NCBI GenBank assembly: GCA_036004125.1
Contig: DASYRR010000170.1
Span: 15,611-79,610, forward strand
Length of the DNA stretch: 64,000 nucleotides
Source of the DNA: Pyrinomonadaceae bacterium
Lineage (GTDB): Bacteria > Acidobacteriota > Blastocatellia > Pyrinomonadales > Pyrinomonadaceae
Reading direction: 5' to 3'
Positions 1 through 64,000 of this stretch are shown here, piece by piece. The position numbers were made by a program, and so were the translations under genes. The notes below the pieces were generated by a model. That model ran no database searches and was not told the DNA's origin. It saw only the letters and a program-made list of their open reading frames with translations. The first letter of the stretch is position 1. Every line of letters starts with the position of its first letter.

Positions 1-995
1 GCGGCAAGGTCGAGTGGAGTAAGGAGTTCCACAACGGCCGACCGCCCGGTGGACGCCACCGCAAAAACAGCTTTGCTTCAGAGAGCCCTGTCACCGATGG
101 ACGGCACGTTTATGTGTATATAGCGAATCTTGGGCTATGGGCATTTGACATGAAGGGCAAGCTGGCCTGGACAACTCCGCTCGAAGCGAATCCGATGTAC
201 CTCGACTTCGGAACAGGGAGTTCGCCGGCGCTGGCCGGGAATCTGCTGGTGATCGTCAGCGACAACGAAAAGCAACAGTACATCGCCGCGTTTGACAAAC
301 AAACAGGTAAGCAAGCCTGGCGCACGAATCGGGACCTTGGCGGCAAAGGACAACCAGTGCTGCGGTCGGGATGGGCCACACCATTTGTTTGGCGGCACGC
401 TTTGCGTACAGAGATCGTTACCATTGGACCAGGGGAGTCTGTTAGTTACGACCTGACGGGAAAAGAGCTGTGGCGTTTGTCTGGAATGGCCTTGAACCCT
501 ATTCCAACGCCCTTTGCTTATGACGGATTACTCTATATTAATGGCGGACGAGGACGTCCATTGTTCGCGCTTAAACCAGGCGCTGCGGGAGACATTTCTC
601 TAGGAAAGGATCAGACAGCAAATGAGTATGTTGTCTGGTCGCAAGCGCGAGCTGGAACATATCTGCCGTCGGCCCTCGCTTATGAAGGAGCTGTGTATAC
701 ACTGACTGAGACCGGCATCCTCACTCGCTTTGACGCCAAGACTGGAAAACAAACTTACAAAACCAGGATTGATCCGGCAGCAACGGCTTTTACGACGTCG
801 CCATGGGCGTCTAACGGCAAGCTGTTCTGCCTGAGTGAGGAAGGACAAACGTTCGTGGTCGGAACGGGCGAGGAGTTCCGATTATTCCACGTGAATGACC
901 TTGACGACATGGCCCAGGCATCGCCAGCATTAGTGGGTGACCGCTTGTTGATACGAACAGAGCATCGGCTTTACTCGTTCCGACAGAAAAGCTAG
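1..995 (+). CDS. PQQ-like / BamB-like beta-propeller repeat protein, 5' end outside window
   Basis: The frame of ORF 114..995 stays open back to base 3 (GKVEWSKEFHNG...), so the gene enters from upstream. It has repeated blade-like segments (LYINGG, VYTLTETGILTRFDAKTGK, LFCLSEEGQTFVV). Confidence 0.65.
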   Translation, partial: GKVEWSKEFHNGRPPGGRHRKNSFASESPVTDGRHVYVYIANLGLWAFDMKGKLAWTTPLEANPMYLDFGTGSSPALAGNLLVIVSDNEKQQYIAAFDKQTGKQAWRTNRDLGGKGQPVLRSGWATPFVWRHALRTEIVTIGPGESVSYDLTGKELWRLSGMALNPIPTPFAYDGLLYINGGRGRPLFALKPGAAGDISLGKDQTANEYVVWSQARAGTYLPSALAYEGAVYTLTETGILTRFDAKTGKQTYKTRIDPAATAFTTSPWASNGKLFCLSEEGQTFVVGTGEEFRLFHVNDLDDMAQASPALVGDRLLIRTEHRLYSFRQKS

Positions 996-1216
996 CGCAC
1001 GAAGGTCGACTGAGAATAGTTAAGAGGATTCAGAGTACTCGAGGGTGGGCGCTACAGTGCGCACCTAAACAAGTAAACTTGGAAAGGCATCAGAGAGGTG
1101 TCATGCCTTTCACGAGAAATGCGAAAACTATCAGAATCTAACACGCTTAGCGTACTTAGATGACGTTCTTTCGTCTAATAACTAGTTAGCTGGCGCTGAA
1201 GCTAGGAGGTTAAATC

Positions 1217-1897
1217 ATGAAGACCGTATTTCGCCTCAAGTGGACCGCGGCAAACGCGCTCGGGCTCGGGGTGGCTTTCGTCGCCTACCTGCAGATCGGC
1301 ATGTTGGCCAAGTACGGGCTCGACTTCGAGCGGTACTGGCAGTGGCAGGAGCAGGCGGTCGGGCACAGTATTGTCTACTATGCCGGCATCCTGCTCTCGC
1401 TCTCCATGGCGGGCGCCATCCTCGGTGCGTCCCAGGCCCTGGTCCTTCGCTCCCACCGCCTGCGGGTCATTTCCTGGGTGCTCGCAACCGCCCTGGGATT
1501 CGCCCTCCTCGCGGCCGTTTTCTGGCCACTCATGGCCAATGGAGTGCTGGGTATCATCCCGGGCCCCGTGGAGCCAATCCTCTTCACGGTCGGGGGCTGC
1601 ATTTTGGCCGGGATCTGCCAATATCTGGTGCTGCGCCGACAGGGGATTGCCGCTTCCCGGTGGCTGTTGGTTTGGGTCGTAGGCGTCATCGGGGGCCTCG
1701 CGCTCACTGCCGCCTTCTTCATGTCTATCGAGGGACTCGGGGTTTCCTTGGGGTGGCTCCTTGACGTCTTCTTCAGCGGTTTCTGGGTGGCCGGCGTGGC
1801 GGCGCTCGTCAGTGGAAGCACCCTATTCAGCGCCCTTTTGTCCGCGCGGCCCGAGCCGGCGCTTAGCGACACACCAGTCGCTGAAGGTACGCGATGA
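1217..1897 (+). CDS. polytopic membrane protein, function unknown (cassette-borne?)
   Basis: AGGAGG lies 7 nt upstream of the ATG. The product is 226 aa with about 6 hydrophobic helices. The gene is visibly GC-rich versus its neighbours and is followed by an attC-like site. Confidence 0.6.
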   Translation: MKTVFRLKWTAANALGLGVAFVAYLQIGMLAKYGLDFERYWQWQEQAVGHSIVYYAGILLSLSMAGAILGASQALVLRSHRLRVISWVLATALGFALLAAVFWPLMANGVLGIIPGPVEPILFTVGGCILAGICQYLVLRRQGIAASRWLLVWVVGVIGGLALTAAFFMSIEGLGVSLGWLLDVFFSGFWVAGVAALVSGSTLFSALLSARPEPALSDTPVAEGTR

Positions 1898-1926
1898 TTG
1901 GGACATGAGGAGGTACGATCCGCGCC

Positions 1927-1990
1927 AGCTAACACTTCGCTGCAGCGGACGGTCCGCTGCGCGGCCCGCCGCTGAGCTCAAACGTTGGGC
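1927..1990 (+). repeat. attC-like site (divergent type)
   Basis: AGCTAAC...GTTGGGC cores. The arms AACACTTCGCTGCAGCGG and CCGCTGAGCTCAAACGTT form an imperfect inverted repeat with one extra G in the left arm. Confidence 0.5.
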
Positions 1991-2006
1991 GTTCTGTCGC
2001 AAAATA

Positions 2007-2468
2007 ATGAAGCTAGCCACGTTCATACTGATGTCCTTGCTAATCGGCTCGGCATTCGTCGGTGCTTCTAGCGGGCAGAAGCCTGATCCATTTGCGAACG
2101 TGCCCGCGTCTCAGCGGGATCGACTGAAATCGCGTTTGACCGAATTCGTCGACTATCATCGAACAAAGCAGTGGGAGAGAGTCTATGATTTGCTCGCTGA
2201 ACGGAGCAAACAGGCTGTAGAAGGAGGCTTACCCAAGGATCTTTTCCTTAAAAAGAAACTCTACTCTGAGGCGAAGAAATTCACCCCAACATCTATCCAG
2301 AAAATGGATGATGACTGGTGGATGATTTGGGGTTGTGCGACTTATCAACGCGGCGGCGCCATGGAATCTGCATTGGAAGCCTATTTCCAGGATGGTAATT
2401 GGTTCTTCTCGGATATATGGAGTTCGCCTCCCTGTATTGATTGCACACCTCGCAGTTGTAAGCATTAA
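2007..2468 (+). CDS. secreted hypothetical protein (cassette-borne)
   Basis: Internal ATG of ORF 1761..2468 with signal peptide MKLATFILMSLLIGSAFVGASSG. It starts 17 nt after the preceding GTT core. Confidence 0.6.
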   Translation: MKLATFILMSLLIGSAFVGASSGQKPDPFANVPASQRDRLKSRLTEFVDYHRTKQWERVYDLLAERSKQAVEGGLPKDLFLKKKLYSEAKKFTPTSIQKMDDDWWMIWGCATYQRGGAMESALEAYFQDGNWFFSDIWSSPPCIDCTPRSCKH

Positions 2469-2480
2469 TGTATGGCGAAC

Positions 2481-2566
2481 GCCCAACGTATTAAGAATTA
2501 GTGTGGCGCGCTGTGCGAATGAGAGTACTGAGAGAAGAGGAAGCCGCCACACAATTCTGTGTTGAA
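2481..2566 (+). repeat. attC-like site (type 2)
   Basis: GCCCAAC (RYYYAAC) ... GTTGAAC (GTTRRRY). The arms AGAATT-A-GTGTGGCG and CGCCACACAATTCT pair with one extrahelical A in the left arm. Confidence 0.55.
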
Positions 2567-2694
2567 CTAAGCCGGTTTAGAGACTACTTGGAGTTTGCGT
2601 AGTCAACTTGAGGAGAGGAGAAGTGCGTGAAGCTTGGCGGTCTGGAAGAGAATGAGTGAGGAGGCGAGGGAAGTCGCAGCTGAAGGAGAGGAAG

Positions 2695-2719
2695 CCAGCC
2701 ACAGAGGCTGGTTTTTTTG
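2695..2719 (+). terminator. hairpin plus T7 run (intrinsic-terminator-like, or IS91 end-associated hairpin)
   Basis: CCAGCC-ACAGAG-GGCTGG followed by TTTTTTT, about 130 bp inside the IS end. Confidence 0.35.
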
Positions 2720-2812
2720 CGTTCACAGACAGAGTTCGGCAGTGACGGCGAGAGCAGTTTGCCGCCGAGGCGGGCAGGATCGAGGAAAGAGCCTTAGGCA
2801 GCGGCCAGAGTT

Positions 2813-3890
2813 TCATGGGGCACGACCTCTGGGAGGGAGTGGCGCGAGCAGCGTGAGTGGCCCGCCGCAGTGCGGACAAGTTAGCACCGTCAGCGGCTCG
2901 GAGGTTTTTACAGCAGCTGACTTTAGTTTGCTGGTGGTGAGAGAGAGCAGTTGTCTGGCCTTCTGTAGCAGTTGCCGATGGGCCGGGCTGAGCAGGCCGT
3001 AATAACGGACCTTGATGAACCTATTTGGGGAGCACGTGTTGGAGGAAGCGACGAATGAACTCTTCGGCAGTGATGGTGCAAGGCTGGAGTTGGTCAGTGG
3101 CCGACTCTTTGTAAGTGAAAGTGACCGTGCCCTGCGCCAATGAACGGAGGCGGTGGTTACTGAGAGCGACGCGAAAGATGTAAGGGGCGAGATATTTGAA
3201 GGCTTGCTCGCCGGAGCCCACCGCTTCGGTATGCACCACCCAGTCTTTCTGCCAGACTCGGGCCTCGACCAGGGCAAACAGTCCAGTCTTTTTCAGCTGA
3301 TCACGAAACTTGGCACGGAAGATCCTGGAGAGTGCTTTGACGGGCACGAGAAAGTCTTTCCGGGCAGCACGCCAGCGGCCGTCAGCAGTCAGGCCACCAC
3401 CGGTGACGAGGTAATGAACGTGGGGATGATAGAGCAACTGTCTGGTCCAGGTGTGAAGTACGCCGACCATACCGAGGCGAGCACCGACGAAGCGCGGGTC
3501 CTGGGCCAGTTGCAGTAAGGCCGCGGCAGAGGCACGAAAGAGCAGGTTGTAGATCGTCTTCTGCTGGCTGCGGGCCAGGGCGCGCAACTCGGCGGGCAGG
3601 GTGAAGGTGACGAGGAAGTGAGGAGTGGCCAGCAGCAGCTGCTTTTGCTGCTGGAGCCATTCATGGGCCTGCTCGTTCTGGCACTTGGGGCAGTGGCGGT
3701 TCTTGCAGGAGTGATAGCTGTAACGTTGTTCGTCGCAGTGGGCGCAATAATAGAGTTGGCCGCCGCGGGTGGCGGTGCGACAGGTTTCGATGTCCTGCAT
3801 GGTCCGCAGATGTGAGGGCAGCATCCGGTCGTTGAACTTGGCTCGATACGCAGGCCCATGCAGCCCAAAGATCTCGGCCACTTCCAGCAT
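2813..3890 (-). pseudogene. IS91-family HUH/Y2 rolling-circle transposase, interrupted by a 1-nt frameshift near 3022
   Basis: Zn-binding N-terminus (CAHCDEQRYSYHSCKNRHCPKC), HUH-type HPHVHYLV, and a YLAPY tyrosine pair. The main ORF stops at ...FLQHVLPK*. The expected continuation FIKVRYYGLLS...CPHCGG is in ORF 2813..3277, one frame over. Confidence 0.85.
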
Positions 3891-3897
3891 CAGCGGC

Positions 3898-4764
3898 TCA
3901 GAGATCGCTCATGAGCTGGTTGATGGCCGCGGCACCGAGTTGTTCGGCTTTCGCGGTCAGGTGCGTATAGACGCTGGTGGTGGCCGGCGAAGAATGCCCG
4001 AGCCACTCCTGAATCAGCCGCAGGTTAACGCCAGCTTCCAACAGATGCGTGGCCCAGGAGTGGCGCAGCGTGTGCACCGAAGCGCGTTTGTGGTTGCCGC
4101 TCTCTTTCAACGCCACGTGGAAAGCGTCCTGCACGCTGCTCTTGGACATCGGCTCGGTAGCGCGCGCCAAGTCGATATGGTTACGGCCTGCTGCGGGAAA
4201 CAGCAGTACCGGATTGTGATGCTCTTTCCAATACTGGCGCAGCAACTGCAGGGTTCGTTCCGGCAGCGGGACATAACGGTCTTTGGCGCCCTTGCCGTGG
4301 CGCACGTGAATCATCAGGCGCGCGCTGTCAATGTCGGCGACTTGCAGATGGGTACCTTCCTGGAGCCGCAAGCCGCAGGAGTAGATGGTGCTGAGACAAA
4401 CCTCGTAGCGCGGCAGTCTTACGCGCTCGAGAATCTGGCGCACTTCCGCACGGCTGAGGATGACCGGCAGTTTCTTTTCCGGCGCTGGACGCACCAGGTT
4501 GAAGATGGTCCATTCTTTTTCCAGCGTGCGCTCGAAGAAGAACTTGATGCCACAGATGGCGATGGTCGCAGTGTTGCGTGAGTAATGCTTGACGTTCTTG
4601 AGATAAAGGAAGTACTGACGCAGCTCTTCTTCGCTGATCAAGTCCGGTGACTTGTGATAGTGTTCCGCCAGTTGGCGCACGGCCCGCACGTAATTCTCTT
4701 GCGTGCGTTCGGCCAAGCCTCTAAGCTGGAGACACTCGATCATTCTCTGACGCAGTTCAGTCAT
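3898..4764 (-). CDS. tyrosine site-specific recombinase (IS91-associated type, not IntI)
   Basis: SAM-like N-terminal domain. Catalytic signature is R (GLRLQE), HTLRHSWAT, LLGHSSPATTSVYTH. The stop lies 7 nt before the transposase start. The IntI-specific insertion between box I and HxLRH is absent. Confidence 0.9.
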   Translation of the reverse strand: MTELRQRMIECLQLRGLAERTQENYVRAVRQLAEHYHKSPDLISEEELRQYFLYLKNVKHYSRNTATIAICGIKFFFERTLEKEWTIFNLVRPAPEKKLPVILSRAEVRQILERVRLPRYEVCLSTIYSCGLRLQEGTHLQVADIDSARLMIHVRHGKGAKDRYVPLPERTLQLLRQYWKEHHNPVLLFPAAGRNHIDLARATEPMSKSSVQDAFHVALKESGNHKRASVHTLRHSWATHLLEAGVNLRLIQEWLGHSSPATTSVYTHLTAKAEQLGAAAINQLMSDL

Positions 4765-4880
4765 GGTTACACCTCCCGATAGAAATTGAATCTTTCATCA
4801 GGAAGTGTAGAGCAGGCAGTCTTGCGATTGAGGATGATCGGGTTACTACCAGGGTTGCTCTCGGCTGCGCGCAGCGCTTA

Positions 4881-4966
4881 GTTCAACAAGCGCTTGCAGC
4901 GGACTCGCCGGTGAGTAGCCTTTATTCGTAGTTGCGTGGGCGAGTCGCTCAAGCGCAGCGTTATGC
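4881..4966 (+). repeat. attC-like site, main family
   Basis: GTTCAAC-AAGCGCTTGCAGCGGACTCGCC-loop-GGCGAGTCGCTCAAGCGCAGC-GTTATGC. Confidence 0.7.
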
Positions 4967-5009
4967 TGATCCTTTTTTACACCAAGTTTGTTTAAGGCTG
5001 GTGGCCTAC

Positions 5010-5897
5010 ATGAAAGTTTGTTCGCTAATACTAATATTCTTGGCTTTTGGTTTTGATACTGTCCTTCCACTTGCAGGTGATTCCGAAAAACTGGAGGGGG
5101 TCAGTGATTACACTTGGAGAAAGTGCACTGGCAAAGATGAGGAGTTTTCTGTGCTTATGCCGGGCGAGCCATCGCTGTACCTAGGCGTCATCACAAACAA
5201 GGGCAAGCGTTCATTTGAGCGAATCTACAGTACGTATGCTAACGGCTCAGTTTACCTAGTCGTCTCTTACGATGTGACCTCCATCAAGGGCACGCTGGAG
5301 AACTTTAAGGCACATCATCTTTATGACGGTGATATTACTTATGAGCGTGATATTAGTGTTTCCGGCTTCTCCGGCAAAGAGTACAAACTGAAGTTCAATA
5401 AGATTGGTGGGGTTGTTCAGATTTGGGTGACAAAAAAACATGGCTATGCAGTAGCAGTGATTCAGGCGATCGAGCAGTCAGAGCTAAAAGACTTTTTCCT
5501 TTCATCCTTTTTATTAACACCCAACAGCGATGAGTCAAAAGTCGCCCCTGCTCAGACTCAACCTCCTGCGGTAAATCAAGTTTTTCGCAAGACCGATCAG
5601 GACCAATCGCCTACAACGGTCAAATTAGTGGATCGCAAACAAGTCATTATTTCAAAGCCCGAGCCTTGGTATACGGAGGATGCGAGGCAGGCGGGCATCA
5701 CTGGAACAGTCGTTTTGCGAGTAGTGTTATCTTCGACGGGTGAAGTAACAAACATACGGGTAGATAGAGGACTGCCAAAGGGATTGACAGAAAATGCAAT
5801 CGAAGCGGCTCGACATCTCAGATTCATTCCAGGAGTCAAGGACGATCGCTTTGTCTCCTATTGGGTTCACCTAGAATACAACTTCAGTCTGTATTGA
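5010..5897 (+). CDS. TonB C-terminal domain protein with N-terminal signal/anchor (cassette)
   Basis: The C-terminus KPEPWYTEDARQAGITGTVVLRVVLSSTGEVTNIRVDRGLPKGLTENAIEAARHLRFIPG is a TonB_C fold signature. The internal ATG lies 44 nt after the GTT core. Confidence 0.75.
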   Translation: MKVCSLILIFLAFGFDTVLPLAGDSEKLEGVSDYTWRKCTGKDEEFSVLMPGEPSLYLGVITNKGKRSFERIYSTYANGSVYLVVSYDVTSIKGTLENFKAHHLYDGDITYERDISVSGFSGKEYKLKFNKIGGVVQIWVTKKHGYAVAVIQAIEQSELKDFFLSSFLLTPNSDESKVAPAQTQPPAVNQVFRKTDQDQSPTTVKLVDRKQVIISKPEPWYTEDARQAGITGTVVLRVVLSSTGEVTNIRVDRGLPKGLTENAIEAARHLRFIPGVKDDRFVSYWVHLEYNFSLY

Positions 5898-5909
5898 GGT
5901 TCAGATTCA

Positions 5910-5998
5910 GTTCAACAAGCGCTTGGAGCGGACTCGCCTGTAAGCGGCCTTTATTCGTAGTTGCGTGGGCGAGCCGCTCAAGCGCATCAGCGTTGGCC
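5910..5998 (+). repeat. attC-like site, main family
   Basis: GTTCAAC-AAGCGCTTGGAGCGGACTCGCC...GGCGAGCCGCTCAAGCGCATCAGC-GTTGGCC. Confidence 0.7.
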
Positions 5999-6030
5999 GA
6001 TCACGCGTTGGATTTAACGAAGACTTCCTC

Positions 6031-6504
6031 ATGAAACTTCAAATCGATACTGAAGACGCTGATCTTTTCGATGGTTTTGGAAATGGTTCTCTCCATCTTT
6101 ATCTGGTTCAAGATCCTAGAAACTGGCGTGGTGAAGACCGGTACGACGCTTTCTATTTGTAGTTGGATTTCCATTTTAGAGATTGGGAGGCTCTCTTTAT
6201 TGGGATCTTAAAGGTTCCAGATTGCGACCGCTATGTTGAAGGTGATGACATCAATGAACTTCATGAACGTAATCGGAAGAAGTTCGACAAGTCGATCCCC
6301 GATTGTCCAATGCTCTCACGACTATTTGATATGTATGAAGATTATGAATTCAGCCCGGAGGAGCTCCCGAAGCTCCGAGAAGAATGTGAAATGTTGAAAT
6401 CTAGGGCCACAAATGCTGAAGGGCTTAAGGCTCTGCGCAAGTTAATCCTGGCCGCTGATGAAGGCTCTCAGCGAGGATTCCACTTAATGTTCGTATGTGA
6501 CTAG
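6031..6504 (+). pseudogene. acidic cytosolic hypothetical protein, single in-frame TAG at 6160..6162 (cassette)
   Basis: ORFs 5965..6162 and 6163..6504 share one frame and are separated only by TAG (...RYDAFYL*LDFHFRDWE...). ATG at 6031 lies 33 nt after the GTT core. Confidence 0.55.
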
Positions 6505-6509
6505 GCCGG

Positions 6510-6566
6510 ATCCAACAAGCGCCTGGAGCGGACTCGCCATGAGCGGGCCTCTTTGCTAAGTTGCGT
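6510..6566 (+). repeat. truncated attC-like site (left arm and loop only)
   Basis: ATCCAAC-AAGCGCCTGGAGCGGACTCGCC-ATGAGCGGGCCTCTTTGCTAAGTTGCGT. The family right arm and GTT core are then missing. Confidence 0.55.
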
Positions 6567-6686
6567 TGCAGAAATCGCGGAGGCAGGACAACTAACGATC
6601 AATGCAGGCCATCCTAACCGCAATGCCTGCCGCTCGCCGACTTATTGAGAAAATTGTTTCTTACGACTTAGATGGAGGAAAGTCAG

Positions 6687-7079
6687 ATGCAAAAGACGCA
6701 ATGGTTCGCAGCTGGCCTCATTCTGGCCTGCATTTCTTCTGTCCTTGCCGCGCCAACAGTCGACATCAAGACTTCTGAACGGCAGAACGAGAAAGTCTAC
6801 AAATCCACCGAAGTTTCCCGAAAAGTTACGCTTACTGCTAAACCGGAAGCTGAGTACACAGAAGACGCGAGGGAGAATAAGATTGAGGGCAACGTCATTC
6901 TCCACATGGTTCTTCGGTCTAATGGAGAAGTTAGTGATATCGCGGTGTTGAAGGGATTGCCTCATGGTCTGAACGACAAAGCCATCGAAGCGGCGCGGAA
7001 CATCAAATTTGAGCCGGCAATAAAGGATGGACATCCTGTGTCTCAGTATCTCAGAGTTGAATACGTCTTCACTCTCTAG
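6687..7079 (+). CDS. small periplasmic TonB C-terminal domain protein (cassette)
   Basis: GGAGGA lies upstream of ATG 6687. Signal peptide MQKTQWFAAGLILACISSVLA, then KPEAEYTEDARENKIEGNVILHMVLRSNGEVSDIAVLKGLPHGLNDKAIEAARNIKFEPA. Confidence 0.75.
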   Translation: MQKTQWFAAGLILACISSVLAAPTVDIKTSERQNEKVYKSTEVSRKVTLTAKPEAEYTEDARENKIEGNVILHMVLRSNGEVSDIAVLKGLPHGLNDKAIEAARNIKFEPAIKDGHPVSQYLRVEYVFTL

Positions 7080-7164
7080 AATCAGGAGCGTGATTGGACA
7101 CAGTCAATATCCTGAACTGTCGCTCATTTTGAATCCATAGGTCGATCGCCGGTATCAACGCTGC

Positions 7165-7251
7165 AATCCTATAAGCGCTTGGAGCGGACTCGCCGGTGAG
7201 TAGCCTTTATTCGTAGTAGCGTGGGCGAGCCGCTCAAGCGCACGGTTCGGC
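7165..7251 (+). repeat. attC-like site, main family (degenerate R'')
   Basis: ...CCTATAAGCGCTTGGAGCGGACTCGCC...GGCGAGCCGCTCAAGCGCACG-GTTCGGC. Confidence 0.6.
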
Positions 7252-7309
7252 GTCTTTGCTTCACTATTGTTGAACGACAGTGCGCACAGACCAGATACAC
7301 CAAGCAAGC

Positions 7310-7738
7310 ATGTGGGGGTACGCCGCAGCGTTCTGGGCTTTGATCTTCGGCGTCTTCCACCTGATCTGGGCAGCCGGGTGGTATCCGCTGTTGGATGCCG
7401 AGGGGGCGCGCATTGCATTCGCGACTTCGTGGAAATGGACTTTCGATGTGGTGGTAGCCGCCATGTGTGTCATCGCGGTACCGGTGGCTCTGGCTCCTGT
7501 GATGTCATGGGGCCAGCGTGCGCCGCGGCGTCTCATCTACACGCTTGCATGTATTGGCACGACGCTTCTGTTGCTCCGATTGGCAGCGGCTCTGGTTCAG
7601 ACGTGCTATCTGCTCGCGGCAGGCCGGTTTCGTTTCGCCATCATCGGAATCTGGGATTGGTGGTTTCTCGTCGGTACCATTTTGTTCACGTTGAGCACGT
7701 GGCGTTCCAGGCACTGGCGTAATAATCGCCGCACCTAA
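7310..7738 (+). CDS. small integral membrane protein (DUF3995-like, from memory)
   Basis: MWGYAAAFWALIFGVFHLIWAAGW... with 4 hydrophobic helices. Starts 59 nt after the GTT core. Confidence 0.55.
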   Translation: MWGYAAAFWALIFGVFHLIWAAGWYPLLDAEGARIAFATSWKWTFDVVVAAMCVIAVPVALAPVMSWGQRAPRRLIYTLACIGTTLLLLRLAAALVQTCYLLAAGRFRFAIIGIWDWWFLVGTILFTLSTWRSRHWRNNRRT

Positions 7739-7833
7739 CTAAAAGAATGCTGATAAAGAGTTGAGGCAGTTAGAGGAGAATAGCGAAAAGCAAACGAGAA
7801 TCATTAAAACATTACAAAGGGATAATCGACGAC

Positions 7834-7907
7834 GCCGAACAAGCGCTTGGAGCGGCCTCGCCATGAGCGGGCTTCTTCGTTGAGTTGCGTGGGCGAGCCG
7901 CTCAAGC
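7834..7907 (+). repeat. attC-like site, main family, right end disrupted
   Basis: GCCGAAC-AAGCGCTTGGAGCGGCCTCGCC...GGGCGAGCCGCTCAAGC, then unrelated sequence instead of GC(A)GCGTT. Confidence 0.6.
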
Positions 7908-7959
7908 ACATCTATAAAGCGAGTCAAGTGAAAAAAGAGAATAGTTCTCCCAGGGGTGC

Positions 7960-8332
7960 CGCATGGTTTTGTTTTTCTACCTCACCGCACCCAGTAGTGT
8001 GTTTCAATACAACTACCTGACCTACGCGCTTGGCCGGACAAGCCGACAGCCCACTGCCGCATTACTCCGTCTCTGCTTTCTGACCGCGACGGAGAAACTC
8101 GACATAATCAATCTCTGCTCGGCCCATGATGAAACATCTGATTAGCAGCTCCAACAACAGGTCGGCGTCGCGCTGATCGTTCTTCTGCCGACGTCGCGCC
8201 AACCTCCGGATCTCAGCTGTATCACCCACCAGTAGTTAGTGCCCCAACTGTTCCAGCAGTTCCTCGAACCAGTTTGTCTAACCACAGGGGTTGTTGTCGC
8301 GCGTGAATGTCTACTCCGATATATAATGTCAT
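7960..8332 (-). pseudogene. IS110-family (DEDD) transposase, N-terminal remnant with stops and frameshifts
   Basis: Minus-strand reads give MTLYIGVDIHARQQ..., then in other frames FEELLEQLGH* and LVGDTAEIRRLARRRQKNDQRDADLLLELL. This is the classic IS110 N-domain. The C-terminal two thirds are absent. Confidence 0.7.
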
Positions 8333-8388
8333 CGCGGGTGCCTCCTTTTGCGATTACACACCCGGGAGTTTAACTGCTTCCGGTTCGC

Positions 8389-8419
8389 GGGCGCCCGCTT
8401 TATAGCATCAGCGTTGGGC
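8389..8419 (+). repeat. attC right-arm half-site with R' core
   Basis: GGGCGCCCGCTTTATAGCATCAGC-GTTGGGC compared with family GGGCGAGCCGCTCAAGCGCATCAGC-GTTGGCC. Confidence 0.55.
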
Positions 8420-8453
8420 GGACATCGAAGGGTGTCATCCTCAGGAGGGTAGA

Positions 8454-9737
8454 ATGCTTCGTCGCGCCTTTTTGCGACTCGCAGGCTGCGTCGGTTTGGG
8501 CGTAGGCAGCACAGGGGCGGTAGTGCCGCCGCCTTCACGCAGCCCCGAAAGCGCGACCCGAGCTCGCACTCCGCCTGACCCGCAGCGCGCACAGCCCACC
8601 GCGCCGAGCGCGCCGACATTGAAGCAGAGCGCGCAGGGCTTGAAGCAGGTTTCCTGGTTCGATTGTCCCGGTGGGGGACAGGTCTCGGTCGATGGCACTA
8701 TCGCCTACATCGGGCACATGAACGCGCCGCACGGAACGAGCATCGTGGACGTCAGCGATCCGGCCCGGCCACGACTGCTTGCATCGCTCGAGGTGTCTGG
8801 GCAGATCCATTCCCACAAGGTGCGCGTCGCCAACGGCCTGATGCTTGTGAACCACGAGGCGCAGCCTGCCGACCAACCGCCGAGGGGCGCGCGCGGGGGG
8901 CTAGCGATCTATGACGTATCCCAACCGGGCCGGCCACGCTCGATAGGCTTTTGGCAGTGCGGCGGCGCGGGTGTGCATCGGTTCACCTTCGACGGGCGCT
9001 ATGCCTACATCTCTCCTGAGATGGATGGCTACATCGGCAACATCGTGATGATCCTCGACCTTCAGGACCCAAGCCACCCGAAGGAGATTGGACGCTGGTG
9101 GATGCCCGGGCAGAAGGAAAACGAGAGACGGCAGCGGCGGTGGACCGGGCGCCAGTACCGCTGCCATCATCCCATCCGTCTGGGCAATCGCTTGTACGTG
9201 AGCTACTGGCACGGGGGTTTCGTCATCCTCGACATCGAAGACATGACGCGCCCCCGATTCATCTCGGGCCTCGACTGGAGCCCGCCCTACGCTTCGCCGA
9301 CGCATACCGTTCTGCCCTTGCCGTTTCCGCTGCGCGGACGGCGCTTCATGCTTGCGGCGGATGAAGACGTGCAGAAGACCTCGCGTGCAGCGCCGGCATT
9401 CCTGTGGTTGGTCGACATCACAGAAGAGCGGCATCCAGTTCCGATATCCACATTCCAGGTGCCAGGCGTGACCGGAGAGCCGCAGCCCGAGTTCACCGGC
9501 TGCCATCAACCTTGCGAGCGGATCACCGGCCCCGAGATCCCTGTGGCTTGGTTCACGTACGGCCTCCGCATCGTCGACGTTGCCAATCCCCACGCCCCGC
9601 GCGAGATCGCCCATTTCGTGCCGGAGCCACCGACTGGTCAAGCTCGCGTGTTGAGCAACGACGTGGATGTTGACAATCGTGGCCTTATCTACGTGATTGA
9701 CCGGGACCGAGGACTGCACATCTTGGAGCGAGCCTAA
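8454..9737 (+). CDS. LVIVD-repeat beta-propeller protein with twin-arginine-type signal (cassette)
   Basis: MLRRAFLRLAG leader. Six repeats of the hydrophobic-D-x-s-x-P-x-x-P type: SIVDVSDPARP, LAIYDVSQPGRP, MILDLQDPSHP, VILDIEDMTRP, LWLVDITEERHP, LRIVDVANPHAP. GGAGGG RBS. Visibly GC-rich. Confidence 0.7.
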   Translation: MLRRAFLRLAGCVGLGVGSTGAVVPPPSRSPESATRARTPPDPQRAQPTAPSAPTLKQSAQGLKQVSWFDCPGGGQVSVDGTIAYIGHMNAPHGTSIVDVSDPARPRLLASLEVSGQIHSHKVRVANGLMLVNHEAQPADQPPRGARGGLAIYDVSQPGRPRSIGFWQCGGAGVHRFTFDGRYAYISPEMDGYIGNIVMILDLQDPSHPKEIGRWWMPGQKENERRQRRWTGRQYRCHHPIRLGNRLYVSYWHGGFVILDIEDMTRPRFISGLDWSPPYASPTHTVLPLPFPLRGRRFMLAADEDVQKTSRAAPAFLWLVDITEERHPVPISTFQVPGVTGEPQPEFTGCHQPCERITGPEIPVAWFTYGLRIVDVANPHAPREIAHFVPEPPTGQARVLSNDVDVDNRGLIYVIDRDRGLHILERA

Positions 9738-9890
9738 GCTCGGTGGCTCCCTCGTGCTGACGACCATCGCGCCAACCGGTGGACGGTTCGGTTGTACAGA
9801 TGTACTACAATCCACAAGATGATATCGTCTATCGTGCAGATGACGCGGTAGAAGCTACGCGGAGTGATTTGAGTTCAATCTGACCGTGCC

Positions 9891-9976
9891 GCCGAACAAG
9901 CGCTTTGTGCGGACTCGCCATGAGCGGGCTTCTTTGTTAAGTTGCATGGGCGAGCCGCTCAAGCGCAGCGTTATAT
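9891..9976 (+). repeat. attC-like site, main family
   Basis: GCCGAAC-AAGCGCTTTGTGCGGACTCGCC...GGCGAGCCGCTCAAGCGCAGC-GTTATAT. Confidence 0.7.
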
Positions 9977-10020
9977 GGAGCGGCTTCCCGAGTAATGCGA
10001 AAAAACCTATCATCCTCACC

Positions 10021-10224
10021 GTGAAAGTTAAGGAAGTCATCAAACTCCTCGAACAACATGGATGGTATCTAGCGAGAACGAAGGGCAGTCATCGCCAGTT
10101 CAAGCATCCCGTGAAGGCTGGGGCTGTTACCGTTGCGGGTAAGGAAAGGCTTGACGTACCACGTGGCACCTTGAATAGTATTCTGAAGCAAGCTGGCTTG
10201 AAGGATCGAGAGGACCAAGAATGA
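10021..10224 (+). CDS. hicA: HicA-family toxin (mRNA interferase)
   Basis: (V/M)KVKEVIKLLEQHGWYLARTKGSHRQFKHP... GTG is the first start after the cassette boundary. Overlaps hicB by ATGA. Confidence 0.8.
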   Translation: MKVKEVIKLLEQHGWYLARTKGSHRQFKHPVKAGAVTVAGKERLDVPRGTLNSILKQAGLKDREDQE

Positions 10225-10436
10225 GATACGCAGTTATTGTCGAAGAAGGTGAAAGCAGTTTTGGCGCACATGTGCCAGATTTGCCTGGATGCGTTGCAGT
10301 TGCAGATTCAAAATCAGAAGTGTTGAAGCTAATTCAGGAAGCCATCGAATTTCATTTGGAGGGATTGCGGCAAGATGGCCAACCTATTCCTCCAGCGTCT
10401 TCAAGCATCGAGTATGTAGACGTACGCGCCGCATAA
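10221..10436 (+). CDS. hicB: HicB-family antitoxin
   Basis: MRYAVIVEEGESSFGAHVPDLPGCVAVADSKSEVLKLIQEAIEFHLEGL is the typical HicB N-domain. Confidence 0.8.
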   Translation: MRYAVIVEEGESSFGAHVPDLPGCVAVADSKSEVLKLIQEAIEFHLEGLRQDGQPIPPASSSIEYVDVRAA

Positions 10437-10518
10437 AATGAGCGCTTGGAGCGGACTCGCCATGAGCGGGCTTCTTTGTTAAGTTGCGTGCGCGAGCCGC
10501 TGAAGCGCAGCGTTATGC
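10434..10518 (+). repeat. attC-like site, main family (degenerate R'')
   Basis: AAAATGAGCGCTTGGAGCGGACTCGCC...GCGAGCCGCTGAAGCGCAGC-GTTATGC. Confidence 0.65.
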
Positions 10519-10550
10519 GGCTAATCTAGATCTCTAGTAAGCTCCTCACA

Positions 10551-10793
10551 ATGGACTTTGAAATCGTCAGCGAGATAACGGCAATTGAAACGATTGCTAG
10601 TGGCAAAGGAGTTCGCCACCGCAATCGTCTTCGAAAACTCTATGGTGGCAGCCGTTGGCGAAAGTTGAAGGGAGTTGCTCAAGTACGGCTCTTGAATGGT
10701 AGGATACGAAGGGCCGAGATTCATTGGTATGAAGCACACGGAGTTGGCAGGCGAGAATTCAAATTAAAGTTACCGTTCTTAGATAAGCGATGA
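10551..10793 (+). CDS. basic 80-aa hypothetical protein (first gene of a two-gene cassette)
   Basis: Arg/Lys-rich (RHRNRLRKLYGGSRWRKLKG...IHWYEAHGVGRREFKLK). Its stop overlaps the next start (ATGA). Confidence 0.55.
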   Translation: MDFEIVSEITAIETIASGKGVRHRNRLRKLYGGSRWRKLKGVAQVRLLNGRIRRAEIHWYEAHGVGRREFKLKLPFLDKR

Positions 10794-11026
10794 AAAAGAG
10801 GGAACCAGTTCATTTTGCAGTCTGTCTGGATAATGAAGGCTATCGAGCCTCATTAGAGGTTGGAAAGCTTTACCGTTTCGTCCCGGATGACGAGGCTGAA
10901 GCCGAAGGTTTGCTTCGAGTTGTTGACGAGAGCGGTGAAGATTATGCTTTTGAAGCAAAACGTTTCCATGAAATCACGGTCCCGCCTGTGGTAGAGAAGG
11001 CGCTCTTAGAGGCAAATCGTTCTTAA
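10790..11026 (+). CDS. acidic 78-aa hypothetical protein (second gene of a two-gene cassette)
   Basis: Acidic (VPDDEAEAEGLLRVVDESGEDYAFEAKRFHEI). Translationally coupled to 10551..10793. Confidence 0.55.
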   Translation: MKKREPVHFAVCLDNEGYRASLEVGKLYRFVPDDEAEAEGLLRVVDESGEDYAFEAKRFHEITVPPVVEKALLEANRS

Positions 11027-11035
11027 TCGGCCGCC

Positions 11036-11095
11036 GCCGAACGAATTAAAGGTTGTCGCGCGAGTCTGCGAGCCGCACAAAATCCGGGGTTGAAC
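11036..11095 (+). repeat. degenerate attC-like site related to 2481..2566
   Basis: GCCGAAC-GAATTAAAGGTTGTCGCGCG...GCCGCACAAAATCCGGG-GTTGAAC aligns with GCCCAAC...GAATTAGTGTGGCGCGC...GCCGCCACACAATTCTGT-GTTGAAC. Confidence 0.4.
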
Positions 11096-11605
11096 TAAAG
11101 CCGCCGGTGAGTAGCGCGGCTGTTTGGTAAAAGAAGAGGAGTTTTGCGATTAGCTGAGAAGAAAGTTCGGCAGATGGCAGCACGTTTTGGCGCGGTGAGT
11201 GAGTTAGTTGGACCAGAATAGCAATTCTTGTTAGCGGCCGGCGGAGTTCGATTTCCTCACAAAAGCGAATAGCAGACAGAGAAGTAACGAGCGACGACGT
11301 TAAGCAGGCGAGCGCGGGCGGAGCTGTGTCAGGCTGAGTACGCAGTACGGAGGTCAGCGTCATGGCGGACCTTTCTTTGAAGCGGTCGTTGCCGTGGTGG
11401 TTGAGGCGGTCGTTGGCGCGGCAAGACGGTGAGTACTCGCAGTTGGCCCAACTGACAAAAGGACCTGCCGCGCGCAGTGCTCACACTGTTTCAAATGGCC
11501 GCCAAAGTAAGCGGTGCGACACGCCGCAATATCCTGCAGGGCCCGTAACTGACTGGGCAACAGGCGGTGCGTGGCACGATAGACCGCACTATGGAGGCTG
11601 TTCCA
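11096..11605 (-). pseudogene. decayed IS91-family transposase fragment (N-terminal about 40 percent, several frameshifts)
   Basis: SLHSAVYRATHRLLPSQLRALQDIAACRTAYFGGHLKQCEHCARQ matches FGLHGPAYRAKFNDRMLPSHLRTMQDIETCRTATRGGQLYYCAHCDEQ in the full copy. In another frame, VLPSAELSSQLIAKLLFFYQTAALL matches TLPAELRALARSQQKTIYNLLFRASAAALL. Confidence 0.6.
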
Positions 11606-11606
11606 T

Positions 11607-11760
11607 CTGGTTAAAAGGGCCTTCAGTCAATTACCACCAGTCACGGCTTTTACGATTAGTTACTAATTTTCAACAGGTTGCAGCCGCTTCGGATTACAAC
11701 TGTTATCAACCATTTGCGTCCTAGTTCCGGGTAATCACGTCACAAATTTGCCACAACAAA
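11607..11760 (+). repeat. copy A of the tRNA-Lys att core (CTGGTTAAAAG) plus about 145-bp element arm
   Basis: Aligns with 33541..33692, roughly three quarters identical by eye. Shared blocks are CCAGTCACGGCT, CAGGTTGCAGCCGCTTCGGA and CACAAATTTG. Confidence 0.7.
11739..11757 (+). promoter_or_regulatory. GTCACAAATTTGCCACAAC motif copy 1 (possible arm-type recombinase or Xis site)
   Basis: One of four same-strand copies of GCCACAA-ATTT-GCCACAA. Confidence 0.4.
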
Positions 11761-11832
11761 ACTGCGCCGTCCTTTGACGCGACGCTGATGTGTGTTCATC
11801 ACCCTACGCGAGAAAGTAGCGGTGACGAAAGG

Positions 11833-12012
11833 CTATCGTCGTAAGACAAATAGAAGAACGATCGCGGCCGCCACGATCACTGCGAGTATGAATCCGCCCA
11901 GGACGACCTTGTCAATCATTCGCTCCCCATCGAGATTCAGCGCGCAGGTGGTGCAGCCGCGCGAATTCGGATCGATTATATTGCCGCAGTCGCGGCAAGG
12001 GATAAGGTTCAT
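11833..12012 (-). CDS. small zinc-ribbon protein with C-terminal TM helix
   Basis: MNLIPCRDCGNIIDPNSRGCTTCA... then GGFILAVIVAAAIVLLFVL. GAGG lies upstream of the internal ATG. Confidence 0.5.
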   Translation of the reverse strand: MNLIPCRDCGNIIDPNSRGCTTCALNLDGERMIDKVVLGGFILAVIVAAAIVLLFVLRR

Positions 12013-12122
12013 AAGGTCAACCTCAATGCTGGTCCCTCGGAACATTACTCAAGATCAAAACCTATGCAATAATAAATCGAAGCCGTTCCATTGTCGCCTA
12101 ATTCTGAGATCTTTACTTTTGC

Positions 12123-12737
12123 ATGAGCGAACCCCAGCGAACCCCCGTGAGTCAATCCCCGAACTTTAGCGCGTGGGTGGACTTGCATGGAGATTACCTT
12201 TACAAGTACGCAATATTTCGTTTGCGTGACGGCTCAGCGGCCGAAGACTGCGTGCAGGAGACTTTCCTGGCTGCATTGAAGGCTTATCGCGGGTTCGAAG
12301 GCCGAGGATCCGAGCGCACCTGGCTGGTGGGGATTCTTAAACACAAGGTCACGGATCATTTCCGTCGAGTCACCCGCGAAGCGCCGATTGGGGAGACTGA
12401 GGGCGAAGAGTTCGAGCATAATGAATTCTTTGCCAGAACCGATGAGTGGAACAATCATTGGAGCAACGCCTATGCGCCAACTGATTGGCATGCGACCCCG
12501 GCGGAATTGATCGAGCGTAGTGATTTTTGGAAAGTGTTGAACGATTGCCTTTCTCCCCTGCCCGAGCGTACGGCCAGCGCTTTTACTCTTCGTGAAGTTG
12601 ATGGCCTAACTAGTGAACAGATTTGCGAGGCTTTGAACATCACGGTGAACAACCTTTGGGTGATGCTCCATCGGGCTCGACTCCACTTGCGCAACTGTCT
12701 CGAGATTAACTGGTTCACCAAAGAAACAACGGACTGA
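12123..12737 (+). CDS. ECF-type sigma-70 family RNA polymerase sigma factor
   Basis: Region 2 (YLYKYAIFRLRDGSAAEDCVQETFLAAL) and region 4 (LPERTASAFTLREVDGLTSEQICEALNITVNNLWVMLHRARLHLR). Confidence 0.85.
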   Translation: MSEPQRTPVSQSPNFSAWVDLHGDYLYKYAIFRLRDGSAAEDCVQETFLAALKAYRGFEGRGSERTWLVGILKHKVTDHFRRVTREAPIGETEGEEFEHNEFFARTDEWNNHWSNAYAPTDWHATPAELIERSDFWKVLNDCLSPLPERTASAFTLREVDGLTSEQICEALNITVNNLWVMLHRARLHLRNCLEINWFTKETTD

Positions 12738-12739
12738 GA

Positions 12740-13060
12740 ATGGCGTTAAAAGCCTACGACAAACTCAAACATGCGATTAGATGGTGGTTGCTCCGTCGTC
12801 TGCCCACTTGCAAGCAGACAGTGAAGGTCATTTCGGAATCTATGGAGCGAAGACTCTCAGTTTGGGAGCGCATCACCGTTAAACTTCATCTTTGGATCTG
12901 TCTCTGGTGCGTTTGGTATCTCGAGCACTTGCAGCTAATGAGGGAGACGATTCGTACCAAGGCTGCTCAAGAACCAAACCTTGAGTCCTCATCTCTTTCC
13001 CCGCTTTCACCTGAAGCGCGTGAGCGCATCAAATTGAGCCTCACCCAACCCAACGACTAA
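12740..13060 (+). CDS. zinc anti-sigma (ZAS, zf-HC2-like) protein 1, no TM segment
   Basis: Starts 2 nt after the sigma stop. Has an upstream C (PTCKQ) plus HLWICLWC (H-x3-C-x2-C). Confidence 0.7.
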   Translation: MALKAYDKLKHAIRWWLLRRLPTCKQTVKVISESMERRLSVWERITVKLHLWICLWCVWYLEHLQLMRETIRTKAAQEPNLESSSLSPLSPEARERIKLSLTQPND

Positions 13061-13149
13061 AAAACCGCCCACTCTTCGTAAGGTTTTCCTCATTCGTCCG
13101 ACAAACTCCCTGCTAGGGCAGAGTTCGCCTTGAGTTGGGTTGTTCGGAC

Positions 13150-14610
13150 ATGGATAAGAAACCTTCAAACGCAAACGCACACGATCACTCGCACGGCGTG
13201 AATCGGTTTGCGGTCATTCCGACCGCAGATCGGCTCAACGCCGATCCCAGGTTTACGGGTCGAGGCGTCACTATCGCCTTCCTTGATTCTGGATTCCAGC
13301 GGCACCCCGATCTGGTCGAACCTAACAACCGCGTCGTGGCTTTTCACGACATCAACGGTGAAGAGACAGAAACTGATCGTGAGCGACTGGTTCAGCCATG
13401 GCATTGGCATGGCACCCAAACTACGGTAGCTGCGGCAGGTAATGGTCACCTCTGCGATGGGAAATACCGTGGCCTTGCTTCGGACGCGCGACTCGTGCTG
13501 GTGAAAGTCAGTAAAACCGGACGGATCAGTGAAGAGAACATCGCGCGCGGACTCCGCTGGGTTATCAAAAACCGCGAACGTTTCAACATTCGCATACTGA
13601 ACATTTCGCTCGGCGGTGACGAGGACGTTTCCTGTTCCCAAAGCACAATCGATCAACTTGCGGAAGAAGCCATTCGGCAAGGTATCGTCGTTGTTGTCGC
13701 GGCAGGAAATACAACTGATCACGCTCCAATTCCCCCGGCGAACTCACCATCTGTAATCACGGTGGGTGGTTATGACGACGGCAATAACCCAGGACAAAAC
13801 GATCTCGGCCTCTATCACTCGAGTTTTGGGGTGACTGCAGGCGGCACGGTCAAGCCCGAATTAATTGCGCCGGCAATGTGGATAGCGGCGCCCATTCTTC
13901 CCAACACCTCAGTGTACGAACGGGCTGAAGCCTTATCGAAGTTAGCGGCCGCGCCGGACTACCAATTGCGAAGTCTTGCACGTGAACTTGAAGAAACGGC
14001 TGAACTCCCTGAACCGATAGCAGTCGGAGATGTCACAGCAATCCGCAATTTTGTCGAATCGACTTTGGAAAGGGAGAAGATCGTTGCAACCCACTATCAA
14101 CACGTCGATGGCACATCTTTCGCGGCGCCGATTATCAGTTCGATTGTGGCTCAGATGCTTGAAGCGAACCCTAAATTAACGCCGGGCGCCGTTAAGAACA
14201 TCTTGATTTCAACAGCAGACCGCATAACAACAGCGCCAGCTATCCGTCAGGGGTTTGGCGTGGTAAATGCCCGTCGCGCAGTTGAATTGGCCCTACGCGA
14301 AGAGCACGAACTTAAGACTGTCGGTTGCAGTCCGCCGCGAGTTGAGAATGGCCGACTTGTTTTTCTTTTTCACGACGACGCGGCGAATAGCGTTTCGCTG
14401 GTTGGCGACTTCAACAGTTGGAACACGGCGTTAACGCCGCTTCGCAAGGACGAATCTGGACTGTGGTTAGCGGAAGTTGAAGCGCCTAAGGCAGGAAATT
14501 ATCAATACAAATTTATCGTGGATGGTAGCCGGTGGCTTGAAGATCCGAGTAACGGAATGAAAGTGCCCGACAACTATGGAGGACTGAACTCAGTCCTTAC
14601 GATTGATTGA
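13150..14610 (+). CDS. cytoplasmic S8 subtilisin-family serine peptidase with C-terminal CBM48/E-set-like domain
   Basis: Catalytic triad: D (AFLDSGF), H (HWHGTQT), S (DGTSFAAP). No signal peptide. C-terminus is VSLVGDFNSWN...GNYQYKFIVDGSRWLEDP. Confidence 0.8.
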   Translation: MDKKPSNANAHDHSHGVNRFAVIPTADRLNADPRFTGRGVTIAFLDSGFQRHPDLVEPNNRVVAFHDINGEETETDRERLVQPWHWHGTQTTVAAAGNGHLCDGKYRGLASDARLVLVKVSKTGRISEENIARGLRWVIKNRERFNIRILNISLGGDEDVSCSQSTIDQLAEEAIRQGIVVVVAAGNTTDHAPIPPANSPSVITVGGYDDGNNPGQNDLGLYHSSFGVTAGGTVKPELIAPAMWIAAPILPNTSVYERAEALSKLAAAPDYQLRSLARELEETAELPEPIAVGDVTAIRNFVESTLEREKIVATHYQHVDGTSFAAPIISSIVAQMLEANPKLTPGAVKNILISTADRITTAPAIRQGFGVVNARRAVELALREEHELKTVGCSPPRVENGRLVFLFHDDAANSVSLVGDFNSWNTALTPLRKDESGLWLAEVEAPKAGNYQYKFIVDGSRWLEDPSNGMKVPDNYGGLNSVLTID

Positions 14611-14920
14611 AGAGGCACATTTGGAAATCTATACGATCACGAGAAAAGCGGCCAGACGATGGCTCTTGCGCACGCTGCAACCCTGCCAGGTAATTGTTCC
14701 GGTCATGTCCGAATCACTCGAACGGCGGCTCGGTGTAGTTGAACGGACAAAACTGCGGTTACACCTGCTGGTGTGCGCGTGGTGTGCGCGATACCTCAAA
14801 CAGATCAAGTTGCTTAGACAAGCTATTAGCCAACGTGAGTTCACCAGCGCAGACGATAACGCCAGCCCTCTCAAACTCAGTGACGAAGCTCGTCAACGCA
14901 TTTTCCGAATCACTTCGTAA
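14603..14920 (+). CDS. zinc anti-sigma (ZAS-like) protein 2, paralogue of 12740..13060
   Basis: The TTG start overlaps the peptidase stop (TTGATTGA). RRWLLRTLQPCQ...ERRLGVVERTKLRLHLLVCAWCARYL compares with RWWLLRRLPTCK...ERRLSVWERITVKLHLWICLWCVWYL. Confidence 0.65.
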   Translation: MIEEAHLEIYTITRKAARRWLLRTLQPCQVIVPVMSESLERRLGVVERTKLRLHLLVCAWCARYLKQIKLLRQAISQREFTSADDNASPLKLSDEARQRIFRITS

Positions 14921-15323
14921 GTCCATGTAAGGAATCGCGGTTCGCCCCGACTAATGGTTGAACGAGGAAGTTAGTTGAAGCGAGAACAAAAACAATGCGA
15001 CGAAGGTTAAGAATTAAGAAGAGGCTCCAGCGCAGGCGATTACGAATGCTGCGGACCAACGCGAAACAATGGCCAGTCTCAAGCGAGTTCGGTGGAAACG
15101 CCTTCGAGCAAATGAGCGCAAGTCCTGCCGACTTATTTTAAGCAGACGGCGCATCATCGCATCAACAGTTAGCGAGGTTCGCGCGAGTCGCGCGATAAGG
15201 GAAATGGAACTAACAAGTTCTGACAGTATCAGTGTGTTCGATAGTCTGCGCCGGCGAATGATGATGCCGGAACCGTGGACTTTTACGGAACCACTCAAAG
15301 TTTCTAATCGGTGGGGTCAGCAA

Positions 15324-16106
15324 ATGATGGAAGCATTGAAGGCGCATTGGCCGGAGTATTTGATGGAAGCAGGTGAACTTTGTCTTTTCATGATCTCGGC
15401 TTGCGCTTTTACTGTGCTGCTCTATCACCCTACCTCACCGGTTACTCAAGGAATTCAAAATGAAGTTATACGAAGAATATTGATGGGTGTCGCAATGGGC
15501 TCGACAGCCATTGCACTAATCTTTTCACCGTTGGGCAAACGATCCGGAGCCCACTTCAATCCTGCGGTGACTTTAACGTTTTTTCGACTTGGAAAGATCA
15601 AGGCTTGGGATGCGGTCTTCTATATTCTGTTTCAATTTGCCGGCGGTATCGTCGGCGTATTAATCGCCTCACAGCTTCTGGGAATGCTGGTTTCGCACAA
15701 AGCAGTGAATTACGCAGCCACTGTGCCTGGTCCAAAAGGACCGGCGACAGCATTTTTCGCCGAACTAACCATCACATTCATCCTGATGACAGTAATCCTC
15801 GCTGTTTCAAACACGGAGCGGCTGGGTCGCTGGACGGGAATGTTCGCGGGTGCGCTAGTCGCTGTCTACATCAGCATCGAGTCACCCCTTTCCGGTATGA
15901 GCATGAATCCAGCGCGCACCTTTGGTTCAGCGTTTAGCGCGCATGTTTGGACTTCGCTCTGGATCTATTTCACAGCGCCGCCGTTGGGAATGCTCCTGGC
16001 CACCGAGACTTACAAACGAATCAAGGGTAGTCGGGCGGTGGCGTGCGCGAAGCTGCATCACTACAACAACTCACACTGCATCTTCCAATGCAACTTTCAA
16101 GGGTAA
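15324..16106 (+). CDS. MIP/aquaporin-family channel
   Basis: Two NPA boxes (HFNPAVT, SMNPART) and six TM helices. Uses the internal ATG of ORF 15069..16106. Confidence 0.85.
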   Translation: MMEALKAHWPEYLMEAGELCLFMISACAFTVLLYHPTSPVTQGIQNEVIRRILMGVAMGSTAIALIFSPLGKRSGAHFNPAVTLTFFRLGKIKAWDAVFYILFQFAGGIVGVLIASQLLGMLVSHKAVNYAATVPGPKGPATAFFAELTITFILMTVILAVSNTERLGRWTGMFAGALVAVYISIESPLSGMSMNPARTFGSAFSAHVWTSLWIYFTAPPLGMLLATETYKRIKGSRAVACAKLHHYNNSHCIFQCNFQG

Positions 16107-16147
16107 CGCAAGACATCAACCAATTTCTTAGAAGGAGAAATCAAGTC

Positions 16148-16891
16148 ATGAAACACCGTAGACTCGCAATCAACCTGGTACTGCTCGCTGTCGCTATGTG
16201 CGGACAGTTTGCGGTTGCCTCTGCCACACGGAATCGCACCACCAAACAAACCAAGTTCACTGTTCGGGTCGAAAACATCTCGAAGCCCGATAGTCAGACC
16301 GCTTCAGACGGTACAAAGTTTCCCTTCGCGCTTTCACCTGGACTCTGGGTTCTGCACGACAAAAAATCCGGGCTCTTTACTGAAGGAAAGCCCGCAGTTA
16401 AGGGTCTTGAAATGCAGGCTGAAGATGGCGATCCTTCTGGACTCGCTAGCGTGCTCATGATGAGTCATCACGCCTCAGCGCTGCATGGCGTGTTCGATAC
16501 ACCAATAGGAATGATGAGCCCAGGCCCAATTCGCCCAGGCGATAACTACGAATTCAGCTTTATGGCCAGTCCCGGCATGAAACTCTCGCTGACCATGATG
16601 AATGGTCAGTCGAACGACGAGTTCTACGCACCGGACGAAAAGGGTATTGCACTCTTCGATTCCAAGGGCATGCCGGTTAGCGGCGAAATCACTGAGAAGC
16701 TAATCCTCTGGGATGCAGGCACGGAGGTTAACGAAGAGTTGGGCATTGGGCCAAATCAGGGACCGCGACAAAAAGGTATGAACACCGGCCCTGACCAGCA
16801 TGGCGTAGTCACGCGGGCGAAGAATGAGGCGATCTACACAAAGAACGGCGAACTCTTCCGCGTCACGATCACGGACGAACCTGGGATGTAA
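16148..16891 (+). CDS. secreted spondin_N-like domain protein
   Basis: Signal peptide MKHRRLAINLVLLAVAMCGQFAVA. FTVRVENISKP...FALSPGLWVLHD. Confidence 0.6.
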   Translation: MKHRRLAINLVLLAVAMCGQFAVASATRNRTTKQTKFTVRVENISKPDSQTASDGTKFPFALSPGLWVLHDKKSGLFTEGKPAVKGLEMQAEDGDPSGLASVLMMSHHASALHGVFDTPIGMMSPGPIRPGDNYEFSFMASPGMKLSLTMMNGQSNDEFYAPDEKGIALFDSKGMPVSGEITEKLILWDAGTEVNEELGIGPNQGPRQKGMNTGPDQHGVVTRAKNEAIYTKNGELFRVTITDEPGM

Positions 16892-17004
16892 GTCATTAGC
16901 AGTCGGCGCGGACGGGATGTCCGCCCGGTGCCAGTGATTGACGAAAACGGAGCGCAGATTCTGCCCGTGCAAAAACGCTTAGTCGAAAAGCAGGAGAAGC
17001 AATC

Positions 17005-17898
17005 ATGAAGACAACTACAAGATGGATCGCCGCCGCGCTCTTGCTCTCGGCTATCTCGGCAATCGCTGCCGGTCAAACGGTCACTGCAAAGAAATCACTG
17101 ACGATTGAAGGGGCGAGAAAAGTAATCGCGGCTGCGGTCGCTTATGCAAAGAAGAACAACGCACCTGGAGGTGTCATCGCGGTTGTTGATGACGGCGGGA
17201 ATTTGATGGCGCTCGAACGCCTCGATGGCACCTTTGCCGCCGGCGCAACTATTTCTATCGGCAAAGCGCGCACGGCCGTCTTGTTCAAACGTCCGACCAA
17301 AGTCTTTGAGGACATCATCAAGAACGGACGCACTGCGATGGTTGCGCTACCAGACAGCTTCTTCACTCCCTTGCAAGGCGGTATTCCGATCATCGTCGAC
17401 GGCCAGATTGTTGGCGGCGTCGGCGTGAGTGGAGCTTCGAGCGCGGCGCAGGACGAAGAGTTAGCGATCGCCGGCGCGAACGTGTTTGGTGGCGACCCAA
17501 AAATGGGTGACGCAATGCAAATGAGCAAACCGGCAGTGCTTTTCTTTGACAGCAACCAGGTCTCTGCGTCTTTCTCGAAAGGCGCCGTCCTGCTCGACGG
17601 AACTAACCGAAACTACATGGTTAACACGAGCCGTCGCGATAAACCTGGGCTGGCTGAGATTCACAGGCTCGACACTGACATCATTTACGTTGTCGATGGC
17701 ACGGCCACATTCGTAACTGGCGGAACTGCGGTGGAGACAAAAGAGATTGAGCCGAATGAGTTTCGCGGCTCGCGTATTGACGGCGGCGACGTGCGTCAAC
17801 TGTCGCAGGGCGACGTGATTGTCGTTCCCAATAACACACCGCATTGGTTCAAAGAAGTAGGCGGAACGTTTCTATATTACACGATTAAAGTTCGTTAA
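17005..17898 (+). CDS. secreted GlcG/HbpS-like (DUF336) heme-binding domain fused to a cupin-like domain
   Basis: GGVIAVVDDGGNLMALERLDG...GGIPIIVDGQIVGGVGVSGA. C-terminal VIVVPNNTPHWF. Confidence 0.7.
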   Translation: MKTTTRWIAAALLLSAISAIAAGQTVTAKKSLTIEGARKVIAAAVAYAKKNNAPGGVIAVVDDGGNLMALERLDGTFAAGATISIGKARTAVLFKRPTKVFEDIIKNGRTAMVALPDSFFTPLQGGIPIIVDGQIVGGVGVSGASSAAQDEELAIAGANVFGGDPKMGDAMQMSKPAVLFFDSNQVSASFSKGAVLLDGTNRNYMVNTSRRDKPGLAEIHRLDTDIIYVVDGTATFVTGGTAVETKEIEPNEFRGSRIDGGDVRQLSQGDVIVVPNNTPHWFKEVGGTFLYYTIKVR

Positions 17899-17927
17899 TG
17901 CGGCCACATAGTTGAGGAGTAACTGAA

Positions 17928-19670
17928 ATGAAAATCACCAACTTGATTCGCTTAATGAGACTGGCACTTCTGGTCATCATCGCGGTTTCTTTACAGCAGG
18001 GAATGGCAAGTGTTTCCAGTCAGGCCACCCTGACGCCCCTCAAAACCTCCGCTGAAATCCCCAGCGGAAAGCCCAACGCGACAATCGATCTCGCGACGCC
18101 TGATGGCCTTAGCGCAGTGAAAGGCGAATGGCGCTACAGCGACACGAAAATCGTCGAAGCAGATTTTCGCGGTCCGGGAGCGGACAGACAGCCGACCGGG
18201 CCCGCCGTCAAGACTTACGACTACACTCCGCACGCCGGTGGCGCCGAGTTTGATGATTCGAAATGGGAAATCATCGCCCCGACAACTTTGGATCAGCGCC
18301 GTGGTAACGGCCGGCTCGGCTTCAATTGGTATCGCATCAAGCTGACGCTGCCCGAACGCATCGGCGATTTCGATCCGGCCGGCTCGATCGCCGTCTTTGA
18401 TACGTCGCTGGATGACTATGCAGAAATCTGGGTGGATGGTGAATTGTCGCGATCTCTCGGCCAATCGGGCGGTTCAATCATCGCCGGCTGGAATGCCGAG
18501 AACCAACTGGTTGTTGGCCGCAATGTGAAACCTGGTCAGCAGATTCAGCTAGCTATCTTTGGCATCAACGGTCCGCTTTCAAATCCGCCGACAAATTTCA
18601 TCTACCTGCGCTACGCGAAGCTCTCTTTCTACAAAACTGAGCCTGGCCCGGTTGCGTTGACGCCAAGCGAAGTCAACGTCGAAGTCGTGCGAAACGTCCC
18701 GGCAATGAACGAGGTCGTCGGACCAAATCCGAAAGTTTTCAAACTTGCCGATGGGTTCAAGTTCACTGAAGGCCCGATCTGGGTGAACAAGGACGGCGGA
18801 TATTTGCTCTTCAGCGATCCGAATGCGAACACGATCTACAAGTACACTTCGAACGGAAGTCAGGGAAGCAGCCTGGAAATATTTCGTACGCAGAGTGGTT
18901 ACTCCGGCACTGACATCGCGGAATATGGCCAGCCTGGCTCCAATGGATTGACGCTTGATCCCCAAGGTCGCCTGACTATCAACCAGCACGGAAATCATCG
19001 CGTGGTGCGCGACGAGAAGGACGGAACACAAACGATTCTGGCTGACAGTTATCAGGGCAAGCGTTTGAATAGTCCAAACGATCTCGTCTATCGATCTGAC
19101 GGTACGCTCTTCTTTACTGACCCGCCGTTCGGTTTTCCTAAGGCTTTTGAAGACTCGCGTAAGCAGTTGCCATTCAGTGGAATCTTTTCGATTTACAAAG
19201 GCAAACTGCAGCTTATTAGCAAAGACTTGAGCGGTCCAAACGGAATCGCCCTATCTCCGGACGAGAAGTTCTTGTATGTCGGGAACTGGCCGCGTGCGTT
19301 GACAGGTCAACATGCGCCCGCCAGCGACGAGCCGGTGAGTGAGATCGGCGAGCAGCACAAGGCGATCATGCGCTATGAAGTTCAAGCCGATGGCACGCTC
19401 CGCAATGGCAAACTCTTTTTCGATTTCACGAGCGCGGCCGGCGAGGACGGTCTCGACGGCATCAAGGTGGATCAAAAAGGCAACCTGTACGTCTCCGCTC
19501 CCGGCGGACTTTGGGTCATCTCGCCGGAAGGCAAACACCTGGGCACGATCATCAGTCCGCGCCACCCGCACAACATGGCTTGGGGTGATGCGGACGGGAA
19601 GACTCTGTATCTCTGCGCGCGTTCCGGTCTGTATCGCATCCGACTCAATATTGCCGGCGTGCGCCCGTAA
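17928..19670 (+). CDS. secreted SMP-30/gluconolactonase/LRE-family protein with N-terminal sugar-binding-like domain
   Basis: FTEGPIWV, NGLTLDPQGRL, PNDLVYRSDGTLFFTDP, PNGIALSPDEKFLYV. Confidence 0.75.
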   Translation: MKITNLIRLMRLALLVIIAVSLQQGMASVSSQATLTPLKTSAEIPSGKPNATIDLATPDGLSAVKGEWRYSDTKIVEADFRGPGADRQPTGPAVKTYDYTPHAGGAEFDDSKWEIIAPTTLDQRRGNGRLGFNWYRIKLTLPERIGDFDPAGSIAVFDTSLDDYAEIWVDGELSRSLGQSGGSIIAGWNAENQLVVGRNVKPGQQIQLAIFGINGPLSNPPTNFIYLRYAKLSFYKTEPGPVALTPSEVNVEVVRNVPAMNEVVGPNPKVFKLADGFKFTEGPIWVNKDGGYLLFSDPNANTIYKYTSNGSQGSSLEIFRTQSGYSGTDIAEYGQPGSNGLTLDPQGRLTINQHGNHRVVRDEKDGTQTILADSYQGKRLNSPNDLVYRSDGTLFFTDPPFGFPKAFEDSRKQLPFSGIFSIYKGKLQLISKDLSGPNGIALSPDEKFLYVGNWPRALTGQHAPASDEPVSEIGEQHKAIMRYEVQADGTLRNGKLFFDFTSAAGEDGLDGIKVDQKGNLYVSAPGGLWVISPEGKHLGTIISPRHPHNMAWGDADGKTLYLCARSGLYRIRLNIAGVRP

Positions 19671-19715
19671 ATTGAAAAGACTTGGAGCCGATAAGTTTGC
19701 CAGCCCGTTGGAGCC

Positions 19716-19795
19716 AGATGTTTATAGCTCCGAGCCAAACGATGTACCCCGCTCCTTAGGAGCGTGATGTCTTGGCTTTAGTCCTCGACACATTT
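19716..19795. repeat. long imperfect palindrome centred on CGCTCC-TTA-GGAGCG
   Basis: The left arm AGATGTTTATAGCTCCGAGCCAAACGATGTACCCCGCTCC pairs imperfectly with GGAGCGTGATGTCTTGGCTTTAGTCCTCGACACATTT. Confidence 0.5.
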
Positions 19796-20174
19796 CGCCC
19801 CTACGGAGCGGAAGAAAATAAGCAAGGCCCAGCGTTCTATAAATACTGCCGATTACCGCGTACATCTGTCGGCTAGACAGCCCTACTGCAGCAACGACAA
19901 TAAAACCTGAACTACTCGCTACCGCAGACAGAGGTCTAGTGTTCTTGATTGCGCTGCTGATACTCTCAATAGAACTATCATTCGGCCTTAGTGCACCGCG
20001 AGCCAATCAATTGGCCAAGCTTCGAATCGGCGCCGACCTCAGAATCTCCTGGAAAGTATCGTCCAAACCTAAAGTTGTTTTGCTTCCAATATAATTTCCA
20101 CTGTAAGGATCTCCTCGCTGCGGCGACTAACAAGTCGTAAGCAGTTACCTACTAGTCAATTTAAGGAGACCATC

Positions 20175-20678
20175 ATGTCTAGAAAGCTTGTCGTTCTTGT
20201 CGTCCTATTAATCGCAGTCGCCGGCGCCTGGTACGCCTTCCGCCCGGAACGTCTTTTTATCAACCAAAAAGTCAACGAACAGTTTCCGACCGCCTCGGCA
20301 GCCAACATGGAGCCGATGAAGCTTGCGTCCGGTGTGTTTCACGCTAGGGCACACGAAACAAAAGGCACCGCGGCAATCTTCAAGCTCGCTGATGGTAGGA
20401 GGGCGCTACGCCTTACGGACTTTGAGACCTCCAATGGTCCCGACGTGCACGTTTATCTCGTGGCCGCCGCAGATGCAAAGGACAACGACACCGTGAAGAA
20501 CGCCGGCTTTGTTGACCTTGGCTCTCTGAAGGGAAACATCGGCGACCAGAACTACGAGGTTCCCGCGAACGTCGATTTGGCGAAGTATCGCGCCGCTACG
20601 ATTTGGTGCGCCCGATTCAACGTCAACTTCGGTACTGCGCCTTTGGTGACCGACTCCATGCAATCGATGAATCGCTAA
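20175..20678 (+). CDS. DM13 domain protein
   Basis: N-terminal anchor. GTAAIFKLADGRRALRLTDFETSNGPDVHVYL...ATIWCARFNVNFG. Confidence 0.7.
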   Translation: MSRKLVVLVVLLIAVAGAWYAFRPERLFINQKVNEQFPTASAANMEPMKLASGVFHARAHETKGTAAIFKLADGRRALRLTDFETSNGPDVHVYLVAAADAKDNDTVKNAGFVDLGSLKGNIGDQNYEVPANVDLAKYRAATIWCARFNVNFGTAPLVTDSMQSMNR

Positions 20679-20717
20679 ATTTTTGTATTCCTGGCAGCCC
20701 ATCGTCTTGGTGAATGA

Positions 20718-22301
20718 TTGACGGAGCGCATCATGACAACCAACAACCACTACGACGTAATCATTATCGGCACAGGCGCGGGCGGCGGCACTCTGGCTTA
20801 CAAGCTCGCGCCATCCGGTAAAAAGATTCTTCTGCTCGAACGCGGGGACTACGTGCCGCGCGAGAAAGACAACTGGAGCACACGGGCGGTCAACCTCGAC
20901 GCTAAGTACAACACCAAGGAAGCCTGGCGCGATGTTGACGGGAAAGAGCTGCACCCGCATACGAACTATTTCGTCGGCGGCAATACGAAATTCTACGGCG
21001 CAGCGCTGTTTCGTTTGCGTAAAGAAGATTTCGGGGAGATTCGTCATCACGGTGGGAACTCGCCTGCGTGGCCCATCAGCTACGACGAGCTGGAGCCGTA
21101 TTACACCGAAGCTGAACACCTCTATCACGTGCACGGTAACCGCGGTGAAGATCCAACGGAACCATACGCCAGCGCGCCCTACAAATATCCGGCCGTCAGT
21201 CACGAGCAACGGATTCAGCATCTTCACGACGATCTTGAGCGAGCAGGCCTGAAGCCCTTTCACGTTCCGCTTGGGATTCGAATCGATGAAAAGAACCCGC
21301 GCACCAGCGCCTGCATTCGTTGCAACACTTGCGACGGCCATCCATGTTTGATTGGCGCCAAGGCTGATGCACAAACGATCTGTGTCGATCCAGCTCTTCA
21401 GCATAAAAACGTTTCGCTAGTCACCAACGCCAAGGTGATGCGCTTGGAAACTAATGGCAATGCGTGCGAAGTAAGCAAGGTGATTGTTGAGCGCAACGGT
21501 GCGGGCGAAGAATATTCAGGCGACATCGTCGTTGTGTCCTGCGGCGCGGTTAATTCCTCCGCGTTGTTACTGCGATCGGCGAATGACAGTCACGCGAACG
21601 GACTCGCCAACGGCTCAGATGTGGTGGGGCGTCATTACATGGGCCATATCAATTCGGTCTTGATGGCGCTTTCAAAATGTCCGAACCCGACCGTTTTTCA
21701 AAAAACGTTGGCGATCAATGATTTCTATCTCGGCTCGAAAGACTGGGAATATCCCATGGGCCACATCTCGTTTGTCGGCAAGCTCGACGCTGACACTTTG
21801 AAAGCGGGCGCGCCGGCCATTGCGCCCGGCTGGACTCTGGATTTGATGGCCAAGCATAGCCTGGATTTCTGGCTGACTTCAGAGGACTTGCCTGACCCGG
21901 AGAACCGCGTGACTGTCGATCGCGATGGTGAGATCCGCGTGAGCTACAAGCTCAACAACGTCGAAGGCCACGATCGCTTGAAAGCTCATTTGCAAAAAGC
22001 AATGAAGCAAACTAACTGTGATATTCACGGGCACGAATGTCACCAGGGCTTGTTTGCGCGGAATCTGTATCTCGGTCAGCGTTTGCCGTTAGCGGCGGTC
22101 GCACACCAGAACGGCACCGTGCGCTTCGGTAATGATCCGAAGACCTCAGCGCTCGACCGCAACTGCAAAGCTCATGAGGTCGACAATCTCTACGTAGTCG
22201 ATGCGAGTTTCTTCCCATCGAGTGGCGCCGTGAATCCGGCATTGACGATCATGGCTAATGCGCTGCGCGTCGGCGATCACTTGTTGGAGCGAATGAAATG
22301 A
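20718..22301 (+). CDS. GMC-family FAD oxidoreductase
   Basis: YDVIIIGTGAGGGTLA dinucleotide fold. C-terminal NLYVVDASFFPSSGAVNP. Confidence 0.85.
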   Translation: MTERIMTTNNHYDVIIIGTGAGGGTLAYKLAPSGKKILLLERGDYVPREKDNWSTRAVNLDAKYNTKEAWRDVDGKELHPHTNYFVGGNTKFYGAALFRLRKEDFGEIRHHGGNSPAWPISYDELEPYYTEAEHLYHVHGNRGEDPTEPYASAPYKYPAVSHEQRIQHLHDDLERAGLKPFHVPLGIRIDEKNPRTSACIRCNTCDGHPCLIGAKADAQTICVDPALQHKNVSLVTNAKVMRLETNGNACEVSKVIVERNGAGEEYSGDIVVVSCGAVNSSALLLRSANDSHANGLANGSDVVGRHYMGHINSVLMALSKCPNPTVFQKTLAINDFYLGSKDWEYPMGHISFVGKLDADTLKAGAPAIAPGWTLDLMAKHSLDFWLTSEDLPDPENRVTVDRDGEIRVSYKLNNVEGHDRLKAHLQKAMKQTNCDIHGHECHQGLFARNLYLGQRLPLAAVAHQNGTVRFGNDPKTSALDRNCKAHEVDNLYVVDASFFPSSGAVNPALTIMANALRVGDHLLERMK

Positions 22302-23389
22302 AGCGAATCCAAGTCATTACTTTCAGTTTACTGCTTGTGCTGAGCGTCTTTGTTCAGACGACGACGGCTCAGTTCCTGCCGACGGACGCGCGTGCTCTCA
22401 ACAGCTCGCGCGTCCCCTTCCTGCTCGCTACAGACAACCCAAAGACCGTTCCTTTGGTTGAACAGGTTGGCGCCATCGGGATGACCGTTTCCGACATGGA
22501 TGCTTCGATCGATTTCTATTCGCGCGTTCTGTCATTTGAAAAAGTGTCGGATGTCGAAGTAACCGGCGAAGACTACGAACGTCTGCAAGGTGTCTTTGGC
22601 CTGCGCATGCGAGTGGTGCGAATGCAACTGGCCGATGAGTGTATCGAGTTGACTGAATATCTGGCGCCTAAAGGACGTCCGGTGCCGATCGATTCACGCA
22701 GCAACGATCGATGGTTTCAACACATAGCAATTGTCACCAGCGACATGGATCAGGCGTACGCACTGCTGCGCCAAAACAAGGTCGAGCATGCCTCGACCGG
22801 TCCGCAGCGTCTGCCTGACTGGAACAAGAATGCCGGCGGCATAAAGGCATTTTACTTTCGCGATCCCGACAAGCACTGGCTTGAGATCTTGCAGTTTCCC
22901 GAAGGAAAGGGCGATGCGAAGTGGCAGCGAAAAGATCGCCTGTTTCTAGGCATTGACCATACGGCGATTGTCGTCAGCAACACTGAAGCGAGTTTGAGGT
23001 TTTATCGATACGTGCTTGGTCTGCGTGTGGCAGGTACTAGTGAGAATTACGGCACCGAGCAGGAACACCTGAACAACGTCTTCGGCGCAAGGTTGCGCAT
23101 TACGAGTCTCCGAGCCGGCAGCGGGGGGCCAGGCATCGAGTTTCTCGAGTACCTTGCGCCGCGCGACGGGCGACCCGCGCCGAGCGACGCGCGGGCGAGC
23201 GATCTATTCCATTGGCAGACAACACTCATCGTTAATGCGGCGGATATTTTTGCCCGGAATCTGATCGTTGAGAACTTTCGCCTTGTTTCTCCAGGTGTCG
23301 TATCAATTAGCGATGGGCGATTAGGATTCAGCAAAGGTTTGCTCGCGCGCGATCCTGATGGACACGTGATGGCATTGATTGAAAAATAA
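22298..23389 (+). CDS. secreted tandem VOC (glyoxalase/bleomycin-resistance/dioxygenase) domain protein
   Basis: Two VOC modules (IGMTVSDMDASIDFY..., IDHTAIVVSNTEASLRFY...). The start overlaps the GMC stop. Confidence 0.75.
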   Translation: MKRIQVITFSLLLVLSVFVQTTTAQFLPTDARALNSSRVPFLLATDNPKTVPLVEQVGAIGMTVSDMDASIDFYSRVLSFEKVSDVEVTGEDYERLQGVFGLRMRVVRMQLADECIELTEYLAPKGRPVPIDSRSNDRWFQHIAIVTSDMDQAYALLRQNKVEHASTGPQRLPDWNKNAGGIKAFYFRDPDKHWLEILQFPEGKGDAKWQRKDRLFLGIDHTAIVVSNTEASLRFYRYVLGLRVAGTSENYGTEQEHLNNVFGARLRITSLRAGSGGPGIEFLEYLAPRDGRPAPSDARASDLFHWQTTLIVNAADIFARNLIVENFRLVSPGVVSISDGRLGFSKGLLARDPDGHVMALIEK

Positions 23390-23400
23390 CATCTGACTCC

Positions 23401-23967
23401 ATGAGCACACGTCCACTCTTTATTCCGGTAGTCCTGGGTACCTCACGTAAGGGCCGCTCGAGCGAAAACGTCGCCAGGTTTGTCTTCGCCGAAGTTCAAA
23501 AACGTGAAGGCGTCGAGACTGAACTCATCGACATTCGCGATCTCAAATTCGCGATCGACGATGCCGGTGAAGCACTCAAAGACCCAACATTTTCTGCGCA
23601 GATGATGCGCGCTGATGGTCTGGTCATCGTGACTCCTGAATACAACCACGGCTATCCGGGTATGTTGAAGCACGTGATGGACACGAATTTGAAGGAGTAC
23701 ATTCACAAGGCCGTCGGCATCTGCGGAGTCTCCGCGGGAGGCTTTGGCGGCACCCGCGTCATACAAGGCTTACTGCCGGTGCTTAGGGAGCTCGGTTTGG
23801 TAACAATTTTCTGGGATGGGAATTTTTCAGGTGCGCAGGGTTTGTTCGACGAAGCCAGTGAGATCAAGGATCGCGCGACACACGAAAAACGCATCGACAA
23901 GTTCCTGAGCGAGTTGATCTGGATGAGTAGGGTGTTGCGTTACGGGCGAGAGAACTTTTCGATCTAG
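23401..23967 (+). CDS. NADPH-dependent FMN reductase family protein
   Basis: VVLGTSRKGRSS...LVIVTPEYNHGYPGMLK. Confidence 0.8.
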   Translation: MSTRPLFIPVVLGTSRKGRSSENVARFVFAEVQKREGVETELIDIRDLKFAIDDAGEALKDPTFSAQMMRADGLVIVTPEYNHGYPGMLKHVMDTNLKEYIHKAVGICGVSAGGFGGTRVIQGLLPVLRELGLVTIFWDGNFSGAQGLFDEASEIKDRATHEKRIDKFLSELIWMSRVLRYGRENFSI

Positions 23968-23977
23968 TCGGAAGAAT

Positions 23978-24631
23978 TTGAAAATCATTTCACTCAACGT
24001 GGGATTGCCCCGTCTGGTCTTGCGCGGTGACGAGCCGGTTTCGACGGGTATCTTCAAAGTGCCGGTTGCCGGAAGGGTGAGACTGCGTAAGTTGAACCTC
24101 GACGGTGATCTCCAGGCGGACCTGTCTGTTCATGGTGGCCTCGAAAAGGCCGTCTATCTTTACCCATCTGAGCACTACGAATTTTGGCGGCGAGAGTTGC
24201 CGGACATGGATCTGCAATGGGGAATGTTCGGCGAGAACTTCACGACGACGGGCTTCCGGGAAACGGAAACGAACATCGGAGATCGATTCAAAGTGGGGTC
24301 CGCTGAAGTAATGGTCACGCAACCGCGGATGCCTTGTTACAAGCTCGGTATTCGCTTTGGCAGAACGGACATTATCAGAAGATTTCTCGTCAGCGAGCGG
24401 TCGGGTTTTTATCTGTCGGTTGCAAAGGAAGGCGAAGTGGCGGCTGGTGATGAGTTCGAGCTGATCGAGAAAAACGCGTCTGGTGTAAGGGTCGTCGATG
24501 TCACGCGACTATATAGCAGCGACAAAAGCAACGTCGATTTATTGAGACGAGCAATCGCGACTGAAGCATTGCCAGGGAGTTGGCGAAGTTATTTTCAGGA
24601 ACGTTTGGAAAAGCTGACCGATAAGCATTAG
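23978..24631 (+). CDS. MOSC domain protein (YiiM-like)
   Basis: LDGDLQADLSVHGG...GENFTTTG...RMPCYKLGIRF. Confidence 0.8.
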   Translation: MKIISLNVGLPRLVLRGDEPVSTGIFKVPVAGRVRLRKLNLDGDLQADLSVHGGLEKAVYLYPSEHYEFWRRELPDMDLQWGMFGENFTTTGFRETETNIGDRFKVGSAEVMVTQPRMPCYKLGIRFGRTDIIRRFLVSERSGFYLSVAKEGEVAAGDEFELIEKNASGVRVVDVTRLYSSDKSNVDLLRRAIATEALPGSWRSYFQERLEKLTDKH

Positions 24632-24642
24632 GAGGCAGCGGA

Positions 24643-24816
24643 ATGTCGAAACCCAAAATGACTTGCCCGGACTGTGGCGCGGAAATGAATCATCACGCAA
24701 TGAAAATCGATTACGGCGTGGACGATCCTGCGTTTGTCGATGCGGTCTTTGGCGGCGCGTTGAAAGAGGCGCACACCTGTCCTGGATGCGGACGAACTGA
24801 ATTGCGAGCGGCGTAA
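24643..24816 (+). CDS. 57-aa zinc-ribbon protein (below the ORF-track size cutoff)
   Basis: GGAGG lies 8 nt upstream. MSKPKMTCPDCGAEMNHH...HTCPGCGRTELRAA has two CxxC pairs. Confidence 0.5.
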   Translation: MSKPKMTCPDCGAEMNHHAMKIDYGVDDPAFVDAVFGGALKEAHTCPGCGRTELRAA

Positions 24817-24825
24817 CTAACGCTT

Positions 24826-27492
24826 ATGGCCAAAGACACTAACAAAGACAAAAAGCCAACTGCCGAGGAGCAGCGTTTGGAAGAAGCGCGTCAACGCACG
24901 AAGCATTGGAAACGCTGGGGGCCTTATCTCAGCGAGCGAGCGTGGGGGACTGTGCGTGAAGACTATAGTTCGGGCGGCACCGCCTGGGACTATTTCCCTC
25001 ACGATCATGCGCGGTCGCGCGCCTATCGCTGGAATGAAGACGGACTTGCGGGCATCTGCGATCGTCATCAGAAAATCTGTTTCGCACTGGCGTTGTGGAA
25101 CGGCCACGATCCGATCTTGAAAGAACGCATTTTTGGTTTGACCGGTAGTGAAGGCAATCACGGCGAAGACGTTAAGGAATACTACTTCTATCTCGATTCG
25201 ACACCCACACACTCGTACATGAAGTACTTGTACAAGTATCCGCAGGCAGAATTTCCTTACGGACAATTGGTTGAAGAGAACCATCGACGCGGCAAGTCGG
25301 CTTCTGAGTTCGAGCTGATCGACACGGGTATTTTCAATGAAGATCGTTACTTCGACGTCGTAGTCGAATATGCGAAGGCCGATGTCGAAGATATTCTGAT
25401 CAAGATTATTGCGACCAATCACGGGCCGGAAGCGGCCTCGATAAATTTGCTTCCGACGATCTGGTTTCGAAATACCTGGTCATGGAATCAAAACGGCACA
25501 GCCAAACCCAGTCTGCGCAAAGTCCAGGAAGGCACGATCGAACTCGACGTGAGCGGCCTGGGCAAACGCTGGCTGTCTTGCGCCGATTCGCCCGAGTTAC
25601 TCTTCACTGAAAACGACACGAATACACAGCGCCTTTTCAACGCGACGAATGGTTCCCACTTCGTCAAAGACGGCATCAACGATTACATCGTTCACGGCAA
25701 TCAATCGGCAGTGAATCCCGACCAAACAGGAACGAAGGCGGCAGCCAACTACAGACTGATAATCGCGTCCGGCGAGACTGCAACGATCCGCTTGCGGCTA
25801 TCAGACAAATCGCTAAAGAAGAACCAGGACTCATTCGCTGATTTCGATGAGATCTTTGCCGAGCGAATTCGCGAAGCCGACGAGTTCTATCAAACCGTAA
25901 TTCCCAAACACCTTTCGCACGATGCCCGGTCGATTATGCGTCAATCCCTGGGCGGCTTGCTCTGGTCAAAACAGTTCTATCATTACGTAATAGAACAGTG
26001 GCTCGACGGCGATCCCGATACGCCGAAGCCGCCGGTTGAAAGACGGAACGGCCGCAATCACGAATGGAAACACCTTTACAACGCGGACGTCATTTCAATG
26101 CCGGACAAGTGGGAATACCCCTGGTACGCCGCGTGGGATCTCGCTTTCCATTGCGTGCCGCTCGCGCTCGTTGATTCGGAGTTCGCCAAAGAGCAACTTG
26201 TGCTGATGCTGCGAGAGTGGTACATGCATCCGAATGGTCAGTTGCCGGCTTACGAGTGGGCCTTCGGCGACGTCAACCCGCCGGTTCACGCGTGGGCTAC
26301 GTGGCGCGTTTACAAGATTGAGAAGAAGCGACGCGGCGTCGGCGACACGGTTTTTCTCAAACGAGTTTTCCAGAAGCTGCTCCTGAATTTCACCTGGTGG
26401 GTCAATCGCAAAGACGCCGATGGGATGAATATCTTTCAGGGCGGCTTCCTCGGACTCGATAACATCGGCGTGTTCGATCGCAGCGCACCACTGCCGACCG
26501 GCGGACACATCGCGCAATCAGACGGCACGAGTTGGATGGCGATGTACGCGCTGAATCTGTTGGCAATCGCGATGGAGTTGGCCAAGGAAGATCCGTCTTA
26601 CGAAGACGTGGCGAGTAAGTTTTGGGAACACTTTCTCTCCATCGCACACGCGATGAACAATAGTGGCGATGATGAAATTAGATTGTGGGACGAGCAGGAC
26701 GGGTTTTTTTACGATGTGCTGCATCTGCCCGAAGGCAAACCCTATCCGATGAAAGTTCGCTCGATGGTGGGTTTGATTCCGCTGTTTGCCGTCGAGACAT
26801 TGGAGCCGGAGCTGCTCGATCGTCTCCCAGACTTCAAGCGACGGATGGAATGGTTCATTGGTAATCGACCCGACTTGATTCAGAACGTCGCGTGCATGCG
26901 CACACCGGGAAACGGCGAGCGGCGTTTGCTGTCAATTGTCAGCCAGGATCAATTGCGCAGTGTGCTCCGGTATATGCTCGATGAAAACGAATTTCTCTCG
27001 CCTTATGGCATTCGCGCAATCTCGCGATTCCACAAGAACCATCCCTACGTGCTGCCGGTAAATAACACAGAGCATCGAGTGGACTATGAGCCGGCCGAGT
27101 CGAGCACCGGACTGTTTGGCGGCAATTCAAACTGGCGAGGGCCGATCTGGTTTCCGCTAAATTATCTGCTGATCGAGTCGCTCCAGAAGTTCCATCACTA
27201 TCTGGGCGAAGATTTCAAGGTCGAATGTCCGACGGGCTCAGGGCGGATGATGACCCTTTGGGAAGTCGCCGGCGAAATCTCGAAACGGCTTTCGCGAATC
27301 TTTCTTCGGGATAATAACAAGCGACGGCCGGTATTCGGTGCGACGGAAAAGTTTCAGACCGATCCCAACTGGCGCGACCTGGTTCCGTTCCATGAGTACT
27401 TTCATGGTGATAATGGCTCAGGCGTAGGCGCCAGCCATCAGACTGGTTGGACGGGACTGGTTGCGAAGCTCCTGCAACAGAGCGGGGAATGA
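24826..27492 (+). CDS. GH63-like (MGH1-like) glucosidase
   Basis: 888 aa with an (alpha/alpha)6-type C-terminal domain ([43 protein letters not shown]). Confidence 0.7.
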
Positions 27493-27622
27493 CACCGTGG
27501 AGTTCTTAGCCCGCTTCGCAGGCTTCTGGTGAGATCACAAACCTAGAATTGCCCGCCTGTAAGGAATCCCTCTTCAATCCGACTCATGATTGTTCGGCCA
27601 ATCCAGACAAGGACCAACAATC

Positions 27623-28612
27623 ATGAACGCGACGTCACACCAGCAACGATTTTCGAAAAAGCCTTCGAATCATTTACCGGCGAGCCGACTCCACTGCAGC
27701 GAACGCTGGGCAGTAATCCTGGCCGGAGGCGACGGCACGCGTCTGCAATCAATGACGCGCACCATTACCGGCGACGATCGGCCTAAGCAATTTGTTCCTG
27801 TCATCGGCGGCAGCACGCTGCTCGATCAGACTCGCTCTCGCGTAGCGTTGTCAGTTTCGCCGGCCCGCACCTTGTTTGTCGTTACCGAAAAGCATCGACG
27901 CTTTTATCAGTCTTTGACTCGGAGTGTTTCGCAAAGTCTTCTGCTTGAGCAGTCTGCGAATAAAGGAACCGCACCGGCAATTCTTTATGCCTTGATGCGC
28001 GTGGCAGCGAAGTCGCCGAAAGCCATCGTCGCATTGTTTCCTTCAGATCATTACTTTGCTGATGACGAAGCGTTCATGTCGCATGTCGACCTGGCTTTCG
28101 ACGCTGCGCAGGTGCAACCTGAAACGGCAACTCTGCTGGGCATTACGCCGAGTGGCCCTGAAACTGCATATGGATGGATCGAGCCGCAGCGATCGATTCT
28201 CGGCAGTATGCCCCGCTCAATTACTCGCGTGAGTCGTTTTTGGGAAAAGCCTGACGCGAACGTGGCGCGCTCTCTGATGGACCAAGGTTGTCTGTGGAAC
28301 AGCTTTGTGATGGTGGGCCGAGTCGAGGCATTACTGAGAATGACGCGCGAAGCGTTGCCAGAATTGTTCCTGGCCTTTGCTCGCACCGTGCCGATGTTCG
28401 GAGGAGCTTTGGAGCGAAGCGCGATGTGCGATTTGTACCGCAGAATTCCTGATTCAAATTTTTCGCACGAGGTGTTGGCAGAGCGGCCTAACGATCTCGC
28501 GGTCATGAGAGTTGGTGATGTTGGCTGGAGCGATCTTGGCGAGCCGGCCCGCGTACTGGCGACACTGGCGCAAATGGGAGTTCGAACAGAAATGGCGATG
28601 TCAGCAAGTTGA
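27623..28612 (+). CDS. sugar-phosphate nucleotidyltransferase (mannose-1-phosphate guanylyltransferase-like)
   Basis: [18 protein letters not shown]...[10 protein letters not shown]. Confidence 0.7.
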
Positions 28613-28643
28613 ACATATAAGAAACCAAGTTCGAGGAGCAATC

Positions 28644-29750
28644 ATGAAAGCAATTGCAGTCAAACCGGGAATACCAAACACAGTTCATCTGGCGGAACTA
28701 CCGGCACCGAGAGTCACAGACGTGCCGAACGGTCGTGGCGTCCTAGTCAAAGTTTTGCGTGTTGGCGTTGACGGCACCGACAAAGAAATAAATGCGGCGG
28801 AGTATGGGCAGGCGCCCGAGGGTTACGATTATCTGGTGATCGGTCACGAAGGTTTTGGCCAAGTCGAAGCTGTCGGTCCGAACGTGACGGAAGTGAAGCC
28901 GGGCGATTATGTGGTCGCAACGGTGCGCCGTCCGGGGTCGAGCATCTACGACCTAATCGGCACCAACGACATGACTACCGACGATACCTATTTTGAGCGT
29001 GGCATCAATCTGCGCCACGGCTACATGAGTCAATACTACGTCGATGATGCTGAATTTATCGTCAAGATTCCCCAGGGCCTTAAGGAAGTCGGCGTATTGC
29101 TCGAACCAACGACCGTGGTTGAGAAGGGCATCGCTCAGGCCTACGAAATTCAACGCCGTCTGCGGGTTTGGAAACCGAAGCGCGCGGCCGTGATGGGTGC
29201 TGGCACGATCGGTTTGCTCGCGACTTTGGTGCTGCGCTTGAAGGGATTACAGGTAGTAACTTTTGGCAAAACACCAAAACCATATTTGAATTCCGATTTG
29301 ATCGAAGCGATTGGTGCTACCTATCAATCGACGGACCAGCTTTCAATTCTGGACGGCGCAAAGAAGTACGGGCCGTTCGACATCATCTTCGAAGCTACCG
29401 GATTTTCGCCAGTCGTGTTTGACAGCATGCAAGCGCTGGGCAAAAACGGCGTGCTGGTTTTGTCCAGCGTCACAGGCGGCGATCGCAAGATCGAAGTGCC
29501 GGCGGACAAGATTAACCTGGAATTCGTGCTCGGCAATAAGGTAATGGTCGGCACTGTCAACGCGAACCGGGAATACTTCGAGCTGGGCGTCAAGGACTTG
29601 GCGCAGGCCGAAGCCGAATATCCCGGTTGGCTTTCGCGTTTACTGACGCATCCAGTCAAAGGCCTGGAGAATTATCGGGAGTTGTTCGCGAAGCTTACGA
29701 ATCCGAACGGCGCTATCAAAGTCTTCTGTGAAGTTGCGGAGCTGACCTAA
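28644..29750 (+). CDS. zinc-dependent MDR-family glucose 1-dehydrogenase-like protein
   Basis: MKAIAVKPG...[10 protein letters not shown]...[23 protein letters not shown] Rossmann motif. Confidence 0.7.
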
Positions 29751-31090
29751 TGGCCAGCAATTCAAACCGGCCAGGGAGAATCCTGATTCTCGGCAGCGGC
29801 TTCGGCGGCCTCTATACAGCTCTGCATCTTGAGAAGAAGCTTCGTCGCTACACTGATGTTGAACTCACGCTCGTCAATCGCGAGAACTTCTTTCTGTTCA
29901 CGCCGATGTTGCATGAAGTTGCGGCTGGCGATCTGGACTTGACGCACATCGTCAATCCGGTGCGCAAGCTGTTGCGCCGCACACATTTTTTCAATGGCGA
30001 TATCAAGAGAATCGATCTGAAGGAACGCCGCGTGATCGTTGCTCATGCCGATGACCATCACGATCACGAATTGTCCTATGACTATCTGGTCCTGGCGCTC
30101 GGTTCGGTTACGAACTTCTACAATTTGCCGGGCCTGGCCGAAAACGCACTGACAATGAAGTCACTCAGCGACGCGATTCGCTTGCGCAGCCGTCTGATCA
30201 AGAACCTCGAGGATGCAGACTTTGAATGTGCCTGCGAAGATCGTTCGCGGCTATTAACCGTGGTGGTGGCGGGCGGCGGTTTTGCCGGCGTCGAAACGAT
30301 AGCTTCTGTGAATGACTTCGTGCGCGAAGCGATTGAGTTTTATCCGAAGCTCACCGAAGCAGAGCTGCGCATCGTTCTGATCGAAGCAACCGATGTGATC
30401 TTGCCGGAACTGGGTCCGCAACTTGGCGCGTATGCGCGCAAGAAACTCGCCCGTCGCGGGGTCCAGTTTCTCATGAACACGGCAGTCAAGAGTGTTTCGA
30501 ACACTGAAGTTAATCTGAGCGATGGGACATCGCTTAAGACCAACATGCTGGTTTGGACGGCCGGTGTTTCCCCGAACCCACTGCTGAACATGTTGGATTG
30601 TTCCAAGGAACGCGGTCGGTTGGTCACAAATGAATTTCTTGAAGTCACCGATTATCCCGGAGTCTGGGCGCTCGGTGATTGCGCTGCCGTGCCCGATCAG
30701 ACGACGGGCAAATCTTGTCCGCCCACCGCGCAACACGCGATACGCCAGGGGAAGGTCGTGGCTGAAAACCTCGTTGCGGCCATCAATGGTGGCCGGCGGC
30801 GACGTTTCGAATTCAAGACAATCGGCGCGCTTGCTTCGATCGGCAAACGCACAGGTGTGGCTCGCATCATGGGCGTGAATTTCTCCGGCTTCATAGCCTG
30901 GTGGTTATGGCGAACGATTTATCTGAGCAAGCTTCCTCGTTTCGAAAAGAAGGTGCGGGTCGCACTCGATTGGTTCCTGGATCTCTTGTTTTCGAAGGAC
31001 CTTGTCCAGTTCATGGATGTGAGTATGCGAGTTGAAAGGCCAGCACTTATCGAAGCCGCGGCGGATGATTCTGAAAGTCGCGCAGCTTAA
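29750..31090 (+). CDS. type II NADH dehydrogenase-like FAD/NAD(P) oxidoreductase
   Basis: RILILGSGFGGLY, VVVAGGGFAGVE, WALGDCA. Confidence 0.8.
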   Translation: MASNSNRPGRILILGSGFGGLYTALHLEKKLRRYTDVELTLVNRENFFLFTPMLHEVAAGDLDLTHIVNPVRKLLRRTHFFNGDIKRIDLKERRVIVAHADDHHDHELSYDYLVLALGSVTNFYNLPGLAENALTMKSLSDAIRLRSRLIKNLEDADFECACEDRSRLLTVVVAGGGFAGVETIASVNDFVREAIEFYPKLTEAELRIVLIEATDVILPELGPQLGAYARKKLARRGVQFLMNTAVKSVSNTEVNLSDGTSLKTNMLVWTAGVSPNPLLNMLDCSKERGRLVTNEFLEVTDYPGVWALGDCAAVPDQTTGKSCPPTAQHAIRQGKVVAENLVAAINGGRRRRFEFKTIGALASIGKRTGVARIMGVNFSGFIAWWLWRTIYLSKLPRFEKKVRVALDWFLDLLFSKDLVQFMDVSMRVERPALIEAAADDSESRAA

Positions 31091-31115
31091 CTGCGTTCTC
31101 AGAAAGAAGGTAGCA

Positions 31116-33122
31116 ATGATTGAAATAGATCAGGAGAGTTGCCGGAATCCCGAAACGGCACTGTCGCGCGAATGGCTCGAGACTAACGGCATAGGTGGGT
31201 TTTCGTCCTCGACGATCACAGGTCTGAACACACGCCGCTATCACGGCTTGCTGACCGCCGCGACAAAGCCGCCAGTTGGGCGACTAGTCTTACTTTCGAA
31301 ACTCGAAGAGACACTTATTATTGATGGTCGGCGCCACGAACTGTCAGCCAATCAGTATCCGGGCATCGTTCATCCCGAGGGCTTCAAGTATCAAACTGGC
31401 TTCCGTCTCTACCCCTTCCCAGTTTTCACCTACGAAGTTGAGGGAGTTCGTTTGGAAAAGCTTGTGTTCATGGTGCAGGGAGAGAACACAACGGTGGTGC
31501 AGTATGAAGTGTCGGCGCCCCCTGAAGATCGGATTGCTGTCCCGATCGTTCTAGAGGTTCGCCCGCTGATCGCGTTTCGCGATTATCACAGCACGACGCA
31601 TGAAAATGGCGCGCTGATTTCAAACGTGGAAACTCAAGACGGACTGACGACGGTCAAGCCTTACAGCGACTTACCTGCGTTGCATTTTGCACACGATATT
31701 GCTCAGATCGACGTAAACGGCTTTTGGTATCGCAACTTTCAATATACGGTTGAACAGGAACGCGGTCTCGACTTCGCTGAAGATCTCTTCAGTCCTTGCG
31801 TTTTCATTTTCGATCTTAACGCAAGTGCGAAAATCAGCATTATTGTGTCGACCGAGCGCCGCGATGTCGCTAAGGCGGACGCTTACCGCATCGCCGAAAT
31901 GGAACGCCGAGACTTATTAAGCGGGAAGTCGGAGGCTGGTAACGTAATAAGCACACTTACCGCCGCCGCAGATCAATTCATTGTTGCACGCGAACGCTGC
32001 AAAACTGTTATCGCCGGCTATCATTGGTTCGCTGATTGGGGCCGCGACACAATGATTGCGCTGCCGGGTTTGACACTGACGACCGGGCACGCCGAAATTG
32101 CGAAGAGCATTCTGGCTGAGTTTGCCGCGCACGTCGATCAGGGAATGTTACCGAACCGTTTTCCGGATGCGGGCGAGACTCCCGAATACAACACCGTCGA
32201 TGCGACGCTCTGGTTCTTCGAAGCAGTGCGCGCGCTGTTGCAGTACACAAACGACTACGATTTCGTCCGCTCAACTCTATACAGCGTGCTTATTGACATA
32301 ATCGAATGGCATGTGAAAGGTACTCGATACAACATCCACGTTGACTCAGACGGCTTGTTGTTTTCCGGCGAATCCGGCGTACAACTCACCTGGATGGACG
32401 CGAAAGTCGGTGACTGGGTGGTCACGCCACGCACCGGTAAGGCCGTCGAGATTCAAGCGCTATGGTACAACGCACTGCGGGTCATGGAGGGGTTGGCAGA
32501 AAAGTTCGGCGACAAAGCAAATCAAAAGCAGTACAAAGCAATGGCGGCATTTGCGCGCAAGAGTTTCAATGAACAGTTTTGGAACGAGCAGACAGGCTGT
32601 CTCTTCGACGTAGTGAACGGCGACGAGCGCGACGCTTCAATCAGGCCCAATCAGGTCTTCACAATTAGCTTGGCGAATTCGATGGTTTCGACCGCGCGAG
32701 CGAAGAGCATCCTGCGCGTAGTCGAGCGCGAACTACTAACACCACGCGGCCTCCGCACTCTCTCGCCGAACGATTCCCGTTACATCGGTCGTTACGAAGG
32801 CGATCCGCGCAGTCGCGACGGCTCTTATCACCAGGGAACCGTCTGGCCGTGGTTGATGGGACCGTTTATCACCGCTCACGTGAAAACGTTTGGTGTGAAG
32901 GTCGGCGCAAAGTTCGCGATCGAATGGCTCTTAGCTTTTGAGGATCATCTTAGGGAAGCTTGCCTGGGCCAGATCTCGGAAATCTTCGACGGCGATGCCC
33001 CGCATACACCACGTGGTTGCGTTGCACAGGGATGGAGCGTTGCGGAGCTTTTGCGCGCTGCTGTTGAAGAGGTTTATCAGAAGAAGGAGTCGACCCAGGT
33101 TGCGTCCGCTAACGTCGCGTGA
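31116..33122 (+). CDS. glycogen debranching enzyme (amylo-alpha-1,6-glucosidase family)
   Basis: EWLETNGIGGFSSSTITGLNTRRYHGLL N-domain. GYHWFADWGRDTMIALPGL, DATLWF, YHQGTVWPWLMGPF. Confidence 0.8.
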   Translation: MIEIDQESCRNPETALSREWLETNGIGGFSSSTITGLNTRRYHGLLTAATKPPVGRLVLLSKLEETLIIDGRRHELSANQYPGIVHPEGFKYQTGFRLYPFPVFTYEVEGVRLEKLVFMVQGENTTVVQYEVSAPPEDRIAVPIVLEVRPLIAFRDYHSTTHENGALISNVETQDGLTTVKPYSDLPALHFAHDIAQIDVNGFWYRNFQYTVEQERGLDFAEDLFSPCVFIFDLNASAKISIIVSTERRDVAKADAYRIAEMERRDLLSGKSEAGNVISTLTAAADQFIVARERCKTVIAGYHWFADWGRDTMIALPGLTLTTGHAEIAKSILAEFAAHVDQGMLPNRFPDAGETPEYNTVDATLWFFEAVRALLQYTNDYDFVRSTLYSVLIDIIEWHVKGTRYNIHVDSDGLLFSGESGVQLTWMDAKVGDWVVTPRTGKAVEIQALWYNALRVMEGLAEKFGDKANQKQYKAMAAFARKSFNEQFWNEQTGCLFDVVNGDERDASIRPNQVFTISLANSMVSTARAKSILRVVERELLTPRGLRTLSPNDSRYIGRYEGDPRSRDGSYHQGTVWPWLMGPFITAHVKTFGVKVGAKFAIEWLLAFEDHLREACLGQISEIFDGDAPHTPRGCVAQGWSVAELLRAAVEEVYQKKESTQVASANVA

Positions 33123-33260
33123 AGGGAAGGTTAGACGTTCTCATAGGATACTTGGGCTTTCAGCGAAATAGTCTCTGACTCGCTTAATGACAACTGAGCT
33201 GATTTCGTAGTTTCGAGGAAGAGACTTGGCGACTATATGGCGAAGAGGGACGGACAGATT

Positions 33261-33279
33261 GCCACAAATTTGCCACAAG
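33261..33279 (+). promoter_or_regulatory. GCCACAAATTTGCCACAAG motif copy 2
   Basis: Lies 87 bp left of the tRNA-derived remnant at 33348..33361. Confidence 0.4.
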
Positions 33280-33347
33280 CCAAGATCCGGCTCGTAAGTT
33301 TCTACTCTAAACGATTGACTCCATTGTCAAAGGGCAACTTCATTTTT

Positions 33348-33361
33348 GCGACCCACTGGTT
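33348..33361 (-). repeat. 14-bp remnant of the tRNA-Lys 3' half (degenerate att junction)
   Basis: GCGACCCACTGGTT equals tRNA positions 40958..40971. The following CGAGATGAATTGGT resembles CCAGATGAATTGGT at about 40.6 kb. Confidence 0.45.
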
Positions 33362-33510
33362 CGAGATGAATTGGTCGCGGCGAGTGCAGCATGACGGGTC
33401 AAACGTTGTGACGCTGAGAGTTACATAGAGGTGAACCCTCACGCACGTTTCAAGTGGTTCGAGCTTGTTTTCTTATGCGACGGAGTTAAGTTATTGATAG
33501 GATGGGTTAT

Positions 33511-33551
33511 GAGCCGAGCAGGACTCGAACCTGCGACCCACTGGTTAAAAG
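33511..33551 (-). repeat. 41-bp perfect direct repeat of the tRNA-Lys 3' half (distal att site)
   Basis: GAGCCGAGCAGGACTCGAACCTGCGACCCACTGGTTAAAAG is identical to 40936..40976. Confidence 0.9.
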
Positions 33552-33692
33552 AGCGGTAAGCGCGATTCCATCCAGTCACGGCTCTTACGATCTATTAACA
33601 TTTTACACAGGTTGCAGCCGCTTCGGAGTACATCTAGTAACAACCGTTCTCCCCTGTTTGCCGGTATTCACGCCACAAATTTGTCACAGGAG
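33541..33692 (+). repeat. copy B of att core plus element arm (homologue of 11607..11760)
   Basis: See copy A. Contains motif copy 3. Confidence 0.7.
33672..33690 (+). promoter_or_regulatory. GCCACAAATTTGTCACAGG motif copy 3
   Basis: Lies 131 bp from the att core, the same offset as copy 1 in arm A. Confidence 0.4.
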
Positions 33693-33872
33693 TTTAAGGG
33701 TCACAGTCCTTTCTATATAGATCGTCGCACAGAGACATTAGGTGGTAAGGTGACAACTCCGCAGCAGCGATTTCTACTTTTGAACAGTGCCCAAAGTGCA
33801 TCGTCCGACGTTAAGAGGCAGCGCGCCTTCATGACCGCGATCCTCTGGCGTCAGTGAGGAGTTCGAATCGTT

Positions 33873-34088
33873 CTATGATTTATCTAGGAGCGATAGCTCC
33901 TCTAGGACTAGGTTCTCGCCAATCTTCAGTCGAACAGGTCGGCCGAGACCATCTCTGACTTCACAACCGACGGCTGAGGCCGAATCAAAAACTTCGAGTT
34001 CTGTTTCGAGTGATTCCACATCCGTGTAGGATTCGACAGTACCATCCTCAAACCTAACGGAGATTGGAAAGAGTGGTTTAGGATTCAT
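33873..34088 (-). CDS. 71-aa acidic protein, putative cognate immunity protein of the Rhs toxin
   Basis: Starts 4 nt after the Rhs stop on the same strand. Acidic (ESYTDVESLETELEVFD). Position is typical of Rhs immunity genes. Confidence 0.55.
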   Translation of the reverse strand: MNPKPLFPISVRFEDGTVESYTDVESLETELEVFDSASAVGCEVRDGLGRPVRLKIGENLVLEELSLLDKS

Positions 34089-34092
34089 AAGA

Positions 34093-37000
34093 TCATAATT
34101 TCCTACCAGTCCAGAATCCGCGATGCAGCTTAATTGCTTTCTTTGTTAACCCCCAGTGCCAGTGGAGAATCTTGCGTGGACCGAGACTCTTTATATTGTG
34201 CCAATCTAGAGCAAAACGTCGTACTCCAAACCTGTACACATTGATCCCCCCACCTCCGGCATTCGGATAACGCAAGAATCGTATTCCCCAGCCACCTGCC
34301 TTCGCTACTTCCGCACCCGTAACGACATCCCAAACAACACCCGCTGCTTCGCCTCCAGTGTAAAACCAAGACGCTTCTCGCTCAGCATTATCTTGATCCC
34401 ATAACCTCCCTGCGGACTCTCCACCAAGCAGCTTCGCCAACCCTCTCGAAGCATATTTTGAGCCTCCAAATGTTATCCACCCCGAAAACCCTACAACGCT
34501 GGTAAGGGCTTTATCAGTACCAATACTGAGACTTCGACCCAACCTCTCCCAGATCGAATAACCCGCATAAATTGTGATGTCACAAGCACCGGGCGGACAC
34601 GGGCCGGTCAAGCCAGGGACATCACCCGGGCGGTAGGTACCGTCTTGACCCTGCAAACTGAAGCCCAGGCCGCCAGATCGACCGAATGCCCTAATCGCGC
34701 CATAGACATTCCATGCAGTTAATCCGAGACCCGCAATTAGGCCAACTGGGCCAGGCACAAATTGAGCTATGAGGCCCAGGGAGCCCACGGCTATTCCGGT
34801 GATCGCTGCCACCTCAACCGCTAAAGCAGCCGCAGTCGCTCCCGCGACCCCGGTAGCAGACAGAGCCCCTGCAAGAGCGGGGAGCATTACGAGGCTCACT
34901 ATGCCGACGACAATGAGCGCTACCGACACAGCGATTCCAATCCACTTGAATACCTTCTTCAAGAAGCTAAAGAAGCCGAGTCCACTCGGATCGGTGTTGT
35001 TGACTGGATCATTCGTGCAGTAAGCATAGAGATTGAGCGTTTGAGGATCCTCAAGATTTGTCGCATTGATGCCTGCAGGATCAACTTGGGTAAACCTTCC
35101 TTGCTGCGAGTCGTAATGGCGATTGACGGCGTAATCGAGAGTTGTGGTTAAGGATCGATCATAAGAAGTGAATCGTCGGTTGGTTGGTGTTCCCACACCT
35201 TCCGCAGCCAGTACAGTGCCAAAGGGCAAGTTAACTTGTTCGGACCAATTGCCGGTTGAAGGATTCGTCTCTATGCGTGTTCCTAATCGATCTGGGTGAT
35301 GATATTCGACGGCTTCGCCCCCAGTGCCATTCGGCGTCAACGTAGAAAGCAGACGGTTTCCGAGATGAACGTAACTCTTCGACCATGCGGGATTGACGGA
35401 CCCTCCGATCTCAATGTATTCCGCGATGACGGAGAAGCCTTCCGCGATGTAGTAAGTTCGGGTATTCGATTCTTCAGTGATTAATCTCTGATTGTCGTCC
35501 CCGTACGTGTAGCTGGCAACCACCGTTTGATTGTCATCTTTCACCCTGACCAGCCGATTGGCCGCGTCGTACTGAAAACGCTGCCACTGAGGGCTGCTTC
35601 CCGGAACGAAGGTGCGCGTCTGATTGCCCGTTGCGTCGTAATTCCACCCGTCGTTGGCTATGCGGTTCGTCGCTTGGTTGTACGCAATGCCTTGCAAGCC
35701 ATCGCGCGGAATCGTCACGCCCACAGGAGGTGCGTACGGGCTTATGCCTGCAACCTTCGTGTAGAACTCTGGCGCCCAGGCGAAGCCGTTGCGCACCTCA
35801 GCACGGCTCGTCCCATTGTTCAGTGTCGCTTCCCAGGAAGCCCAGCCGCCCGAGTCCGGATCACGATAGAGATAAGCCTTGTATAGGTCGTAAACATAAT
35901 CATGGTTGTTGCGATTTCGAGTGGCGTATTCCTGCGAGCTGAACAGGCTCTCACCCAGATTCTGCATTCCGGAGAGAAATTGCGACTGCCCCTGCGCGTA
36001 GGCTGATTGTAGCGTTGATAACCACGAACTCAGCTCGCTACTGGTAGGCTGGCGGTTCAATGCACCCTGATAGAAGTTCTTAATGTAGTCTTCAAGAATG
36101 AAGGAATAGACATTACGATTGCCAAAGCGATCGTATTCATACCGCTGTGCCCAGATGACGTTCTGCCCTCCAGTGGCTCGAATCAAGCGATCGAGCGCAT
36201 CGTATTCAAAGCCACGGTTTTTTGTGTTATCGAGATTATTGACGATCTTCGTCAGCTGGCCCGTGCGCTTGCCGTTCACGCCTGCGTAATCGTAAGAGAG
36301 ATTCAAAAGCGTCGAGCCGTTGCGCGACACGGTTTGGTTTTCAAGCAGTCCCGTCTGGAAATTGTAACCGTAAGATTCGTTGACTTGGTTCGTGCCAGTT
36401 CCGACGCTGAGCGAAGTCGTCTGGCTGCCAGCGTTGTAAACAATATTTGACGCTTGCGTTTGGCCGTCGAAGGTGAGCCCGCTCAAACGACTTGCAATGT
36501 CGTAACTGTGCTCGACAAACTTGCGGGGAGCGGCGCCATTGCCATATTCCGCTGGGTAAAGCACTCGCCAAACTCGATCAAGCGAGTCGTAATTGTAGTC
36601 CGTGTCAAATGCGAAACCCGGCCGGCTAGTTAGTGTCAATGTCTTCGAATTGATCCGACCTTCTGTATCGAAACCATAACTTTCGGTCGAAACGCCTGCG
36701 GTCGCGACGCTCGCCAGTTGCGTCACATCCAAGAGCTGCGCGCTGTAAGATTTGGTGCGGTAGCCGTAGGTGATCGTGGCCGCAGGTAGAATCGGATTGC
36801 TGGTGTCACCAAAGCCACTCGTGTCCCAGGAAACCGATTGCAAACGATTCAACGGATCGTTATTGTAACTGAAAACAGTCTTCACGCCACGCGCGTCAGT
36901 TCGCGAAATGAGATTCGATCGCTCGTCGTAAGTGAACACATCGCTCCAAGTGCCTGAGCCCACATACGCTCCCGCATCGTTAAGCGTGGGATTCATCTCA

Positions 37001-40000
37001 GCCAACTTCTGCGCGGTCCGTCTTCCCAGTGAATCGTACTTAAACGAGCGCGTTTGCTGGACTTGGTTGCCCGACATTGAATTGATGGTGATCAGGTTAC
37101 CAAGTGTGTTGTAGGCATAGGTCGTTGCCATTCCCGCGCTGACGGAGCCATTGCCCCAAAAGATGGGCTCAACAACTTCGACCAAACGACCGCTAGCATC
37201 GGTGCGTCCCCAACGCTCGCGGCCCCAGGCGTCCTGCACGCGCGTAGTCTCACCTGGTGCAGTGCTGGCCACGTCCGGCCGATTTGGTTCGTTGTAGAAG
37301 CTCTGTGTCAAACTGCCATCAGGTGCTGTCACCGTGGCTGTACGTCCCAGAGCATCATAGGTCGTTATGGTCCACTGTAGAGTATCGCCATTGCGATAAG
37401 GCCGCGTTTGTTGCGTAGCTTGTCCTATGTTGTTGTAAATCGTATCCACGAAATCCCAAACTCCGTTCACCCCTAAAGCCTTTTCCTGACGTACCTGCCC
37501 GCGCCCATTGAGGTACTTCACATTCTGATCGGCAATTGTTGTGTGTGTTGGGTGCACCTCAAGATAGGTTGTCTGGGTTACTGTCAGCGACGAATCATTG
37601 TATTCGTAATCCGTGTGCGCGCCGGTTGGCGAGATGGACCTAATTACACGCAGTGAATTTGGGTCATAGACGGTTTCGGACGTCCGGTTATTGGCATCCG
37701 ACACATATTTTCCCAAGCCAGTATTGAAATCGTAACTCGCGCTAGTGGTCACCTGCGCGTAGGGATCGGTCGCCGAGCCGTGCGTTTTCGACTGCGGGTA
37801 TGCATAATTCGTATCGGTGCTGTAACTAAACGTAGTTTGTTCGCAACAGGAGGTCGAGGCTTTCACCAGATTGCCGGTGACATCGTAGCGCCGGGTTTCG
37901 GCCACTGCACCGGTGAGGTTAAGAGCATCGGCGTAAGTCGTCACCTGGGTGACGTTGCCGCGATAGTCGGTCGAAGCGTCGTAAGGGCAGACCCAGATCT
38001 GGTTGCAGTAACCGTCACAACCACCTTCCCCCCAGGGACAGCCACCAGTACAGTCCGGATCGTTCCAGTCCACATCCCAATAGCAGTAGCCTTCCTCTTC
38101 CGCGTGCGGATTAGCAGCCTGATCGTGCATCACAACGCCGGGGGCGGCCGTGAGCAACTGCCCGTCGTACTGGAATTCCGTGCGCGAAACTCGCGTCACA
38201 TTGTCAGCGGCATAAATTTCAACTGTCAAAGGCAGATTCAAGATGTGACGGCCATAGCAGCCCGTGCTGTAACACGTTCCCGTGTAATTTGCACTGTTTT
38301 GATAAGTCGTCCGAGTTGAGCGGAGGAGTGTTATTCCGCCGTAATCATAATCGCGAAGCTCCGTGACCTGGTTGTAAACGGGACCATAACTGAACTCAGC
38401 CGCAGTTTTTTGGCCGCGTTCATCAAATTTTTCGACGCGCGTCGGACGCGGAGAATTGTAGGCGCCCTGCTCCCAGCTTGACGTGCTCTTCTGAAGCGGA
38501 TTTGCCTCGTCTGTCGTGAAGGTTCTATCTTCATAGATCAAACCGTCATTCCATTGGCCCGGTGCGTTGTAGGAGTATTGCTTACTCTTCGTGAGGTTTG
38601 GCAACGTTATTATAGTGGTGCGTGGATTATCATTGTCATGGACCTCATAACCAGTCACAGCTTGGATCAAGGTGGCCCCTCCGTCCGGTGTCCAGCGCTC
38701 CGTCATCGTCGTGTAAGTAGGAGCATCCGTGAGGTTGTAATCCGGTGTGAGGGGGTAGTTGTATTCTTCTTTTCGCGTGACCGATCCCTGATAGATCGTA
38801 CCCATGTCGGTGAGCGGCGCGCCGGAAAAAGACATCCCGCGTTGTTCGATTACTTTCGCGAGCATGCCGTAGCTGGAATATGAATCGGAGTCGTTGAGCC
38901 AGTAGCCAGTGCCCGTCCCTGGATAGTAGATGCCATCAACAACCCAGGGCGCAGGATTCGGCACTACCGTGCTTTGAATCTGTGGATATGAGAATCCGTA
39001 GTTCAACCCAAGCTGGTGATAGTGCAGACGCACTAACTCGCGCGTCCCGCCGCTCAAGCCAGGTGCGGTCATGGCCGTCAACAGATTGTTGTAGTCGTAA
39101 TGAAAGTTGATGACGCGGCCTAACGTATCCGTAACCGTTTGAATCAGCGGTCCGGAGTTGTTGACGTAGGTGATAGTAATGTAGTTGCCATTAGCGTCTT
39201 CGATGAACGTTGGGAAGACCCCACCACCTAGCTGGGAATATGCGCCATAGTTGATGAGGGTGCCGTTGGGTAACTTTGCTTGCGCCGAAGTGATTACTCC
39301 GTTCGTGCCGGTCCAATATGTGTAATCAATAAACGACCCGTCGGTCGTATGCATCACGCCGTAGGTGCCCCAATTGTAAATGGTGATGTTGCCCGTGTAG
39401 CTGTGTCGGGTTCCGTCGGCATCGACGAGCATGCAACCCGTGTAAACACCTATACCCAGCAGCTTTCCGAAACCCAAATTGAAGCCCGGCGCCGGCCAGC
39501 CGCGATCGTTGTCATAGCTCATTTGCGTGTTCGCCTTGGTCCAGATGCGGGAGTTGTAAGCGAGCCCGAGCGAAATGTTGATGCCGCGACCGGGCGCGCT
39601 ATAGATTGGCGCTGCAAACTGGAAATTGCCGCTGCCTGCGCCGCCATCCGTGTTCGCGCCTGGAGGATCGCCGACGCGATTCTCGGGATCGTCAGCCGAC
39701 CAATAATTGCTGCTGTCCCAACCGCCACCAACCCAGTACGGCATTGGATTCGGGTCAATTATAGTTGGCGCTTCCGAGGCGTGCGACCGCTTAGCTAATT
39801 CGGCTGCCATCGGACGTCTACTCCTCTTCGCTGGTCCTTTTTCAGTGGTTTTCTGTTGCTTGTTAGATGCAACCTTGACTATAGGAACGTCGCGCGACGA
39901 TACGGCTCGCGTGCCCGTCGGCGTCAGATCTAGATTGGGACGAACGCCAGGGCGTACTGTCGCCGTGGTTTGCGCGGACCGCCCAGCGGCCTCACCTCTT

Positions 40001-40089
40001 ATCGTGAATATACCGGGCCGACAGGACGGAATTCTCCGTGCCGCGAGATAGGAGCCCGCTGAGTTGGCGTTGAGGACTCGGCCGTCCAT
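34093..40089 (-). CDS. Rhs/YD-repeat polymorphic toxin, main ORF
   Basis: Dozens of YD-type repeats. RHS core end is YDSQQGRFTQVDP...NLYAYCTNDPVNNTDPSGL, followed by a 294-aa C-terminal region (34096..34977). Confidence 0.9.
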   Translation of the reverse strand: MDGRVLNANSAGSYLAARRIPSCRPGIFTIRGEAAGRSAQTTATVRPGVRPNLDLTPTGTRAVSSRDVPIVKVASNKQQKTTEKGPAKRSRRPMAAELAKRSHASEAPTIIDPNPMPYWVGGGWDSSNYWSADDPENRVGDPPGANTDGGAGSGNFQFAAPIYSAPGRGINISLGLAYNSRIWTKANTQMSYDNDRGWPAPGFNLGFGKLLGIGVYTGCMLVDADGTRHSYTGNITIYNWGTYGVMHTTDGSFIDYTYWTGTNGVITSAQAKLPNGTLINYGAYSQLGGGVFPTFIEDANGNYITITYVNNSGPLIQTVTDTLGRVINFHYDYNNLLTAMTAPGLSGGTRELVRLHYHQLGLNYGFSYPQIQSTVVPNPAPWVVDGIYYPGTGTGYWLNDSDSYSSYGMLAKVIEQRGMSFSGAPLTDMGTIYQGSVTRKEEYNYPLTPDYNLTDAPTYTTMTERWTPDGGATLIQAVTGYEVHDNDNPRTTIITLPNLTKSKQYSYNAPGQWNDGLIYEDRTFTTDEANPLQKSTSSWEQGAYNSPRPTRVEKFDERGQKTAAEFSYGPVYNQVTELRDYDYGGITLLRSTRTTYQNSANYTGTCYSTGCYGRHILNLPLTVEIYAADNVTRVSRTEFQYDGQLLTAAPGVVMHDQAANPHAEEEGYCYWDVDWNDPDCTGGCPWGEGGCDGYCNQIWVCPYDASTDYRGNVTQVTTYADALNLTGAVAETRRYDVTGNLVKASTSCCEQTTFSYSTDTNYAYPQSKTHGSATDPYAQVTTSASYDFNTGLGKYVSDANNRTSETVYDPNSLRVIRSISPTGAHTDYEYNDSSLTVTQTTYLEVHPTHTTIADQNVKYLNGRGQVRQEKALGVNGVWDFVDTIYNNIGQATQQTRPYRNGDTLQWTITTYDALGRTATVTAPDGSLTQSFYNEPNRPDVASTAPGETTRVQDAWGRERWGRTDASGRLVEVVEPIFWGNGSVSAGMATTYAYNTLGNLITINSMSGNQVQQTRSFKYDSLGRRTAQKLAEMNPTLNDAGAYVGSGTWSDVFTYDERSNLISRTDARGVKTVFSYNNDPLNRLQSVSWDTSGFGDTSNPILPAATITYGYRTKSYSAQLLDVTQLASVATAGVSTESYGFDTEGRINSKTLTLTSRPGFAFDTDYNYDSLDRVWRVLYPAEYGNGAAPRKFVEHSYDIASRLSGLTFDGQTQASNIVYNAGSQTTSLSVGTGTNQVNESYGYNFQTGLLENQTVSRNGSTLLNLSYDYAGVNGKRTGQLTKIVNNLDNTKNRGFEYDALDRLIRATGGQNVIWAQRYEYDRFGNRNVYSFILEDYIKNFYQGALNRQPTSSELSSWLSTLQSAYAQGQSQFLSGMQNLGESLFSSQEYATRNRNNHDYVYDLYKAYLYRDPDSGGWASWEATLNNGTSRAEVRNGFAWAPEFYTKVAGISPYAPPVGVTIPRDGLQGIAYNQATNRIANDGWNYDATGNQTRTFVPGSSPQWQRFQYDAANRLVRVKDDNQTVVASYTYGDDNQRLITEESNTRTYYIAEGFSVIAEYIEIGGSVNPAWSKSYVHLGNRLLSTLTPNGTGGEAVEYHHPDRLGTRIETNPSTGNWSEQVNLPFGTVLAAEGVGTPTNRRFTSYDRSLTTTLDYAVNRHYDSQQGRFTQVDPAGINATNLEDPQTLNLYAYCTNDPVNNTDPSGLGFFSFLKKVFKWIGIAVSVALIVVGIVSLVMLPALAGALSATGVAGATAAALAVEVAAITGIAVGSLGLIAQFVPGPVGLIAGLGLTAWNVYGAIRAFGRSGGLGFSLQGQDGTYRPGDVPGLTGPCPPGACDITIYAGYSIWERLGRSLSIGTDKALTSVVGFSGWITFGGSKYASRGLAKLLGGESAGRLWDQDNAEREASWFYTGGEAAGVVWDVVTGAEVAKAGGWGIRFLRYPNAGGGGINVYRFGVRRFALDWHNIKSLGPRKILHWHWGLTKKAIKLHRGFWTGRKL

Positions 40090-40436
40090 CTAACGGTCAC
40101 CCCGCCAACTGCGTTGCCATCGCGATCGTATCCAACAGCAACAAACCTGACGCGCTCGGCTAAATCAACTGTTACATTGCTTGGATAGATTTCCAGCCGA
40201 ACAACTTTAGCATCGCGTTCCGATTGTCTCTCTTGTGGCTGGATCAACGGAACTGCGAGGCCCTGAAGGAATTTGCTCATGCCACTGGAGTGGTACCAGA
40301 ACGCCCAACTTGTTCGCTGCTTTTCAGCGATTACGACGATCGTTTTTGGCGCAGCCGGGGATGAACTCGACAGCAGGCAAATTACCAACACGATGGTCAC
40401 GATGCGATTTAGTGAGACAAGTCTTAGACGGGCCAT
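39999..40436 (-). CDS. signal peptide plus Big_2-like Ig domain ORF, probably the detached N-terminus of the Rhs toxin
   Basis: MARLRLVSLNRIVTIVLVICLLSSSSPAAP signal. VVRLEIYPSNVTVDLAERVRFVAVGYDRDGNAVGGVTVRWTA. Overlaps the Rhs ORF by 91 nt in another frame. Confidence 0.65.
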   Translation of the reverse strand: MARLRLVSLNRIVTIVLVICLLSSSSPAAPKTIVVIAEKQRTSWAFWYHSSGMSKFLQGLAVPLIQPQERQSERDAKVVRLEIYPSNVTVDLAERVRFVAVGYDRDGNAVGGVTVRWTAESSTPTQRAPISRHGEFRPVGPVYSR

Positions 40437-40857
40437 AAGCGTGCTCCTGGTAGGTGAAGACGGTTGGATACATTGAATCCACAAGTGGTCGTCGGTTCAT
40501 CTGACCGTGCCTTGCTGGCACAGCCATCGACACAAATCATGAACCTCTTGCGAAGTATTCGTTTGACGTGAAGCGCCGCACGAAAACGAATGCTACGACT
40601 CCCCGAATTCGATCCCAGATGAATTGGTTTTGGTGATCTTCGCGAGGGATCACCGTTAGAGTTCGAACACTACAACCTTGAGTGACTCAATTACTCAAGG
40701 CTAATTAACTGGGAATTGTGCGTGCTTAAATTAGGCGAAGCGCGACTACAGTGGGGGCTGATGCGCGGCAATCTACGCCCGAGTTGGTCCACTGTCAAAT
40801 GACATTTCTGTTGCGTCTATTTTGCAATCTTGCGACGAAACTATCGCAGGGAGAATT

Positions 40858-40876
40858 GCCACAAATTTGCCACAAC
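40858..40876 (+). promoter_or_regulatory. GCCACAAATTTGCCACAAC motif copy 4
   Basis: Lies 78 bp left of the att core inside tRNA-Lys. Confidence 0.4.
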
Positions 40877-40880
40877 AGAA

Positions 40881-40919
40881 ATGCGGCACGCCTCACAGCG
40901 AACCGCATCTAGTTTTTTT
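40881..40919. terminator. hairpin ATGCGG/CCGCAT followed by T7 (on +), just 3' of tRNA-Lys
   Basis: ATGCGG-16 nt-CCGCAT-CTAG-TTTTTTT. On the minus strand the same hairpin follows the tRNA 3' end and is trailed by TTCTGTTGT. Confidence 0.4.
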
Positions 40920-40931
40920 GCTTAGGAAAAA

Positions 40932-41007
<76 letters not shown>

Positions 41008-41020
41008 ATCTACACGTTGA

Positions 41021-41045
41021 AGAGCACGCATCGCGTGCTCTTTTT
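41021..41045 (+). terminator. strong hairpin AGAGCACGC-ATC-GCGTGCTCT plus T-run
   Basis: A 9-bp perfect stem with a 3-nt loop, followed by TTTTT on the + strand. No + strand gene lies upstream. Confidence 0.45.
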
Positions 41046-41111
41046 CAATTGCGAGGAACTTCGTGCGCGCATTCTAACCGAACGTGAATGCATCTGTCCA
41101 AAGTGCCATTT

Positions 41112-41146
41112 GGCCACAGATGAACACAGATGAAACGGATAAGAAC
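41112..41146. repeat. CCACAGATGAACACAGATGAAACGGATAA-type repeat
   Basis: Related to 43801..43836. The two copies flank the ADOP permease gene. Confidence 0.6.
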
Positions 41147-41178
41147 TCGAGGAAACGAGCGCTCACAAATCGCGCTTC

Positions 41179-43704
41179 TTATTCGTGCCTCAGTGCGTCT
41201 ACGGGATTTGAGTTCGCTGCCAGAATCGCCGGCGACAGACTGGCGCTCAACGCTACGAGGACAAGCAACACGGCCACAGTGAGAAAGACTATTGGATCAA
41301 CCGGGCTAACCCCGTAAAGGAAGCTCGAAACGAAGTGGGTCGTTCCCAAAGTCAGCAACAAGCCAATAGCAATGCCCACCAGCGCCAAACTCACTCCCTC
41401 TTTCATTATCAGTTTTAGAATATCGGCCCGTTGAGCTCCCAATGACATGCGAATGCCAATCTCGCGTCTGCGTTGAGTAAACGCATACGAGGTGACTCCG
41501 TAAATTCCAATTGACGCGACAAGCAAACCGATCAGACTTAATAAACCGAGAAGAGCCGCAGCTGCTTTGACGGGAACCATTTGATTTTTCGAGACCTCGT
41601 CGAGCGTCTTGAAATCGAAAATCGGCAGATTTGCCCCAAGTCCCTTAATCTCTCGTTGGACCGAGGTAATCATTTTTTGGGGTTCAGCGGTCGTCCGTAT
41701 GATAAGCGACACGTTCTTTTCAGGCTCTTGATAGAGCCAGAAGTAGAGGTACGGTTCTGAGGCCTTTCCAAAGTTATGGTATGGACTGTCCTTGGCGACT
41801 CCCACGATCTCGTATGCTGAGTTGTTGCCCCGGTGCAACAACTTACCTAGAGGACTTTCGCCTGGCCAGTAAGTGCGAGCCATCGTTTCGTTAACTATTA
41901 CCACCTTTCGCGACGCGTCGTCATCGGTGGTCCCGAACTCTCTACCCCGCACAATGGGGATCTTAAGGGTTTGAAAATAACCATCCGCGACGCTTGAACA
42001 CTGTAGATGTTGCGGCTCTTTCCCTTCGATCCTGGCCATAACAGTGCTCCGTTCAATCGTAAGCGGGAGCAAGTTGGAAAGCGTAACTGAATCCACGCCT
42101 GGCGTTGCCTTGATTCGCGTCACTAACTCTCGGTAAAAGGTTTTGGTGTAGTTCACAGAGTAACCGTATTTTCTTGGACTGAGGTTAAGCAATAGAATGT
42201 GGTCACTCTTAAAATTCTGACTGATGGCTTGTCCTTTTTGAAAGCTGCGTACGGCAAGTCCGGCTGAGATCAGCAAAACCAACGATGCGACAATTTGCAT
42301 GACCACCAACGCCCGACGTGGATTAATCTTTCGCCCTCCTCTCCCGAGCGACATTGTAGCTGCTCCGAGAGACTTGATCAGATCGACTCGAAAGCTATTC
42401 AGCGCCGGCAACAACCCGAAGATCAACGCTGTCAGCACGGAAATCAAGAACGAAAACCACAACCCTCTTTGATCGATGGCCACGTCAGCCGAGAGTCCGA
42501 CGTCGCCTGGCGGTATCAATCCAAGCACAATGCGCGTGGTCCAATAGGCAAAGACCAAACCGAGAATCCCGCCTATAAGCGAAAGTAGCAGAGCTTCAGT
42601 CAAGAGTTGACGAACGAGTCGGCGGCGGCTGCTTCCGAGAGCGATGCGAATTGCAAATTCTTTCTGGCGCACTGCGGCGCGCGAAAGCATGAGACTCGCG
42701 ACATTGACACAGCAAATCATGAGGATGAGACTCGTCAACCCCAGGATGAACACACCTGAGGGAATTTCCTCACTCACAGCAGGATGTATCGCGCTTGCTG
42801 GCGACAGAGTTACTATCAACTTTCCATCGCGCGCGTCGCTGCTATTCTGCAGACGCGTACCGATTGTAGCCAGCGCTGCTTGAGCGTAGTCGAGCGAGAT
42901 CCCGGGCTTTAAGCGCCCTATCATTTCCAACCAGTTATGATCGCGACCAAGTCTTCCACTCTCCTTCGCTTTCGCTTGAGTGTTTGTTCCTGTGTTGCCA
43001 GGACTTTCCACCTTGCCGGCTGTCTTATCGTCTCCTTGAGCTGGTTGAATGGTTTGAGCGGTGGCATCCGCATTTTGAATTAAGGTGGCCCATTGGGTAA
43101 TGGGAACCCAGACGTCCGTCGAAACCATTGGATCAGTTCCAGTGAAAGTCGCCGGAGCGATCCCAACAACGGGGAAGTTGTTGCCGTTTAGGATAAGCTG
43201 TCTGCCAAGAATCTCCGGCTCCGAGTTAAGACGGCGTCTCCAGAAACTTTCGCTGATCACCACACTCGGCTCAGTGAGGGAGATTTGATCGTCTGCGGCT
43301 GTCAACGTTCGACCGCGTTGGACGTGGACGTCGAGCACCGAGAAAAAGTTACCGGATACGACTTGTGAGTTTATTTCTTCCGTGTGGTCTCCGATTGTTA
43401 TCAGCATGGGCGGAGCTGAATAGGCCGCCAAACCTGAGAAAACGTCGTTCTGTTCAGCGAACTCCCGATAGTTAACATACGAGGCTGATCCATAGGGTTT
43501 GCGCTGGTTACCGGCAAAAAAGTAGACCAGCCTCTCATGGTTGGAAACGGGGAGTGGCTTGAAGAGTATGGCGTTTACAAATCCAAAGACGGTCGAGTTC
43601 ACTCCAATCCCCACAGACAGAGAGAGGACAGCCACAAGTGTGAACCCGGGGCTTTTCAGCAACATCCTAGCGCCGAACAAAAGATCTCGTAAGGGGGAGT
43701 TCAT
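41179..43704 (-). CDS. ADOP-family duplicated MacB/FtsX-like ABC transporter permease
   Basis: 841 aa. The N-terminal TM plus large periplasmic domain plus 4-TM FtsX module occurs twice. Confidence 0.8.
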   Translation of the reverse strand: MNSPLRDLLFGARMLLKSPGFTLVAVLSLSVGIGVNSTVFGFVNAILFKPLPVSNHERLVYFFAGNQRKPYGSASYVNYREFAEQNDVFSGLAAYSAPPMLITIGDHTEEINSQVVSGNFFSVLDVHVQRGRTLTAADDQISLTEPSVVISESFWRRRLNSEPEILGRQLILNGNNFPVVGIAPATFTGTDPMVSTDVWVPITQWATLIQNADATAQTIQPAQGDDKTAGKVESPGNTGTNTQAKAKESGRLGRDHNWLEMIGRLKPGISLDYAQAALATIGTRLQNSSDARDGKLIVTLSPASAIHPAVSEEIPSGVFILGLTSLILMICCVNVASLMLSRAAVRQKEFAIRIALGSSRRRLVRQLLTEALLLSLIGGILGLVFAYWTTRIVLGLIPPGDVGLSADVAIDQRGLWFSFLISVLTALIFGLLPALNSFRVDLIKSLGAATMSLGRGGRKINPRRALVVMQIVASLVLLISAGLAVRSFQKGQAISQNFKSDHILLLNLSPRKYGYSVNYTKTFYRELVTRIKATPGVDSVTLSNLLPLTIERSTVMARIEGKEPQHLQCSSVADGYFQTLKIPIVRGREFGTTDDDASRKVVIVNETMARTYWPGESPLGKLLHRGNNSAYEIVGVAKDSPYHNFGKASEPYLYFWLYQEPEKNVSLIIRTTAEPQKMITSVQREIKGLGANLPIFDFKTLDEVSKNQMVPVKAAAALLGLLSLIGLLVASIGIYGVTSYAFTQRRREIGIRMSLGAQRADILKLIMKEGVSLALVGIAIGLLLTLGTTHFVSSFLYGVSPVDPIVFLTVAVLLVLVALSASLSPAILAANSNPVDALRHE

Positions 43705-43800
43705 GAAGTTACCTCGGCTTCGTCAGGGTGTTGTGAGCCTCTACGGTGGTCTGCACGAATAAGTTCCACACTTAATCGTTGCTGCATGCCAGAGAGAAAT

Positions 43801-43883
43801 CCGCCACAGATGAAAACGGAAGAAACGGATAAAACCAGCACTGACCTATCACCGCTTCCTTTGATCGGTATCGATCTGTGGTT
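43801..43883. repeat. imperfect inverted repeat of the CCACAGATGAA family
   Basis: CCGCCACAGATGAAAACGGAAGAAACGGATAAAACC ... CCGCTTCCTTTGATCGGTATCGATCTGTGGTT. Confidence 0.55.
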
Positions 43884-43892
43884 ATGTGTGTC

Positions 43893-45218
43893 CTATTGCT
43901 CTTCTCTGAGCCAGCTGCCTAACGCCGAGTCGTGCACGATGATGGTCTGGGTTCGTTCCGGACCGGTGGAGACAAGACCGATCTCTGTGCCGATCTGCTC
44001 GGAAAGGAAGTTCACATACGCGCGTGCTTCGGTGGGAAGGGAAGTCATTTCTGTCATCCCCAGCGTTGAACTCTTCCAACCGGGCAGTGTTGCATAAACA
44101 GGTTCGATGCGACGCAGGTCTTGTGAAACCGCGGGAAGGGAGTCGCAGGTTTTGCCGTTCAATTTGTAGCCAACACAAACTTTGATCTCGTCGAGTGTGT
44201 CGAGCACGTCGAGCTTGGTGAGTGCTACTGAAGTGAAGCCGTTGATTTCGGCCGCATAACGTGTGGCGAATGCATCGAACCAACCACAACGACGTGGACG
44301 ACCTGTAGACGCACCGTACTCGCGACCACGCTCGCGAATCATCTGACCTAGTTCCTCCTCGCCCGCGACCATTTCGGTTGGAAAAGGACCTTCACCAACG
44401 CGCGTCGTGTAGGTGCGGACAATGCCGAGGACGCCGCTGAGCCGATGGGGAGCGAGACCGGTTCCAATGATTGCACCGCCGGCAATCGTATTTGAAGAAG
44501 TAACAAAGGGATAAGTGCCGTGGTCAACGTCGAGCAACGTCGCCTGCGCCCCTTCAAGAAGTATTGATCGTCCTTCGGTAGCGGCGACGTTCAGGTAATG
44601 AGTTGTATCAGCAATAAAAGGACCGAGACGCTCGGTAAGCATAGCCATCTCGTCAAAGATCTCATTTGCATTCAAAGGAGAGCCGCCGTAGGCCTCAATG
44701 ATTCGATTGGCGTCTTCCAGATTTCGTTCGATGCGCGAACGAAGAACTTCATGTACGAGTGCATCGGCAGTTCGGATTCCGCGACGTCCGGCTTTGTCCT
44801 CGTAGGCGGGACCAATACCACGCAAGGTTGTGCCGACCTTCTCGTTGCCGAGTCGTTCTTCGCTCGTATGATCGAGCGCGCGGTGATACGGGAGGATCAG
44901 ATGTGCGCGCGAACTAATCTTTACGCGTTCCGGAGAGACTTCAATGCCTTGTTCAGTTAGTCGATCAGCTTCAACAAAAAAGGCCTTGGGATCAATGACC
45001 ATGCCATTGCCGAGCACGCAGATTTTGCCGTGATGGACGATCCCCGAGGGCAGCAGATGAAGTACAAACGATTGATCGCCAACCTGCACCGAGTGGCCCG
45101 CGTTATGACCACCCTGATAACGCACGACGATCGCGAACCGCTCAGCGAGCAAGTCAACGATCTTACCCTTTCCTTCGTCGCCCCACTGGGCGCCGATCAC
45201 TGCGATGACTTTGGACAT
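43893..45218 (-). CDS. purA: adenylosuccinate synthase
   Basis: MSKVIAVIGAQWGDEGKGKIVDLL...YQGGHNAGHSV. Confidence 0.95.
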   Translation of the reverse strand: MSKVIAVIGAQWGDEGKGKIVDLLAERFAIVVRYQGGHNAGHSVQVGDQSFVLHLLPSGIVHHGKICVLGNGMVIDPKAFFVEADRLTEQGIEVSPERVKISSRAHLILPYHRALDHTSEERLGNEKVGTTLRGIGPAYEDKAGRRGIRTADALVHEVLRSRIERNLEDANRIIEAYGGSPLNANEIFDEMAMLTERLGPFIADTTHYLNVAATEGRSILLEGAQATLLDVDHGTYPFVTSSNTIAGGAIIGTGLAPHRLSGVLGIVRTYTTRVGEGPFPTEMVAGEEELGQMIRERGREYGASTGRPRRCGWFDAFATRYAAEINGFTSVALTKLDVLDTLDEIKVCVGYKLNGKTCDSLPAVSQDLRRIEPVYATLPGWKSSTLGMTEMTSLPTEARAYVNFLSEQIGTEIGLVSTGPERTQTIIVHDSALGSWLREEQ

Positions 45219-45224
45219 AAGTTC

Positions 45225-45305
45225 ATTGCCAATTTCCGATTGCCAATTGCCGATTTATAAGAAGGGCCGAAGGGAGCGATTTTCTTCAAATCGGCAATCG
45301 GCAAT
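45225..45305. repeat. inverted repeat ATTGCCAATTTCCGATTGCCAATTGCCGATTT / AAATCGGCAATCGGCAAT
   Basis: Seen directly. Lies between the purA start and the stop of 45309..45713. Confidence 0.6.
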
Positions 45306-45308
45306 AAT

Positions 45309-45713
45309 CTAACTTGCCTTATCTAGCCTGACCGGCTTCTCAATAAAGTAGTAACTACACGTTCCGCGCACTTCCTGAATATCCCGCTGTTCGATCGGAA
45401 AGAGACGACAGGAGTTAGGCCGATTTTCGTAAATGCCGCAAAGCGACGTGCCGTCAGGATTCTTTTTAAGGAACGGGCATTTAAAGACCAGTTCACAGCA
45501 AGCGCCGCAACGATTGCACTCACCCCGTCTTAGAGCGAGCGAGGCGATAGTGTCCTGCTTACGGAAGTTCGTAATGACGAAGCGCCGGATCTTTCCTTGA
45601 GCCTGACGTGCGCGAAGTTTGGCTTCCGAGATCTTTCGGGAACGCATGCGCTGGGCGAGACCCTCTTCGATGGAGCGTTGTTTACCTTTAGTCGTTTTAC
45701 GAACAGTACTCAT
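45309..45713 (-). CDS. YkgJ-family (UPF0153) cysteine-cluster protein
   Basis: CNRCGACCELVFKCPFL...LCGIYENRPNSCRLFP. Confidence 0.75.
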   Translation of the reverse strand: MSTVRKTTKGKQRSIEEGLAQRMRSRKISEAKLRARQAQGKIRRFVITNFRKQDTIASLALRRGECNRCGACCELVFKCPFLKKNPDGTSLCGIYENRPNSCRLFPIEQRDIQEVRGTCSYYFIEKPVRLDKAS

Positions 45714-45753
45714 CTATTTAAGTAACTGCCTAGCCGGAAGATTCTACAGAACC

Positions 45754-45892
45754 AGGAGCGAAGCAACTGCACGCTGGATGTCCGATATGCTTTAGCTGGT
45801 CGTGTCGTTCCCAAGTTGCCCGCTAGTCTTGTGTGCCAACCGACGACAAGCTAAAGCATATCGGACATCCAGCGTGCAGTTGCTTCGCTCCT
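45754..45892. repeat. 139-bp palindromic element, GTCCGATATGC family (subtype TTTAGCTTGTCG)
   Basis: The arms AGGAGCGAAGCAACTGCACGCTGGATGTCCGATATGCTTTAGCT and its reverse complement are identical over 45 nt. Lies just 3' of glgA. Confidence 0.85.
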
Positions 45893-45901
45893 GATGGCGA
45901 C

Positions 45902-47329
45902 TCACACTTTCAACACTTCCTCATACAATTGCACGTACTTCTTCCCAGCAGCGGTCCAGGAATTATCGACTCGCATTCCATTCAGTTGGATCGTAGCCCA
46001 TGCGTCGGGGCGGCCGTAAAAGTAAAGGGCCTCACGTATTTTAGCAAGCAAGGCTCCAGCTTCGTATTGCTGAAACTTGAATCCGTTGCCAGCCCCACTG
46101 CCGGCGTCAAACTGTTGCACTGTGTCGTCGAGTCCGCCCGTTGCCCGCACAATTGGCACAGTTCCATACCGCATGCTGTACATCTGATTCAGACCGCATG
46201 GCTCGTAGAGCGAGGGCATCAGAAACATATCGGCGCCGGCTTCAATCTGATGCGCGAGCGGCTCGCCCGCGTAACCCTTATAGATACCCACTTGCCGCGG
46301 TGCCATGTCGTGCCAGTGCTGCAGAAAGTCTTCATATTCCGTAGCTCCTGCGCCGAGTGCGATGAAGAACGAACCTGTTTGCAAGATCGCGCGGGATAAT
46401 TCCCGGATCAAGTCGTAACCCTTCTGTCCGACAAGACGCGAAATGATCGCGAGAATTGGACGCTTGGCGTCTTCGGGCAGGTCAAACCGGCGCAGTAGAT
46501 CGAGTTTACATGTCTGCTTGCCTGATAAGTCTTCAGCAGAAAAATTTGCGGCAATGTGTGGGTCGGTTTCTGGATTCCAAACTGAGTAGTCGACGCCATT
46601 GGTTATTCCCGCGAGGCGATCTTTCCGGGAGCGCAATAACCAATCCAGACCATGACCGTGGTCAGGGGTTTGAATCTCGCGCGAGTAGCGAGGGCTAACG
46701 GTGGAAAGCGCATCCGCTGCAATGATTCCCGCTTTCAGTGCCGACGCCGTCCGACTCAACATGAAATCATTACTATCTGGCGGGTCACCGAAACCGAGCC
46801 ACCATAGATCTCGTGGATCGAAGAGACCCTGGTAACCAACATTGTGGAGGGAGAACAAAGTTCGGGTTGCCTGAAAGAACGGATCATGGCGACGGCGAGC
46901 TCGCAATTCAGCGATAGCAAACCCACAGGGCCAGTCGTTTCCGTGGACCACATCTGCACGCCATTCCAGATGTTTTAGAAGCGCAAGCGCCGCCCGTGAA
47001 AAGAAGGCAAACCTGATGTGGTCATCGCTATATCCGTAGATGTTGGGACGGGCAAAGAATTCTGGAGCTTCGATCAAATAAGTCGGCGCGCCCGCCGCAT
47101 CACTCTGACGCGCACGAATGGGATGTACTTGACCGCGCCACTCGACGCGAATGCCGTCAATTACTTCGTCGGTGAGTAAGCTTCGTTCAATTTGATCGAA
47201 AAGTGGAAGGATTAACTTGACGTCTACCTTATGTTCGAGCAGCGCTTTGGGCAGGGCACCTGACACATCAGCGAGTCCGCCGGTTTTGGCGAAAGGCATT
47301 GCTTCGGATGTCAGGATTGCCACACGCAT
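45902..47329 (-). CDS. glgA: glycogen synthase (ADP-glucose type)
   Basis: MRVAILTSEAMPFAKTGGLADVSGALPKAL... Confidence 0.9.
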   Translation of the reverse strand: MRVAILTSEAMPFAKTGGLADVSGALPKALLEHKVDVKLILPLFDQIERSLLTDEVIDGIRVEWRGQVHPIRARQSDAAGAPTYLIEAPEFFARPNIYGYSDDHIRFAFFSRAALALLKHLEWRADVVHGNDWPCGFAIAELRARRRHDPFFQATRTLFSLHNVGYQGLFDPRDLWWLGFGDPPDSNDFMLSRTASALKAGIIAADALSTVSPRYSREIQTPDHGHGLDWLLRSRKDRLAGITNGVDYSVWNPETDPHIAANFSAEDLSGKQTCKLDLLRRFDLPEDAKRPILAIISRLVGQKGYDLIRELSRAILQTGSFFIALGAGATEYEDFLQHWHDMAPRQVGIYKGYAGEPLAHQIEAGADMFLMPSLYEPCGLNQMYSMRYGTVPIVRATGGLDDTVQQFDAGSGAGNGFKFQQYEAGALLAKIREALYFYGRPDAWATIQLNGMRVDNSWTAAGKKYVQLYEEVLKV

Positions 47330-47345
47330 TTGGATTTCATCTTAT

Positions 47346-47432
47346 CTCTGTGAAACTCTGAGTCTCCGTGTCTCTGTGGTTATCGAGGCCTTACTTCACC
47401 ACAGAGACACGGAGACACAGAGTTTCACAGAG
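47346..47432. repeat. palindromic element, CACAGAGACAC family
   Basis: CTCTGTGAAACTCTGAGTCTCCGTGTCTCTGTGG ... CCACAGAGACACGGAGACACAGAGTTTCACAGAG. Lies between rho and glgA. Confidence 0.85.
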
Positions 47433-47540
47433 GAGAAGAGCGCAATCAGACGTAAAGGCGAAAGGATCAATTTGATTGTCCTTTCGCCTTTTATTCGAAA
47501 GTACTGATTTCGAAAGGAACACAGACTGAGGTCTGTGCCA

Positions 47541-48959
47541 CTAACTCTGCATCGAAGCCAGAAACTCGGCGTTCGACTTCGTCTTTTCCAGCCGCTCGAG
47601 CACAACTTCCATCTGCTCAACAGGTGACAGCGGATTTAAAACACGTCGCATCACCCAGATACGATTCAAGTCTTCCTTGCTGATCAGCAACTCTTCCTTG
47701 CGTGTTCCTGAACGCTGCAAATCTATTGCTGGGAACAGGCGCTTATCGCTCAAGCGTCTATCGAGGTGGATTTCAGAGTTACCGGTACCTTTAAATTCTT
47801 CGAAAATAACGTCGTCCATGCGTGAACCAGTATCAATCAAAGCGGTGGCGATGATGGTTAATGATCCGCCTTCTTCGATATTTCGCGCGGCGCCGAAAAA
47901 CCGTTTCGGTCGTTGCAAGGCGTTGGAATCAATACCACCAGAAAGGATCTTGCCGCTAGGCGGGACGACAGCGTTGTGGGCTCGGGCCAGACGAGTAATC
48001 GAGTCGAGGAGGATGACCACGTCGCGTTTGTGCTCGACCAGGCGCTTGGCTTTTTCGATCACCATGTCGGCAACCTGAACGTGGCGTGTCGGAGGTTCGT
48101 CAAACGTCGAGGAGATCACCTCGCCGTTTACCGAGCGCTGCATATCAGTAACTTCTTCCGGGCGTTCATCGATCAACAAGACGATCAAAGTGGTTTCCGG
48201 ATGGTTTTGGGTCACCGAATTCGCGATGGTCTGCAACAACATCGTTTTTCCGGTGCGCGGTGGTGCGACAATCAATCCGCGTTGTCCCTTTCCGAGCGGT
48301 GTTACCAGATCGATGACACGTGCCGACAGATTTTCGTTTGACGTCTCCATCTTCAGTTGTTCTTCAGGATAGAGCGGTGTCAGGTTGTCGAAGAAGACTT
48401 TCTCGCGAGCCTGATCGGGAGATTCAAAGTTGATAGCCTCGACCTTGATCAGCGCGAAGTAGCGTTCACCTTCTTTCGGTGGACGAATTTGTCCGCTAAC
48501 CGTATCGCCGGTACGCAGGTCAAATTTTCGGATCTGGGATGGGGAAACGTATATATCGTCCGGCCCTGGCAAATAGTTGTACTCCGGTGCGCGCAAAAAG
48601 CCGAAGCCGTCTGGTAGGGTTTCCAGCACCCCCTCTGAAAATATGAGACCGCTCTTTTCGGTCTGGGCGGCCAATACTTTGAAGATGAGCTCCTGCTTCC
48701 GCATGCCGGTTGCGCCAGGAACGTCCATGGTTTTCGCAATTGACGTGAGCTTGGAGATCGACATCTCCTTCAAATCGGCGAGATTATGAAAGCCTTCGTT
48801 CTTGCCATCTCGAGATTCTCGAGCGTCGCGTTCGGGGGCTTCCGCAGTTGCTACAGTTCCGCCGGTATCTTCACCATTGGCTTCGTTGTTCGCGCTCGAT
48901 GCGCGTGAACGTGTTCTTTGTGACATGTCAGTGTTCTCTAACGATCTCTGCTGCAACAA
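47541..48959 (-). CDS. rho: transcription termination factor Rho (with about 60-aa polar N-terminal extension)
   Basis: [17 protein letters not shown] Walker A. Rho_N motif [16 protein letters not shown]. The start may be the internal MSQRTRS (48926). Confidence 0.9.
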
Positions 48960-49257
48960 GTCGTGCAGCTTAAATTACCTGGGCGTTGGAAGTGACTATT
49001 GAGTGGTTATGGCGATGATGGGTTGCGAGTTACCTCTCACTTCATTCACGAGGCGTAACGCAATTCTCCTCAACGGTGTTATTCAAGTTTACTCGGGTGG
49101 CAAATTCAGCATCGTTTTTGATGCCACCGACTCAGCGCGCGTGGCCCAAAAAACTCAGATTGACCAAAAGGGGGCTTATGAGATTTTCGAATTGCCGATT
49201 TCTTTCAGGATACTAGCTAGCCAACACAAAGCGCAAACGTCAAACAGAACTAAACCG

Positions 49258-49833
49258 TCACGATATTGCACTTTTTATCGCACGCCAAAGTTCGTCACGA
49301 CCGCGGCCGGTCTTGGCGGAATAGGCCAATATGCTGTCATCTTCGAGCACGGATCCTATGTGCTCCAGGTTCTTTCTCAACTCGTTGTTAGAAAGCTTAT
49401 CGGATTTTGTGGCAACCAATAGTCGCGGCTTGTTACTGTGTTCAAGCCATTCGTGAAGTTGCAAATCCTGTTTTGTGGGTTCGTGGCGCGAATCTACGAT
49501 TTGAATTGATAGCACAAGCTGGCGGCGCTTGGCAAGGTAGCTTGTGACCATCTCTCCCCAGGTGGATCTGATGTCTTGGGGTACGCGTGCATAGCCAAAA
49601 CCCGGCAAATCCACGAACCGAAAGCGATCATTAATCGAGAAAAAATTCAACGACTGAGTCCTGCCCGGCGTTGACGATGTGCGCGCCAGACCACGCACCG
49701 AAAGCAGGGAGTTGATCAGGCTCGACTTACCCACGTTCGAACGACCCAGAAAAGCTATTTCCGGCTTCGCATCTGGTGGCCAATCGCTCTCTTTGAAGGC
49801 GCTTTTGACAAACTCGGCACTGCTAACCTTCAT
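49258..49833 (-). CDS. engB: ribosome biogenesis GTP-binding protein YihA/EngB
   Basis: IAFLGRSNVGKSSLINSLL, DLPGFGYA, ATKSDKL. Uses the internal ATG of ORF 49258..50031. Confidence 0.85.
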   Translation of the reverse strand: MKVSSAEFVKSAFKESDWPPDAKPEIAFLGRSNVGKSSLINSLLSVRGLARTSSTPGRTQSLNFFSINDRFRFVDLPGFGYARVPQDIRSTWGEMVTSYLAKRRQLVLSIQIVDSRHEPTKQDLQLHEWLEHSNKPRLLVATKSDKLSNNELRKNLEHIGSVLEDDSILAYSAKTGRGRDELWRAIKSAIS

Positions 49834-49897
49834 CCTGTTTGTCGATTGAATTTGAGCGGGTCCTCGGCTAAAAGACGAGGACCCACAAGCGTGAACT

Positions 49898-50350
49898 TCA
49901 GTTGCCAACCGCAGCGGCCTGGGCATTGCGCTGCTGCCAGGCGGCGATGAGTTTCTGAATGCGATCTCGAACAGCCGCGAGCCTCTCCTCGTAGTCGGGA
50001 AGGGCTTTAACGGTCTTTTCGAGGTGAGCAAGAAACTGGGGAAGTCCCATCTGTTCTCTCAGCACTGGAATCCACGGTTCCATCTTGGCGTAAACAAAGA
50101 TGTGCTCTCCATTGGCATCATTGAACATTTGAGCGTCGATAGCTCCATTATTTACGAGTGAGCACGCCATATCCCAGTATGAAATCACCATGCGATAGTG
50201 ACCGCTCTTATCGCTGGTCAGTACGTCCAGAAAATCTTGCGGACCTTGCGGGTTAAAAGTGAAAAACCAATTGCGGGCCTCGCGCATGAGCGATTCACGC
50301 CGCAGGTCGTATAGTTTAAGAATCAGGTCAGCTTCTTCTTGTTTACTCAT
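49898..50350 (-). CDS. conserved hypothetical protein
   Basis: 150-aa ORF, co-directional between lon and engB. No motif recognised. Confidence 0.5.
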   Translation of the reverse strand: MSKQEEADLILKLYDLRRESLMREARNWFFTFNPQGPQDFLDVLTSDKSGHYRMVISYWDMACSLVNNGAIDAQMFNDANGEHIFVYAKMEPWIPVLREQMGLPQFLAHLEKTVKALPDYEERLAAVRDRIQKLIAAWQQRNAQAAAVGN

Positions 50351-50575
50351 TTAGCTCTCCTAGCTTGGTAGTTTTTCCACATTCCAGAAATAGAACTCTC
50401 ACGACTGACCGCGAGAATTCTCGATGAAAACAGGGGAAACGTTAACTACGCCGTATATTGGTTTCAATCTGAAGCGTAGACAAGAACTCCAATTAGGGCG
50501 TTACTAGTCTCGTCACCAATTGGCGTGAAGAGACTCCTCCCCCGAGACTGAGTCGATATTTGACTCGATGGATTC

Positions 50576-52993
50576 TTAGCTGGTTTGAATACCTTGCGAT
50601 GGCTGCTCAGTTGTCCACAACGGAGGAGCCTCGGTTGCTGCATCAGTCGGACAAGCGTCCTCGAGTGCAATCGCCAGCACCTCATCGATCGTGTCGACGA
50701 TATGGATGCAAAGGGCGTTGCGAACCTCTTCGGGGACTTCGACCAAGTCCTTTTCGTTGTCCTTCGGCAGAATGATTGTGTCGATGCCGAAGCGGTGAGC
50801 AGCAAGTAACTTTTCTTTGACGCCGCCAATTGGCAACACCCGGCCGCGCAATGTGATCTCTCCCGTCATGGCAACATTCCTTTTAACTGGAGCGCGCGAC
50901 AGGGCTGATGCCATTGCGGTGGCCATAGTGATACCAGCTGAAGGACCGTCCTTAGGAATGGCACCTTCAGGAATGTGTATGTGCAAGTCGCGTTTGCGTA
51001 TGAAGTCTAAACTCATTCCCAGGCGTTCAGCGCGGGCCTTGATACAGGTCAGAGCCGCTTGTGCTGACTCCTGCATGACTTCACCCAGTTTGCCAGTCAG
51101 AGTGACACCGCCTCGGCCCTTAATGAGCGTGGCTTCGATTTGCAGAACCTCGCCGCCAACTTCCGTCCAGGCCAATCCCGTTGCCAGACCGATTTCACTT
51201 TCGGCAGCAATGCCTTGTTGACGAAACTTGATGGGTCCAAGCATTTCGCGAACGCGTTCGGCATCGATGGTTGCTTTGGCCCCTTCGCCGCTTTGCTCGG
51301 AGACAAACTTGCGCGCAACTTTTCGGCAGCAGGATCCGATTTCACGTTCCAGATTCCTAACACCGGATTCACGTGTGTAATGTCGTATGACTTCGAGAAT
51401 GCCTTCGTCGGTGAACTCGAGTTGCTCGGTTTTTAACCCGTTGCCATCAGCCTGCTTTGGAACCAGGTGACGTTTGGCGATCTCCAGCTTTTCGCGCTCG
51501 GTGTAACCAGACAGACGCAGAATCTCGAGACGATCCTGTAGCGCAGGGGGAATTGTGTGGAGCACATTCCCAGTTGCGATAAAGAAAACCTTTGATAAGT
51601 CGTATTCGACGTCGAGGTAGTGATCCTGGAACGTATGGTTCTGTTCGGGATCGAGCACCTCAAGTAACGCCGCACTCGGGTCGCCCCGGAAATCGGCCCC
51701 GAGTTTGTCGACCTCATCAAGCAGGAGCACAGGGTTAACCGTGCCTGCTTTCTTCATCATCTGAATTATTTGGCCCGGCAAGGCGCCGATGTAAGTTCGC
51801 CGATGACCACGAATCTCAGCTTCGTCGCGCACTCCGCCAAGTGACAAACGAACAAATTTTCTGCCAGTAGCGCGAGCGATAGACTTGCCCAGGCTCGTTT
51901 TACCAACTCCCGGCGGCCCTACGAAGCAGAGAATAGAACCGCGGGGGTTTTTCACGAGCTGACGAACGGCGAGATATTCAAGAATTCGTTCTTTGATTTT
52001 CTCGAGACCGAAATGATCCTCGTTCAGAACCTCTTCCGCCTTTGTTAGATCCTTGATCTCTTTTGACTTTGGCTTCCAGGGTACACTTATCAGCCAATCA
52101 ATATAAGTTCGAGAAACAGTGCCCTCGGCAGACATTGGCGGCATGGCTTCAAGACGATGCAGTTCCTGCATAGCCTTCTCTTTCGCCTCATCAGTCATGC
52201 CAGCTTCTTCGATCTTCTTCTTCAGTTCCTCGAGTTCAGCTTTCTCGTCCTTACGGCCAAGTTCTTTGTGAATCGCCTTTATTTGCTCGTTGAGGTAGTA
52301 CTCCTTTTGAGCCTTTTCCATCTGACGCTTCACACGAGTCTGGATTGTGCGATCCAATTGACGTTTCTCGATCTCTGTCTCGAGCAACTCAATCAGTCTT
52401 TGCAAACGTGCCTGAGTCGAGAAGATTTCAAGTAGTCCTTGCTTGTCCTCAACCGAGATCTTTAGTTGTGACGCAAGAGCATCTGCGAGGTGCGAAGGTT
52501 CTTGATTCCGCAGCGCAGTCTGTAAGGCATCGGTTTGAGTGTCAGGAGCTAGACGGAGATGTTGCTCGACGAGTTGACCGACTTTTTGGATAAGTGCGTC
52601 TAAACGAGTTCCTTCTTCATTTACCGCCGGTGCACGACGAACGAGAGCCATGAAAGCTCCGTCCGTGTTCTCAACTCGAACAGTAGTTGCCCGCTCACGT
52701 CCTTCAACGACGACCTTGATTTGGCCGTTGTCTTGTTTTTGAGACTGAAGAATCTTTCCGAGTGTTCCTACTCCGTAAATCTGTTCGGGAGACGGCTCGT
52801 CGACGGTTGCGTCGTGCTGAGTTGCTAGGAAAATTGTACGGTCAGTGGCTAGGGCTTGTTCGAGTGCGCGAACGGAACCAGACCGACCTATTTTGAAAGC
52901 GACTTTTGTAAAGGGAAAGATAACGACGTCCCGGATTGGTACCATCGGATACCAGGCGACATCGGCGGGGGTTCTGTCTGAATATTCTTCCAT
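50576..52993 (-). CDS. lon: ATP-dependent Lon protease
   Basis: [15 protein letters not shown] Walker [18 protein letters not shown] catalytic Ser region. Confidence 0.95.
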
Positions 52994-53135
52994 GGTTGTG
53001 AATGCTATTTTTAGGCCTTTGCAACAAAGGCGAGCCGCTAAACTGCCGTCTCGCCTTAATCTAAAAGATGGCTAATTGTAAATCATTTCCGGTAGGTTCG
53101 CTACTTTGTTGCAGGAAAAGCTTTTGATTGGTCGT

Positions 53136-54380
53136 TCAGGCAGCCGCACCGTCGATACCGGTTAGCCCTTCGCCAGGAACCGCGCGCCGGCGTTCAACCA
53201 TTTCGCTGGTTATGACGAATTCTTTGACGCGCTTCTGCGAGGGCAGGGTGTACATCGCGTCGAGTAGGAGTTCCTCAAGGATCATCATCAGTCCACGGGC
53301 CCCAACCTTACGTTCAACAGCCTGTCGGGCGACTGATTTGAGCGCATCTTCCGTGAACTTCAACTTTACATTGTCGAAGTCAAACTTTTTCTGGTACTGC
53401 TTGACGAGAGCGTTTTTCGGTTCGGTCAGGATCTTTATGAGGGCGCCTTCATCGAGCTCATGAAGGACTCCAGCCACGGGCAGGCGTCCAACAAATTCGG
53501 GAATTAAGCCAAAACGAATCAAATCCTCCGGCTGCACTGCCGCTAGCGCCTCCGCATGACGGTGCATTCCAGATTTTACTTCGGCGTGAAAACCCAGTGA
53601 TTTATTCCGGAGACGTCGCTCAATGACCTTTTCGAGGCCAACAAAAGCGCCCCCACAGATGAACAGGATATTCGTTGTATCAACTGGGAAAAACTCCTGA
53701 TGTGGGTGTTTGCGTCCGCCCTGGGGAGGCACATTTGCAACCGTTCCCTCGAGAATCTTCAAAAGGGCTTGCTGAACGCCTTCACCCGACACGTCACGCG
53801 TAATCGATGGGTTTTCGTCTTTGCGACAGATCTTGTCGACTTCGTCGATATAAATAATGCCTTGTTGAGCGCGTTCGACATCACCATTCGCGGCCTGAAG
53901 AAGTTTGAGAATGATGTTCTCAACGTCCTCACCGACATACCCAGCCTCCGTCAATGTTGTCGCGTCGACGATGGTAAAGGGAACGCTAAGCATGCGGGCC
54001 AGCGTCTGTGCCAGTAACGTCTTGCCGGTACCGGTCGGGCCGATCAGCAGGATGTTCGCTTTTTGGATTTCAACATCGGAACGGCGACGACCCAGCTCGA
54101 TCCTTTTGTAGTGTTGATACACAGCAACGGCCAGGCGCTTCTTGGTTTCATCCTGGCCGATCACGTATTCATCTAGAAAGTTTTTGATCTCCCCTGGCTT
54201 AGGTAGGGGAGGACGAGTAGCTACTGACTCCGCCTGTTGATCATCAGTAATGATCTCGTTGCAAATGTCGATGCATTCGTTACAAATGTAGACGGTAGGA
54301 CCCGCGATGAGCTTCTTGACTTCATTCTGCGATTTACCGCAGAACGAACAACGTAGGGTGTCGTCGGTTCGTCTCACCAT
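53136..54380 (-). CDS. clpX: ATP-dependent Clp protease ATP-binding subunit ClpX
   Basis: [18 protein letters not shown] zinc finger. [15 protein letters not shown]. Confidence 0.95.
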
Positions 54381-54418
54381 AATCTACCGAAAGATTGCTC
54401 CTTGGGGAATTTCGCGCT

Positions 54419-55003
54419 CTACTCGCGGTGCGCAATGACCTCGTCTATTAAACCATATTCTTTGGCTTGCTTGGCAGACATTATTTTGTCGCGTTCAACA
54501 TCGCGCTCGACGTTCTCGTACGACTGGCCGGTATGCTTTGCGATAATCTGCGAAGTGAGTTCGCGCATGCGGAGGATTTCTTCGGCTTGGATGCGGATGT
54601 CAGTAGCTTGACCCTGCGATCCGCCTGAGGGCTGGTGAATTAGAATTCGGGAATTCGGCAGGGCAAATCGTTTTCCTTTGGCGCCAGCTGCAAGCAGGAG
54701 CGCACCCATTGAAGCGCACTGCCCGACACAGATTGTGGTCACGTCTGGTCGAATAAACTGCATCGTATCGTAGATGGCCATTCCAGCTGTGATCGATCCG
54801 CCCGGCGAATTAATGTAGACGTTGATGTCTTTTTCCGGATCCTCAGCTTCCAGGAATAGCAGCTGAGCCACGATCAGGTTGGCAATCTGATCATCGATCG
54901 GAGTACCAAGGAAGATGATGTTGTCTTTCAGTAGTCGCGAGTAGATATCGAAGGCGCGTTCGCCTCGCGAAGTTTGCTCGACTACCATCGGGACTAAAGC
55001 CAT
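54419..55003 (-). CDS. clpP: ATP-dependent Clp protease proteolytic subunit
   Basis: [22 protein letters not shown]...[14 protein letters not shown]. Confidence 0.95.
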
Positions 55004-55075
55004 AAAAGTCTAACCTCGTTCAAAAGCAGATTAATGAGAAGGGCGATGAGTTAAACTCACTTCGCGTGGAAGAAG

Positions 55076-55160
55076 AATGTCCGATATGCGTCTGTCTTGT
55101 CAGTCTGTCCAACGCATCTCTAGCGAGTCATCACGACAAGACAGACGCATATCGGACATT
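55076..55160. repeat. palindromic element, GTCCGATATGC family (subtype GTCTGTCTTGTC)
   Basis: AATGTCCGATATGCGTCTGTCTTGTC ... GACAAGACAGACGCATATCGGACATT. Abuts the tig stop codon. Confidence 0.85.
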
Positions 55161-56475
55161 AACTATCGCTCCACTCTTCTTCAGTCACGCTTGCATTAGC
55201 AATCAAAAGATCAAGCGCTTTACGGTTGCGCAATCTGTGCGCGATGCTACGTTCGCCTCCATCCTTTGTCAAGGCAGCACGCACTTGCTCTTTTGCTTGT
55301 CGTGAGGCCGTCGAAATCGCGTCGATCTCAGCTTCAATCTCATCATCTGAGACACTGATCTTTTCCTCATCGGCGATCTGTTCGAGCAACATACTCGCAC
55401 GTACATCTTCCTCGGCTTGCACTTTCAACTCCTCGCGCGCGCCCTCCCAATCAACGTCGCGGCTTCGTGGATCGATACCCCGTCCGATCATATCGCGCAC
55501 CACACTTTCGAGTCGGTGACCAGCTTGTTGTTCTACCAGACTCTGGGGCACTTCAAACTTGTGGGCTTCGAGAAGTTTGCGCATCACCTCAGCGCGGAGT
55601 CGATGATCAGATTCTGATGCGGATCGCTTTTCGAGGTCTTCGCGAATCTTTGTGCGCAGGGTTTCAACGGAATCAAAGTCGTCTCCTAGACTCTTCGCCC
55701 ATTCGTCATCGACATCAGGCAATTCCTTGCGGCGGACTGCGGTTACTTGTGCCTCGTACTGTACCTTTTTTCCGGCCAGACCTTTTGAGGTGAAGTCCTC
55801 AGGGTAATCGACGAGAAAACTCTTGGTGTCGTCGGGCTTTGCGCCTTGAAGATTGTCAGTGAACTCGTTCTGTACGCCTTCGCCACCTAGTACGACTTCA
55901 ACATCGTCAGCTTTGATGTCTTCTTCTTCAGGTGCATCAATGAACTTGCCCTGGACATTGATAGTTACTGTATCGCCCACTTCCGCGCCGCGATCTTCAA
56001 CTGGCTGCAACGAAGCTGAAGCATCGCGGAGTCCCTCGATCATTTTTTCGACGTCAGCTTCAGTGACTGGTCGCGTCCGTCGAACCGCTTCGAGGCCTTT
56101 GTACTTGTCGAGTTTGACTTCAGGGAAGACTTCGACACCTACTTTGAAAGTGATCGGTTCTTCACCAAGTCGCTCGAGAGCTTCGGTGTTATCCAGCTGG
56201 ACGTCTGGCTCGCCGATCGTGGCCAGGGAGTGTTCACCAATGGCGTTGTTGACTGCCTCGGGTAGCAGTTCACGCAAGACTTCGCTTCTGATTTCACTCT
56301 TGAACCGATTACGGACGACTGATTGGGGTGCGTGGCCTCGACGAAAGCCGGGAACGTTCGCGCCCTTTGCGTAACGCTCACTAACGCGGTCATAGGCCGT
56401 GCGTATCTGTGCCGGCTCGATTTCGATTTTGATTTCCTTGCGGGTTGGGGAGAGATCTGTAAGTTCGGTCTTCAT
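55159..56475 (-). CDS. tig: trigger factor
   Basis: MKTELTDLSPTRKEIKIEIEP...GFRRGHAP. The ORF-track N-terminal extension runs into a repeat. Confidence 0.9.
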   Translation of the reverse strand: MKTELTDLSPTRKEIKIEIEPAQIRTAYDRVSERYAKGANVPGFRRGHAPQSVVRNRFKSEIRSEVLRELLPEAVNNAIGEHSLATIGEPDVQLDNTEALERLGEEPITFKVGVEVFPEVKLDKYKGLEAVRRTRPVTEADVEKMIEGLRDASASLQPVEDRGAEVGDTVTINVQGKFIDAPEEEDIKADDVEVVLGGEGVQNEFTDNLQGAKPDDTKSFLVDYPEDFTSKGLAGKKVQYEAQVTAVRRKELPDVDDEWAKSLGDDFDSVETLRTKIREDLEKRSASESDHRLRAEVMRKLLEAHKFEVPQSLVEQQAGHRLESVVRDMIGRGIDPRSRDVDWEGAREELKVQAEEDVRASMLLEQIADEEKISVSDDEIEAEIDAISTASRQAKEQVRAALTKDGGERSIAHRLRNRKALDLLIANASVTEEEWSDS

Positions 56476-56560
56476 TGTTCTTTGAGCTTTGTACTTTGAT
56501 CTTTGTGCTTTGTGCCTTGGGTGAGCGAACAAAGAACAAAGCACAGAGTTCCAAGCTCAT
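56476..56560. repeat. low-complexity inverted repeat (CTTTGTGCTTTGT / ACAAAGCACAG type)
   Basis: Lies between tRNA-Leu and the tig start. The arms are imperfect. Confidence 0.5.
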
Positions 56561-56565
56561 CTCGT

Positions 56566-56662
<97 letters not shown>

Positions 56663-56787
56663 CAAAATCGCCATCGTCGGCCAGGGCTCGGCAAGAATAG
56701 CATGCGCTACTCATGTTAGTCACAAGGGGGTCACTCTGCTATTCTCCCGGCGTTATTCTGCTCTACACAAACTGTCAGGAGCCACTC

Positions 56788-57228
56788 ATGTTTGCTACTC
56801 CTCGCACGTTCCCGTGTCCCAACTGCAAAGAGATAATCAACGATTCCATGACAACCTGCCGTTTTTGTTCGGTTGCGATCGATCCGGGCATCGCCGCCCA
56901 GGTAGCCGAGAACCAAGCCAAAGCAAACCAGGCTTACAGCGACGCTAGTTTTTTGCGCACTGCGGCCGTAGCGATGTTCGTGTTTCTGGGATTGAGCTTG
57001 ATCCCGTTGGTACCTTTCGTGTATTGGGGCTTCCTGGCTACGTTTCTAGTAACGGTTGTTTTGTTGGTGCGGTGGCAGATCCGTTTTGCCAGTTTGAATA
57101 CGAGCGACCCTGATTATCAGAAGGCTAAGCGATCACGCAATGTGGCGGTGCTACTGATAATTCTTGCGATCCCAGTGGGGTTCATTCTTAGACCTTTGCT
57201 GAGTTTGTTGCTGTCACAGATGTTTTAG
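56788..57228 (+). CDS. zinc-ribbon membrane protein
   Basis: FPCPNCKEIINDSMTTCRFCSV, then three hydrophobic helices. Confidence 0.55.
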   Translation: MFATPRTFPCPNCKEIINDSMTTCRFCSVAIDPGIAAQVAENQAKANQAYSDASFLRTAAVAMFVFLGLSLIPLVPFVYWGFLATFLVTVVLLVRWQIRFASLNTSDPDYQKAKRSRNVAVLLIILAIPVGFILRPLLSLLLSQMF

Positions 57229-57229
57229 G

Positions 57230-57496
57230 TTAGGCGATGCTGTAGGTCACCTTAGGCTTGCCCAGAAAGTCTTTGCCGGTTTGCTTCTTCACCAGCCCGC
57301 TCCGTTCCAATTCAAAATAGGCGCGCAGAATCTCACCTTTGTCTACTGACAATTTCTGGGCCAGTGCAGCAGGTGTTGGCAGCCAATCACCTGAGTTTAG
57401 TACTTTGCTTTTGATCTGCGCTTCGATCTGTTCGCGGACTTGAAGGTAGACGGGATTGTGGGACAAGTCTTTGAGTTCGATGTTCATCGGGTTCAC
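57230..57496 (-). CDS. GntR-type winged-helix DNA-binding domain protein (88 aa, no effector domain)
   Basis: YLQVREQIEAQIKSKVLNSGDWLPTPAALAQKLSVDKGEILRAYFELERSGLV. Confidence 0.6.
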   Translation of the reverse strand: MNPMNIELKDLSHNPVYLQVREQIEAQIKSKVLNSGDWLPTPAALAQKLSVDKGEILRAYFELERSGLVKKQTGKDFLGKPKVTYSIA

Positions 57497-57498
57497 CT

Positions 57499-57605
57499 GT
57501 CCGATATGCTTTAGCTTGTCGCACTCGAGATCATTTAAGCGTTGTTAGAAAGGGGCGACAAGCTAAAGCATATCGGACACCCGACAAGCTAAAGCATATC
57601 GGACA
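57499..57605. repeat. GTCCGATATGC-family element with one left arm and two tandem right arms
   Basis: GTCCGATATGCTTTAGCTTGTCG ... CGACAAGCTAAAGCATATCGGACA (57556-57579), repeated at 57582-57605. Confidence 0.85.
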
Positions 57606-57608
57606 TTC

Positions 57609-58670
57609 CTATAGCGTCCGCGTAACCTTTGATAACGACCGCGGCGAGTCGGGATCGAGTCCCTTTGCTTCCGCCAACAATGCTGCGAAGAGTTGACCGG
57701 GCACGATGTAAGGAATCGGTGCCAGAAACTCATCAATCTCCCGCGGCATGATAATCGAACGAGTACACAGCCCCGCAGCTTCTATGTCGCTCGTAATTGC
57801 CAACGTATCAGCGTGCAATTCACGAAGTCGTTCAATCAGACTCTTCACTCCGGGCAACATCTCACCCGGCGGTGCAAATAAGAATACTGGGAAGTGACGC
57901 TCAACCATCGCGAGCGGACCGTGCAGAAAATCTGCTGATGAGAAACGCTCCGCAACGACGTAGCAAGTTTCCATCAACTTCAACGCCAACTCATAAGCAT
58001 TTGCGTAAGCGAGTCCGCGACCGACAACGACGCAGTTTTCCATGAACACATATCGCTGCACCAGTTCGAGGATGGCAGGCTTTTGTTCCAGGGCCTTGGA
58101 TACAAACTCCGGAATCGCTTCATAACTAATGGACGATTGCTGATCCGACAGTGCCTCAGCGACCATATAAAAAAGGAGCATCTGGGAGGTGAACGTCTTG
58201 GTAGCAGCAACAGACCGCTCGCGACCGCCATGGGTTAACAACGTCTGGTCCACCAGGGTCGTCATCGAGGAATTCGGTTCGTTGGTAATGCCAACGGTAT
58301 ACGCACCACACTGGCGAGCATTCTCCAGCACACGATTGATGTCTTCACCTTCGCCAGATTGGGAGACACCAACAACGAGAGCGCGGTCAAGTTTTAGTTT
58401 GGCCTTGTAGATTGTGTGAATCGAGGGTGCCGACAGCGAAACCGGAATTCCGGTAGTGATCTCGAGCAGGTAACGACCGAAGAGAGCGGCATTGTCCGAG
58501 CTGCCCCTTGCAACCAGCACTATGAGATCTATATTGCGCGCTCTGATCGTCTGACCCAGTTTTGCAATCTTGCTGCGCTCTTCTTTAATAGTCAGCGCGA
58601 GCGCAGCTGGTTGCTCGGCGATTTCAGCAAGCATCAGTGACAAGGAAATCTCCTGGATAGGAATCGGCAA
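57609..58670 (-). CDS. SIS-domain sugar-phosphate isomerase/deaminase (GlmS-C/AgaS-like)
   Basis: Two SIS modules (LVARGSSDNAALFG..., VVGRGLAYANAYELALKLME...). Confidence 0.75.
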   Translation of the reverse strand: MPIPIQEISLSLMLAEIAEQPAALALTIKEERSKIAKLGQTIRARNIDLIVLVARGSSDNAALFGRYLLEITTGIPVSLSAPSIHTIYKAKLKLDRALVVGVSQSGEGEDINRVLENARQCGAYTVGITNEPNSSMTTLVDQTLLTHGGRERSVAATKTFTSQMLLFYMVAEALSDQQSSISYEAIPEFVSKALEQKPAILELVQRYVFMENCVVVGRGLAYANAYELALKLMETCYVVAERFSSADFLHGPLAMVERHFPVFLFAPPGEMLPGVKSLIERLRELHADTLAITSDIEAAGLCTRSIIMPREIDEFLAPIPYIVPGQLFAALLAEAKGLDPDSPRSLSKVTRTL

Positions 58671-58754
58671 TATCGGTTGTAATCCCCGCAGATTTCAGTT
58701 AAATACTCGTCCGATCTTTCCAACCGCGAGTTATATACGGCAAACGACAACTCT

Positions 58755-60884
58755 TTGCTGATGCCCAACACTCTAACACGAACGCCTAGTACTCGTCTGA
58801 CTCTTCTAACACTCGCGCTGGTTTCGTTATTCACATTTGCTAACGGTCAGCAAACGCAAGAGATCCCTCGCATCTCTGTAATCCCTCAACCTCGTGAGCT
58901 GAAGAGCTCTAGTGAGGTGTTTCGCCTTGACCGAAGTGCACACATTACGCTTGCCGATCCACGTTCTGACGAAGACCAGTTCGCTGCCAAGGATTTCATT
59001 GATGATTTGAAGCAGACCACAGGTGTGTCGCTGAAGATTAGTCGTAATCGAGGCCGCCAGACGATCCTGGTCGGCAAGCTAAGTCTACCTGCGATTGCAA
59101 ATGCCCTGCAGAGGTCCGCAGTCTCGACGCCGGCATCGCTTAATGAGGAGGGATACATTTTGAGCGTGGGCCCCGACGCCGTGGTCGTCGCAGGCGCAAG
59201 TGCCGCCGGCGTGTTCTATGGTCTGCAAACTCTCAAACAGCTCGTTCGCGGCAATAACGCCGATGTCTACATTCAGGGTGTGCGGATTGTTGATTGGCCA
59301 GCCATGCGTTGGCGTGGAGTTTCGGACGATATCAGTCGTGGGCCAGTGCCAACCGTCGAGTACATAAAACGACAATTACGAACGCTTGCGTCGTTCAAAC
59401 TAAACATGCATTCGTTCTACATGGAGCACACGTTTGCCAGTAAGGCTCATCCGCTAATAGGACCTGAAGGCGGCTCACTTACGCCGGAAGAAATTCGCGA
59501 GCTGGTTGCTTATGCCAAGTCGTACCACATCGAGATGGTTCCCGAGCAGCAAACCTTTGGTCATTTGCACAAAGCACTCCGGTTCGAAAAGTACAATCCA
59601 CTTGCTGAGACTCCTTACGGCGATGTTCTGTCGCCCCAGCAAGACGGAACATACAAACTGATTGCTGATTGGTATCGCGAATTGAATGAATTGTTCCCCG
59701 GCAAGTTCTTTCACATTGGTGAAGACGAGACGTTTGAGTTGGGAGAGGGACAGAGTCGCGAAGCAGCGCGTGCGAAGGGAGTCGGCGCGGTTTACTTCGA
59801 ACACCTGAACCGCGTTCGGGACATCTTGAAACAATACGATCGCAAGCTGATGTTTTGGGGGGACATTGCGCTTAACCATCCTGATCTAATCGGCAACATT
59901 CCGAAAGAGATTATCGTTGCCAACTGGGATTACGGTCCGAAAGACGATTACACGAATCGCATCAAGCCATTCAAGGACGCGGGACTCGAGCAGTTTGTTT
60001 GTCCCGGTGTCTGGGGATGGAATCAGATCTTTCCCAACGTCGACTCTTCGTCGAAGAACATCGTCAACTTTGTTCGCGATGGACAGGTTGCCGGCGCTAT
60101 GGGGATGCTCAATACGACGTGGGATGACGATGGAGAGTCGCTGTTTGAGATGACCTGGTATGGCATCGTGCTTGGTGCAGCAGCGTCATGGCAATTTCAA
60201 GCGGTCGATCAGAAGAAGTTTGATGTAGACTTCGATTGGGCCTTCTTTCGTAATGATGGTGATCAATTTGTCGGTGTGATTCATGCGCTTGGTAGCGTGA
60301 ATACAGTTATGGGATTTGGTACGAGCGACGAGGCGTTCTGGCGCGATCCGTTTACCACCAATTACCAAAACAGCGCACGAGCAAGCGCCGAAAAGATTAG
60401 ACAGATGCGTTTGCAGGTTGAAGCGGCTGAGGAGACGTTGCTCGCTCACCGTCACCGCGCACAGCGTAACCGTTCGATGGTCTCGTCGATGCTTTTTGCC
60501 GCACGGCGTTTTGATCACCTTGGCAGGCGAGCGGAAACAGTTGCGAAACTCAGTCGCGAATACTGGGATGCCTATCTTAATTTGGGAGATCGCACGAAGG
60601 TTCGCAGGTTACGTCGTTACGCGAGTCCGATTTACAACCAGCTGCGTGAGATGGCAGAGGAGTTGGCAATCTTGAAAGCTGGTTATCGCGAACAGTGGCT
60701 GGCGGAAAATCGACCCTATTGGTTGGACAGTGTGCTAGCTCGTTATGATCAGGCGATAGCGACCTGGTTGGCAAAAAGTCGCGCGATTGAAGAAGCGATG
60801 CGAGCGTATGATGCAACATCGATTCTGCCTAACCCGGAAGAATTTGGTTTGGGTGTACGATTTCAAGCACCGCAACAACGGTGA
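58755..60884 (+). CDS. GH20 beta-N-acetylhexosaminidase-like glycoside hydrolase
   Basis: Signal peptide. IVDWPAMRWRGVSDDISRG...FHIGEDETFELG. Confidence 0.75.
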   Translation: MLMPNTLTRTPSTRLTLLTLALVSLFTFANGQQTQEIPRISVIPQPRELKSSSEVFRLDRSAHITLADPRSDEDQFAAKDFIDDLKQTTGVSLKISRNRGRQTILVGKLSLPAIANALQRSAVSTPASLNEEGYILSVGPDAVVVAGASAAGVFYGLQTLKQLVRGNNADVYIQGVRIVDWPAMRWRGVSDDISRGPVPTVEYIKRQLRTLASFKLNMHSFYMEHTFASKAHPLIGPEGGSLTPEEIRELVAYAKSYHIEMVPEQQTFGHLHKALRFEKYNPLAETPYGDVLSPQQDGTYKLIADWYRELNELFPGKFFHIGEDETFELGEGQSREAARAKGVGAVYFEHLNRVRDILKQYDRKLMFWGDIALNHPDLIGNIPKEIIVANWDYGPKDDYTNRIKPFKDAGLEQFVCPGVWGWNQIFPNVDSSSKNIVNFVRDGQVAGAMGMLNTTWDDDGESLFEMTWYGIVLGAAASWQFQAVDQKKFDVDFDWAFFRNDGDQFVGVIHALGSVNTVMGFGTSDEAFWRDPFTTNYQNSARASAEKIRQMRLQVEAAEETLLAHRHRAQRNRSMVSSMLFAARRFDHLGRRAETVAKLSREYWDAYLNLGDRTKVRRLRRYASPIYNQLREMAEELAILKAGYREQWLAENRPYWLDSVLARYDQAIATWLAKSRAIEEAMRAYDATSILPNPEEFGLGVRFQAPQQR

Positions 60885-60908
60885 TGTCTAACAGCACACT
60901 GTTTTATT

Positions 60909-60994
60909 CTCAGTGCTCCTCTGTGTCTCTGTGCGTCTGCGGTTAGACAGGATTTCATCACCACAGAGGCACAGAGACACAGAGGAGCACTGAG
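60909..60994. repeat. palindromic element, CACAGAGACAC family
   Basis: CTCAGTGCTCCTCTGTGTCTCTGTGCGTCTGCGG ... CCACAGAGGCACAGAGACACAGAGGAGCACTGAG. Confidence 0.85.
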
Positions 60995-61020
60995 AAACCA
61001 CGAAACAAAGGCAAACAAAA

Positions 61021-62139
61021 ATGTCTACCTCAACCCCCAACCGTCTTGTATCCCTTGACGTCTTTCGCGGTCTAACGATCGCCGGCATGACGCTGGTAAA
61101 CAACCCCGGCACATGGAGCAGCATTTATTGGCCACTCGAACACGCGGAGTGGAATGGTTGGACGCCTACAGATTTAGTCTTCCCTTTTTTCGTCTTCATC
61201 GTTGGCGTTTCGATAGGGCTTGCCTTAGGACGTCGGTTAGAAGAAGGTGCACCCCTCAGGCCGCAGTATTTAAAAGTGATCAGGCGTTCACTGATCATCT
61301 TCGGACTGGGTCTCTTTCTAAACGGATTTCCATTCTTTCATCTTTCCGAAATTCGGATTCCAGGCGTTTTGCAACGCCTCGCAGTGTGTTACCTGATAGC
61401 AGCCTTGATTTTTCTATCAACCAAAGTTCGAACGCAGTTCATCATTGCGGTGCTGCTGTTACTGGTCTATTGGATTGTGATGACCAAGATTGCCGCGCCT
61501 GGCTTCGCCGCCGGTGATTTAACGAAGGAAGGAAGTTTGGCCTCGTATGTCGATCGAGTGGTTTTTGGCCCACACATTTGGAAACAGGGCAAGGTTTATG
61601 ATCCTGAAGGAATACTGAGTACCATACCAGCGATCTCGACATGTCTGCTGGGAGTTTTAACCGGTCACTGGTTGCGAAGTGAGCGGTCGCAATTTGAAAA
61701 GGTCGCGGGTTTGTTTGTGGCTGGAGCAGTTTGCGTAATGATCGGTTGGGCATGGAATCCGTTCTTTCCAATTAACAAGGCGTTATGGACCAGTTCCTAT
61801 GTAATGTTCACTGGAGGGTTAGCACTGCAATTACTGGCACTCTGTTACTGGCTGATCGACATCAAGGGGTATCGTCGCTGGGCATGGCCTTTCATAGTTT
61901 TTGGAGTGAACGCTATTGCATTGTTTGTTGGATCAGGACTGATGGTTAAGTTGATGGGACTGATCAAATTACCGTGGGGAGACCGCAGGATTTCATCGCA
62001 AGGGTGGATCTTCAATAAACTATTTCTGACCTGGGCTTCCCCAATCAACGCCTCACTAGCGTACGCGATCGCGTTTATCTTGTTTTGGCTTTTCTTGATG
62101 TGGCTGTTGTATAGGAAGAGAATCTACATAAGAGTGTAA
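61021..62139 (+). CDS. HGSNAT/DUF5009-like transmembrane acetyltransferase
   Basis: [23 protein letters not shown]...[25 protein letters not shown]. Multi-TM. Confidence 0.7.
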
Positions 62140-62144
62140 GAAAT

Positions 62145-62243
62145 GGTCTTTGGTGTCCGATATGCGTCTGTCTTGTCGTGATGAGCGGAACGGACTCTTC
62201 AGGATCCACGACAAGACAGACGCATATCGGACATCAAAGACCC
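62145..62243. repeat. palindromic element, GTCCGATATGC family (subtype GTCTGTCTTGTCG)
   Basis: GGTCTTTGGTGTCCGATATGCGTCTGTCTTGTCGTG ... CACGACAAGACAGACGCATATCGGACATCAAAGACCC. Confidence 0.85.
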
Positions 62244-62277
62244 AAGACCAAATCTCCCAAACGAAAGGATCACAGTT

Positions 62278-62568
62278 ATGCCAACTTATATCGCGCTTCT
62301 AAAATGGACTGAACAGGGAATCGGCAATATTAAGGACAGCCCGGGCCGACTTGACGCTGGTCGCAAGGCGTTCAAGAAGATGGGTGTGAAGATTAAAGAC
62401 ACCTACCTGACAATGGGCCGCTATGATCTCGTTTGTGTCATCGATGCGCCCGATGATGAAGCTTACGCAACAGCGATACTTACGCTCGGTTCACAGGGCA
62501 ACGTGTCAACTGAAACGTTAAAGGCTTTCTCTGAAGCCGACTACCGCAAGATCATAGGATCAATCTGA
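62278..62568 (+). CDS. GYD domain protein
   Basis: MPTYIALLKWTEQG...MGRYDLVCVIDAPDDEAY. Confidence 0.75.
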   Translation: MPTYIALLKWTEQGIGNIKDSPGRLDAGRKAFKKMGVKIKDTYLTMGRYDLVCVIDAPDDEAYATAILTLGSQGNVSTETLKAFSEADYRKIIGSI

Positions 62569-62611
62569 AAAGTACCCCTTTAGTAGCAAGCTGAATGGGC
62601 CAGGGGCCGTC

Positions 62612-62722
62612 ATACTGGGACCGCAGGCGTCCTCGCCTGCTACGTTAGTGTGCGAGTGGTTTGGATATTCCGTTGGGGCCAATCGCCGACCTGGCAGGCG
62701 AGGACGCATGCGGTCCCAGCAT
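62612..62722. repeat. inverted repeat ATACTGGGACCGCAGGCGTCCTCGCCTGC / GCAGGCGAGGACGCATGCGGTCCCAGCAT
   Basis: 29-nt arms with 2 mismatches and a 53-nt spacer, between convergent genes. Confidence 0.8.
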
Positions 62723-62762
62723 AATGGCTAATTATTCGCCCGGCGCTACTACTAAAGGGAAA

Positions 62763-64000
62763 CTACTTTCGATAACCAGGACCACGGACAACCTGCCCTG
62801 CCAGCGCTGCTGTTCGTTCACCTTTATCAACGCTTATTTGTCCATTCACCAGGACGTATTCGATCCCAACCGGATATTGATTGGGTAATTCAAACGTCGC
62901 GCGATCTATAACAGTGCGCGGATTGAAAACGGTGATGTCGGCAAACATGCCGATGCGCAGTAATCCGCGATCCTTTATTCCAACTCGAGCAGCTGGTCCG
63001 CCAGTCATCTTGTGAATCGCAGTCTCAATCGAAAGCAAGTGTTCGTCGCGGACGTACCGTCCAAGTATTCGTGGATAACTGCCCCAGCCACGCGGATGTG
63101 ACTTTGACCCGGCAAGGGGCCCATCGGTGGCGCGAGAACCGCTGTCGGTGCAGAAACTGACAAATGATGCACGCATCGCGGCGCGCATATCGCCTTCACT
63201 CATCATGAAGTAAATCGCCCCAGTTTGCGCGTGGTCAGCCAGAATGAAATCCAATAGAGCGTCCAAAGGGTCCTTCTTTTGTTCCGCGGCAATCTCGGAG
63301 ACGCGTTTCCCCTGCATCGACTCCAAATCGCGATTGACAACTGCTCCAATCAAGATGCCACCAGGACCTCCGCTACCCAGATAGATGTTTTCCCAGTCTT
63401 TGTGATCTTCCGAAATTTCCTTCTTAATCCGTTCTCGCGTTGCCTGATCACGAAGACGACTGAGCATCTTTTCAGTGCCACCCTCCTGAGCCCAAGGTGG
63501 CAAACACGCGCTCAACGCGGTGGAACCGGCAACGTAAGGATAGATGTCGGCAGTAACGTCGAGACCGCGCGCCCGAGCCTGTTTGATCTTGGCGAGGATC
63601 TCTGGCATACGTCCCCAGTTCTTTTTATAAGCGGTCTTGAGATGCCAGATTTCAACCGGGATGCGAGCGCGTCGCGCTATCTCAAAGACTTCGCTAAGCG
63701 ATTCGTCAAGCGCGTTGGCTTCGCTACGCTGATGCGTTGCATAAATGCCTCCGTATTGGCGGGCCACTTTGGCAAGCTCCACGAGTTCATCCGTCGTCGC
63801 AAAACGCGCGGGAATGTACTGCAGCGAAGTCGATAGACCGAGTGCTCCTTCTTGCATCGACGCAGCCACCAGGTTCTTCATACTTTCGAGTTCAGCGGAA
63901 GTCGGTGCGCGATTGTCATAGCCTACGACATACTCACGAACCTGCGTGGCGCCAACGAAGGTTCCCAGATTCAAACCCGTTCCCTGTTTTTCCAGCCGCT
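62763..64000 (-). CDS. N-acyl-D-amino-acid deacylase (D-aminoacylase) family amidohydrolase, N-terminus outside window
   Basis: GLDVTADIYPYVAGST, HPRGWGSYPRILG. The frame stays open to the window edge. Confidence 0.75.
   Translation of the reverse strand, partial: RLEKQGTGLNLGTFVGATQVREYVVGYDNRAPTSAELESMKNLVAASMQEGALGLSTSLQYIPARFATTDELVELAKVARQYGGIYATHQRSEANALDESLSEVFEIARRARIPVEIWHLKTAYKKNWGRMPEILAKIKQARARGLDVTADIYPYVAGSTALSACLPPWAQEGGTEKMLSRLRDQATRERIKKEISEDHKDWENIYLGSGGPGGILIGAVVNRDLESMQGKRVSEIAAEQKKDPLDALLDFILADHAQTGAIYFMMSEGDMRAAMRASFVSFCTDSGSRATDGPLAGSKSHPRGWGSYPRILGRYVRDEHLLSIETAIHKMTGGPAARVGIKDRGLLRIGMFADITVFNPRTVIDRATFELPNQYPVGIEYVLVNGQISVDKGERTAALAGQVVRGPGYRK

Follow-up and report, generated by a model that had tools for sequence, protein, structure and literature searches.

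Rhs Gene, Cleavage Motif, and Genomic Island

The window, meaning the whole 64-kb stretch of DNA analyzed here, which comes from a soil acidobacterium, carries a Rhs/YD-repeat polymorphic toxin ORF on the minus strand (34093..40089), read as 1998 aa from the ATG at 40089. The NCBI annotation of this ORF, from a Pyrinomonadaceae MAG, is HEV8368865.1 with 1905 aa. Profile searches with Pfam and NCBIfam detect RHS_repeat in seven stretches (PF05593, E 2.3e-15) together with YD_repeat (TIGR01643), and a DUF4214 insert occupies aa 1381-1445. The repeats are followed by the Rhs-associated core (aa 1622-1704; 34978..35226, minus strand), which matches TIGR03696 with E 2.6e-16 over profile positions 3-76 of 76. 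This match stops exactly at NTDPSGL, the end of the autoproteolysis motif PVNNTDPSGL, and the same PxxxxDPxGL-type motif precedes the 66-aa C-terminal core domain discussed below in 18 relatives. The tail behind DPSGL spans aa 1705-1998 (294 aa; window 34096-34977). A first-pass annotation of this DNA had proposed a tail of this length, and both the ORF translation and the end of the TIGR03696 match agree with it; the C-terminal sequence quoted there is the end of the 1998-aa translation. Four nucleotides past the Rhs stop codon begins an ORF of 71 aa (33873..34088, minus strand; HEV8368864.1, annotated as hypothetical), which we describe as an acidic cytosolic immunity protein.

Both genes lie inside an island of ~7.4 kb. 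One boundary is a tRNA-Lys(UUU) gene (40932..41007, minus strand), and the other is an att-like direct repeat (33510..33551, minus strand) that matches the 3' half of this tRNA perfectly over 42 nt. All 20 neighboring ORFs that were scanned are housekeeping genes. No PAAR, VgrG, or T6SS genes are present in the 64-kb window, and the Rhs ORF itself gives no match to PAAR or another N-terminal trafficking domain. A T6SS-delivered Rhs effector was rejected as an assignment, with neither a PAAR/prePAAR N-terminus nor a VgrG/Eag/T6SS neighborhood being found. In another frame, an ORF (39999..40484, minus strand) specifies a Sec signal peptide together with the beginning of an Ig-like domain, which runs on in the Rhs frame. 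The splitting of this domain over two frames implies a 1-nt frameshift near 40012-40018. Judging from the sequence, the N-terminus thus appears to consist of a Sec signal and an Ig-like domain and the gene to be frameshifted near its 5' end, which makes the export of this particular copy uncertain.

Modular Layout of the Rhs Tail

The tail opens with the amphipathic stretch GFFSFLKKVFKW, followed by two to three Gly/Ala-rich hydrophobic helices (34708..34977, minus strand; tail aa 1-90), together forming an optional membrane module. Tail residues 5-75 are strongly hydrophobic, reaching a maximum of 2.84 on the Kyte-Doolittle scale with a 19-residue window, and seven overlapping small-xxx-small-xxx-small motifs fall within tail aa 37-65. 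Hydropathy and motifs confirm the earlier description of a Gly/Ala-rich, hydrophobic, glycine-zipper-like stretch, with consecutive GxxxG-type motifs in a hydrophobic helix that precedes the toxin. Among the 18 relatives with a visible cleavage motif, only seven have such a segment, indicating that it is an accessory module outside the toxic unit. The module is kept in P0001, replaced in P0002, and absent in P0003, and its sequence varies among close relatives whose cores are conserved. The best reading of the segment is that it serves delivery and is not the toxin. Of the two roles that can be envisaged for it, translocation fits better than pore formation with an immunity protein that is soluble and free of a signal.

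The ~200 residues behind the hydrophobic segment comprise a disordered linker, a helical module, and a beta-rich core of 66 aa. The first-pass annotation had treated them as a single novel soluble domain. Its novelty stands, as no known toxin model matched; the region is modular rather than a single domain, and covariation with the immunity gene is confined to the last 66 aa and does not extend to the helical part upstream. The linker, which includes CPPGAC (34579..34707, minus strand), corresponds to residues 1-44 of our 205-aa model and is predicted with low confidence (pLDDT 36-63). The helical pre-toxin adaptor (VGFSGWITFGG...SWFYTGGEAAG; 34294..34578, minus strand) was delineated from AF2 helices and from relatives; its helices cover residues 53-79, 83-112, and 115-131 of the same model, with pLDDT up to 90. 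In other family members, its counterpart is the related region GFGDTLT...S.xY..G. P0006, P0008, and P0048 share the adaptor and have different C-terminal ends, and orphan cassettes are seen in L004.

The C-Terminal Core

Conservation, AF2, and charge delimit the toxin core to aa 1933-1998 (66 aa; 34096..34293, minus strand). AF2 folds it into four antiparallel strands and a short helix with pLDDT 92-95 and pTM 0.72; in this model, the D-W-H motif closes strand 3 and H1989 comes after the short helix. The core is rich in histidine and extremely basic (pI 12.0, charge + 13), and the median charge across the cores of the family is + 11. With members defined as the 53 representatives found at E<=1e-3, the family comprises at least 53 clusters, distributed over Rhs and other polymorphic toxins of several phyla. 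Nearly all of these representatives match the last ~90 residues only, and a Vreelandella copy is an ORF of just 100 aa.

Residues G1946, G1948, H1964, H1976, and H1989 are invariant, and Y1941, R1957, D1962, H1978, G1980, and R1990 are nearly so. In an alignment of 39 sequences, which has its own numbering, G28, G30, H46, H58, and H71 do not vary, position D44 holds Asp in 36 sequences, Glu in two, and His in one, and position H60 holds His in 38 and Asn in one. Shorter variants of the core replace H60 with Asp (PHIDIP...NHWPW). Swaps of this type are typical of metal ligands. Strand parity in the model suggests that the beta3-beta4 hairpin presents D44, H46, H58, and H60 on the same face. A purely structural metal site is also conceivable for the four or five ligand-like residues in these 66 aa.

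Many cores finish in Trp-rich, interface-like tails (HRPWQGGW). In Legionella, the core occurs in stand-alone proteins consisting of a membrane helix and the core, with no immunity gene adjoining. If the core were an indiscriminate cytoplasmic nuclease, such immunity-less proteins would be difficult to explain.

The Immunity Protein and Its Pairing with the Core

The 71-aa protein has a pI of 4.3 and a charge of - 8.5. Its family comprises at least 87 clusters, all of them acidic, with a median charge of - 9.5 (n=82); none of these 82 proteins has a signal-peptide- or lipobox-like N-terminus. An immunity homologue directly follows the core in 14 of the 15 complete loci. The adjacency is seen in the window, in L001-L003, L004-L008, L010, and L017-L019, and in the cut loci L011-L013. 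Identity matrices of toxins and immunity proteins correlate with r=0.58 (Mantel p=0.0006).

The immunity gene goes with the core and not with the modules upstream of it. It follows the core even where the hydrophobic segment is missing (P0003/L003, L004, L008, L010, L017, L018), and relatives that combine the same adaptor with another tip have a different gene immediately downstream. In relatives with a replaced tip, an orphan immunity copy is located further on, beside what is left of the former toxin end. Following the core and persisting as an orphan after tip replacement mark the small protein as the immunity protein of the core, and the comparison of sequences provides strong evidence that it is the cognate one. 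The acidic ORF had been noted in the first pass for its immunity position. It is conserved alongside the tail, and the recurrent pairing, co-divergence, and orphan copies support the initial proposal.

Searches for Known Families and Folds

Neither the tail nor the 71-aa ORF has a match in Pfam, NCBIfam, PADLOC, PHROGs, or PDB sequences. The four profile collections likewise return nothing at E<=1 for the tail, 10 further family members, and 13 immunity proteins, and the described Tox-, Ntox, and Imm* families were rejected, as no profile HMM match was significant. Among 14 members of the core family, models of HNH, EndoVII, and BECR find no match even at E<=1, and the Pfam M23, VanY, and peptidase models do not match either. 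Single-sequence and profile searches of PDB sequences yield just a chance 16-residue match to the 26-aa peptide 6a8y (E 2); the immunity profile, searched against the same sequences, matches only NikA (E 0.17).

Structural comparison gives the same picture. Foldseek was run with the 205-aa model against the PDB and with a core-only model against the PDB and BFVD; the best matches have E 1.3 (PDB) and 0.11 (BFVD), with nothing below E 0.1. No HNH structure in the PDB aligned to the core, and the retron HNH matches of the longer model have an rmsd of 15-19 Å. The D-W-H / H-W-H / H pattern brings HNH enzymes to mind, a resemblance accompanied by neither profile nor fold evidence. Barnase, RelE, colicin D, E5, E3, and CdiA-CT(ECL) are absent among the Foldseek PDB matches and have no counterpart in the Pfam results; a BECR or colicin E3-type RNase was rejected, with no fold or Pfam match. 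No LAS enzyme was found by Foldseek against the PDB. A literature search with motif strings of the core family retrieved no papers, and the motifs are absent from one Nachmias et al. supplementary file.

Profile, PDB, and Foldseek checks are thus all null, in line with the initial statement that the tail cannot be assigned to a known toxin family. The kind of system is well known, and within it the core and its immunity protein make up a new toxin-immunity family. As to the enzymatic class of the core, none is backed by homology or by a match in fold.

Proposed Mechanism and Alternative Explanations

The feature is best explained as a Rhs polymorphic toxin with a cleaved C-terminal tail assembled from exchangeable modules. 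Taken as a whole, with a modular Rhs tail, a toxic core of 66 aa, a directly binding 71-aa immunity protein, and a nuclease-like hydrolase activity, we give this reading a probability of about one half. The last 66 residues would be the toxic unit of the cleaved tail, and the acidic 71-aa protein would neutralize them in the cytoplasm of the producer via direct binding. We infer that the core may be a small hydrolase acting in the target cytoplasm, with an active cluster of D1962, H1964, H1976, H1978, and H1989, probably arranged around a metal ion beside a glycine-rich loop. The substrate is most likely nucleic acid, which would make the core a DNase or RNase; the reason is the pairing of an extremely basic core with an immunity protein that is strongly acidic and DNA-mimic-like. 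By analogy with the proposal for the glycine zipper of Tde1, the Gly/Ala-rich helices might aid the released tail in crossing or entering the target inner membrane, perhaps with a contribution from the helical adaptor; both would be dispensable for toxicity itself.

A more far-reaching version can be offered only tentatively. Here, the core would represent a new fold with an activity outside the described toxin classes, used by Rhs and other polymorphic toxins of at least four phyla. Legionella would re-use it as a membrane-anchored, immunity-less, possibly host-directed effector, and in the present protein a glycine-zipper module fused to it would insert by itself and take it through the prey inner membrane without a receptor.

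It seems rather unlikely that the core is non-enzymatic, i.e., a metal-stabilized basic mini-domain serving as a stoichiometric poison that binds an essential nucleic acid or the ribosome. Polymorphic toxins that are delivered in few copies are nearly always enzymes, which argues against such a poison, and the invariant Gly-Gly, Arg, and Tyr beside His suggest a substrate pocket. Still, a domain of just 66 aa with a charge of + 13, in which the ligand-like residues could serve one structural zinc site and Foldseek recognizes no catalytic fold, would suit a binder, as would the tolerance of Legionella for membrane-tethered copies that have no immunity protein.

We judge it to be unlikely that the tail is a toxin that depolarizes membranes or forms pores in the manner of Tse5-CT or EsxX, with the Gly/Ala-rich helices as the weapon. 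The soluble 71-aa protein would then do no more than shield the helices inside the cytoplasm of the producer ahead of export, and the basic core would anchor the tail to anionic lipids. Two to three transmembrane-like helices with small-xxx-small motifs are indeed located right behind the cleavage site, and precedents exist in Tse5, a Rhs protein with an encapsulated tail that makes pores (PMC10684867), and in EsxX, a glycine-zipper toxin paired with a soluble cytoplasmic immunity protein (PMC12744356). The Trp-rich core ends and the membrane-anchored Legionella relatives point in the same direction. However, the immunity family accompanies cores in toxins that have no hydrophobic segment, the segment occurs in a minority of relatives and is not conserved among close ones, and the invariant residues of the core are polar His, Asp, and Arg rather than membrane-facing. 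A membrane immunity gene is absent here, whereas the truly hydrophobic neighboring tail in L017 has a partner with two TM segments. A Tse5-like system, with the hydrophobic tail as conserved toxic unit and a membrane immunity protein, was accordingly rejected for a segment that is variable or absent and an immunity protein that is soluble and acidic.

That one ~200-aa soluble domain is the toxin, as proposed in the first pass, is very improbable. The close relatives P0001 and P0002 do align across all 200 aa, but most members match the last 70-90 aa only, a Vreelandella copy is an ORF of 100 aa, the helical part is found in front of a different tip, too, which has another downstream gene, and AF2 parts the helical region from the beta core. 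Least probable of all is a core that works in the periplasm as a LAS/M23-like zinc peptidase and cleaves peptidoglycan: the D-x-H ... H-x-H ... H pattern on a four-stranded antiparallel sheet resembles lysostaphin-type enzymes, but export signals are absent from the immunity proteins (0/82), on which ground we rejected it, and the peptidase searches in Pfam and against the PDB were null.

Rhs tips hold a store of toxic activities yet to be discovered, and the one described here is unusually small, widespread in environmental bacteria, and cleanly paired with an immunity protein of ~70 aa. A 66-aa toxin and a 71-aa antidote can be readily synthesized and crystallized; if the activity turns out to be new, the enzyme classes would grow by one and counter-selection would gain a compact toxin-antidote pair. 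Since the membrane segment is present in some natural variants and missing from others, they lend themselves to testing how a cleaved Rhs tail passes through the target inner membrane. The immunity-less Legionella copies suggest that the core domain may have a second use that is not antibacterial.

Comparison with Known Systems

Tde1 of Agrobacterium tumefaciens is a DNase effector with an N-terminal glycine zipper that is needed for prey entry (PMC10240207). The present protein resembles it in having repeated GxxxG-like hydrophobic helices upstream of a soluble toxin, predicted to act in the cytoplasm, with soluble immunity. Tde1 is, however, a non-Rhs protein and its toxin an Ntox15 HxxD DNase, whereas the helices here are placed after the Rhs cleavage site and before the toxin, and many family members do without them. 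With Tse5 (PA2684) of Pseudomonas aeruginosa, a Rhs pore-forming toxin (PMC10684867, PMC9637101), it shares the Rhs cocoon and a hydrophobic, predicted membrane-inserting fragment right after the C-terminal cleavage site. In Tse5, this fragment is the entire toxin; here, it is followed by a basic beta-rich core that pairs with a soluble immunity protein.

PT1/PIM1 and PT7/PIM7 are small novel-fold DNase toxins with acidic immunity proteins (Nachmias et al., bioRxiv 10.1101/2021.10.19.465003). Like them, the core is a very small C-terminal toxin with conserved His/Asp, positive charge, a small negative immunity protein, and no known fold, although PDB profile and Foldseek PDB searches reveal no sequence or fold similarity to either. 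His-Me finger toxins (Pfam WHH, LHH, AHH, GHH, SHH) display a comparable D-x-H hairpin, H-x-H, and short helix or turn with an invariant His, and also combine a basic domain with an acidic immunity protein. This likeness is one of motif pattern only, as the 14 members gave no HMM match and Foldseek no HNH match.

T6SS Rhs effectors exemplify Rhs/YD polymorphic toxins with a C-terminal toxin and an adjacent immunity gene (PMC8636562). The present locus differs from them in having no PAAR, VgrG, or T6SS within 64 kb and in its apparent, frameshifted N-terminus with Sec signal and Ig-like domain, and from described Rhs toxins in a tip and immunity protein that fall outside every described family. 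With Rhs/YD polymorphic toxins as a group, it shares the RHS repeats, the Rhs-associated core with PxxxxDPxGL, the variable tail, and the immunity gene directly 3' of it, as well as the orphan tips, orphan immunity genes, and tip displacement seen among its relatives.

Architecture of the Rhs gene and its tail

The Rhs reading frame (1998 codons; 34093..40089, minus strand) contains seven RHS-repeat matches and a YD repeat in profile HMM scans, with an Rhs-associated core at aa 1622-1704 (TIGR03696, minus strand) whose last residues are exactly ...CTNDPVNNTDPSGL. A DUF4214 domain lies within the repeat region (aa 1381-1445, window ~35755-35949, E 1.5e-17). By exact sequence match the window belongs to a Pyrinomonadaceae (Acidobacteriota) MAG, in which the whole Rhs protein is called only "DUF4214 domain-containing protein" by NCBI, after this insert, and the 71-aa product is listed as hypothetical. 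As the first-pass annotation had described, translation gives a tail of 294 residues past the cleavage motif (34096-34977, minus strand) and a 71-aa ORF (33873..34088, minus strand) starting 4 nt past the Rhs stop codon. At the 5' side, an ORF in another frame (39999-40484, minus strand) specifies a Sec signal peptide (MARLRLVSLNRIVTIVLVICLLSSSSPAAP) together with the opening part of an Ig-like domain, which resumes in the Rhs frame (…GIFTIRGEAAGRSAQTTATV) past a 1-nt shift at a GGCCCGG run near 40012-40018. The single-base indel in this run splits the Rhs gene, reflecting either a sequencing or assembly error, a disrupted (pseudogenising) gene, or a programmed shift.

A word-indexed search returned three close relatives only, all soil-metagenome Rhs C-terminal fragments. 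Exhaustive HMMER searching with the 205 soluble residues of the tail gave 53 representatives at E<=1e-3, nearly all aligning to query residues ~105-205 alone. In the AlphaFold2 model of the 205 residues, built on family alignments, residues 1-25 are disordered (pLDDT below 50), three helices lie within residues 53-131 (pLDDT up to 90), and the last 66 residues reach a pLDDT of 92-95, with a pTM of 0.72 for the core-only model. Alignment extent and model together therefore divide the tail into four parts: GFFSFLKKVFKW with 2-3 Gly/Ala-rich hydrophobic helices, a linker, a helical module, and a 66-aa core. The single domain of ~200 aa proposed earlier thus gives way to the core as the relevant unit, since family matches and AlphaFold2 both split the helical module from it.

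The predicted membrane segment is indeed present and hydrophobic, with a Kyte-Doolittle window of up to 2.84 and seven overlapping small-xxx-small-xxx-small motifs. Its role as an integral part of the toxin does not hold: situated between cleavage site and toxin, it is optional, poorly conserved, and accessory. Among close relatives, P0001 has a homologous segment, P0002 a different one, and P0003 none. Among the 18 family representatives with a visible Rhs cleavage motif, a transmembrane-like segment precedes the core in 7 and is lacking in 11. The helical module (VGF[SG]DTITFGG...S.xY..G) is common to most family members and also occurs in proteins with another tip (P0006, P0008, P0048; ...HHTFGxFGKLSHLQLDLW...). 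In P0016 and P0038, the core is preceded by GGxFxNGA-type regions, typical of non-Rhs polymorphic toxins. At L004:4472-5868, 3' of the toxin-immunity pair, lies an orphan cassette array with unrelated tips; each cassette starts with GFGDTLSxGITKWIR…CSDPCSYGKYSG, a pre-toxin module matching no Pfam pre-toxin domain.

Conservation of the core

Alignments of 34-44 sequences define the core motif G[WY]xhxFxRYxNAGGGGhNhhKxGxRRFAhDWHxFKxxGx4RxHYHxGxTKSQMKKHRPWQGGW. G1946, G1948, H1964, H1976, and H1989 are invariant, while D1962 (D36/E2/H1), H1978 (H38/N1), R1957 (R38/Y1), and Y1941 (Y38/F1) are nearly so. The predicted fold comprises four antiparallel strands, a short helix, and a C-terminal tail. 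The invariant Gly-x-Gly sits in the strand 1-2 loop, with Arg and Tyr invariant-like; D-x-H ends strand 3, H-x-H lies on strand 4, and an invariant His-Arg follows the short helix. Across the family, His, Asp, and Asn replace one another at position 1978, as do Asp, Glu, and His at position 1962. This layout and these swaps suggest that one face of the sheet bears a metal-binding or acid-base cluster. Shorter cores in P0045, P0049, and P0052, with PHIDIPxxGxNHWPW in place of HYHxGxTKSQMKKHRPW, retain the His/Asp positions and lose the short helix. All 39 cores are basic (median charge +11); the one studied here has a pI of 12.0 and a charge of +13.

A match to a known-toxin HMM, named at first pass as a possible refutation, was found for the tail in none of Pfam, NCBIfam, PADLOC, and PHROGs at E<=1; with PDB sequences included, neither tail nor small ORF gave any match even at this threshold. 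Ten more core-family members and thirteen small-ORF homologues were likewise without matches in family-library scans.

The small ORF as partner of the core

The proposal of an unrecognised toxin with its immunity gene in canonical position, conserved with it, is borne out by the relatives. A small-ORF homologue lies directly 3' of the core in all three close relatives (56-69% identity), in nine of the ten genome loci that a core profile retrieved, and at L017, L018 (Vreelandella sp. EE27), and L019. The loci retrieved by profile belong to Gammaproteobacteria, Cellvibrionaceae, Competibacteraceae, Hydrogenedentales, another Pyrinomonadaceae, and Bacteroidetes; at the sole exception, L009, the core is truncated and divergent. 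A small-ORF profile search yielded 87 clusters, none with a Pfam domain; those given a name by their source are all "hypothetical", save the fragment P0088 (RHS-repeat protein). Invariant positions are P8, F13, L31, E32, D46, and R50, within the motif FPIxVxF...NLEWFDS...VxDxxGRxVRLKV. Pairwise identities among cores track those among immunity proteins (r=0.58, Mantel p=0.0006); clade structure accounts for a large share of this signal, as r drops to 0.34 without the close clade.

At L020:2001-3342 and L021:592-2012, the same helical module carries another tip (HHTF…SHLQLDLW) with a different ORF directly 3', beyond which an immunity gene of the 71-aa type stands as an orphan; in L020, an old toxin-end remnant, GKHRVVIDYLEW, lies just ahead of it. 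This arrangement is classic Rhs tip displacement and therefore shows that the immunity gene belongs with the 66-aa core, not with the adaptor or the membrane segment. Core and small ORF are a new, widespread, unannotated toxin-immunity family inside the well-known Rhs/polymorphic-toxin framework.

Genomic setting

The Rhs gene has tRNA-Lys(UUU) (40932-41007) close by on its upstream side. The 3' half of this tRNA gene recurs as a perfect 42-nt direct repeat at 33510-33551, ~320 nt past the immunity gene. The Rhs and immunity genes therefore sit within a tRNA-integrated, integrase-less island of ~7.4 kb. A shorter partial copy of the repeat, aaccagtgggtcgca, occurs near 33350-33365. No T6SS, PAAR, or VgrG genes were seen in a scan of 20 flanking ORFs, whose products are housekeeping proteins such as PurA, GlgA, a debranching enzyme, a MacB-type permease, Lon, ClpX, trigger factor, and Rho.

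Site of action and likely activity

All 82 immunity proteins (up to 95 aa) are acidic, with a median charge of -9.5 and a maximum pI of 5.0, and their N-termini are in no case hydrophobic (maximum 12-residue hydropathy 1.48). That the immunity protein is soluble and signal-less favours cytoplasmic neutralisation and, by extension, a toxin acting in the cytoplasm. One caveat is EsxX, a membrane toxin with a soluble cytoplasmic protector (PMC12744356); the analogous membrane-toxin reading is weakened here by the pairing of the immunity protein with cores lacking any hydrophobic segment.

Taken with the residue cluster, the very high positive charge of the core and its acidic partner suggest that it is most likely a small metal- or His-dependent nuclease, to which we assign a probability of roughly 40-45%. 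The main alternatives are a cytoplasmic hydrolase of another kind and a stoichiometric nucleic-acid binder. Modelling and fold searching of the residues past DPSGL, as proposed at first pass, gave a confident core and no match in PDB (best E 0.49 for the 205-aa model, 1.3 for the core-only model) or BFVD (best E 0.11). No solved toxin fold, including HNH, colicin E3/E5/D, barnase/RelE, CdiA-CT, and PT1/PT7, was recognisably like the core, a negative of limited force given how poorly Foldseek handles beta domains of 66 residues.

A counter-indication to a promiscuous nuclease comes from Legionella, where the core occurs in stand-alone ~110-aa proteins with one N-terminal hydrophobic helix (P0057-P0060). 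In Legionella moravica and relatives (L014-L016, gene at 3001-3354; 107-131 aa), no immunity-like ORF adjoins the gene, and a DnaJ-domain gene is next. These proteins may be host-directed effectors or represent a non-toxic use of the core domain. The rival reading of the membrane segment, a pore-former of the Tse5 kind (PMC10684867), would place the activity in the hydrophobic helices themselves; these are present here and missing from most of the 18 representatives, and we consider this reading improbable.

Comparison with known systems

Colicin DNase/Im pairs provide a precedent for the preferred nuclease reading, as do PT1/PT7 (10.1101/2021.10.19.465003). At L017:3931-4830, a neighbouring orphan Rhs tail consists almost wholly of Gly-zipper hydrophobic helices, and a 76-aa protein with two TM segments comes next; this membrane toxin with its membrane immunity protein contrasts with the core and soluble acidic partner described here. 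The membrane segment finds its best-fitting precedent in the Tde1 glycine zipper, which makes the inner membrane of prey permeable and on which entry of a DNase depends (PMC10240207).
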